Assembly: GCA_964536865.1 (NCBI GenBank)
Contig: CAZHYN010000001.1
Span: 150,001-182,000, forward strand
DNA: 32,000 bases
DNA from: an uncultured Planctomycetia bacterium
GTDB lineage: Bacteria > Omnitrophota > Gorgyraeia > Duberdicusellales > 4484-171
Direction: 5' to 3'
Part shown: piece after piece, positions 1 through 32,000 of the stretch
Position numbering within the stretch: position 1 is the first letter of the stretch
How the letters are laid out: each line of letters begins with the position of its first letter
Translations under genes and position numbers: made by a program
Notes under the pieces: generated by a model
What the model was told of the DNA's origin: nothing
Databases searched by the model: none
What the model saw: the letters and a program-made list of their open reading frames with translations, nothing else

Positions 1-18
1 AATAATGTACATTTTAAA

Positions 19-38
19 TAGACGGACTGGTCAGTCTA
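19..38. promoter_or_regulatory. Imperfect 20-bp palindrome, candidate TetR operator
   Basis: TAGACGGACTGGTCAGTCTA pairs at 8 of 10 positions as an inverted repeat. It ends on the A of the ATG at 38. The upstream promoter lies outside the window, so the context is incomplete. Confidence 0.3.
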
Positions 39-670
39 TGAAAAGAAGAGAAAGAAACGAAAATCTTATCAAAAAAAGAAAGAGCGAGATTCTTGACGCT
101 GCCGAAATTCTATTTTCTAAATATGGCTTTGCCAAAACCACAACAGATAAAATTATGGAGCTTGCTAAATTAGGAAAAGGAACTATCTATCGCTATTTTA
201 AAAATAAAAAAGATATATTTTTTGCTGTTGTGGATAGAGGTTTAGATAGATTAAAAGAGGAGATGCTTAAAAATACAGAAAAAATTGATGATGTATTAAA
301 AAGGATAGAGGTAGCCGTAAAAACTTATCTAAGTTTTTTTGAAAAGAACGCAAATTTGGTGAATATCTTATTACATGAGCAGGCAGGTTTTCAGGAAAGG
401 ATTGCAAAAAAATATTTAGAGCACTATCACGGTAATATAGAAAGAGTTAAAGCAACTTTTAAAAAGGGAATCTCTCAAAAATTAATAAAAAATATAGATA
501 TAGAGACGACAATCGGTGTTCTTACAAGTATATTAAATGGGCTTATTTACAGATGGAAGATTGAAGGAAAAAGATTTAGGTTAACACAAAAAACCCTTCT
601 TATTTTAAAGATTTTCTTTACAGGAATTGTCAGGGACAAAAAAAGAAGAAGAGAATATGAAAATTTATAA
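38..670 (+). CDS. TetR/AcrR family transcriptional regulator, likely repressor of the downstream efflux operon
   Basis: The N-terminal HTH signature ILDAAEILFSKYGFAKTTTDKIMELAKLGKGTIYRYFKNKKDIFFAV is typical of TetR. The ORF is open from 5, but the ATG at 38 (MKRRERNENLIKKRKSEIL...) gives the usual short arm before the HTH. It sits directly upstream of the OMF-MFP-RND genes. Confidence 0.85.
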   Translation: MKRRERNENLIKKRKSEILDAAEILFSKYGFAKTTTDKIMELAKLGKGTIYRYFKNKKDIFFAVVDRGLDRLKEEMLKNTEKIDDVLKRIEVAVKTYLSFFEKNANLVNILLHEQAGFQERIAKKYLEHYHGNIERVKATFKKGISQKLIKNIDIETTIGVLTSILNGLIYRWKIEGKRFRLTQKTLLILKIFFTGIVRDKKRRREYENL

Positions 671-1958
671 ATTATTTCTTTTATTCTTTAGTTTTCTTTT
701 TGCTTTTACAGGATTTTCTCAAGACAAAGAAAAAATTTTAGTTTTAGATGAGAAAAAAGCAGTAAAGATTGCATTAAAAAGAAACTGGGATATTTTAATT
801 AAGGATGAAAAGTTAAAAGAAGCTTATGCTCAACTTTTAAAGGTATGGAGTAGAGTTTTTCCTCAAATTTCCTCTTTTTGTACTTATCAAAGATATAATG
901 ACCATCCTTTTATAAACTATCCTGATAATAAAGGTTATGGATTTAGTGTTGATCAGGTAATTTTTAATGCTCAAGTTTTTAATGCTATAAAAGCGGCTCA
1001 TCCCTTCTTAAATTCAGTAAAAGAAGAAAGAAGTGAACAATTTAATGCTGTAACTTTTGAGGTCAAAAAAGCCTTTCTTTATTCTTTAATTGCCCAAGAG
1101 AGTTTAGAAGTTACTCAAAATGCTCTAAATCTTGCACGTAAGTATTTAAAGACAACAAAGATACGTTTTGAAAATGGAGAAGCTTCAGATTATGATGTTT
1201 TAAGAGCAGAGGTTGAAGTTAAAAATTTAGAGTATAAATTTTTGAAAGCAAAATCAGTTTATAAGACTTCTTTAAATTATTTAAAGCTTTTGTTGGGAAT
1301 TAATCCTCAGGAGAAACTTAAGATAAAAGGTGAGGTAGAATTTAAAAGATTCAGGAAAGACTTTGCTTCTTTGGTTAAATCTGCTTTAGGTAGAAGATCA
1401 TTGATTAAAGCAATAGAATTTAAAGAAGAGTCTTTAAAACACAATTTAAGTGCAGTAAAATCTGAATTTTTTCCTTCTTTGGCATTGAACTTTCAAGATA
1501 TGGCTAATGAGAAAGAAACATTTGCTTTTAATAGAGAAAAATACCAAGATTACTGGATACTTACTTTAAGATTGAATTTTCCTATTTTTGAGGGAGGATT
1601 AAGATTTTTTAAGGTTAAAGAGGCAAAATCGCAACTAAAACAGATTAAGTTATTAAAAGAGAAAACAATTTCTGGTATAAAAATTGAAATAAAGAACGCT
1701 CTTTTTAATTTAGAAAGTACAAAAAAAGAAGTTGAGGCTACACAAAGCAATGTAAAAGATGCAAAAAGAATGTATGAGATTATTTATAAAAGGTATCTTG
1801 AAGGAGAAGCATCTTACTTGGATATTTTAGATGCAAGAAATACACTTTTAGCTTCTCAATTAAATAACTTGCAGGCACTTTTTGATTATAATTTATCTTT
1901 ACTTAAATTGAGGTATCTTACAGGAGAGAATTTAGAAAAAGAGGAGGGTAATTTATGA
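657..1958 (+). CDS. TolC-family outer membrane efflux protein (OMF)
   Basis: The ORF is open from 627. The ATG at 657 gives a classical signal peptide, MKIYKLFLLFFSFLFAFTGFSQ. The roughly 430-aa helix-rich protein is the first gene of an RND operon, and its stop overlaps the next start (ATGA at 1955-1958). Confidence 0.8.
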   Translation: MKIYKLFLLFFSFLFAFTGFSQDKEKILVLDEKKAVKIALKRNWDILIKDEKLKEAYAQLLKVWSRVFPQISSFCTYQRYNDHPFINYPDNKGYGFSVDQVIFNAQVFNAIKAAHPFLNSVKEERSEQFNAVTFEVKKAFLYSLIAQESLEVTQNALNLARKYLKTTKIRFENGEASDYDVLRAEVEVKNLEYKFLKAKSVYKTSLNYLKLLLGINPQEKLKIKGEVEFKRFRKDFASLVKSALGRRSLIKAIEFKEESLKHNLSAVKSEFFPSLALNFQDMANEKETFAFNREKYQDYWILTLRLNFPIFEGGLRFFKVKEAKSQLKQIKLLKEKTISGIKIEIKNALFNLESTKKEVEATQSNVKDAKRMYEIIYKRYLEGEASYLDILDARNTLLASQLNNLQALFDYNLSLLKLRYLTGENLEKEEGNL

Positions 1959-2854
1959 GAAGATTATTTTTCTATCTTTTTTTGATAGTTTTTATTTTAA
2001 ATGGATGCGCAAAAAAGGAAGTAGAAAAGAAAATAAAGGAAATTCCTGTGGAAGTAGCTAAAGTAGAGACCAAAAAAATAAAAGAGATTTTAAAATTTAC
2101 CGGAACAATAAAAGGAAAAGAACAAGTTCAGGTCTTTCCCAAAGTAGGAGGAAAATTAATTAAATATTTGGTTGAAGAAGGTGATTATGTAAAAAAGGAC
2201 GATGTGATTGCTTTAATTGATAGAGATATAACTGGTTTTGAATACAAATCTCACAAAGTCTTATCTCCAATCTCAGGTAAAGTTTTAAAAGCAGATTTAG
2301 ATAAAGGGAGTCTGCTAAATCCTGAAATCCCTGTTGCTATAGTTGCTGATACCTCATCCGTAAAAATAAAAATAGATGTTTCTGAAGTAGATTATCCCAA
2401 ACTAAAAATAGGAAATAAAGCTATTATTAAAGTAGATGCTTATCCTGATAAAGAATTTGAAGGAAGATTAACTAAATTAGATAAATACATTGACTCCTAC
2501 ACAAGAACAGCGGAAGCAGAAATTGAGGCACCTAACAAAGAAGGTTTACTTATCCCAGGAAGCTTTGCCAGAATTACTCTTTTTGTGGGAACACATAAAG
2601 CTTTAACGATGCCTTTAGATGCTCTGTTAAGGATGCCTGGCACAGGCAGTTACTATTGTTTTAAAGTTGAAAATGATAAGGCAAAAAAAACTTTCTTAAA
2701 AATTGGAGTTATTCAGGATAATCTGGTGGAGATTAAAGAGGGTTTAAAAGAGGGTGATTTAGTAATTGTCTCAGGACAAGGGGCATTAGAGGAAGGCACT
2801 CCTGTTAAACCAATTTCTGCCTCAGGGGTGGAAATGGAGGTAGGAAAGAGATGA
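1955..2854 (+). CDS. RND efflux periplasmic adaptor (membrane fusion protein, HlyD family), lipoprotein
   Basis: It has a lipobox-type N-terminus, LFLIVFILNGC. The beta-barrel/lipoyl-like segments (VKKDDVIALID, ISGKV) are typical of MFPs. It is translationally coupled to the RND gene by ATGA at 2851-2854. Confidence 0.85.
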   Translation: MRRLFFYLFLIVFILNGCAKKEVEKKIKEIPVEVAKVETKKIKEILKFTGTIKGKEQVQVFPKVGGKLIKYLVEEGDYVKKDDVIALIDRDITGFEYKSHKVLSPISGKVLKADLDKGSLLNPEIPVAIVADTSSVKIKIDVSEVDYPKLKIGNKAIIKVDAYPDKEFEGRLTKLDKYIDSYTRTAEAEIEAPNKEGLLIPGSFARITLFVGTHKALTMPLDALLRMPGTGSYYCFKVENDKAKKTFLKIGVIQDNLVEIKEGLKEGDLVIVSGQGALEEGTPVKPISASGVEMEVGKR

Positions 2855-5800
2855 ATTTGCCTCAATTTGCTGTAAGGCGACCTTACACAGTTTTAATGAT
2901 ATTTCTGGCAATCTTTCTTATAGGCATTGTCTCTATATTTAAATTAAGAATTGACCTTTTACCAGAAATTGAACCTCCTGTAATTTCAGTTTTAGTTCCC
3001 TATCCAGGAGCTTCAGCTTCAGATGTGGAATCAGATGTAGTCAAATACTTAGAAGATAAACTTTCTACAGTTCCCAATTTAGATGAACTAAATTCTTTAG
3101 CAAAAGATAATTTAGGAATGGTTTCCTGCAAATTTAAGTGGGGCACAAACTTAGATGTTGCCTCAAACGATATAAGAGACAAACTGGATTTAGCCAAATG
3201 GGATATAAAAGAACATGCTCCTGATGCAGAAGAACCGATTTTGTTTAAGTTTTCCTCAGCCACTGCTCCCATTATGGCAATTACAATTTCGGCACCTTCT
3301 TCCTGGCCCCAGCTTTACAGGATAGTAGATAAAAAGGTTGCCGATAGCTTAAAAAGGACAAAAGGTGTGGGAGCAGTAATGATTTATGGAGGACTTCGCC
3401 GTCAGATAAAGGTAGAGTTAGATTGGCAAAAAATAAAAGCTTATAATATCCCTCTTTCTTTGATTATTCAGAGATTAAGAGAAGAAAACCTTGATTTTCC
3501 TTTAGGAAAAATAAAAAAAGGAAAGCGTGATTATTTTTTAAGAATAAAGAAGCGTTTTAAAAATCCACAAGAAATAAAAAATATCTTGATTACTCAATAT
3601 AAAGAGAAACCTGTTTATTTAAAAGATATAGCCAAGGTAAGTGATGATTTTGAAGAGGACAAAATGAAAGGATATTGTAATGGCAAGAAGGCAATTATTT
3701 TAATTGTTCAGAAGCAGTCAGGCAAAAATACAGTTGAAGTCTGCAACAACATTAAAAAGACATTAAAAAAAGTTAAAAAGTTTCTACCTAAAGATGCAGA
3801 AATCACCATCCCTATGGATTCTTCAGAATTTATTCTTATGGCAATAAAAAATTTAGCCAAAACTGTAGTTACTGCTGGAATTTTGGTAGTTATTGTCACT
3901 CTGCTTTTTTTAAGAAGACTGAGAGCATCTTTAATAATCTCTTTAACTATCCCTTTTTCTTTAATCTGTGCTTTTATCTTCTTATTCTTAGGTGGTTTTA
4001 CAATCAATGTTATGTCCTTGATGAGTTTAGCAATTGCTATTGGAATGGTGGTGGATAATGCCATTGTTGTTTTAGAAAATATTACCCGCCATATTGAGGA
4101 AGACCAAAAACCACATGAGGCATCTGTTTTTGCATCTGGTGAGGTAGGAGGAGCTATCTTTGCCTCAACCTTAACTACAATTTGTGTATTTGTTCCTTTA
4201 ATTTTTGTAACGGGACTGGCAGGTATTATGTTCAAGCAATTAGGAGCAGTTGTCTCAATTACTATTTTTTCTTCTCTTTTTGTAGCCTTAACTTTAACTC
4301 CGATGTTAGCTTCCAAATGGATTAAAAAAGAAACATATACTGAGAAAAATAAACTTTCTAAATTTTATCTTTTGGGAGAAAAGTTTTTTAAAAATATCGA
4401 AGCTTTTTATGTAAAGATTTTAGATTATGCACTTTCTCATAAAAAGAAAATTTTAACTTCTCTTATAATAATATTTTTTGTAAGTATTTTTTTAGCTCGT
4501 TTTATCGGTCAGGATTTATTCCCTGATGTAGATACAGGAGATATAGATATAATGTTCAGATTGAATGAATCAGCAAGGATTGAGGAAACAGATAAGATTT
4601 TAAAAAAGATTGGAAAGATTTATGAAGAGTTGGTTCCAGAAAGAAAATCCTATTATGCTTTTGCTGGTGAATCTGAGAAAGGGATTGGTGTTGCTTTAGG
4701 GTTTGAGGAAGGTCCAAATGTGGGTGAAGTGGGAGCAAAACTTGTTCCCAGAACTGAAAGAAAAAAAAGGGTTTATGAGATTGCTGATATTTTGCGAAAA
4801 AAGATTGAAAAAATTGCTGGTATTGAAAAATTAAAAGTAATTGCTACCACTCCTATAAAACAGATGCTTATGGCAGGTAAAGGGAAGATTGAGGTGGAAT
4901 TGATAGGTTCAGATTTAGATAAACTGCAAAAGTATGCAGAAAAATTGGAAAAAGAGATGAAAAAAATTCCTGGAGTAGTAGATGTAAGAAGTTCATTTAA
5001 AAGACCAAGATTAGAATTACATATAGATATCGATAGAGAAAAAGCAAATCTTTTAGGAGTAAATACAGCTATTTTAGCATCTGGTTTGCGAACTTATTTT
5101 TACGGGTATGAGGCTACAAAGTTCAGAGAAGCAGGAGATGATTTTGATATATTTTTGCAGTTAAAGGAAAAACAACGGTACAGTCTGGATGATTTAGGAG
5201 AGATTCCTGTGCCTACAATGAGTGGTAAACTTGTTAAGTTAAAGACTTTTGCTAAGGTTAATATGGGGTTAGGGCCTGTAGAGATTAAGCGTAAAAACAG
5301 GGAGAGAATTATAAGTGTAGGGTGCGATACTTATAAAAGAGCAATGAGTGATATTAAAAAAGATATTGAGAAGGTAATAAAAAAGTTAAATATACCTAAG
5401 GATATTGGGGTAAATTTTGGAGGACAGGTTGAGGAACAAAAGAAAGCTTTTGGTGATTTAGGTGTTTTATTGTTGATAGGAATGATTTTAGTTTATATGG
5501 TAATGGTTGGACAATTTGAGTCCTTAAAGACTCCTTTCATAATCTATTTTTCTGTTCCTTTTGCCTTTGTAGGAGTAATCTGGACACTTCTTCTGACAGG
5601 AACTCATTTTTCTATAGTAACATTTATGGCAGTTATTATGCTTGTAGGTGTTGTAGTAAATAACGCTATAGTTTTGGTTGATTATACAAATATTTTAAGG
5701 GCAAGGGGACTAAATTTATTTGAGGCAATAAAGCTTGCTGGAAGGCACAGGCTTCGCCCTGTTTTAATGACTTCTTTCACCACAATTTTTGGTATGCTTC

Positions 5801-5940
5801 CTTTGGCTTTAGGAAGGGGACAGGGAGGAGAAATCTGGCAGGCATTTGGGATTACACCTATTGGAGGGCTTCTTTTATCAAGTTTAGTTACCTTAGTTTT
5901 AGTTCCTATAATCTATTCAATTTTCCATAAAGAAAAATAA
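2851..5940 (+). CDS. RND efflux transporter permease (AcrB/CzcA superfamily)
   Basis: The 1029-aa protein has a 12-TM pseudo-repeat architecture with two large periplasmic loops. The conserved TM4/TM10 motifs VDNAIVVLENI and VVNNAIVLVDY are present. Confidence 0.95.
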   Translation: MNLPQFAVRRPYTVLMIFLAIFLIGIVSIFKLRIDLLPEIEPPVISVLVPYPGASASDVESDVVKYLEDKLSTVPNLDELNSLAKDNLGMVSCKFKWGTNLDVASNDIRDKLDLAKWDIKEHAPDAEEPILFKFSSATAPIMAITISAPSSWPQLYRIVDKKVADSLKRTKGVGAVMIYGGLRRQIKVELDWQKIKAYNIPLSLIIQRLREENLDFPLGKIKKGKRDYFLRIKKRFKNPQEIKNILITQYKEKPVYLKDIAKVSDDFEEDKMKGYCNGKKAIILIVQKQSGKNTVEVCNNIKKTLKKVKKFLPKDAEITIPMDSSEFILMAIKNLAKTVVTAGILVVIVTLLFLRRLRASLIISLTIPFSLICAFIFLFLGGFTINVMSLMSLAIAIGMVVDNAIVVLENITRHIEEDQKPHEASVFASGEVGGAIFASTLTTICVFVPLIFVTGLAGIMFKQLGAVVSITIFSSLFVALTLTPMLASKWIKKETYTEKNKLSKFYLLGEKFFKNIEAFYVKILDYALSHKKKILTSLIIIFFVSIFLARFIGQDLFPDVDTGDIDIMFRLNESARIEETDKILKKIGKIYEELVPERKSYYAFAGESEKGIGVALGFEEGPNVGEVGAKLVPRTERKKRVYEIADILRKKIEKIAGIEKLKVIATTPIKQMLMAGKGKIEVELIGSDLDKLQKYAEKLEKEMKKIPGVVDVRSSFKRPRLELHIDIDREKANLLGVNTAILASGLRTYFYGYEATKFREAGDDFDIFLQLKEKQRYSLDDLGEIPVPTMSGKLVKLKTFAKVNMGLGPVEIKRKNRERIISVGCDTYKRAMSDIKKDIEKVIKKLNIPKDIGVNFGGQVEEQKKAFGDLGVLLLIGMILVYMVMVGQFESLKTPFIIYFSVPFAFVGVIWTLLLTGTHFSIVTFMAVIMLVGVVVNNAIVLVDYTNILRARGLNLFEAIKLAGRHRLRPVLMTSFTTIFGMLPLALGRGQGGEIWQAFGITPIGGLLLSSLVTLVLVPIIYSIFHKEK

Positions 5941-6860
5941 TGTTTTATGATTATTCTTTTAAAAAAGAATACAGAAAAAAGCTTTTAAAGGAGAACAAAA
6001 GATTTAAAGAATACATAATAGAATTTGAAAGTCCTTTTAAAAAATATCCTGATAAAGCTTGTGGTTTCTTATTTCTTCCTCATCAATTAAAAACAAAAAA
6101 AGCTTTAATCTTTCTTCATGGCTCAGGTAGTTATCACTTTGGCTTCTTTAAAAATTTTTCCTTACTCTTTTCCCAAAAAGGCATTCCTACATTTTTCATA
6201 ATTTTACCCTTCCATTATCTGCGAAAAAAAGAAAAGAACAATTTTTTCAGTGATAATCTATTTGAAATTTTTGATAGTTTCCGTCAGGCAGTAATTGATA
6301 CAAGGGCTTCTCTTGACTGTTTAGAAAAAGAAGGTTTCTTAGAAGATTTTTCTATTTTGGGGATAAGTTTGGGAGGTATGATTGCTACCATTGTATCTGC
6401 AGTTGATGAAAGAATTAAAAAAGCAATTTTGATAAATACAGGTGGAGGATTTTTTTATATTGTCTGGGAAAGTCTTTTGCCTTTTTTAAGAAAAAATTAT
6501 AAAAGAACCCATCATCTTTATGGGTGTAATAAGGAAAGGTGTCAGAAGATTTACAGTTTTCATAAAGAATTTGTCAAAGAATTAAAAGATATAAGTTTAC
6601 TGGGAAAAATTAAACCTGAAAAAGAGTGTTTTTTATTTGACCCTTTAAGTTTTTGCCATCTTTTAAAAGAAAAAGTAAAAGTAATCCTTTTCTTTTCTTC
6701 GTTTGATGAGATAATCCCTAAAAAAGCACAGAAGATTTTTGAAGAAGCCTTAGGATATCCACCTAAATACACTCTTTCTGGCGACCATTTTTTATCCTTA
6801 ATTTTAAACAAGAAAAAAATCATAAATATTTCTTCCCAATTTTTGTTGAATGATAATTAA
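5940..6860 (+). CDS. Alpha/beta-fold hydrolase (Ser-Asp-His), translationally coupled to the RND pump
   Basis: It has an HG oxyanion motif (IFLHGSGS) and a nucleophile elbow (GISLGG). Candidate catalytic Asp (SFDEIIP) and His (SGDHF) are present. Its start overlaps the RND stop (TAATG at 5938-5942). Confidence 0.7.
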   Translation: MFYDYSFKKEYRKKLLKENKRFKEYIIEFESPFKKYPDKACGFLFLPHQLKTKKALIFLHGSGSYHFGFFKNFSLLFSQKGIPTFFIILPFHYLRKKEKNNFFSDNLFEIFDSFRQAVIDTRASLDCLEKEGFLEDFSILGISLGGMIATIVSAVDERIKKAILINTGGGFFYIVWESLLPFLRKNYKRTHHLYGCNKERCQKIYSFHKEFVKELKDISLLGKIKPEKECFLFDPLSFCHLLKEKVKVILFFSSFDEIIPKKAQKIFEEALGYPPKYTLSGDHFLSLILNKKKIINISSQFLLNDN

Positions 6861-6912
6861 AAACCATATTTTTGCCCCTGGGGTGGAAATGGTAGAAAAG
6901 TAGGAGGGAAAA

Positions 6913-7203
6913 ATGAAATTGGTGATTATCTGTTATAACATTGCTATTGGTGAGGAGGTATTAGAGGTTTTAGAAGAGTTAGAAATTAAAAGTTATACAA
7001 GGTTTAAAGAGGCACAAGGAGTGGGTAGATTAAGTGGACCTCATTTAGGTAATCATATCTGGCCAGCAATAAATTCAGTTTTGATGGTAGCTTTAGATGA
7101 GGATAAAAAAGATGAACTTATTGAGAAAATAAAAGAATTGCGAAAAAAATTAGGAAAAGAAGGTATAAAAGCATTTGTTTTACCAGTTGAGGAAATTACA
7201 TAA
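6913..7203 (+). CDS. Small PII-like / transporter-associated protein (96 aa)
   Basis: A good SD (GGAGGG) precedes the start. The pattern MKLVIICYN...EEVLEVLEELEIKSYTRF...GVG suggests a beta-alpha-beta, PII/CutA-like fold. From memory it resembles the small PG0541-type proteins encoded at the end of OMF-MFP-RND operons. This is unverified. Confidence 0.45.
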   Translation: MKLVIICYNIAIGEEVLEVLEELEIKSYTRFKEAQGVGRLSGPHLGNHIWPAINSVLMVALDEDKKDELIEKIKELRKKLGKEGIKAFVLPVEEIT

Positions 7204-7224
7204 TAATGTGAAAAAATAATTTCC

Positions 7225-7252
7225 TTGACATTTTGATAGAGAGTGTTATTAT
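7225..7252 (+). promoter_or_regulatory. Sigma70-type promoter for marR and the radical SAM gene, with an overlapping inverted repeat
   Basis: The promoter reads TTGACA (7225-7230), 16 nt spacer, TATTAT (7247-7252). The inverted repeat TTGATA (7233-7238) / TATCAA (7250-7255) spans the spacer and the -10 box. Confidence 0.55.
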
Positions 7253-7290
7253 CAATAAAATAGTTAGGTATACGAAGTATTTTTTTAAAA

Positions 7291-7758
7291 ATGAGGAAGA
7301 AAAAAGAATTATATAATTATATTTTCCGCCTGGATAATCTGCTTCCTGTTTTAATTAAACATTTTCAAATTCCTCAACCACATAAATTACTTGGAATTAA
7401 AATTACTCTTCAGCAGTATCTTGCCTTAAATATGTTAATCAAAAAAGGCAGGTGCATGGTTTCGGATTTAAGTAAAAATTTAGGCGTTGCTTTAAGCACA
7501 ATGACAGAATTGGTTGATCGCTTGGCAAAAAAGCAATTTGTTAAAAAGATTAAGGATTTAAAAGATCGTCGTATAGTATGGATTAATCTGACTGAAAAAG
7601 GAACAAAGATTATCCAAGAGATAAATAGGAAAAAGCAGAAATATATCTTAAATGTTCTTGAAAAATTAACAGAAAAGGAAAGAAAGCTTTTAATTGATAT
7701 ACTGGAGAGAATCTCCCAGGTTGCTAAAAGAATAGAGATGAAGGGTATGAGGATTTAA
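7291..7758 (+). CDS. MarR family transcriptional regulator
   Basis: The winged-helix core LQQYLALNMLIKKGRCMVSDLSKNLGVALSTMTELVDRLAKKQFVKKIKDLKDRRIVWINLTEKG is typical of MarR. Confidence 0.85.
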   Translation: MRKKKELYNYIFRLDNLLPVLIKHFQIPQPHKLLGIKITLQQYLALNMLIKKGRCMVSDLSKNLGVALSTMTELVDRLAKKQFVKKIKDLKDRRIVWINLTEKGTKIIQEINRKKQKYILNVLEKLTEKERKLLIDILERISQVAKRIEMKGMRI

Positions 7759-7784
7759 CTTATTCTTTCAGGAAAGGAGGCAGG

Positions 7785-9206
7785 ATGAATTTTAAAGAGA
7801 AGATAGAAAGAGAAATAATAAAAAATATTTTAAAAATGCTTCCTCGTATGTCAGAGAAAAATTTAATAAGAGCTACTTATCTGGTGGAGAAACTTCCTCA
7901 AGATGAAGGAATAAGAAAAGCAGTAAAAATTGTAAGAGAATATTTTGAAAAAGGGCACCCTTCTGTGAAACTGGCAAAAAGAATCTGGGGTGAGCTACAT
8001 CCCAACTGCTTAAACAAACTTGTGGAGAATTTCTTTATCAATGCCTGTTTTATTTCTGACAGAATAAGAAGAGAGATTGAGGAAAAAGAAGGTTTTCATA
8101 TCCCCTGGTTTTTTGTTATCTCTCCTACAATGAAATGTAACCTGCATTGCCGGGGCTGTTCTGTAGAAAGTTATAAAAAAGATGAGGATTTGCCAAAAGA
8201 GATATGGGATAGAATATTAGATGAAGCACAATCCTTGGGAATCTATTTTATCACTGTTCAGGGAGGAGAGACATTTGTAAGAAAAGATATGTTAGATATT
8301 TATGCCTCACATCCAGATATGTATTTTCAGGTTTATTCTAACGGGACTTTAATTGATAAAAAAATGGCAGAAAGACTGCAGGAGTTGGGAAATGTTGAGA
8401 TAAATTTATCTGTGGAAGGATTTGAGAAAGAGACAGATTCAAGAAGAGGAAAAGGTGTATGGCGTAAGGTAATGGAGGCAATGGACAATTTAAGAGAGGC
8501 AGGGGTGATGTTTGGTTTCTCTGTCACCCAGACCCGTTATAATACTGATATAATTACTTCTGATGAGTTTTTTAAGCTAATGGTAGAGAAAGGTTGCTAT
8601 ATTGGATGGTTTTTCCACTATATCCCTTTAGGAAAAGACCCGGATTTAGGTTTGGTGCCTCTGCCATCTCAGAGAAATAAGTTAAGAGAAAAGTTAAAAG
8701 AGGTAAGAGAAACCCTTCCTTTATTTGTGGGAGATTTCTGGAATGATGGTCCTTTTGTTCAGGGATGTATTGCTGGAGCTCGTCAGTATTGTCATATAAA
8801 TCATAGAGGAGATGTTGAGGCTTGCGCATTTTGCCATTTTGCTGTGGATAATATAAAAAGTGGTAAAAGTCTAAAAGAGATTTTCAACTCCCCATTTTTT
8901 AAAGAGATGCGCGAAAGAATTCAGTGGGAAGAGGCCTCCTGCCCCTACAGTGATAATCTTTTAACTCCTTGCCAGATAATTGACCAGCCTTGGGTTTTAA
9001 GAGAACTGGTAGAGAAACACAACGCTTACTCTACCGATGGAGCAGGTGATGTTTTATTAAAAGGAAAAGCAGCAAGGTTTTTAGATGAATACAGCAGGCA
9101 AATCCATGCTCTTTATGATAAAATCTGGGAGGAAGACTCTTATTATAAAGAAATAAGAGAAAATATAAGAGAGAAAAGAAAAAGACTTTTTGCTAAGGTA
9201 GAATAA
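7785..9206 (+). CDS. Radical SAM enzyme (473 aa) with an N-terminal helical extension and a Cys-rich C-terminal auxiliary-cluster domain; substrate unknown
   Basis: It carries a CX3CX2C motif (CNLHCRGC), a GGE motif (VQGGETF), and further core strands (VYSNGTLID, INLSVEG). The C-terminal cysteines GCIAGARQYCHINHRGDVEACAFCHF...SCPYS...PCQ resemble a SPASM/twitch domain. A strong SD (AAGGAGG) precedes the start. Confidence 0.85.
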   Translation: MNFKEKIEREIIKNILKMLPRMSEKNLIRATYLVEKLPQDEGIRKAVKIVREYFEKGHPSVKLAKRIWGELHPNCLNKLVENFFINACFISDRIRREIEEKEGFHIPWFFVISPTMKCNLHCRGCSVESYKKDEDLPKEIWDRILDEAQSLGIYFITVQGGETFVRKDMLDIYASHPDMYFQVYSNGTLIDKKMAERLQELGNVEINLSVEGFEKETDSRRGKGVWRKVMEAMDNLREAGVMFGFSVTQTRYNTDIITSDEFFKLMVEKGCYIGWFFHYIPLGKDPDLGLVPLPSQRNKLREKLKEVRETLPLFVGDFWNDGPFVQGCIAGARQYCHINHRGDVEACAFCHFAVDNIKSGKSLKEIFNSPFFKEMRERIQWEEASCPYSDNLLTPCQIIDQPWVLRELVEKHNAYSTDGAGDVLLKGKAARFLDEYSRQIHALYDKIWEEDSYYKEIRENIREKRKRLFAKVE

Positions 9207-9335
9207 AAAAATAAATTTAGGCAAGATATTTTTAAAAGTTGTCTGTCTGCCCCACAAAACAAGAAGAAATTTTGCCTGATTTATAAGGAAATCAGACAAA
9301 AGTAGTACACTAATATGTCAAGAGGAGGTGAATTT

Positions 9336-9632
9336 ATGCAGGATTTTTTAAAAAAAGTATTCAATTTGGGTTTAGGGGTTTTTAGTGTAACTAAGGAGAA
9401 AGTAGAAGAAATTGTAAAGGAGTTGGTTAAAAAAGGTGAAGTCGGTCAGGAGGAAGGTAAAAAATTAGTCAATGAATTGCTGGAGAAAGGAGAAAAAAGC
9501 AGGAAAGAATTAGAAGCTCAGATTGAAAAAATAGTTAAAGGTATAGTAGAAAGATTAGATTTAGCAACACGTAAAGAATTAAATGAGCTTAAATCTGAAA
9601 TAGAACAATTAAAGGAAAAGTTGGATAAGTAA
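9336..9632 (+). CDS. Phasin-like coiled-coil protein (COG3937-type)
   Basis: The ORF is open from 9315, but GGAGG at 9324-9328 favours the ATG at 9336. FLKKVFNLGLGVFSVTKEKVEEIVKELVKKGEV followed by KE-rich coiled coil matches the small phasin-like proteins commonly found next to ABC1 kinases. Confidence 0.6.
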   Translation: MQDFLKKVFNLGLGVFSVTKEKVEEIVKELVKKGEVGQEEGKKLVNELLEKGEKSRKELEAQIEKIVKGIVERLDLATRKELNELKSEIEQLKEKLDK

Positions 9633-9649
9633 GAAGAAAATTAAATTTA

Positions 9650-11317
9650 ATGCTTCCAGGCATTGCCCAGAAGATTCATAATATTCAAAGATTACACCAG
9701 ATACTTCAGGTTCTCATCACGTATGGTTTTGGCTATATAGTTGACCGTTTAAATATTAAAAGAAGATTTATTAAATTTAAACCTCTCAAGAAGCCAGATG
9801 TATCCAGCCGACCTCTCCCCGTTAGAGTTCGCAAGGTATTAGAGGAACTGGGACCTACATTTATTAAATTAGGTCAGATATTAAGCACACGTCCTGACCT
9901 TATCCCATTAGAATTTTGTAAGGAATTTGAGAAATTGCAGGATGAAGCTCCTATTATTGAATATGAGAAAGTAAAAGCGCAAATTGAGAATGAACTTAAA
10001 CATCCTATAAATAAAATATTTAGTAATTTTTCTTCCCAACCTATAGCAGCAGCTTCTTTAGCACAGGTGCATTTAGCAGAATTGAAAACAGGCAGAAAGG
10101 TTGTTGTAAAAGTTCAAAGACCCAATATAAAAAAAGTAATTATCACTGACTTAGAGATTTTATATGGATTAGCTAAACTGGGAGAAAAGTATATTAAAGA
10201 AAGTCAAATCTATAATCCTGTAGGAGTGGTAGAAGAGTTTAAAAAAACAATTCTGAAAGAGATAGATTTTAATATAGAAGCAAATAATATTGAAAGATTC
10301 CGAAGAAATTTTAAGGATGATGACACAGTGTATGTTCCTCAAGTTTTTCGGGATTTATCAACAGCAAAAATCTTAACTATAGAAAGAATTGAAGGGATAA
10401 AGATAACTGATATAGAGAGAATAGAAAAATCAGGATTGAATAGAAAACAGATAGCCATAAACGGAGCCAATGCTGTATTAAAGCAGATTTTTATTCACCG
10501 ATTTTTTCATGCCGACCCTCATCCTGGCAATATATTTGTTTTAGATAACAATAGGATTGCCTTCGTAGACTATGGTATGGTAGGTCGTCTGGATGAAGAA
10601 ACAAAATTTCAACTTGCCAGTATTTTAACTGGTGTTGTTGAGCAGGATGTATCAGGAATAATTGATTCTCTTATTGTGATGGGAGCAGTAGAAGAGGCAG
10701 ATATTAAGAGATTAAGTTTAGATTTAGAAGAGCTTATGGATAGTTATTATGGGATTCCATTAAAAGAGTTAAAGATGGGTCAGTTTTTGATGGATATAAT
10801 AAATGTTGTTTTGCAAAATAAAATAAAGATACCGCCCAGTTTATTTCTTTTAAGTAAAGCATTAATAACTATTGAAGGTGTGGGGAAAAAATTAGACCCT
10901 GAGTTTAATGTGGCTCTTTGTATAAAACCATTTGTGGAAAAATTGGTAAGAGAAAAGTATAGTCTTAAGAGGATAGCAAAAGAGTTGAAGAAATTTACAA
11001 AAGAATTGTATGTTTTTACAAGTTCATTACCGAAAGATTTAAGCTTAATTTTCAATAAGATAAAGAAAGGAAACTTAAAAGTAGAATTTGAGCACAAAGG
11101 CTTAAAAAACTTCATACTCCAGATGGATAAGGTAAGTAATCGGATTGCTTTTAGTGTAATTATTGCTGCTTTGATTATAGGTTCTTCTATAATAATGCAG
11201 ACTAATAGAGGTCCTCTGTTTTTGGGTTTTCCTGTATTGGGTATTTTTGGCTTTCTTATTGCCGGGATTTTAGGATTATGGTTAGTTATAGCAATATTGC
11301 GTTCAGGTAAATTATAA
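9650..11317 (+). CDS. ABC1/UbiB-family atypical protein kinase with a C-terminal membrane anchor
   Basis: The ABC1 signature LGPTFIKLGQILSTRPDLIP is present, along with AAASLAQVH, the catalytic-loop-like HADPHPGNIFV, and DYGMVG. Two C-terminal TM helices follow. Confidence 0.9.
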   Translation: MLPGIAQKIHNIQRLHQILQVLITYGFGYIVDRLNIKRRFIKFKPLKKPDVSSRPLPVRVRKVLEELGPTFIKLGQILSTRPDLIPLEFCKEFEKLQDEAPIIEYEKVKAQIENELKHPINKIFSNFSSQPIAAASLAQVHLAELKTGRKVVVKVQRPNIKKVIITDLEILYGLAKLGEKYIKESQIYNPVGVVEEFKKTILKEIDFNIEANNIERFRRNFKDDDTVYVPQVFRDLSTAKILTIERIEGIKITDIERIEKSGLNRKQIAINGANAVLKQIFIHRFFHADPHPGNIFVLDNNRIAFVDYGMVGRLDEETKFQLASILTGVVEQDVSGIIDSLIVMGAVEEADIKRLSLDLEELMDSYYGIPLKELKMGQFLMDIINVVLQNKIKIPPSLFLLSKALITIEGVGKKLDPEFNVALCIKPFVEKLVREKYSLKRIAKELKKFTKELYVFTSSLPKDLSLIFNKIKKGNLKVEFEHKGLKNFILQMDKVSNRIAFSVIIAALIIGSSIIMQTNRGPLFLGFPVLGIFGFLIAGILGLWLVIAILRSGKL

Positions 11318-11318
11318 G

Positions 11319-12305
11319 ATGAGGGTTTTTAAGAAGAAAAAATTAAAAATTGGTTTAGCTTTGGGAAGTGGTGCAGCAAGAGGGTTAGCTCACATTGGGG
11401 TGGTGAAGGCGTTGATAGAAGAAGGAATTCCTATAGATTATATTTCTGGTTCAAGCATAGGTGCGCTTGTGGGAGCATATTTTGCCAGCAAAGGTGAAGT
11501 AGCAACTTTTGAAGAGATGATTCTGGGAATAGAGTGGAAAAAACTTGCTCGCCTGATAGACCCCAATTTAGTTTTTATGCTTAAAGGACTTATCCATGGT
11601 CAGAAGATTAAGGAATTGTTGCAGGTTATTATTGGAGATATTGAATTTAAAGATTTAAAAATTCCTCTGGCAGTGGTAGCCACGGATACCAATACTGGTG
11701 AAGAAGTAATAATAAAAGAAGGCTCTGTTATAGAGGCAGTGAGAGCAAGTATATCTATGCCAGCAATATTTATGCCTGTTAAATATGGCAGAAGATTTTT
11801 AATAGATGGAGGGGTAGTTAACCCTGTCCCTGCTGGTGTAGTTAGAAACATGGGGGCTACATTTGTTATTGCTTGCAATGTGATTCGAAAATTGAAGAGA
11901 AATAAAAGTATACAAGTTCGTAAAAAGAAAACCTTCGGGTTAATTTCAAAATCTCAAGTTAAAAAAGATGTGAATTCTTTAAATGGCAGAGTTAATAAGA
12001 TCATTCAAAAAATGAATTTTAAAGATTTTTGGAAAGTTTTTGTTACTCTTCAGGCAAAAGTTCAGAAGAAAGTAAGAAGAATAGACCCAAATACACCAAA
12101 TATCTTTGAAGTTCTTATTCAATCAGTTTATCTTATGGAGTATGAGATAGCAAAATTAAAAGCAAAAGAGGCAGATATAGTAATAACACCTGATGTAGGT
12201 ATTTTAAAGGTTTTAGATTTTTATCACAGAAAAGAGGCGATAGTAAAAGGTTTTGAAGCAGCAAAAAGAGTGTTACCTAATATACGCAAATTAATAAAAT
12301 TTTGA
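11319..12305 (+). CDS. Patatin-like phospholipase
   Basis: It has the glycine-rich oxyanion motif GLALGSGAARG, the nucleophile GSSIG (GxSxG), and the catalytic dyad Asp in IDGGV. Confidence 0.9.
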   Translation: MRVFKKKKLKIGLALGSGAARGLAHIGVVKALIEEGIPIDYISGSSIGALVGAYFASKGEVATFEEMILGIEWKKLARLIDPNLVFMLKGLIHGQKIKELLQVIIGDIEFKDLKIPLAVVATDTNTGEEVIIKEGSVIEAVRASISMPAIFMPVKYGRRFLIDGGVVNPVPAGVVRNMGATFVIACNVIRKLKRNKSIQVRKKKTFGLISKSQVKKDVNSLNGRVNKIIQKMNFKDFWKVFVTLQAKVQKKVRRIDPNTPNIFEVLIQSVYLMEYEIAKLKAKEADIVITPDVGILKVLDFYHRKEAIVKGFEAAKRVLPNIRKLIKF

Positions 12306-13486
12306 TGAAAAACAAATTTTTAAAAGGGATAGGGCTAAATGTTATTTTTTTAGGATTGACCAGTTTTATAAACGATATCTCAAGTGATATGATTTTTGCT
12401 GTTATGCCTTTTTTTATCACCTCTTTAGGTGGAGGAGGTATTGCTGTAGGGTTAATTAGTGGGTTGGGAGATAGTATTTCTGGGATATTGAAAGTTTTCT
12501 CAGGGTATTTATCAGATAAATTTGGCAGAAAGATGCCTTTTGTATTTGGAGGGTATTTTATTTCTTCCATTATGAAATTTTTATTTCCCTTTGCAAAGAC
12601 ATGGTCAACTTTAGCATTTTTAATACCTCTTGAGCGGGTTGGAAAAGGTTTACGCACAGCTCCCAGAGACGCTGTTATAGCTACTTCAGCTTCATCTTTC
12701 TCAAAAGGCAAAGCTTTTGGGATACACCGTACATTAGATACTTTGGGTGCTTTTTTAGGGGCTTTGGGTGCTTTTTTCTTTTTCTGGTTTTTGAAATTAG
12801 AGCTTAAATCAATTTTATTTATAGCAGCAATAATTGGATTTTTTGCTTTATTACCTTTGTTATTTGTTAAAGAAAATAAGAGTCTCTCTTTAAGTCTATC
12901 TTTAAGGATAAGTTTGAAAAGTTTGTCTTCAGATTTTAAGTGGTATTTAATAGCAGCAACCCTTTTTGCTTTAGGGAATTTTAGTTATATGTTTTTTATT
13001 TTAAAATCAAAAATCGTCTTTGAGGATATATTTAATCCGCGATTAGCTACAGCTTTACCTATTCTTTTTTATGTCTGGTTTAATATTATTTATGCTTTTT
13101 CCTCAACCCCTGCAGGTATACTCTCAGATAAAATAGGTAGAAAGAAGACACTTATTTTAGGTTATCTTATTTATACATTTACCTGCGCAGGATTTACTTT
13201 AGCTAACTTTTGGGTTACATTTATAATTCTGTTTGCTATGTATGGTTTATCTTTTGGGATAATAGAAGGGGTGAGTCGTGCTTATGCAGCTGATTTTGTA
13301 TCTGAAAATCTTAAAGGCACAGCTTTAGGTATATTTCATACCTGTATTAGTTTAGCAGTCTTACCAGGAGGAATAATTGCAGGAATATTCTGGAGTTTTA
13401 ATTCTAATTTTACATTTATCTATGGTGCAGCTTTGGGAGTTTTGTCTATCCTGTTTTTGGCGAGGGTTAACCCTAAGAGGATATAG
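12305..13486 (+). CDS. MFS transporter
   Basis: About 12 predicted TM segments are present, with MFS loop motifs (SDKFGRKMP, SDKIGRKKT) in each half. The supplied ORF starts at a TTG (12302). The ATG at 12305 overlaps the patatin stop (TGATG) and is preferred. Confidence 0.8.
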   Translation: MKNKFLKGIGLNVIFLGLTSFINDISSDMIFAVMPFFITSLGGGGIAVGLISGLGDSISGILKVFSGYLSDKFGRKMPFVFGGYFISSIMKFLFPFAKTWSTLAFLIPLERVGKGLRTAPRDAVIATSASSFSKGKAFGIHRTLDTLGAFLGALGAFFFFWFLKLELKSILFIAAIIGFFALLPLLFVKENKSLSLSLSLRISLKSLSSDFKWYLIAATLFALGNFSYMFFILKSKIVFEDIFNPRLATALPILFYVWFNIIYAFSSTPAGILSDKIGRKKTLILGYLIYTFTCAGFTLANFWVTFIILFAMYGLSFGIIEGVSRAYAADFVSENLKGTALGIFHTCISLAVLPGGIIAGIFWSFNSNFTFIYGAALGVLSILFLARVNPKRI

Positions 13487-13500
13487 GATTAGGAACAAGA

Positions 13501-13890
13501 ATGGAAATTATTAAGAAACCAAAAGCACCTTTTGAGAAATATCTTGGGATAAAGATAATTGAAACCAAAGATGGCTATGCTAAAGTAAAGATGCCTTATC
13601 AGGAGGAATTTACTAATCCCCAAGGCTTAATCCATGGAGGAGCTATTGTATCTTTAGCGGATACTGCTATGGCAGTGGCTATTTTCTCTAAATATTTGCA
13701 TAGTTCTTTTTATACTGTAAAGTTAGAGATAAAATTCAGGTCACCTTCTAAGAGAGGAGAAATATTTGCCGAAGCAAATATAGTAAATAAGAGAGGGAAG
13801 TTTATTTTTGGCAGGGTAGAGGTAAAAGATAAGGAGGGTAAGCTATTAGCGCAAGTTTCAACTACTTTTTATCTTATTAATAAGGAGTAA
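13501..13890 (+). CDS. PaaI/4HBT-type hotdog-fold acyl-CoA thioesterase
   Basis: The motif NPQGLIHGGAIVSLADTAMAVA and a size of about 130 aa are typical of PaaI-family thioesterases. Confidence 0.8.
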   Translation: MEIIKKPKAPFEKYLGIKIIETKDGYAKVKMPYQEEFTNPQGLIHGGAIVSLADTAMAVAIFSKYLHSSFYTVKLEIKFRSPSKRGEIFAEANIVNKRGKFIFGRVEVKDKEGKLLAQVSTTFYLINKE

Positions 13891-13916
13891 GATAGATATT
13901 AGAAATTATATCTAAA

Positions 13917-14319
13917 GATAACCAGGGCAAAACCATCCCCGATACCAAAACCGCAAAACGCTCCTACCCTCAAGATTCAGCCCAAACTGATATCCAGCTT
14001 ACTGCCTATAACCTCGCCTATAAATACTTAAAAGGCGAAGAACCAGCCTCTTTCTGCTTTGATGTAATGGTCCGCACCAAACAACCCAAAGTCCAAACCC
14101 TACAATCTCCACCCACAACTCAAGCCGAGCTTACTCACTTTCTTAAACTCATTGGTTCAATCGCAAAAGCAATTAAAACCGGTATCTTCCCTCTCCGTCC
14201 GAACCTTTAGTGGAGGAGGATACCCTTGCGAGAACCAACAGGTGTGTTTTTGGTGTGGGTATAGGTTTATCCTAAGCCGAACTTGTTCTGGTTTAGGGGA
14301 AGTGTGTAAGAGGTGGTGA
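13917..14319 (+). pseudogene. C-terminal remnant of a PD-(D/E)XK (Cas4/AddB-like) nuclease, 5'-truncated and frameshifted
   Basis: My own translation gives ...IPDTKTAKRS...DIQLTAYNLAYKYL...ELTHFLKLIGSIAKAIKTGIFPLRPNL* with the stop at 14208. The +1 frame from 14200 continues as ...GGGYPCENQQVCFWCGYRFILSRTCS...*. This matches the DxK(T)xK, QLxxY and C-terminal Cys-cluster layout of Cas4-type nucleases. There is no N-terminal half and no start codon. One 60-nt line here is about 52% GC and strongly C-rich. Confidence 0.55.
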
Positions 14320-14368
14320 ATTCTCTTTTGCCCTTCCAGAGGCCCTGTAAAAGGGCAAGGTAAAGCAA

Positions 14369-14860
14369 ATGATAACAGATGTATTAGAATACAGTTTAAA
14401 CAAGGAATTAGAAGCCATACAGAGATACTCAAATATATTGTGTCCACTATGTAAGGGAAGCCCTAAGATACATAAAAAATAAGAAGTTACTTCCTTCTAT
14501 AAGAGAGAAGGCCTATAATCTCTATAAAGTAAAAACAAAGAACGAATTCCTGAGTAAATTAAATACCTTCAAAAAAGAATACCAGGATAAAGAGCCTAAA
14601 TTTTTTAATATTTTACTTAAAAACATAGACAAAACTTTAACTTTTTATAAATACCCTGCTAAATTTCATTCCTTAATAAAAAGCACCAATTTAATAGAGA
14701 GATTCTTAAAAGATTAGAACAACTAACCAGGATAGAGGGCAGGATTTAGAGAGAAAAAAGTGTCAATAGGGTATTTATTTTTTAGTTGAAAGGTTTAATA
14801 TGGGAATAGGTGGTTATAGCCTTTATGAATTTACATACTTTTGTTGACAGAACCAATGTA
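14369..14860 (+). mobile_element. Degraded IS256-family (Mutator-like) transposase remnant, in several frames with internal deletion
   Basis: My own translation of 14369-14482 gives MITDVLEY..., comparable to the IS256 MTDVLYIKV catalytic-D region. Translation of 14484-14717 gives KLLPSIREKAYNLYKVKTKNEFLSKLNTFKKEYQDKEPKFF...YKYPAKFHSLIKSTNLIERFLKD*, which resembles the conserved C-terminal block of IS256 Tnp ending KSTNLIERLN. Shifted frames after 14707 give ...KRLEQLTRIEGRI*, then FREKK... The end coordinate is approximate. Confidence 0.6.
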
Positions 14861-14869
14861 AGCGTTTTC

Positions 14870-14898
14870 TTGACATTCCCCTTTTTATATGTTATATA
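14870..14898 (+). promoter_or_regulatory. Strong sigma70-type promoter upstream of cvpA, NIF3, dnaG and rpoD
   Basis: The promoter reads TTGACA (14870-14875), 17 nt spacer, TATATA (14893-14898), about 24 nt before the cvpA ATG. A second TTGACA lies at 14844-14849. Confidence 0.6.
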
Positions 14899-14921
14899 CT
14901 AATTAATCCTTTGGTTGAGTA

Positions 14922-15500
14922 ATGAAAATAATAAAAAGCTTCCTTTTTATAGATTTACTGAGTATATTTCTTATACTAAGGATAATTTATATTGCCTTAA
15001 GAGAAGGGTTAATTTCTGAGGGAATAAAAGTCATAGGAAGTTGGTGTGCACTCTTTTTTTCACTTCAGTACTACCCCTTACTTTTAGGTGGTTTTAAGAG
15101 CGAAGTCTTAAAGAGAGAATATTTAAATTTTTTCTCGTTCTTTCTCATATTTTTTGGGGTTTTGGCCCTTTTTTCTCTTCTCAGAAAGATGATAACTACT
15201 TTTGTTAAGAGAAAGAATAAAACTCTGATAGAGAATGCTATCTCTTTTCTACTGGGAGGTGTAAGAGCAGGAATCTTACTAATTGCTTTTGTTTTTTCCT
15301 TTTCACTTCTTTCCCCTAAGAAAAATATTTTTAGAGGAAGTTTATCTTTGAGAGTATTCTATAGGTTTGTTCCTAAAATCTATCTTTACTCTTTTAGGGT
15401 ATATAAGAAGTTATATCCTCAAGCAAAGTTAAATAAGGAGGTAAGAAGGAGCTATGAAGTTAAAGGAGATTTATCAAGAAGTAGTGAAGAAAGGAATTGA
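14922..15500 (+). CDS. cvpA: CvpA-family integral membrane protein
   Basis: It is a small four-TM protein whose N-terminus (FIDLLSIFLILRIIYIALREGLISE) resembles CvpA. Its 3' end overlaps the next gene by 47 nt. Confidence 0.6.
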   Translation: MKIIKSFLFIDLLSIFLILRIIYIALREGLISEGIKVIGSWCALFFSLQYYPLLLGGFKSEVLKREYLNFFSFFLIFFGVLALFSLLRKMITTFVKRKNKTLIENAISFLLGGVRAGILLIAFVFSFSLLSPKKNIFRGSLSLRVFYRFVPKIYLYSFRVYKKLYPQAKLNKEVRRSYEVKGDLSRSSEERN

Positions 15501-16413
15501 AGCTGATCCTCGAGGCAAAAAAGCAATTGAGAACGTTCTAAAAGAAAAGAAGGAAGCTTATCAGAAATTAAATAAAAAAGAAAAAGAATTCTTTGATGCT
15601 GATTCTTTGTTTAATCCTTTCGCTGATACCAGGATCCTATGGGGAGATCCCTCTTCCGAGATAAAGTCTATAATTGTAGGAATAGATGTGGAAGGGCAGG
15701 AATTTCTCTTGGTAGATTCCTTACGGCGGAAAGGAGTAAGTATTGATTTAATAGTGTCTCATCATCCACAAGGGCGTGCTTATGCTAATTTCTACGAAGT
15801 TATGGACTTACAGGTAGACATCTTTAAGGAGAAAGGAATTTCCTTAAGTAAAGTGGAAGCTCTTTTGGGGGAAAGAAAAGCCCAGGTGGAGAGACGGGTT
15901 TCTAGCGCTAATCATCAGAGAGCCATAGACTTTGCTCGTTTCCTTAATTTGAGTTTCTTCTGTATGCATACGCCTGCAGATAACTTAGCTTACCAGTATA
16001 TAAAGAAGTTGATGGATAAAGAAAAACCTAAAAGGATAAAAGATATATTAGATCTCCTTTTAGATATCCCTGAATATCGTGAGGCAGCTAGAAATAATAA
16101 TCCTCCTAAGATATTTTTAGGTAATAAAGAATCTAAAGTTTCTAAAATCCATATAGAGTTTACAGGAGGAACAGAAGGTCCTGAAAGTATCTATGAAAAC
16201 CTTTCTTCTGCAGGAGTAGATACTATCATTGCTATGCATCAGTCTGAGGAGCATTACCGAAAGTGTAAGCAAGCTAATATTAATGTTGTTGTTGCTTCCC
16301 ATATCGCTAGTGATACTTTAGGAGTAAATCTTATGCTTGATTACCTGCAAACCAAGGGGAAGTTTAGGATTTTAGAGTTCTCTGGATTTAGAAGATTTTC
16401 TCACAGGAAATGA
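15454..16413 (+). CDS. NIF3-like (DUF34) dinuclear metal centre protein
   Basis: It has the motif DLIVSHHPQG, a C-terminal MHQSEEH ... VVASHIASDTLG typical of NIF3/YbgI metal ligands, and a good SD (AAGGAG). Confidence 0.6.
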   Translation: MKLKEIYQEVVKKGIEADPRGKKAIENVLKEKKEAYQKLNKKEKEFFDADSLFNPFADTRILWGDPSSEIKSIIVGIDVEGQEFLLVDSLRRKGVSIDLIVSHHPQGRAYANFYEVMDLQVDIFKEKGISLSKVEALLGERKAQVERRVSSANHQRAIDFARFLNLSFFCMHTPADNLAYQYIKKLMDKEKPKRIKDILDLLLDIPEYREAARNNNPPKIFLGNKESKVSKIHIEFTGGTEGPESIYENLSSAGVDTIIAMHQSEEHYRKCKQANINVVVASHIASDTLGVNLMLDYLQTKGKFRILEFSGFRRFSHRK

Positions 16414-18158
16414 TACCTCAGCAGTTTATAGAGGAAGTTCAGGCAAGGACAGATATTGTAGATTTAATTTCTACCTATATACCCTTAAAAAGGACAGGAA
16501 GGAATTTTAAAGCTCTTTGCCCTTTTCATAATGAAAAGACACCCTCTTTCTTTGTCAGTCCTCAAAAGCAGATTTTTCACTGCTTCGGTTGTGGAGAGGG
16601 AGGAGGGGTAATTCAGTTTCTTATGCTTTTTGAGAAGGTAAGTTTTGTGGAAGCGGTAGAGATTTTAGCTAAAAGATTGGGATTAGAAATTCCTTATCAG
16701 AGAACAACCCTTCAAGATAGGTTAAAGACAGTCCTTTATGAATTAACAGATGAAGCTTCTAAGTTCTTTTTCGCTACACTCTTAACCACTCCTCAAGGAG
16801 AGGAGGCACGTAGATACTTCCTTAAGCGAGGGATAGATAGCGAGACAATAAGGCAGTTTCGTTTAGGTTATGCTCCGGGCAGAAATACTCTTTTAGAATT
16901 CATGCGTAAGAAGGGCTACAATTTAGAGATATTAGAAAAAGCCTCTTTGGTTATTCCTAAAAGAGAAGGGGGCTATCTGGATATGTTTCGAGAGAGGATA
17001 ATTTTTCCTATCTTTGATGTTAAAGGCAGAGCAGTAGGATTTGGGGCAAGAGTTCTTCGAGAGAGCAAAGATATCCCTAAATACATAAATTCCTTAGAGA
17101 ATCCTATTTATGAGAAAAGAAGCCATCTCTATGGGTTTAACTTCTCTAAAGAAGAAATTTCAAAAAGAGATTGGGTAATTGTTGTAGAAGGGTATTTTGA
17201 TATGATTACTCTATATCGGGAGGGGATAAGAAATATAGTCGCCTCTCTGGGGACAGCGTTAACCTTAGAGCAAATTAATCTCCTTAAGAGGTATACTAAG
17301 AATATCGTTCTTATTTTCGACTCTGATAAGGCTGGTCAACTTGCTACCTTACGAGCTCTGGATCTCCTTTTAGAGAATAGTTTAAAGATAGGAATCGTAA
17401 AAATGCCTCAAGGGTTCGATCCCGATTCTTTCGTAAGGAAGAAAGGTAAAGAGAAATTTCAGGAACTTCTTCAAGAGAAGTTAGATTTTTTTGATTATAA
17501 AATAAACGTATTGAAAGATACTTACGATTTGGATAGTATCGATGGAAAAAGTACGGTAGCAGAGGAGATGCTTCGGACAATAAATAGGATTACTAGAGAG
17601 GTAGAAAAGTATGAGTATATAAAGAGATTAGCTTCTCTTCTTTCGGTAAGAGAAGAAGTGCTTCTTTTGGAACTTAATCGAATGAAAGAACCCGCCTATC
17701 CGAAGAGTCCCCTCTCGGTTAAAAAAAAGATGGAGAAATCGCCTATGCCTATTACTGAGAAGTTACTGATTCAATTTATTCTAGCCAGTAAGAAGGCAGC
17801 AAAAGTGATAAAGAGGAATTTAGATGTAGAGTGTTTTTCTCATCCTTTAGCAAGGAAAATAATTTCTTTACTTTTTGATAATTTTATAGGAAATGAAAGT
17901 TTATCTGTTAATACTCTGTTAGGTATGATAGAAGACAAAGAGGTAACAAGTTTTATTTCGCAACTTCTTTTGGAAGATAAGGTATCTTTAACTAAAAAGC
18001 TCCTTAAAGATTGCATATTGAAACTCCGTCAGAGGAGAATTAAAGTTTTAAAAGAGGAGCTAAGAAAGAAAATAAAGGAAGCAGAGTCTAAGAGAGATGG
18101 GGAGAAAGTAAAAGAGTTAATTAGTCGGTATAAAGAGTTAAAAAGCGAGGTAAGATAA
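16410..18158 (+). CDS. dnaG: DNA primase
   Basis: The CHC2 zinc finger [29 protein letters not shown] is present, along with TOPRIM motifs ([17 protein letters not shown]). Confidence 0.95.
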
Positions 18159-18160
18159 CA

Positions 18161-19696
18161 ATGGTGAAACAAAAGATTTTAGAGAGAAATATTGAACAGT
18201 TAATTGATTTAGGGAAGAAAAAAGGATATCTTACCTACGATGAGATAAATCATTTCCTTTCTGAAGAGATAGTGAACGCTAACGACTTGGATGCTATCTT
18301 GGAAAGATTAGATGACCAGCGGATAAGTGTTCTTGAGACCAGTGAGGTAGGGGAGTGGGAGAAAGTTAAGGAGAAGAAGACAGCGGTCAGCGAAGTTCTC
18401 CCTGTGGATGACCCTGTGAAAATGTATCTTAAGCAGATGGGGCAAATTCCTCTTCTCTCTCGTGAGGAAGAGATAAAGTTGGCTAGAGAAATAGAGGAGA
18501 AGGAGGAGGCTTTAAGGGAGTTAGTGTATTCCACCTCCTTAGCCAAAGAGGCTTTTTTAGAAATTTCTAAAAAATTATTGGAAGGAGAGTTAAATCCTGA
18601 TGATTTTGTGAAGGGGGAGATAAAAAATAAAGATAGAGAGCTTAGACGCATAAGAAATCTGTACTATAAGCTAGCAAGGGTCAAAAGGATTGATACCCAA
18701 AAGGGTATTCTAAAGAAGTTTAACTTTACCATAAGTGTAGTGGAAATGATTGTGGATCGTATAAACACTATCCTCAAGAAAATAGAGAGATTGGATAGAA
18801 AAATAAAAAAGATTACTAGGGATAGGGGGAGAAGAATCCAGTTAAAGAGAGAAAGGAATAAGTTAGTAAAGAAGATAGCTTCCAAGGGTGAGGAAGTTAA
18901 AGAGAAATTTAGATTAATTTTAGAGAGACAAACACTTTATAACCATGCTAAGAGGTCCTTGGTAGAAGCTAATTTAAGGTTGGTAGTAAGTATCGCTAAA
19001 AAGTATGTAAATAGAGGACTTTCCTTCTTGGATTTAATTCAAGAAGGAAATATCGGTCTTATAAAGGCAGTAGAGAAGTTTGAATATAAGAGAGGATATA
19101 AATTTTCTACCTATGCCACTTGGTGGATAAGGCAAGCAATAACAAGAGCAATTGCTGATCAGGCTAGAACTATAAGGATTCCTGTGCATATGACTGAGAC
19201 CATAAATAAGATAATTAGGATTTCTCGGCTGTATATCCAGGAGAAAGGTAGAGAACCTACTTCTGAGGAGTTAGCCAAAGAGCTCAAAATTCCCATTTCT
19301 AAAATAAAAGATATCATAAAAGTTTCTCAACAACCTATTTCTATCCACACTCCTATAGGTGATGATGGGGATACTTATTTTGGAGACTTTATTGAAGATA
19401 AAAAGACTGTTTCTCCTGCAAACGCTACTGTGTACTCTATGTTAAGAGAAGAGCTTACTCAGGCTATGGAGAGTTTAACTGAGAGAGAGAAAAAAATTCT
19501 TAGTTTAAGATTTGGGTTAGAAGATGGCACACCTAAGACTTTAGAAGAAGTAGGAAATATTTTTAAGGTTACTAGGGAAAGAATTCGTCAGATCGAGGCA
19601 AAAGCTTTAAAGAAACTCAGACATCCTAGTCGGTCTCGCCGTCTTCAGGCGTTTTTAGAGTTGACTTTCTTTAGGGGGAAATATCGATCTGTTTGA
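18161..19696 (+). CDS. rpoD: Primary RNA polymerase sigma factor (sigma70)
   Basis: Region 2 ([54 protein letters not shown]) and region 4 ([30 protein letters not shown]) are present. It lies immediately after dnaG. Confidence 0.95.
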
Positions 19697-19767
19697 TTCT
19701 AGTTGGACAATTAAAGCTCCTTCCTTTTTTTAGGTTTTGGTCATAATAAAATTTCTAAATTTTCCTG

Positions 19768-19797
19768 TTGCAATTGTGCCCCTTGTTTAGTTATAAT
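19768..19797 (+). promoter_or_regulatory. Sigma70-type promoter upstream of gatCAB
   Basis: The promoter reads TTGCAA (19768-19773), 18 nt spacer, TATAAT (19792-19797), in the 187-nt rpoD-gatC gap. Confidence 0.5.
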
Positions 19798-19883
19798 TAA
19801 ACATCTATGGAGAAGTACAAGATTATCTTTACCTTTGCATCAAACGATTGTTGGGTTAGAAACTAAGAGGCAGCTTAAGAAGA

Positions 19884-20168
19884 ATGGTCGATAGAAAAAC
19901 TGTTGAATACATTGCTAATCTAGCACGAATCAAAGTAAAGGAAGAAGAAATAGAGTATTTAAGAGTCCAGCTTTCAAGAATTTTAGATTATGTAGATAAA
20001 TTAAAACAACTCAATGTAGATAATGTCCCTGTAACTAGAGGAACTTTCTTTACTGAGAATATCTTAAGGGAAGACGAAGTTAAAAATTCTAAACTGAACC
20101 AAGAGATTCTTAAAAATTCTCCTTGCCTCCAAGAGAACCACTTTAAGATTCCCAAGGTAATAGAATGA
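19884..20168 (+). CDS. gatC: Asp-tRNA(Asn)/Glu-tRNA(Gln) amidotransferase subunit C
   Basis: The 94-aa protein carries [20 protein letters not shown]...[10 protein letters not shown]. It overlaps gatA by ATGA. Confidence 0.9.
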
Positions 20169-21598
20169 AGGATTTTTTTAAATTAGGTGGTCATCAGTTA
20201 GCAGAATTTATTAAAGATAGTAAACTTGATAGAGATAAGCTTCCCTTTCTTTTTCGAGAGAGGGCGCAGAGATTAGACCCCCTAATTAAAAGTTTCGTAG
20301 AGATTTACCCTCAACCTATCATAGGGGAAGGTAACTCCTTCCTTAAGGGGATCCCTATTGCTATTAAAGATAACATCTGTATAAAAGGGAAAAGAATTAC
20401 CTGCGCTTCTAAAATTCTTAATTCTCACATCTCTGTTTATGATGCTACAGTGATAGAGAGATTAAAAAGAGCAGGGCTGGTTATTTTAGGTACTACCAAT
20501 ATGGATGAATTTGCTTTTGGTTCATCCTGTGAGAATTCCTGTTATGGACCGACGAAGAACCCTTGGGAGCTGGAGAGAGTCCCTGGAGGTTCCTCGGGAG
20601 GCTCAGCAGCAGCTGTGGCTGCCCGTTTGGTACCTTTTGCTTTAGGTTCAGATACCGGAGGCTCCATCCGCCAGCCTGCGAGTTTCTGTGGGGTGGTGGG
20701 TTTTAAACCCACCTATGGAAGAGTTTCCCGCTTTGGATTAGTAGCTTTTGCTTCTAGCCTTGACCAGATAGGGCCGATAACTACTGACTTTGTAGACTGC
20801 GCCTACCTTTTAAATATCATCTGTGGATTTGATAAATTTGATTCTACCTCTGCTAAGGTAGATGTGCCTGATTTTACTCAAGCTTTAACTTTTCAAGTAA
20901 GTGATATAAAGATAGGAATTCCTCAGGAGTATTTCCAAGAAGGTTTAGATAGGGAAGTAGAAGAGAAAGTAATGGGTGTAGCAAAACAATTAGAGAAAAA
21001 AGGGGCAAAACTTATAGATATTTCTTTACCTCACACAGAGTATGCTGTGGCTACATACTACATTATAGCTTGCTCTGAGGCTAGCTCTAATTTGCAGAGG
21101 TACGATGGAATAAAGTATGGGTTAAGAGAGAGTAAAAATAATCTTGTGGAACTCTACAGAGAATCTCGAGGAGAAGGGTTTGGAGAGGAAGCGAAGAGAA
21201 GGATTTTTTTAGGTACTTATAGTCTTTCTAGTGGGTATTATCAAGCGTATTACTTAAGAGCTCTCAAAGTTAGGACTTTAATTAAAGATGATTTTCAAAA
21301 GGCATTTGATAAGGTAGATGTGATTTTGACTCCTACATCTCCTACATCGGCTTTTAAAATAGGAGAAAAGATAACCGACCCTTTAAGCATGTATCTTTCT
21401 GATATTTATACTATTTCTGTTAATTTAGCTGGACTTCCTGCAGTTTCTTTTCCTTGTGGATTTAATAAGAATAATTTACCTGTGGGAGCCCAGCTTATTG
21501 GGAGAGCTTTTGATGAGCAGACTTTAATAAGAATAGGATTTAGTTATCAACAAATAACTGATTACCATACTCAAATTCCTCCTTTAGTATATGAGTAA
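20165..21598 (+). CDS. gatA: Asp/Glu-tRNA amidotransferase subunit A
   Basis: The amidase signature [13 protein letters not shown] ... [12 protein letters not shown] is present. Confidence 0.95.
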
Positions 21599-23030
21599 AG
21601 AGTTAGAGATAGTCATAGGATTGGAAGTACATGTTCAGTTAGATACGAGATCAAAGATTTTCTGCAGCTGCTCTACTGGTTTCGGCGCTCTTCCTAATAC
21701 TAATATCTGTCCGGTATGTTGTGGATATCCTGGAGTTCTCCCTGTGCTGAATAAGAAAGCTTTGTTTTTAGCGTTAAGAGTTTGCTTAGCTTTAAATTGC
21801 AAAATAAATAGAAGGATATATTTTGAAAGGAAAAATTATTTCTATCCAGATTTACCGAAGAATTATCAGATTTCTCAGTATGCCCTTCCCCTTGGTGAGG
21901 ATGGGATTCTTTTGATTTCTTCAGGGAAAGAGATAAATATAAAGAGGGTACACTTAGAGGAAGATGCAGGAAAGCTCATCCACAGAAAAGACTACTCATT
22001 AGTTGATTTCAATCGTGCTGGTATCCCTCTTTTGGAGATAGTAACCTATCCAGATATAAATACTCCCCAAGAAGCATTTGATTACCTAACTCAACTTAAA
22101 CTTACTCTTCAGTATATAGGAGCATCTACTTGCGATATGGAGAAGGGATATCTACGTTGCGATGCTAATATATCTCTAAGAGAGAAAGGAGAAAATAATT
22201 TAGGCACAAAGGTCGAGCTTAAAAATATGAATACGTTTAGAGGAGTAAGAGATGCTTTAGAGTATGAAGTAAAGCGCCAGACAAAAATCATAGAGAAAGG
22301 AGAGAAAATTTATCAAGAGACAAGATTATGGGATCCCTCCCAAGGTAAGACTTTCTCTATGCGAAGGAAAGAGGAGGCACATGACTATAGATATTTTCCT
22401 GAGCCTGATTTAGTTGATTTTAAGATAGAGGAAGAGTGGATAGAGAGAGAACGTTCTTTAATAGGAGAACTTCCCCTGACGAGAAAGAAAAGAATACTTA
22501 AGGATTATCAACTCCAAGAGGAAGAAGTGGATGTAATTGTATCCTCTAGGTGGTTAGCCGATTTTTTCGAGAAAGCCTGTAGTTACTTTAAGGATTATAA
22601 GAAGATTGCTAGCTGGTTGATAGGCCCCTTCTTGGAAATTTTCTATACTGAAGGGAGTGATTGGAGTAAAATAAAAATCACCCCTAAGAGCTTCTCTAAA
22701 GTTGTGGAGTATTTCTCTACAGGAAAATTGAATAACTTAGGAGCAAAAAAAGTTCTTGCTAAGATCTTTACCAATAATGCCGACGTAGATAAAGTTATAG
22801 AGGAAGAAGGGTTAGCTCAGGTTTCTGGTGAGGAAGAGTTAATTAAGTTTGTAGAGGAAGCCATTGTTGCCAATCCCAATCCGGTAAATGACTACCTTAG
22901 AGGAAAACAGCAAGCAGTGATGTTTCTGGTGGGATGGGTAATGAAAAAAAGTAGAGGTAAAGCAAATCCCAAAGTAGTCAGAGAAATGTTAGAGAAGAAA
23001 TTGAGAGAGAAAGGAGGAGGTAATGATTAA
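21591..23030 (+). CDS. gatB: Asp/Glu-tRNA amidotransferase subunit B
   Basis: It has the GatB N-terminus IGLEVHVQL...KIFC, the motifs HLEEDAGK and [13 protein letters not shown], and a C-terminal GatB_Yqey-like tail. Confidence 0.95.
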
Positions 23031-24264
23031 GAGATTTTTTATTTTTCTACTGATAGGGTTTCTCTGCTTCTCTTGGAATTTGGGTTTCTCTTCTGAGAAA
23101 GAGACAAAAAAAGAGACAAAAAAAGATGCATTGTATAGAGAATTGGATCTATTAGGAGAAGCACTCTCTATCGTGAGCAAAAAGTATGTAGAGGAGAAGT
23201 CCTTAAAGGATCTAATCTATGGAGCAATAGAGGGGTTAGCATCATCCCTAGATTCTTATAGTCAATTTTTAAAGCCTGAAGATTATAAAGAGCTTCTTGT
23301 AGAGACAGAAGGAAAGTTTGGAGGGTTAGGTATAGAAATAACTATAAAAGACGGTTTACTTACTGTTGTCTCTCCCCTGGAAGATACACCTGCATTTAAA
23401 GCAGGATTGAGGGCAGGAGATATTATTGTAAAGATAAATGGGGAGATAACTAAAGGGATTACCTTAAATGAAGCAGTAAAAAAATTAAGAGGTCAACCAG
23501 GTACTCAGGTGAAGTTAACTATTCTTAAAGAGAAAACAAAACAGATTCAGGAGGTGACTATTACTCGGGATATAATAAAGATTCAGGATGTAAAGAGGGC
23601 ACTTATCCTTGAAGATGGTATAGCGTACCTAAAACTTAGTGAGTTTCGGGAAGATACTGCTAAAGAGTTGGCTCAAGCTTTAAGGGATTTGGAAAGGAAA
23701 GGGATGAAAGCTTTAATTTTAGATTTGAGGAATAACCCAGGAGGTCTCCTTGTTTCTGCAGTAGAAGTGGCAAGTAGATTTTTGCCTAAGGATAAGGTTA
23801 TCGTTTCTACCAAGTCCCGTAACGCTGAAACTTTAGTCTATAAGTCACTTTCTTCTTCACCAAAATATTTAGATATGCCTATGGTAGTTCTGATAAATAG
23901 AGGAAGTGCCTCGGGAAGTGAAATAGTAGCTGCTGCCTTGAGAGAAAACAAGAGAGCTGTCCTTCTAGGAGAGAAGAGTTTCGGTAAGGCCAGTGTACAG
24001 AGCGTATTACCTCTTAGTGATGGTTCTGCTTTAAGAATTACTACAGCAAAGTACTATACCCCTGAAGGGAAAAGTATTCATCAAAATGGAGTTGAGCCAG
24101 ATATTGTAGTTACTAAAGAAGTAAGTGATCAGCCTGAGCAAGAGAATGTTTTTGAAAGGATTAAAGAAGAGAGAAGTAGAGAGTTTGATTATAAGAAAGA
24201 TTATCAACTTTTAAGAGCAATAGATTTAGTGAAAGGGCTCTTGGTACTTTCTCAAAAAAAATAA
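23023..24264 (+). CDS. S41 family carboxy-terminal processing protease
   Basis: It has a signal peptide, a PDZ segment (GGLGIEI...GDIIVKING), and S41 catalytic motifs (RNNPGG, GSASGSEI, KSFGKASVQ). Confidence 0.9.
   Translation: MIKRFFIFLLIGFLCFSWNLGFSSEKETKKETKKDALYRELDLLGEALSIVSKKYVEEKSLKDLIYGAIEGLASSLDSYSQFLKPEDYKELLVETEGKFGGLGIEITIKDGLLTVVSPLEDTPAFKAGLRAGDIIVKINGEITKGITLNEAVKKLRGQPGTQVKLTILKEKTKQIQEVTITRDIIKIQDVKRALILEDGIAYLKLSEFREDTAKELAQALRDLERKGMKALILDLRNNPGGLLVSAVEVASRFLPKDKVIVSTKSRNAETLVYKSLSSSPKYLDMPMVVLINRGSASGSEIVAAALRENKRAVLLGEKSFGKASVQSVLPLSDGSALRITTAKYYTPEGKSIHQNGVEPDIVVTKEVSDQPEQENVFERIKEERSREFDYKKDYQLLRAIDLVKGLLVLSQKK
23101..23124 (+). repeat. Perfect 12-nt tandem repeat x2 (GAGACAAAAAAA) inside the protease N-terminus
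   Basis: Read directly from the sequence. It encodes ETKK-ETKK just after the signal peptide, and each unit contains an A7 run. Confidence 0.9.
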
Positions 24265-24266
24265 GA

Positions 24267-25256
24267 ATGTATGCTTTAGGGATAGAGACCTCTTGTGATG
24301 AAACTTCCTGTGCAGTTGTAAGGAACAGAGAAGTTCTTACTAATTTTACTGTTTCCTCTCTAAGGTATCATAGAAAATATGGAGGTATAGTTCCAGAAAT
24401 TGCCACCCGTAATCATCTAAAATTCATAGATAAAGTCTTTCTTCTAGCAATTAGGAAGGCAAAGGTAGATCTTAAAGATATAAAAGTTATAGGAGTAACT
24501 TATAAACCGGGTCTTTTAGGATCTCTTCTAGTAGGAGTAAATTTTGCCAAAGCTCTCAGCTTAGCTTTAGATAAGCCATTTTTGGGGATAAATCATCTTC
24601 ATGCTCATCTCTTTTCTCCTTTTCTGAATAATCAAATACCATTTCCTCTACCTTTTGTAGGACTGGTGGCTAGTGGAGGACACACAGAAATTTTTTTAGT
24701 AAAAGATTTTTCCCAGATAAAACTGTTAGGTAGTACCACCGATGATGCTTGCGGAGAGGTTTTTGATAAGGTAGCAAGAGCTTTTGGGTTAGGATATCCA
24801 GGAGGTGTCTACATAGATAAAGTTTACTCCCCTGATTTCAGAGAGAGTTTCTCCTTTAGATGTGGAAGAAAAGGGTTCAATTTCAGTTTTAGTGGAGTGA
24901 AGACAGCAGTAATCTATAAAAAAAATGAACTAGAGAAGAAACAAAAATTAGACAGAGAGACAAAGATTAAAATTCTTTCTTCTTTTCAGGAGAGTGTAGT
25001 AAAAACAATAGTAGAAGGAATCGAAGAAGCAGCAACAAAGTTAGGAATTAGGAATATTGTGTGTGGTGGAGGAGTTGTAGCTAACCGTCGACTTAGGGAG
25101 TTATTGAGAAATTTAGAAAAGAAGGGATTCAAAATATTCTTACCCTCTTTAGCTTATACCACTGATAATGCCGCTATGGTTGCAGGAATTGCCTTTTACT
25201 TGTATAATAGAAAAAGAGAGACAAGTAATTTTAAATTAGAGGCAGAAGCAAATTAA
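24267..25256 (+). CDS. tsaD: tRNA N6-adenosine threonylcarbamoyltransferase
   Basis: The motifs GIETSCDETS, INHLHAH, SGGHTE and GGGVVAN, typical of TsaD/Kae1, are present. Confidence 0.95.
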   Translation: MYALGIETSCDETSCAVVRNREVLTNFTVSSLRYHRKYGGIVPEIATRNHLKFIDKVFLLAIRKAKVDLKDIKVIGVTYKPGLLGSLLVGVNFAKALSLALDKPFLGINHLHAHLFSPFLNNQIPFPLPFVGLVASGGHTEIFLVKDFSQIKLLGSTTDDACGEVFDKVARAFGLGYPGGVYIDKVYSPDFRESFSFRCGRKGFNFSFSGVKTAVIYKKNELEKKQKLDRETKIKILSSFQESVVKTIVEGIEEAATKLGIRNIVCGGGVVANRRLRELLRNLEKKGFKIFLPSLAYTTDNAAMVAGIAFYLYNRKRETSNFKLEAEAN

Positions 25257-25257
25257 A

Positions 25258-25686
25258 ATGTTGAATAACCTTCAAATAATATGCCGTTTAATCTTGGCTT
25301 TCTTCTTAGGAAGCGTTATTGGATTGGAGAGAGAGAAGAAAGGAAGGAGCGCAGGTCTTCGTACCCATATTCTTGTCTGTACTTCTTCTTGTTTAATTAT
25401 GCTTGTTTCTCTCTACATGTATGAGCTTTTTAGAGGAGAGGTTCCTTTAGATCCTGCACGGATAGCTGCGGGTGTGGTAACCGGTATCGGATTTTTAGGA
25501 GCAGGTACGATTATTCGTAGTACCAAAGCAGTAAGAGGACTTACTAGTGCTGCTAGTGTGTGGGTAAGTGCAGCTATTGGGTTGGCGGTAGGGTGTGGGT
25601 TTTATGTAGGGGCAATTTTAACTACGGGCTTAGCTTTCTTAACTTTAGCTTTTCTTAAGATTGTTGAAAGTAGGTGGGAGAAGTAA
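25258..25686 (+). CDS. MgtC/SapB family membrane protein (short form)
   Basis: It has the motif GLEREKKGRSAGLRTHILV and four or five TM segments. Confidence 0.85.
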   Translation: MLNNLQIICRLILAFFLGSVIGLEREKKGRSAGLRTHILVCTSSCLIMLVSLYMYELFRGEVPLDPARIAAGVVTGIGFLGAGTIIRSTKAVRGLTSAASVWVSAAIGLAVGCGFYVGAILTTGLAFLTLAFLKIVESRWEK

Positions 25687-25708
25687 GTTTAAGAGGAGGT
25701 GGAGATAG

Positions 25709-26200
25709 ATGGCTAGAAGAAGAGATGAGGAGAAAGTTTTAGATGTAAATGCTACGATGCAAGGAAGCCTGGTGTTCTCTGATCCTGTAAATTTAAGGAT
25801 AAATGGGAGATTCGAGGGAAATCTTAAAACAAAAGGTAACTTGATCATTGGAGAGAGAGCAACTGTGTTTGCAGAGATTGAAGGAGAAAATATTATCATT
25901 TCTGGATTAGTAAGAGGGAAGATAAAATCTACTCAAATAGTGAGCCTTTCTTCAACTGCTAATGTCTACGCAGATATTCACACACCCAAAATATCTATTG
26001 AAGAAGGAGCAACTTTTAATGGTAAGTGTACAATGATAGGAGAAAAATTATCATTAGAGGAAGTAGCGGATTTCCTTTCTGTGGATAAGGAGAAAGTGAT
26101 AGAATGGGTAAATAACGGTAGGATACCTGCACAAAAGGAAGGTAATGGCTACGTATTTGATAGAAGAGAAGTAGAGTTATGGGTGGAACAGAATCGCTAG
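25709..26200 (+). CDS. Bactofilin-domain protein fused to a C-terminal excisionase/MerR-type HTH
   Basis: Residues about 15-108 show the bactofilin beta-helix periodicity (GNLKTKGNLIIGERATVFAEIEGENIIISGLVRGKI...IEEGATFNGKCTM). Residues about 113-160, LSLEEVADFLSVDKEKVIEWVNNGRIPAQKEGNGYVFDRREVELWV, match the HTH_17 pattern. A strong SD (GAGGAGG) precedes the start. Confidence 0.7.
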   Translation: MARRRDEEKVLDVNATMQGSLVFSDPVNLRINGRFEGNLKTKGNLIIGERATVFAEIEGENIIISGLVRGKIKSTQIVSLSSTANVYADIHTPKISIEEGATFNGKCTMIGEKLSLEEVADFLSVDKEKVIEWVNNGRIPAQKEGNGYVFDRREVELWVEQNR

Positions 26201-26496
26201 AGAAAAAGCTTCTTACTACTAGAGAAGTCTCTCAAATTTTAGGAATCTTAGAGAAGGAGGTGATAGAGTTAGCTCAGGAAGGTAAGCTTCCTTATTATAA
26301 GGTGGCAGGAGAATTTTTACGATTCAAAAAAGAAGATATTCTAAAGGTAAAGAAAGGAATTCAGAGAAAGTTTAAAGTAGAGCAGAGGTATCCTTCCTGG
26401 AGAGAAAAAGTTAGTGATTTTTTTTACTTCAATGACTTTTACATCATTTCTGGAGTGATAATTGTAATTCTTCTGTGGTTTATATTCAGGAGTTAA
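26179..26496 (+). CDS. Membrane-anchored excisionase-type HTH protein
   Basis: LLTTREVSQILGILEKEVIELAQEGKLPYYKVAGEFLRFKKEDILKV matches the HTH_17 pattern. A single C-terminal TM helix follows (FYIISGVIIVILLWFIF). It overlaps the previous gene by 22 nt. Confidence 0.6.
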   Translation: MGGTESLEKKLLTTREVSQILGILEKEVIELAQEGKLPYYKVAGEFLRFKKEDILKVKKGIQRKFKVEQRYPSWREKVSDFFYFNDFYIISGVIIVILLWFIFRS

Positions 26497-26598
26497 TCTA
26501 TACCCCCAGTAAGACCACCTTCAACTTAAGAAAATGATAACTACTCTAAAAATATTTTTCTTTCGTTTTCGGGAGGTTTATTTTAGATTAAGGATAGT

Positions 26599-27027
26599 TT
26601 AGAATTTTATTTTAAAGATATATTGAACTTTATCGTTACTAAATTCTGGTTTCCCTTTTATTTTAAAGAATTGTACTTTAGCTTTTTCTTTTACCCAGTT
26701 TTCTACTTCTTTAGCTTTGAAGTAAGGATAAAATATATCTACCCCTAACATCTTTTCCCACACTTTCCTTAGTCTTCTTCTTTCCTTATTTTTGTCTATA
26801 ACTTCTGCATAAGCAGGGGTATTTACCCAGGTTAGAAAGGAAGAACTTGAAATAGTTTCCTTATGAGTAGGTGAATCTCTTAGAGAGATTTCTTCTAAAG
26901 AAAATTTTTTCTTATCTACTATGGAAGGAGGTTCCTGAGAAAAGCTTCTTCCTCCGGATAGAAAAAACCACCCTATTACTGCTAAAAGGAGTAAAAATCC
27001 TATTCTTTTCTTTTTAAGTTTTCTCAT
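26599..27027 (-). CDS. Hypothetical secreted protein (142 aa)
   Basis: It has a signal-peptide-like N-terminus (MRKLKKKRIGFLLLLAVIGWFFLSG), an SD (GGGGGAG), and a C-terminal aromatic residue (FKIKF). I recognise no family. Confidence 0.5.
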   Translation of the reverse strand: MRKLKKKRIGFLLLLAVIGWFFLSGGRSFSQEPPSIVDKKKFSLEEISLRDSPTHKETISSSSFLTWVNTPAYAEVIDKNKERRRLRKVWEKMLGVDIFYPYFKAKEVENWVKEKAKVQFFKIKGKPEFSNDKVQYIFKIKF

Positions 27028-27124
27028 ACTCCCCCTATTTAATTATACCATATTTTACCACAAAAAATCACCTTGCAAGGAAAAAAGCACATTTGTATCT
27101 CTATAGTGTTTAAATAGCTACCTG

Positions 27125-27505
27125 CTAATCGCTAAAAAAGATGGAGATTAACTCTTTTATAAAATCTGCTCCTGCGATTATACTCTTCTCCAATCCCTCT
27201 ATAATCCCCTTCACTTCCTCTCCCGGAGCACGCCAGATAGCAAATAATCTGTAACGCAAAAGACCTCGCTTTTCCGGCTTTTCTCTCCCCCATACTTCAT
27301 AAGAGTAAGCATTTTTAATATTTTTTGGTCCCTTAATTAGTGCTCCGTATAAAGGTGAGAAAGTAAATTCTACTAAGTTTTTTCCCATATTTATAAGGTG
27401 GCCTCTTACAGAGTAAGAGAAAGAGGGAGAGGGAGAAAGGAGAAACCACATTATGGATATACCAAGGGATATTTTTTTAATCATATTGGATATTTTTTTA
27501 ATCAT
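27125..27505 (-). CDS. Hypothetical small secreted protein (119-126 aa)
   Basis: It has a signal peptide (ISLGISIMWFLLSPSPSFS). The N-terminus MIKKISN-MIKKISL comes from a 21-bp tandem duplication, so the start could be 27505 or 27484. There is a weak, unverified resemblance to small exosortase-associated (TIGR04073-like) secreted proteins. Confidence 0.5.
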   Translation of the reverse strand: MIKKISNMIKKISLGISIMWFLLSPSPSFSYSVRGHLINMGKNLVEFTFSPLYGALIKGPKNIKNAYSYEVWGREKPEKRGLLRYRLFAIWRAPGEEVKGIIEGLEKSIIAGADFIKELISIFFSD

Positions 27506-27508
27506 ATT
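27467..27508. repeat. Perfect 21-bp tandem duplication (GGATATTTTTTTAATCATATT x2) at a gene junction
   Basis: Read base by base: 27467-27487 is identical to 27488-27508. On the minus strand each copy carries ATGATTAAAAAAATATCC (MIKKIS). Copy 2 also contains the stop codon of the upstream phosphatase gene (27498-27500). Confidence 0.95.
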
Positions 27509-28058
27509 CTTCCTTTACCTTTTCTATAAGTTCCCTCTTATCTTTAAGTTGAAGAATAAATTTTTTAAGCAAAGCTTTACCTCGATAAGGCCAGAACCCA
27601 AACTTTTTTGCTTCCTGATATGCTTCTTTAGGAGTCCAATTATATATTGCTACTCTATAGAGAGCAACCATTGCTCCTGTTCTGTCTCTACCACTCTCGC
27701 AGTGGACAAATACTGGCTGGTTTTCTTTGTTTATAACTACCTTTAAAAATTTGATAATTTGCTCATCAGTAGGTTGACTGTATACGCTCATAGGGATGTG
27801 ATAGAAGCTCATATCCAGTTTTTTAGTAAATTCTCTTTCCCATTTTAATTTATCATTTTCCCCCCTTAAGTTGATTATTGTCTTTACTCCCAGAGATTTT
27901 AACACTTCTAGACCTTTCTGGGTAGGTTGACCTCCTCTTAAGACAGCTTGATCTACTCGATGAAAATTAGGAATCGTCAGAAAAGGATCGCTAACATAAG
28001 TTAAATAAGCACATCCACAGAAGAAAAGTAAAGTTATTTTCCAGAGATTTTTCTTCAC
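27498..28058 (-). CDS. Cys-based protein tyrosine/dual-specificity-type phosphatase, probable lipoprotein
   Basis: The HCX5R(S/T) active site VHCESGRDRTG is present. The N-terminus resembles a lipoprotein signal (ITLLFFCGC). Confidence 0.8.
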   Translation of the reverse strand: MKKNLWKITLLFFCGCAYLTYVSDPFLTIPNFHRVDQAVLRGGQPTQKGLEVLKSLGVKTIINLRGENDKLKWEREFTKKLDMSFYHIPMSVYSQPTDEQIIKFLKVVINKENQPVFVHCESGRDRTGAMVALYRVAIYNWTPKEAYQEAKKFGFWPYRGKALLKKFILQLKDKRELIEKVKEEYD

Positions 28059-28187
28059 TTTTTTATTATACCACTTTTATTACATAGTGAGGAAATGATT
28101 TTTAAAAATATTTTGAGCTTTTTAGTAAAGAGAAGATATTTTTTCTTGAAGATACAGGAATAAAGGTTAAGATAAGGGTAGAGGAGA

Positions 28188-29039
28188 ATGCTAGCTTCCA
28201 TCTTTCAAAAATTTATCTTCCAAACCCTAATTATTTTTTCTCTTCTGATTATCTTTTTCTTACTATATGTAAAATACTTTGAAAAGAAAGGTATTTTCTA
28301 TCCTACCTCTGAGATAATAGCTACTCCCAAAAGTAAAGGTCTAGACTATCAAGAAATATATCTTTTAACTGAAGATGGAGTAAGATTAAATGCTTGGTTT
28401 ATTGAGGTAGAAAATCCTTTAGCTACACTTTTGTTTTGTCATGGGAATGCAGGTAATATTAGTCATAGAGTGGAGATAATAAAGATGTTTCATGATGTTG
28501 GTCTTAATGTTTTTATCTTTGATTATCGGGGGTATGGAAAAAGTCAAGGAAGACCTTCAGAAAAGGGTCTCTATCAAGATGCCTTATCTAGTTACAAATA
28601 TCTTCTTCAGGAAAAGAAAATTCTTCCTCAGAGGATAATAATTTACGGAAAATCTATCGGGGGAAATGTAGCGATTAATTTAGCTTTCCAGATAAAAAAC
28701 GGTTTTCTCATTTGTGATAGCGCCTTTACTTCTGCTTTAGATATGGGTAAACACCTTTTTCCTTTTCTTCCTCGATTCTTTTTGAGATCTATTCTAGGAG
28801 TAAGATTTGACGCCTTCTCTAAAATTAAAGAAATTTCTATCCCCAAGTTGATTATTCATAGTAAAGACGATGAAATTGTTCCTTTTAAGTATGGGGAAAA
28901 ACTTTTTATTTATGCTTCACCTCCTAAGGAATTCTATATTTTAAATGGTTCCCATAATGAAGCTGTCTTTCTTCATTCCAGAGAATATATTTCTACAGTT
29001 AGGAGATTTGTAGAGAAATATTTGGAGGGTCAAAAATAG
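28188..29039 (+). CDS. Alpha/beta hydrolase (BEM46/ABHD13-like) with an N-terminal TM anchor
   Basis: It has the motifs FCHGNAGN and DYRGYGKSQG, the nucleophile GKSIGG, and C-terminal Asp and His candidates (SKDDEIVP, GSHNE). Confidence 0.8.
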   Translation: MLASIFQKFIFQTLIIFSLLIIFFLLYVKYFEKKGIFYPTSEIIATPKSKGLDYQEIYLLTEDGVRLNAWFIEVENPLATLLFCHGNAGNISHRVEIIKMFHDVGLNVFIFDYRGYGKSQGRPSEKGLYQDALSSYKYLLQEKKILPQRIIIYGKSIGGNVAINLAFQIKNGFLICDSAFTSALDMGKHLFPFLPRFFLRSILGVRFDAFSKIKEISIPKLIIHSKDDEIVPFKYGEKLFIYASPPKEFYILNGSHNEAVFLHSREYISTVRRFVEKYLEGQK

Positions 29040-29040
29040 T

Positions 29041-29069
29041 TTGACTTATTGAAGAATAGTTTTTAAAAT
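29041..29069 (+). promoter_or_regulatory. Sigma70-type promoter for the tRNA gene
   Basis: The promoter reads TTGACT (29041-29046), 17 nt spacer, TAAAAT (29064-29069), 11 nt before the mature tRNA 5' end. Confidence 0.6.
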
Positions 29070-29080
29070 TTAATTATTCT

Positions 29081-29154
29081 GGCGGGATAGCTCAGTCTGG
29101 TAGAGCGAACGGCTCATACCCGTTGTGTCAGCGGTTCAAATCCGCTTCCCGCCA
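29081..29154 (+). tRNA. tRNA with CAT anticodon: elongator tRNA-Met, or tRNA-Ile2 if C34 is lysidinylated
   Basis: A hand-folded cloverleaf fits. The acceptor is GGCGGGA/TCCCGCC, the D stem GCTC/GAGC, and the anticodon stem AACGG/CCGTT with loop CTCATAC (CAT at 29115-29117). The T stem is AGCGG/CCGCT with loop TTCAAAT, and the discriminator is A. The 1:72 pair is G:C, so this is not an initiator. CCA is not encoded. Confidence 0.9.
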
Positions 29155-29240
29155 TTATTTTAGGATTTGGGAAGGGGGGAAGACGATAGAAGTTGAAGTA
29201 AAGCTTCCCACTGCAGTTAATAATAAATCTAATAATAATT

Positions 29241-29865
29241 ACTGATGAAGACTTCTTTTTATGTATTAATTGCTTTTTTAGACAAGCGGAGCTTTTGAGT
29301 AATCTCTGCAAGCCCTCACTTCCTAAAAAGGAGAAGTTCTTAAGAGATATTGCTAAATTTAACTCTTTTAAGGAAAAAGGCCAGAAAAGTCTATTTCAAA
29401 ATTAACCATTTCAAAATTTTTAAGCAGAAACTAGAGAAATCAAAAGTAGTATTAATTCTAGTAGACAACGTAGGAGAGACTTTTTTTGATAGAATTTTTC
29501 TAAAAGAGATTAAGAAATTTAAACCTTCTTTGAATTTATTCTATGCTACTCGCTCCTCCCCCATCATTAACGATGCTCAATTAATTGATGCCTATAAAGC
29601 AGGTATTGATAAATTCGCTAAGGTAATCTCTACAGGGTGTGACTACCCGGGAATTGTTTTAGATAAAACCTCTTCTAATTTTAAGAGGATATATAAAAGA
29701 ACAGATTTAATCGTTGCTAAAGGACAAGGTAATTTTGAGTCTTTTTCTTCCAGAAAAGATATCTTCTATCTTTTTCAAGTTAAATGTTCCCCTGTATCTG
29801 AAGATTTAAAAGTCTCTTTAGGATCTTTTGTTTTTCTTTATAATAAGATACCTTCTCTAAGATAG
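29241..29865 (+). pseudogene. DUF89 (ARMT1-like damage-control phosphatase) gene, frameshifted and apparently internally deleted
   Basis: The C-terminal ORF (29350-29865) has DUF89 motifs (LILVDNVGETFFD, AKGQGNFES). It contains no ATG and would need a TTG start right after an in-frame TAA. A different frame (29202-29405) encodes ...FLCINCFFRQAELLSNL..., which matches the CxxCxxxQ N-terminus of DUF89. Only about 68 codons separate CxxC from DNxGE, which is shorter than I expect for this family. Confidence 0.5.
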
Positions 29866-29897
29866 TTTCCTCATTTAAAAGTAATTTTTCGATTTGT

Positions 29898-29926
29898 TTG
29901 ACAAAAGTATTTCTCAGAGATAAAAT
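29898..29926 (+). promoter_or_regulatory. Strong sigma70-type promoter about 190 nt upstream of the EIIA-like gene
   Basis: The promoter reads TTGACA (29898-29903), 17 nt spacer, TAAAAT (29921-29926). This implies a leader of about 185 nt. Confidence 0.55.
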
Positions 29927-30118
29927 TTATTTAATTTATCTAACAAAAATAAAATGATAATTTTTATAGAAACAAGAAATATGTTTTTCCAGAGAGTGGA
30001 GAAAGAGTTGCTCTATAAATAGTATAAAAAAACAAAGGGGTCGCTTGTATTGTTTCTCTTCTCCTTCAAACCCTTAGAATTTTGAGGATTTTCATCTACA
30101 AGAAAGGAGGAAACGGAT

Positions 30119-30577
30119 ATGAAAGTAGCCAATTTTTTAAGAAAAGAAAGAATAATTATGAATTTGCAAGCACAAACTAAAGAAGAGGCAATAAGAGAAG
30201 TAGCCAACCTTATAAAAGATGCTCCTGAAGTAATAAATTTTGAGAATTTTCTGAAGGATATCTTTGATAGAGAAGCTTTGGCTACTACAGCCATTGGTAA
30301 TCAAACTGCTATCCCACACGCTCGAAGTGATAATGTGAAGAGTTTTATTATAGCTTTTGGACGTTCTAAAGAAGGGATAAACTTTAATGCTCTGGATAAT
30401 AGGCCGGTAAAGTTGATATTCTTAATGGGTACCCCCAAAGAGGAAGGAATAAATGACTATCTTAAAATTTTGGCTCACCTTACCCGCCTTCTTCAGAAAG
30501 AGACTTTTTGTGAAAGTCTCCTCAAAGCTAAATCGTCTGAGGAGATTATAGAGGAGTTTGAAAAGGTTGAAAGATAA
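30119..30577 (+). CDS. PTS EIIA type-2 (PtsN/EIIA-Ntr-like) regulatory protein
   Basis: The active-site region STAIGNQTAIPHARSD, containing the phospho-His, is present. The size (152 aa) and the pattern VKLIFLMGTPKEE...YLKILAHLTRLL are typical of the EIIA fructose/mannitol/Ntr family. A good SD (AAGGAGG) precedes the start. Confidence 0.85.
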   Translation: MKVANFLRKERIIMNLQAQTKEEAIREVANLIKDAPEVINFENFLKDIFDREALATTAIGNQTAIPHARSDNVKSFIIAFGRSKEGINFNALDNRPVKLIFLMGTPKEEGINDYLKILAHLTRLLQKETFCESLLKAKSSEEIIEEFEKVER

Positions 30578-30586
30578 TCCCAATTA

Positions 30587-31780
30587 ATGGATGTTTTATT
30601 CTTTGTTGGTTTAGCTCTCCTTGTTGGTTTCTTAGGAGGGAGAGTATCTCACCGTATAAAGTTTCCTGCAGTTGTTGGCTATTTAATAGGGGGACTAATC
30701 TTAGGACCTTCTTTTCTGAACATCCTCAACTTAAATCTCCTCAATAACTTAGGAGTATTTAACGACATAGCTTTAGCATTGGTGGCATTCGTGATCGGTA
30801 GTGAGCTCCATCTCTCTACTCTAAAAAAAATGGGTAGAAGTATAATTACTATTATACTTTCCGAATCATTTGGTGCTTTTTTATTAGTAGTTTTAGGAGT
30901 GTATCTTTTAACGGGGAAGCTATATATAGCTTTAATCTTTGGAGCAATGGCTCCTGCCTCTGCTCCTGCAGGTACAGCAGTAGTACTGCAAGAGTACAAA
31001 GCAAAAGGCCCTCTTACTAACGCTCTTTATGCAGTAGTAGGGTTAGATGACGGATTAGCTATTATTATTTATGCCTTTGCTGCGAGTCTTGCTAAACTTA
31101 TTCTCACCGGTGAGCCTTTTTCTTTCTTAGGGTTGCTTCAAGGTCCTTTCAAAGAAATAGTAGGAGCAGTAACCCTAGGTGGGATAGGGGGAGTAGGTTG
31201 TGGGTATATACTTAAGAAGCTGAGAAAAGAAACAGATATCTTAGCCGTATCTTTAGGAGTAATTTTTATTGTCACCGGGTTAGCTAAATACTTCCATTTT
31301 TCTTTGATTCTAACCAATCTAACTCTAGGATTATTTTTTTCTAATATTTTTTTATTTTTGAGTCGAAGAACTATAGATATAATTAACCGCATTGCTACTC
31401 CTATTTATATTATCTTTTTTGTAATAGCGGGAGCCCATCTTCAGTTGAGACTTCTCTCTGTAATGGGGATTTTAGGGATTATTTATATAGTGTGCAGAAT
31501 TTCCGGAAAAATGGGTGGTGCTTTCTTAGGAGCTATTATGAGTAAACCGCATCCTGCTATCAGAAAGTATCTAGGTTTAGGTATTCTTTCTCAGGCAGGT
31601 GTAGCTATAGGTTTAGCTATTTTAGTTACCAGAGAATTTTCTTCTCTGGGAGAAGTAGGAAAAAATTTATCTTTACTGGTGATAAATACTATAGCAGCTA
31701 CTACTATTATATTTGAAATTCTTGGTCCTATAGGGACAAAGATAGCAATTACTAAAGCTGGGGAAGCAAGAAGAGGGTAA
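30587..31780 (+). CDS. CPA2-family cation:proton antiporter (Kef/NapA-like membrane domain only)
   Basis: The 397-aa polytopic protein has an N-terminal FPAVVGYLIGGLILGPSFLN motif typical of the Na_H_Exchanger family. No KTN/TrkA domain is present. Confidence 0.85.
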   Translation: MDVLFFVGLALLVGFLGGRVSHRIKFPAVVGYLIGGLILGPSFLNILNLNLLNNLGVFNDIALALVAFVIGSELHLSTLKKMGRSIITIILSESFGAFLLVVLGVYLLTGKLYIALIFGAMAPASAPAGTAVVLQEYKAKGPLTNALYAVVGLDDGLAIIIYAFAASLAKLILTGEPFSFLGLLQGPFKEIVGAVTLGGIGGVGCGYILKKLRKETDILAVSLGVIFIVTGLAKYFHFSLILTNLTLGLFFSNIFLFLSRRTIDIINRIATPIYIIFFVIAGAHLQLRLLSVMGILGIIYIVCRISGKMGGAFLGAIMSKPHPAIRKYLGLGILSQAGVAIGLAILVTREFSSLGEVGKNLSLLVINTIAATTIIFEILGPIGTKIAITKAGEARRG

Positions 31781-32000
31781 TGGGAGTTAGTAGTTTGTTA
31801 ATATTTGGAGGAGCTATTCTTTTTGCTTTTATGGCAGGAAGGGTGGCCGAACGTCTTAGGGCTCCATTAGTGATAGGGTATGTTTTGATAGGAGTTATTT
31901 TGGGTAACTCTTTTCTAAACATTTTTAATCCTGATTTAGTAAATCGTATGGAGATAGTTAATGATTTAGCTCTCGGAATAATTGCTTTTATTATCGGGGG
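31780..32000 (+). CDS. Second, paralogous CPA2 cation:proton antiporter (5' part; truncated by the window end)
   Basis: My own translation from the ATG at 31780 (TAATG overlap with the previous stop) gives MGVSSLLIFGGAILFAFMAGRVAERLRAPLVIGYVLIGVILGNSFLNIFNPDLVNRMEIVNDLALGIIAFIIG. This parallels the N-terminus of the preceding antiporter. Confidence 0.7.
   Translation, partial: MGVSSLLIFGGAILFAFMAGRVAERLRAPLVIGYVLIGVILGNSFLNIFNPDLVNRMEIVNDLALGIIAFIIG

Follow-up and report, generated by a model that had tools for sequence, protein, structure and literature searches.

The window, a 32,000-nucleotide stretch of the genome of an uncultured bacterium of the Omnitrophota, carries a same-strand run of genes that begins with a MarR-family regulator and continues with a radical SAM enzyme and five genes read here as belonging to lipid metabolism (Table 1). 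The sequence-only reading had set the start of this unit at position 7225, where the −35 box of a promoter-like site, the strongest match of the region, proves to lie. Both hexamers of this site are kept in a near-identical metagenome-assembled genome (L001), although the sequence farther upstream diverges, and L001 carries an 84% identical MarR copy in the same position. The regulator gene does lie directly ahead of the enzyme gene, 26 bp away and on the same strand, and it is from this adjacency that we infer control of the enzyme gene by MarR. TTGATA/TATCAA, a 6-bp inverted repeat that covers the −10 box, was considered as a MarR operator and rejected because it is not conserved in L001.

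Table 1. Genes and sequence features of the radical SAM locus and its upstream context (positions in the window).
Feature	Position	Strand	Evidence
Upstream context: TetR, outer-membrane factor, membrane-fusion protein, RND pump, alpha/beta hydrolase, PG0541-family protein	5..7203	+	Profile matches
Promoter-like site TTGACA-16-TATTAT ahead of marR	7225..7252	+	11/12 matches, best of the region
MarR-family winged-helix regulator, 155 aa, first gene of the unit	7291..7758	+	Pfam MarR 48.8 bits, cut-off 24.6
Radical SAM/twitch-like SPASM enzyme, 473 aa, probable Mss-type lipid tail-coupling enzyme	7785..9206	+	
Inverted repeat with 13-bp stem, in the gap (108 bp) between enzyme and phasin-like genes	9270..9301	unassigned (.)	
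Phasin-related/UbiK(BMFP)-like small helical protein, 105 aa	9315..9632	+	NCBIfam NF047773, Pfam Phasin
ABC1/UbiB atypical kinase, 555 aa	9650..11317	+	Pfam ABC1 281.9 bits
Patatin-like phospholipase, 328 aa	11319..12305	+	Pfam Patatin 121 bits
MFS transporter, 394 aa	12302..13486	+	Pfam MFS_1 116 bits; start overlaps patatin stop by 4 bp
Hotdog-fold (4HBT/PaaI-type) thioesterase, 129 aa	13501..13890	+	Pfam 4HBT 54 bits; TIGR00369 79 bits, cut-off 36.6

The downstream genes claimed by the same reading (phasin-like, ABC1 kinase, patatin, MFS and thioesterase) were all recovered by Pfam and NCBIfam matches, and the gaps from the enzyme gene through to the thioesterase gene measure, in order, 108, 17, 1, −4 and 14 bp. 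The inverted repeat in the first gap was called terminator-like on the minus strand; on the plus strand it lacks a following T-tract. The phasin-like protein scored 59 bits against NF047773 (cut-off 35) and 38.2 bits against Pfam Phasin, with a match to Pfam BMFP (28.6 bits) that falls below the cut-off. In the genome, which is 94% complete, UbiB is present as a single copy, and a search for UbiA-family prenyltransferases that was positive in 14/14 control genomes found none. We read the enzyme, together with the phasin/UbiK-like, UbiB, patatin, MFS and thioesterase genes, as a putative lipid-remodelling set, the roles of the neighbours being presumptive.

The reading frame of the enzyme is open throughout and encodes, as proposed, a radical SAM protein (P0001; Pfam Radical_SAM 81.5 bits, SPASM 26.5 bits against a cut-off of 21.5) whose canonical CX3CX2C motif reads C118-N-L-H-C122-R-G-C125. 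Pfam detected no B12 domain in it, in agreement with the sequence-only reading. The helical N-terminal extension of about 110 residues is borne out by an AlphaFold2 model (pLDDT 88, pTM 0.90), which predicts five helices over residues 3–102 and no beta strands before residue 109. It had further been claimed that six C-terminal cysteines were compatible with an auxiliary Fe-S domain. Six are indeed present after residue 300 (328, 336, 347, 350, 386 and 396), of which only C328, C347 and C396 are conserved, each in at least 99% of 551 full-length relatives. Together with the radical SAM residues C118, C122 and C125 these are the only conserved cysteines among the 551 members, and therefore one auxiliary cluster is to be expected. 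The auxiliary-domain motif CX9-15GX4C is present (C328 ... G342-x4-C347) and invariant in the family alignment. The full seven-cysteine SPASM set, which serves two auxiliary clusters, is absent, and no conserved CX2CX5CX3C block was found in the 551 members. Therefore, with three auxiliary cysteines only and no such block, the domain is twitch-like. The enzyme can be aligned over its whole length with 19 diverse members of its family and with a protein from Thermosipho.

This family is large, with more than 2,700 full-length relatives at 45–60% identity. At 50% identity it resolves into 764 clusters (E ≤ 1e-30) and is collinear from the N-terminal helices through to the C-terminus. Members were found in Omnitrophota, Patescibacteria, Woese-, Pace- and Nanoarchaeota, Helarchaeota, Atribacterota, Synergistota, Armatimonadota, Nitrospirae, Bacteroidales, Dictyoglomaceae, Bacillota and Thermotogales (Thermosipho), a spread that includes candidate phyla, DPANN, Asgard, the PVC group and Gammaproteobacteria. 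It matches the unusual list published for homologues of the bacterial membrane-spanning lipid synthase Mss, namely anaerobes, Thermotogales, Dictyoglomi, Firmicutes, candidate phyla, PVC, DPANN, Asgard and Gammaproteobacteria (PMC13159169; PMC11868695). Such a match is consistent with membership of the Mss family, not proof of it. Within the Omnitrophota, 6 of 150 other genomes carry the family, and Mss has been reported in 15 of 267 MAGs of this phylum (PMC11868695).

The Thermosipho sp. protein (P0501; MBO8139841.1) is 37% identical to the window enzyme over 451 residues (E 4e-100). Homologues of mss are reported in all Thermotogales genomes examined by others, and two Thermosipho species are represented in a published alignment of synthases of the diabolic-acid type (PMC13159169). 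Homologue searches started from P0001, from a Dictyoglomaceae member and from a Bacillota member gave metagenome proteins almost exclusively. Members traced by cluster look-up were Atribacterota isolates and one Thermosipho MAG only, and neither Thermotoga nor Thermoanaerobacter occurred among the best 80 loci of the genome-contig scan. The relatives of a Dictyoglomaceae MAG member included no cultured Dictyoglomus protein down to ~55% identity, and therefore the proven Mss may sit on a distant branch. A search of the ESM Atlas returned generic radical SAM clusters only, and the copy on an enterobacterial plasmid, compared by megablast with 5,426 complete E. coli genomes, matched none of them. 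The window copy itself lies in a diverged, Omnitrophota-centred clade.

Conservation of the lipid-gene neighbourhood in relatives held in part. The exact run recurs only in L001, where an extra PagL-like gene is found in the gap between the radical SAM and phasin-like genes. Looser arrangements are seen more widely: in five nearest-clade loci (L004, L008, L009, L012 and L035) the gene immediately ahead of the family enzyme encodes a patatin, and a module of regulator, phasin-like, UbiB and radical SAM genes is found in a Bacillota MAG (L039), where a homologue of the phasin-like protein (27% identity, E 7e-13) precedes UbiB beside the family enzyme. Searches of 1,550 small ORFs near the 80 loci, by phmmer and with an HMM of three members, found phasin-like partners in L001 and L039 only, and therefore this pairing is uncommon in the sample. 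A tight same-strand string in L006 consists of the genes for an RND pump, a PG0541-family protein, a membrane protein of 190 aa and the family enzyme, and the 190-aa protein follows the enzyme in 9 loci. By sequence, this membrane protein had no Pfam, NCBIfam or PDB profile match; its only PDB matches with Z ≥ 8 in a fold search were CdsA (10.2) and CarS (8.3). Further neighbours of the family include DagK, LapA, an LpxL-type acyltransferase and PagL. No universal or single conserved operon partner was found among 120 neighbours at the 80 loci. Lipid genes repeatedly adjoin family genes, among them plsY, patatin, the CdsA-like membrane protein, dagK, the lpxL-type acyltransferase and pagL.

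The sequence-only reading had also likened the enzyme, by size and layout, to the archaeal tetraether synthase Tes/GDGT-MAS. Membership of the Tes family was not supported: the enzyme scored 24.9 bits against NCBIfam NF045702, for which the cut-off is 450. No Tes was found in the genome, where NF045702 reached 60.4 bits at best; the cut-off was exceeded in three archaeal control genomes. A profile of the window enzyme's family matched PDB 7TOL over the generic radical SAM core only (E 3.5e-6). Fold comparison ranked GDGT-MAS (7TOL/7TOM) 30th (Z 17.9), over ~250 of the 498 residues of the chain. The best PDB matches, by sequence and by fold, were instead SkfB (E 2e-16, Z 26.5), SuiB (Z 25.1) and anSME (Z 24.5), and many of the weak NCBIfam matches are peptide maturases, as would be expected if the enzyme were a SPASM/twitch maturase of peptides (RiPPs) or proteins. 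However, every one of those peptide-maturase matches falls far below its curated cut-off, the modelled N-terminal domain consists of helices alone and the complete SPASM cysteine set is missing. Nor was a conserved small ORF or a protease or exporter partner found among the 120 putative operon partners at 80 loci, in a survey that covered ORFs of 50 aa and longer and, below 70 aa, phasin-like proteins only, within 2.5 kb. We consider a maturase most improbable. Hardly better placed, and still very unlikely, is a cofactor enzyme, either of an AhbD/NirJ-like heme pathway or acting on isoprenoid quinones with the UbiB and UbiK-like neighbours. NirJ2 (109 bits) and AhbD (87 bits) are the top NCBIfam matches and the neighbours do recall UbiK and UbiB, the accessory pair in ubiquinone synthesis, but both scores fall well short of the cut-off of 500, no heme genes were found in the window, the genome yielded no UbiA-family prenyltransferase and the contexts of the family elsewhere consist of glycerolipid and envelope genes.

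An alternative closer to lipid chemistry arises from the paralogues. The genome holds two intact family members, 47% identical to each other, and a deleted third copy. The start of the second paralogue overlaps the stop of plsY, to which it is translationally coupled, and the window copy, behind marR and a single promoter-like site, would be the regulated one of the two. Identity to the Thermosipho protein is 44% for the plsY-linked copy and 37% for the window copy, which is thus the more diverged. Two copies are likewise carried by the related MAGs L003, L005 and L007, and tandem pairs of the family are found in L018 and L056. Such duplication, the low identity of the paralogues and the greater distance of the window copy from Thermosipho would suit an enzyme that acts on lipid tails by a different radical reaction, be it a Gms-like cross-link in an already spanning lipid, a mid-chain C–C bond, cyclisation or desaturation, with the plsY-linked paralogue as the true Mss. 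That bacterial homologues of Gms are reported to cluster with mss (PMC11214058) points the same way. On the other hand, both paralogues share all six conserved cysteines and the whole architecture, and the Gms-bearing genera Thermococcus, Pyrococcus and Archaeoglobus are absent from the best 80 genome matches. We regard a different reaction as unlikely, yet as the most serious of these competitors.

Our best reading is that the window gene probably belongs to the large bacterial family of which Mss is the type, an assignment made through the Thermosipho protein as a stand-in for the proven enzymes and through the phyletic spread. The bacterial part of the earlier idea is supported indirectly, by the shared phyletic spread, the strong Thermotogales match and the recurrent lipid-gene neighbours. 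The proven enzymes are Tmari_0825 of T. maritima and WP_129545148.1 of T. ethanolicus (Sahonero-Canavesi et al. 2022, PMC13159169), whose authors accepted as Mss homologues proteins with E ≤ 1e-50 and at least 30% identity to either. In the literature searched, no activity is reported for any member outside Thermotoga and Thermoanaerobacter. For the supply of substrate the genome has three ketoacyl synthases together with PlsY and an acyltransferase of the PlsC type; Ger/PlsA is absent from it. Given its own fatty acids and ester glycerolipids without Ger/PlsA, a tetraester-type product would therefore be expected rather than an ether lipid.

By analogy with Mss and Tes, the CX3CX2C cluster would cleave SAM to yield a 5'-deoxyadenosyl radical, which would take a hydrogen atom from a membrane glycerolipid, at the terminal or sub-terminal carbon of an acyl tail. 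This first radical would be held or relayed by the one auxiliary [4Fe-4S] cluster, for which an open site is predicted because only three conserved cysteines (328, 347 and 396) hold it. A second tail would be activated by a second SAM and the two tails joined into a long dicarboxylic (diabolic-acid-type), membrane-spanning chain. The presence of exactly one three-cysteine auxiliary-cluster site fits the cluster-adduct coupling mechanism that is proposed for Tes and postulated for Mss. More speculatively, the UbiK/phasin-like protein and the sole UbiB-type kinase might extract lipid tails and present them to the radical enzyme, while the patatin, thioesterase and MFS proteins recycle by-products. 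The window copy would then not be a plain Mss but the catalyst within a regulated module for membrane remodelling. The core of this module (regulator, phasin-like, UbiB and enzyme) is common to Omnitrophota and Bacillota MAGs; even so, we think this extension of the Mss assignment doubtful, slightly more so than a different radical reaction.

Bacterial membrane-spanning lipids, among them precursors of the brGDGT palaeoclimate markers, are proposed to be made by Mss-type enzymes. The family is known but little studied, with two members tested and no mechanism studied. Most likely, the window gene adds a member to this known family, and the known picture stays unchanged unless the following points are tested experimentally. 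A plsY-coupled copy, a MarR-linked copy and a deleted third copy in one small genome offer a natural set for examining product differences between paralogues. The phasin/UbiK-like protein and UbiB, which recur with the enzyme in another phylum, are a candidate helper pair. Were the module reading true, it would give a concrete lipid role to the UbiB-family proteins of quinone-less bacteria.

Compared with known systems, the window enzyme shares with SkfB, SuiB and anSME, its best matches among solved structures, the CX9-15GX4C start of the auxiliary domain. It is only 17–22% identical to them, lacks a peptide partner, has one three-cysteine site in place of their seven-cysteine SPASM set and is predicted to have a helical N-terminal domain in place of the peptide-recognition element. 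By description, Gms, the archaeal GMGT synthase (T. guaymasensis WP_062369926.1; PMC11214058), is similar in being a SPASM/twitch-type enzyme that forms C–C bonds in lipids and lacks a rubredoxin domain, and is set apart by its two reported auxiliary clusters (PMC13459092) and by its substrate, an existing tetraether. Tes/GDGT-MAS (MJ0619, MA_1486) resembles the window enzyme in its radical SAM core, similar size and N-terminal extension, and in a presumed sp3–sp3 coupling of tails with an auxiliary cluster. However, Tes has two extra [4Fe-4S] clusters and a rubredoxin-type site where the window family has three conserved auxiliary cysteines, and its substrates are isoprenoid ether lipids. From Mss the window copy differs in being MarR-linked and placed beside phasin/UbiK-like, UbiB and patatin genes, a context not found in the literature searched, and in a genome that, lacking Ger, is expected to make no ether lipids. 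Like the window enzyme, Mss is a radical SAM enzyme that stands alone in the genomes of anaerobes, without a constant partner in its operon, and an auxiliary Fe-S site has been postulated for it as well (2026 review, PMC13459092).

The genome that encodes the enzyme, P0001, is 1.29 Mb in size and 94% complete, and the enzyme's nearest public relative among the best 80 loci with family members is a 96% identical protein of a Guaymas Basin Omnitrophota MAG (L001). Pfam returned Radical_SAM (81.5 bits) and SPASM (26.5 bits, cut-off 21.5) and, as the sequence-only reading had it, no B12 domain; against NCBIfam the protein fell far below every model's cut-off, with NirJ2 at the top (109 bits against 500). 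An alignment with 19 diverse relatives gave a confident AlphaFold2 model (pLDDT 88, pTM 0.90), in which five N-terminal helices (residues 3-102) precede a radical SAM barrel and, at the C-terminus, an auxiliary domain. The canonical CX3CX2C cluster and the helical N-terminal extension of about 110 residues, both proposed earlier, are present.

The family comprises >2,700 matches at 45-60% identity across 95% of the length, and 764 clusters at 50% identity (E <= 1e-30). Tandem pairs of paralogues occur in a Pacearchaeota MAG (L018:6576-9374) and an unclassified bacterial MAG (L056:6448-9350), one member of the latter pair having the greatest branch length in the family tree. Six further C-terminal cysteines had been considered compatible with an auxiliary Fe-S domain, and half of them stood: across 551 full-length members only six cysteines are conserved at >=99%, namely 118, 122 and 125 together with 328, 347 and 396, and positions 336, 350 and 386 are not conserved. 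The family retains the start of a SPASM/twitch motif (C328 ... G342-x4-C347) and is missing the CX2CX5CX3C block of SPASM. On this sequence pattern, the family should hold one auxiliary cluster on three cysteines.

All five genes described downstream of the enzyme were found on the same strand (see table). Upstream of the MarR gene lies a TetR-led RND efflux set (window 5-7203) whose last gene is of the PG0541 family (P-II-like). Both hexamers of the promoter-like site are retained in L001, and the sequence 5' of them diverges. We infer that the window copy, adjoining lipid-handling genes, would be under MarR control.

Features of the window and of related loci
Feature	Location	Strand	Remark
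Promoter-like site	7225-7252	+	TTGACA-16-TATTAT, region's best; sequence match
MarR gene	7291-7758	+	26 bp 5' of enzyme gene
Radical SAM enzyme ORF, 473 aa	7785-9206	+	C118-x3-C122-x2-C125
Phasin-related/UbiK-like gene	3' of enzyme gene	+	108-bp gap
ABC1/UbiB gene	3' of phasin-like gene	+	17-bp gap
Patatin gene	3' of ABC1/UbiB	+	1-bp gap
MFS transporter gene	3' of patatin	+	4-bp overlap
Hotdog thioesterase gene	3' of MFS transporter	+	14-bp gap
Second intact paralogue, 481 aa	G000:C3:1741-3776 (L087), own genome	minus	47% identity to window protein
Third family copy remnant, 103 codons	G000:C5, L090:3249-3560, own genome	minus	in-frame internal deletion
~190-aa membrane protein gene	L035:9380-9952; own-genome homologue L090:2683-3252		conserved polytopic
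Plasmid copy, E. albertii pEA5_1, NZ_CP117576.1	L088:2254-3633		annotated only 'radical SAM protein'
Plasmid copy, K. pneumoniae pFF1023_1, NZ_CP077819.1	L089:7037-8338		annotated only 'radical SAM protein'

Conservation of this lipid-gene neighbourhood, on which the earlier proposal leaned, proved partial. The exact run was found again only in L001 among the best 80 loci, there with a PagL-like lipid A 3-O-deacylase gene (L001:2208-2828) between the enzyme and phasin-like genes; at this site the window has just the 108-bp gap with an inverted repeat, and a 41% identical PagL-like copy lies on contig C2 of its genome. Elements of the run recur elsewhere: a patatin gene lies immediately 5' of the enzyme in five loci of the nearest clade, and a Bacillota MAG (L039) has the order winged-helix regulator, phasin-like, UbiB, enzyme, its phasin-like protein being 27% identical to that of the window (E 7e-13). 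Other neighbours include DagK, LapA-domain proteins, LpxL-type acyltransferases, PanC/PanD and B12 radical SAM enzymes; no universal partner emerged among 120 neighbours of the best 80 loci. In eight loci family members have a B12-binding radical SAM gene (~470-490 aa, e.g. L017:7843-9255) a few kb away at most.

Within the nearest clade, a gene for a ~190-aa polytopic membrane protein lies 3' of the enzyme in eight loci and 5' in one, an Omnitrophota MAG (L006). Pfam, NCBIfam and PDB profile searches assigned it to no family. Its model (pLDDT 85) has just two PDB fold matches at Z >= 8, the CDP-diacylglycerol synthase CdsA (4q2e, Z 10.2, 168 residues) and the CDP-archaeol synthase CarS (5guf, Z 8.3). 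The protein is possibly a lipid enzyme of an undescribed kind that uses CTP. RND pump, PG0541-family, membrane protein and enzyme genes form a single same-strand string in L006 (L006:1-6002), resembling the RND/PG0541 genes upstream in the window; the enzyme there is 56% identical to the window protein.

The window's genome carries further family copies. The ATG of the second paralogue overlaps the plsY stop in a ribD-plsY-enzyme-nitroreductase-mazG string. The third-copy remnant, flanked by patatin and CdsA-like membrane-protein genes, occupies the spot of the enzyme in relatives; its residues 1-30 resemble the family N-terminus and 30-103 match residues 385-458 of protein P0044 (58% identity, E 1e-27). 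The genome also encodes three ketoacyl synthases, one PlsC-type acyltransferase, two patatins and a single UbiB, at the window locus; neither a Ger/PlsA domain nor a UbiA prenyltransferase was found in this 94%-complete assembly. On contig C15, at least six radical SAM genes, with weak Tes-model matches and one SPASM match, are packed within 14 kb beside a sugar aminotransferase gene (G000:C15:27000-41000).

Wildlife Enterobacteriaceae (Escherichia albertii and Klebsiella pneumoniae) also carry family members, on IncF plasmids where IS66 elements adjoin the family genes. The encoded proteins share 33% identity with the window protein and 46-48% with a Thermosipho protein; megablast of a plasmid copy against 5,426 complete E. 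coli genomes gave zero matches.

Two kinds of membrane-spanning lipid synthase had been suggested as relatives. Likeness to archaeal Tes/GDGT-MAS did not survive: the window gene scored 24.9 bits on curated model NF045702 (cut-off 450, passed in three archaea as a control), and this model identified no Tes in the window's genome. The family profile matched GDGT-MAS (PDB 7TOL) in the radical SAM core only (E 3.5e-6), and SkfB, SuiB, PqqE and anSME outranked it in the PDB search. Fold comparison likewise placed SkfB (Z 26.5), SuiB (25.1) and anSME (24.5) at the top and GDGT-MAS at rank 30 (Z 17.9).

Likeness to bacterial Mss fared better. Activity is proven for T. maritima Tmari_0825 and T. ethanolicus WP_129545148.1, and homologues are reported from Firmicutes, Thermotogae, Synergistetes, Armatimonadetes, Nitrospirae, Dictyoglomi, Atribacterota, the FCB and PVC groups, gamma- and deltaproteobacteria, candidate phyla and, unexpectedly, DPANN and Asgard archaea (Sahonero-Canavesi et al., PMC13159169). 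The taxa of our family matches, the plasmid-bearing Enterobacteriaceae included, are those of this list. Of 150 other Omnitrophota genomes sampled, 6 carry the family; in a Black Sea survey, 15/267 Omnitrophota MAGs had Mss homologues (PMC11868695). A Thermosipho sp. protein, a 50%-cluster representative picked for its thermophile-like composition, aligns with the window protein from residues 4 to 453 (37% identity, E 4e-100), with all six cysteines in place; the window genome's second paralogue is closer to it, at 44%. The Thermosipho protein shares 43-46% identity with the Dictyoglomaceae/Hydrothermae branch, just as Thermotogales and Dictyoglomus enzymes are placed together in PMC13159169; a homologue search down to about 55% identity returned no cultured Dictyoglomus proteins near the Dictyoglomaceae MAG member. 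The best reading is that the window protein would be of Mss type, the comparison running via the Thermosipho proxy rather than the two proven enzymes. As to substrate and product, we infer that the enzyme most likely uses radical chemistry to couple the acyl tails of the organism's own ester glycerolipids, or to modify them in a related way. Assignment to the Mss type would place the protein in an already-known family, to which the paralogue set, the three-cysteine auxiliary site and the association of phasin-like and UbiB genes add modestly.

Follow-up and report, generated by a model that had tools for sequence, protein, structure and literature searches.

The uncultured phylum Omnitrophota has a conserved two-gene module in which a bactofilin fused to a C-terminal winged helix-turn-helix (wHTH) domain (protein A) is encoded beside a small wHTH protein that ends in a transmembrane helix (TMH; protein B). 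Because the DNA-reading residues of the two wHTH domains are replaced by acidic ones, sequence comparison suggests that the pair more likely links a polymer to the membrane than tethers DNA. The reading that we favour, to which we give a probability of about 0.4, is that B is a tail-anchored adaptor which would fix the polymer of A to the membrane by protein–protein contacts made by the wHTH domains. Bactofilins are scaffolds that reach their clients via short peptides or adaptor proteins and the membrane via an N-terminal peptide, and Omnitrophota are ultra-small bacteria with almost no experimental cell biology. A literature search combining bactofilin with helix-turn-helix, Omnitrophota or excisionase found no description of a bactofilin–HTH fusion, in agreement with an earlier sequence-only reading of this DNA, which knew of no characterised example.

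Gene order and transcription signals

Within the window (the whole 32 kb stretch of DNA that was analysed), the two genes stand at the end of a housekeeping cluster with the order gatCAB–ctp–tsaD–mgtC–A–B. The features of this region are as follows.

23023..24264, + strand: S41 C-terminal processing peptidase (Ctp), from Pfam
24267..25256, + strand: TsaD, from Pfam
25258..25686, + strand: MgtC-family membrane protein of 142 aa, directly upstream of A, from Pfam (MgtC, E 4.6e-42) and synteny
25694..25699, + strand: Shine-Dalgarno-like AGGAGG, 9 nt 5' of the ORF A start, from direct sequence reading
25709..26200, + strand: ORF A, bactofilin–wHTH fusion protein of 163 aa with an ATG start, from the ORF list and Pfam
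26179..26496, + strand: ORF B, tail-anchored wHTH protein of 105 aa, from the ORF list and Pfam
26559..26576, + strand: terminator-like hairpin followed by a T-run, 63 nt 3' of the B stop, from a pattern scan in which the number of such sites was not above chance

The mgtC stop is separated from the start of ORF A by only 22 nt, because of which A is probably co-transcribed with mgtC, and a pattern scan of this gap found no promoter-like site above chance. ORF A and ORF B overlap by 22 nt at the A stop. Promoter and terminator scans gave counts at or below the shuffled expectation; the hairpin is the probable, if weakly indicated, end of the operon, and the gene beyond it has a convergent orientation in the ORF list. 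A repeat search near the locus found no operator-like or centromere-like repeats above chance around the pair. MgtC may be a third partner of A and B, or merely a syntenic neighbour.

Conservation and pairing of the two genes

Homologs of ORF A number 473, and both domains are present in all 120 of those listed, at lengths of 162–174 aa; relatives of A occur in 519 species-level GTDB genomes, essentially all from Omnitrophota, with a near-constant length of 163 aa. The 164 homologs of ORF B are 93–118 aa long and every named one belongs to the same phylum. The survey of architectures and neighbourhoods that had been proposed with the sequence-only reading revealed consistent co-occurrence: B lies immediately downstream of A in 79 of 80 loci, with an overlap or a short gap between them (median 42 nt), and the pair is kept in divergent lineages where the flanking genes are unrelated (L081, L084, L087). 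Fusions with no adjoining B were seen at one locus (L056) and in one divergent branch (L086). The wider neighbourhood is also well preserved, with mgtC accompanying the pair at 71/80 loci (as well as in L087/L088), TsaD upstream in 72/80 and an S41 peptidase in 68/80, and one divergent fusion adjoins a ParA/MinD-like ATPase and an actin-like gene. Judged by mean pairwise identity, which is 0.53–0.61 for A and B against 0.57–0.61 for TsaD and Ctp, the pair is as constrained as housekeeping genes. A profile search with the wHTH alone for other fusion partners returned 24 matches and no new architectures, all 24 being fragments of A or B or small generic HTH_17 proteins.

An origin of the fusion by frameshift or misassembly is out, since the two domains are present in each of the 120 listed homologs, which come from independent assemblies, and relatives are found in 519 genomes; the fusion is genuine, with a length that stays constant over hundreds of assemblies made independently. 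An excisionase or recombination directionality factor, or a component of a mobile element or of a defence system (MADS), would be in keeping with the matches of both proteins to TIGR01764 'excise' (A 37.4 and B 33.3 bits, cutoff 28.8) and with sub-threshold matches to MADS1/mad1. With the MADS MAD1 model (NF047737), however, the scores are 37.3 and 36.6 bits where 80 are required, the likeness to PADLOC mad1 is that of a generic HTH, and the position after tsaD–mgtC is fixed across the phylum (80 loci). No integrase or mobile-element gene is present in the 32 kb window, and the 'excisionase' label of the sequence-only reading is generic. Synteny and conservation effectively refute these explanations, and the sub-threshold MADS1 and BldC scores also count against them; to all of them, artefact included, we attach almost no credence.

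Three outcomes had been named in advance as speaking against the sequence-only reading: a lack of HMM support for a bactofilin or HTH domain, a fusion created by frameshift or assembly, and homologs with no conserved pairing. Each was looked for and none was found.

Protein A, a bactofilin with a folded C-terminal domain

The description of ORF A as a complete bactofilin domain with a C-terminal HTH is borne out by Pfam, where both PF04519 and PF12728 score above their curated cutoffs, and by an AlphaFold2 (AF2) model of a beta-helix followed by a beta-alpha-alpha-beta-beta-alpha wHTH (pLDDT 90.1). Protein A can be divided into three parts.

25709..25735, + strand: A residues 1–9, conserved charged N-terminal tail, from column counts and pLDDT
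25736..26029, + strand: A residues 10–107, bactofilin beta-helix including F103, from Pfam, AF2, Foldseek and HMM alignment
26048..26197, + strand: A residues 114–163, acidic BldC/RacA-like winged HTH, from Pfam, AF2 and Foldseek

The match to Pfam Bactofilin (PF04519) spans residues 10–107 (E 2.8e-25, 88.8 bits, cutoff 27.9) and positions 2–97 of the 98 in the profile, and a profile of A in turn matches C. crescentus BacA at 1.3e-9 and T. thermophilus TtBac at 1.6e-8. The modelled beta-strands of this domain occupy residues 11–109 with pLDDT 93–98, and Foldseek places the beta-helix with TtBac 6RIB (TMt 0.76) and BacA 2N3D (TMt 0.73). In the HMM alignment F103 falls on BacA F130 and TtBac F105 of the C-terminal polymerisation interface, and this column holds F in 54 and L in 6 of 61 A sequences. 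With the same DUF583/PF04519 beta-helix core, the interface Phe and a small size, A resembles these canonical bactofilins, and is unlike them in having no BacA-type membrane-targeting sequence (MTS), a folded wHTH in place of the usual disordered C-terminal tail and the gene of an obligate tail-anchored partner beside it.

An N-terminal MTS is typical of bactofilins, although not universal. The N-terminal consensus of A from column counts is M-[AVIL]-[RK][RK][KR]-[ED][ED][ED]-K, with pLDDT < 50 over residues 1–7, and the BacA-type sequence (MFSK..K) is absent, as position 2 is never Phe and the basic residues are succeeded by three acidic ones; in BacA, F2 and K4/K7 are critical (PMC12448750). 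A weak direct membrane affinity of A is possible on sequence grounds, position 2 being hydrophobic and positions 3–5 basic.

The wHTH is rigidly attached to the bactofilin domain, by a linker of about 3–6 residues, and in the AF2 model only about 3 residues separate the last beta-strand (107–109) from the first wHTH strand (113–115), with pLDDT 87–92 across the junction. A linker of about 3 residues puts the modelled wHTH at the C-terminal polymerisation face, and A might for this reason form dimers or short oligomers and not filaments. The bactofilin domain would then merely dimerise or oligomerise A through N–N contacts while the wHTH caps the C-terminal interface. In that case A would be an oligomeric adaptor in solution, with B serving as its receptor at the membrane or as its antagonist. 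We consider this improbable, given that F103 shows the conservation found in bactofilins that polymerise and that the linkers of divergent fusions are, in the alignment, about 10 to 21 residues longer.

Protein B, a tail-anchored wHTH protein

ORF B had been read as overlapping ORF A and as joining the same type of HTH to a single C-terminal TMH, and this description holds: the HTH is supported by Pfam, and all 79 orthologs examined have a C-terminal hydrophobic helix (19-residue Kyte–Doolittle mean 1.63–3.06). The features of B are listed below.

26209..26370, + strand: B residues 11–64, BldC-like wHTH, from AF2, Foldseek, HMM alignment and column counts
26419..26442, + strand: B residues 81–88, near-invariant aromatic juxtamembrane motif F-x-Y-F-N-D-F-Y, from alignment
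26434..26490, + strand: B residues 86–104, C-terminal transmembrane helix (tail anchor), from hydrophobicity and AF2

AF2 models B as the wHTH and a long C-terminal helix (86–104, pLDDT up to 94), preceded only by a 14-residue helix (51–64) and a low-confidence linker. The linker is basic, with a mean charge of +4 over residues 57–84, and just 1–8 residues follow the TMH in the orthologs. Both the linker and the wHTH, a paralog of that in A, face the cytoplasm. Within the juxtamembrane motif F84, F87 and Y88 are invariant, and F81, Y83, N85 and D86 are conserved in at least 90%. The invariant residues of the wHTH itself are R15, E16, E25, R48 and F49, and its recognition helix is acidic.

Family and fold of the wHTH domains

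Both wHTH domains belong to HTH_17 (PF12728, cutoff 27), which matches A at residues 114–163 (E 3.9e-12, 46.7 bits) and B at residues 11–56 (E 4.3e-9, 36.9 bits). Foldseek matches both to BldC, RacA and Xis, with probability 1.00 for these and for RdfS, and has pSK1 Par, RacA and BldC as the best structural matches; CbpM and DafA are also among the structural matches. The domains differ from BldC by an rmsd of 1.3–1.8 Å at 24–28% identity (B 28%), and align with RacA 5I44 at TMt 0.62–0.69, a similarity at the level of fold only. Narrower families gave negative results: the BldC subfamily model NF033787 scored 15.1 bits for A and 20.5 for B, below its cutoff of 77, DUF4004 in Pfam had no match in either at E up to 1, the MerR and MerR_1 Pfam models had none in the proteins of the window, and a sequence search of the PDB with the A wHTH alone returned no significant match. 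Neither protein has a classical MerR dimerisation coiled coil or effector domain, A ending at its wHTH and B running into the linker and TMH. The topology is that of BldC from Streptomyces and other minimal MerR-like wHTHs, which also have no dimerisation or effector domain. Of the hydrophobic faces used by BldC for head-to-tail multimerisation B keeps both and A keeps one, but unlike BldC the wHTHs are here fused to a polymer (A) or a TM anchor (B).

DNA-contact residues and the question of tethering

The great majority of HTH_17 and MerR-like wHTHs bind DNA. To map contacts, the two domains were placed by HMM alignment on the BldC–DNA structure, with the contacts taken from PMC5859096. The base-reading Arg R30 of BldC is equivalent to RacA R19 and RicO R18, and Ala mutants lose DNA binding, as in RacA R19A and RicO R18A (PMC5859096 for the BldC contacts). 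This column contains E or D in 60 of 61 A sequences and D or E in 51 of 59 B sequences, and all divergent fusions have an acidic or neutral residue there; K or R occupies it in the nearest generic standalone HTH_17 proteins. Contacts T27, T29, K33, H46 and R47 of BldC, phosphate and minor-groove contacts included, are also lost in A and B. K26 and R48 are lost in A only, and B keeps R15 (invariant), K26 (51/59) and R48 (invariant). The A wing has no conserved basic residue, the mean net charge of the A wHTH is about -4.6 (about -3.5 in the A–B charge comparison), and the recognition helices of both proteins have a net charge of -2.0 each.

The sequence-only reading had proposed a DNA-tethering pair. 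Its polymer and membrane halves are plausible, but the idea that both HTHs are DNA binders fits poorly with the change from Arg to Glu/Asp. Because the base-reading Arg and other contacts are lost, the A wHTH is acidic and the generic neighbours carry K or R, tethering of DNA is possible but disfavoured, especially for A; some DNA binding may occur all the same, because B keeps several BldC contacts and acidic side chains are able to read cytosines. In full, the proposal is that both wHTHs bind DNA and that chromosome organisation or segregation is the task of the pair. B would pin a chromosomal locus or the nucleoid directly to the membrane, much like RocS and RicO with their amphipathic helix, and the A polymer would form an array of DNA-binding modules, comparable to what RacA/DivIVA or PadC/BacNOP achieve by way of adaptors. 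It draws on the fact that the best structural matches, RacA, pSK1 Par and BldC, are DNA-anchoring wHTHs, on the precedent of RacA, RocS and RicO for a MerR-like wHTH with a membrane anchor, on the residues and basic linker retained by B, on the housekeeping, phylum-wide context of the module and on the ParA/MinD-like ATPase and actin-like genes that neighbour one divergent fusion. Set against these are the Glu or Asp in both families at an Arg essential in BldC, RacA and RicO, the acidic A wHTH with its non-basic wing, the lack in B of a coiled-coil oligomerisation domain such as RacA, RocS and RicO possess, and the lack of repeated candidate sites near the locus, and we judge it a serious but unlikely alternative.

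B shares with RacA, RocS and RicO, the chromosome anchors of Firmicutes, an N-terminal MerR-like minimal wHTH, and they have a C-terminal element for direct or indirect membrane attachment, by an amphipathic helix or by DivIVA binding. B has a true TMH instead of an amphipathic helix, which is functionally analogous and not the same feature; the amphipathic helix of RocS is replaceable by a TM domain. There is no central coiled coil or DUF536 in B (no Pfam match), Asp/Glu sits where RacA has R19 and RicO has R18, and membership of B in these sequence families is not detectable.

A more far-reaching form of the idea, which we rate as rather unlikely, sees in the pair a minimal machine for organising chromosomes, nucleotide-independent and confined to Omnitrophota, in which the A polymer would carry regularly spaced atypical DNA-binding modules and B would pin DNA or polymer to the membrane. 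If this were true, the machine would do directly what PadC/ParB, RacA/DivIVA or RocS adaptors do elsewhere, and the acidic recognition helices would mean a new DNA-recognition mode for MerR-like wHTHs.

A further possibility is a sequestered transcription factor: one or both wHTHs would regulate transcription, and the polymer (A) or the membrane (B) would withhold them from DNA until a signal arrives, for example stress on the envelope or cleavage by the Ctp-type protease encoded nearby. The precedent is BacR (YhbD, DUF4004) of B. subtilis, an HTH protein encoded in one operon with the bactofilins BacE and BacF. These bind BacR physically and hold it at the membrane, with a predicted contact near the HTH, and vancomycin treatment makes them release it to the nucleoid (PMC13649987). 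The S41 protease, a conserved neighbour of the pair, also speaks for such a switch. BacR, however, is a separate, soluble, DNA-binding protein of another family that is brought to the membrane by bactofilins, whereas in the present pair the bactofilin itself carries one HTH, the second is inserted in the membrane, and both have lost the residues that read DNA. A factor meant to be released would hardly be expected to be covalently joined to a polymer, and neither an operator-like repeat nor an own promoter was found 5' of A. S41 proteases of the Ctp type are expected to be periplasmic, and B extends only 1–8 residues past its TMH. We regard a switch of this kind as a poor prospect.

A proposed membrane-anchored scaffold

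Under the favoured reading, A and B would constitute a co-expressed housekeeping two-component scaffold of Omnitrophota, associated with the membrane, in which the wHTH modules have been repurposed for protein–protein interaction and B is a membrane anchor or adaptor supplied in trans. CbpM provides a precedent for such non-DNA use, since its MerR-like fold, like that of DafA, serves in protein binding; CbpM regulates a DnaJ-like co-chaperone, is linked to neither cytoskeleton nor membrane, and has no shown sequence likeness to A or B. B would recruit A to the inner membrane and concentrate it there, a condition that favours the polymerisation of bactofilins: in BacA, membrane binding and polymerisation are cooperative, and a bitopic membrane client anchors MTS-less BacA in trans (PMC12448750). 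Contact between A and B could be wHTH–wHTH, or between the acidic A wHTH and the basic linker and wing of B; BacR with BacE/F offers a precedent for an HTH protein that touches bactofilins close to its HTH (PMC13649987). The charges are opposite, at about -3.5 for the A wHTH and about +4 for the cytoplasmic part of B, and their anticorrelation is weak (r = -0.31, not phylogenetically corrected). With TsaD/Ctp as the species-tree control, the mirror-tree partial correlation of A and B is 0.14–0.21, no higher than that of the MgtC control. The membrane-bound polymer may then position other factors, possibly envelope factors because ctp and mgtC are neighbours, and any DNA contact would be secondary and come from B, because it keeps R15, K26, R48 and a basic linker.

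In the BacNOP–PadC–ParB system a bactofilin polymer positions chromosome machinery through the adaptor PadC. In the BacA–PbpC system a bactofilin polymer is paired with a bitopic membrane protein, PbpC, the client that can anchor MTS-less BacA in trans. Unlike the partners in both systems, B is a tiny tail-anchored wHTH protein that carries neither an enzymatic nor a ParB-like domain, and A and B apparently each contain a copy of the interaction module.

Implications

A whole phylum keeps a bactofilin with a terminal folded wHTH and an obligate tail-anchored wHTH partner. Whether the wHTHs are protein–protein modules or bind DNA, synthetic genes expressed in E. coli would allow either outcome to be tested at little cost. 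If they bind DNA, A would be the first known case of a polymer of the cytoskeleton that carries DNA-binding modules of its own. If they are protein–protein modules, the pair would represent a clear case of the 'DNA-binding' family HTH_17 being repurposed, which would call for caution in automated annotation, where A and B are now both an 'excisionase family DNA binding protein', and a bactofilin polymer would here be attached to the membrane by a new means.

Architecture of the A–B gene pair

Two overlapping, co-directional genes form the module: A encodes a bactofilin fused to a C-terminal winged helix-turn-helix (wHTH) domain, and B a wHTH followed by a single C-terminal transmembrane (TM) helix. 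They and the surrounding features lie in the window as follows.

13890–14922: interval of ~1 kb between a thioesterase gene and cvpA, with no plus-strand ORF of at least 90 aa and no Rfam or tRNA match
14157–14447, minus: 96-aa GTG ORF, the sole ORF in that interval
25258–25686, plus: membrane protein of the MgtC family (142 aa), comprising just the TM domain
25709–26200, plus: A, 163 aa
26179–26496, plus: B, 105 aa, overlapping A by 22 nt
26599–27027, minus: small convergent ORF, 142 aa
27125–27505, minus: small convergent ORF, 126 aa
29080–29155, plus: tRNA-Met (CAT), the sole RNA gene that ARAGORN and Rfam detect in the window

An AGGAGG motif is read 9 nt 5' of the A start, which lies only 22 nt from the stop of the mgtC-family gene. 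Pfam identifies a complete Bactofilin domain in A (residues 10–107; 88.8 bits against a cutoff of 27.9; profile 2–97 of 98) and HTH_17 domains in A (residues 114–163; 46.7 bits, cutoff 27) and B (residues 11–56; 36.9 bits). Among NCBIfam models, TIGR01764 ('excise') is above cutoff for both proteins, and matches to BldC, MamR and MADS1 are far under theirs. AlphaFold2 models built with family alignments give A (pLDDT 90.1) beta-helix strands at 11–109, about three residues and then a beta-alpha-alpha-beta-beta-alpha winged HTH; B is modelled as a wHTH (11–64), a poorly ordered basic linker and a helix (74–84) running into a hydrophobic helix (86–104). Foldseek searches of the PDB match the N-domain of A to the T. 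thermophilus bactofilin filament (6RIB) and C. crescentus BacA (2N3D), and both wHTHs to BldC, RacA, mycobacteriophage Xis, pSK1 Par, RdfS and also CbpM. As ORF calls, Pfam, AlphaFold2 and Foldseek agree, the sequence-only reading was correct in every particular in placing these two ORFs and in describing a complete bactofilin domain joined to an HTH, with the same kind of HTH on a TM helix in B.

That reading also knew of no characterised bactofilin-HTH fusion, and no description of one was found in the literature searched. Database labels for the family are generic ('polymer-forming cytoskeletal protein', 'excisionase family DNA binding protein'), and membership tests place neither protein among BldC, BacR/DUF4004, classical MerR, RacA/RocS/RicO or MADS members.

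Distribution and gene neighbourhood

A search of ~5.8 billion proteins returned 473 homologs of A; among the matches listed, 120/120 carry both Pfam domains at 162–174 aa and 58–100% identity, and all source names are Candidatus Omnitrophica/Omnitrophota. This conserved architecture and length excludes the frameshift or assembly artefact that the earlier reading had considered. Scanning GTDB with a single genome for each species showed relatives in 519 genomes. HMMER, run exhaustively as a profile search over 1.84 billion 50%-identity representatives, left only 38 at E <= 1e-30, about two dozen being full-length fusions of 161–192 aa, and past these came ordinary bactofilins aligning through the beta-helix alone; the fusion is therefore one compact, essentially phylum-specific family. 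Divergent representatives retain both domains with a longer linker. Mean pairwise identity (0.53–0.61, against 0.57–0.61 for TsaD/Ctp in the same genomes) indicates about equally slow evolution.

The best 80 loci come from Omnitrophota MAGs, or from MAGs labelled 'uncultured Planctomycetia' or 'Methanosarcinales' with the same Omnitrophota-type synteny. Many loci from 'binchicken' MAGs (CAZ.../CAY...; L003–L007, L019, L027 and others) have this cluster under the title 'uncultured Planctomycetia/Planctomycetales bacterium', which probably comes from coarse, PVC-level labelling and not from the cluster being truly present in Planctomycetes. One 'Methanosarcinales archaeon' MAG holds two different A–B loci (L058, JAIWAR010000092.1; L077, JAIWAR010000033.1), both with full ctp-tsaD-mgtC-A-B synteny. 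These reflect mis-binning or, alternatively, Omnitrophota cells that live in physical association with a methanogen host and were binned along with it.

When window proteins were compared with these 80 loci by tblastn, B lay directly 3' of A in 79, a conserved pairing on which the sequence-only reading had made its idea depend. The median gap is 42 nt, and an overlap of 21–22 nt, as in the window, recurs at several loci. A C-terminal 19-residue segment is strongly hydrophobic in 79/79 B orthologs, and the B family comprises 164 members of 93–118 aa whose named sources are only Omnitrophota. Upstream of A are TsaD (72/80), MgtC (71/80, directly 5' of the pair) and an S41 peptidase (68/80). The pair is also kept where its flanks have changed: gatA-gatB-ctp-deacetylase-tsaD-A-B-SNase (L081), HINT-domain genes followed by A-B-greA (L084) and batD-TPR-mgtC-A-B-PDZ (L087). 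As mgtC again precedes the pair in L087 (4535–4972) and L088, where the other upstream genes differ, the MgtC-family protein could belong to the module as its third component and not just adjoin it.

There are two exceptions to the pairing. At L056 (3507–5179), the sole one of the 80 where B does not come next, the fusion ORF is called at 193 aa with an N-terminal extension, and unrelated 364-aa and 441-aa ORFs follow directly, stop and start overlapping. The other is the most divergent bactofilin-HTH_17 fusion, P0291 (188 aa, 28% identity to A; L086:290-5848, JGI 3300009777 Ga0105164_10002154), with a mechanosensitive-channel-like gene 3' and, 5', a Volactin-type actin homolog (PF25216, E 2e-91) and a ParA/MinD-like ATPase carrying a C-terminal AMPK1_CBM/CBM48 domain; three further upstream ORFs have no Pfam match. 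L086 may represent a distinct gene cluster, cytoskeletal or for partition, whose source is probably another lineage.

A long co-directional housekeeping block in the window (cvpA-NIF3-dnaG-rpoD-gatCAB-ctp-tsaD-mgtC-A-B) ends with the pair; next come a terminator-like hairpin and then a gene that is convergent. In the 142-aa and 126-aa convergent ORFs the N-termini are hydrophobic and could be signal peptides; neither ORF matches Pfam, and only in the closest relatives are they kept 3' of the pair (10/80 and 5/80 loci). An excisionase or defence role is effectively excluded by the housekeeping context, the absence of any integrase or mobile-element gene from the whole 32 kb window and the MADS1 score.

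DNA-contact residues of the wHTH domains

The B-family profile aligns to BldC without gaps, so their numbering coincides; A numbering is that of BldC plus 102, and the wing of A is shorter by one residue. In BldC–DNA structures base reading in the major groove falls to K26 and R30, and phosphate contact to T27, T29, K33 and W31; R30A and H46E abolish binding (PMC5859096). The equivalent arginine is R19 in RacA, and RacA R19A and RicO R18A both abolish DNA binding. Across 59 B and 61 A sequences, the R30 column is acidic in 51/59 B (D/E) and 60/61 A (E/D). T27 is D/E in all B; T29 is I in B and M/I/V/L in A; K33 is N/K/Q/E in B and N/E/D in A; H46 and R47 are F and L in B, variable and L in A. 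R48 is invariant R in B and hydrophobic in A, and K26 is kept in 51/59 B and variable in A. The A wHTH has a mean net charge of -4.6 (range -8 to -1) and the recognition helices of both families -2.0, with the B wHTH near +1 and its linker near +4.

Genuinely standalone HTH_17 proteins retrieved by a profile of the A/B modules, a rough baseline, have K or R in the R30 column (Q in one) and the usual S-T-x-Y-K/R helix, whereas divergent fusions have E/D/Q, with K in two. The acidic recognition helix is thus a specific, ancient and conserved property of the A/B modules. The conserved surface implies a ligand, and its acidity argues against a canonical major-groove mode, particularly for A. The earlier claim that both HTHs are DNA-binding modules therefore holds for the fold, both being HTH_17 members by HMM and structure, and fails at the contact residues: by residues they are probably not DNA binders. 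CbpM, with the same fold, binds protein instead of DNA.

These replacements weaken the DNA tether proposed in the sequence-only reading, as does the fact that B has no coiled coil; with the RacA/RocS/RicO precedent, the retention of R15, K26 and R48 in B and the ParA/actin neighbourhood of the L086 fusion in its favour, we consider it unlikely.

Two copies of a 20-nt direct repeat lie within A (25724–25743 and 26084–26103, 85% identity): the first reads DEEKVLD, in the N-terminal tail, and the second DKEKVIE, in the recognition helix. The charged tail thus resembles that helix, probably by chance in view of the purine-rich codon usage.

Bactofilin features and a possible adaptor mechanism

Its sequence, fold and interface residue make A a genuine bactofilin, but one without a typical membrane-targeting sequence (MTS). 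Its F103 is F in 54/61 sequences and corresponds in the alignment to BacA F130 and TtBac F105, where Arg substitution blocks polymerisation. With so short a beta-helix/wHTH junction in the model, A's C-terminal polymerisation interface is not necessarily free; that the beta-helix has a non-filamentous oligomerisation role seems to us rather improbable. The conserved N-terminal tail, M-[AVIL]-[RK][RK][KR]-[ED][ED][ED]-K, bears no resemblance to the MFSK..K MTS, in which F2 and K4/K7 are needed; the same study shows polymerisation and membrane binding to be mutually reinforcing, and the bitopic client PbpC able to provide an anchor in trans (PMC12448750).

We favour, at a probability of roughly 0.4, a reading in which B would be a tail-anchored adaptor at the inner membrane. 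Its basic cytoplasmic part and wHTH would bind the acidic wHTH (or beta-helix) of A, bringing the MTS-less bactofilin to the membrane, where it would oligomerise into a scaffold. The reading builds on the architecture, the obligate genetic linkage and the loss of DNA-reading residues, and on the lost MTS, the retained interface Phe and the opposite charges of A and B; from these we infer physical A–B contact, polymerisation and any downstream client. Outside its wHTH, B is most conserved in a juxtamembrane motif, F-x-Y-F-N-D-F-Y (residues 81–88; window 26419–26442), with three invariant columns and four of at least 90%; conservation this strict would be unusual if the motif only formed a belt at the membrane interface, and it may be a binding site.

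A precedent is B. subtilis BacR–BacE/F, in which the HTH protein contacts bactofilins at a site predicted to lie near the HTH and shuttles between membrane and nucleoid (PMC13649987). A BacR-like sequestered regulator is a reading to which we give little credence here; under the favoured adaptor model the polarity would be reversed in Omnitrophota, where the HTH protein would be the anchor. The pair is a real, phylum-wide and cleanly testable module, its unexpected twist being what looks like a repurposed wHTH.
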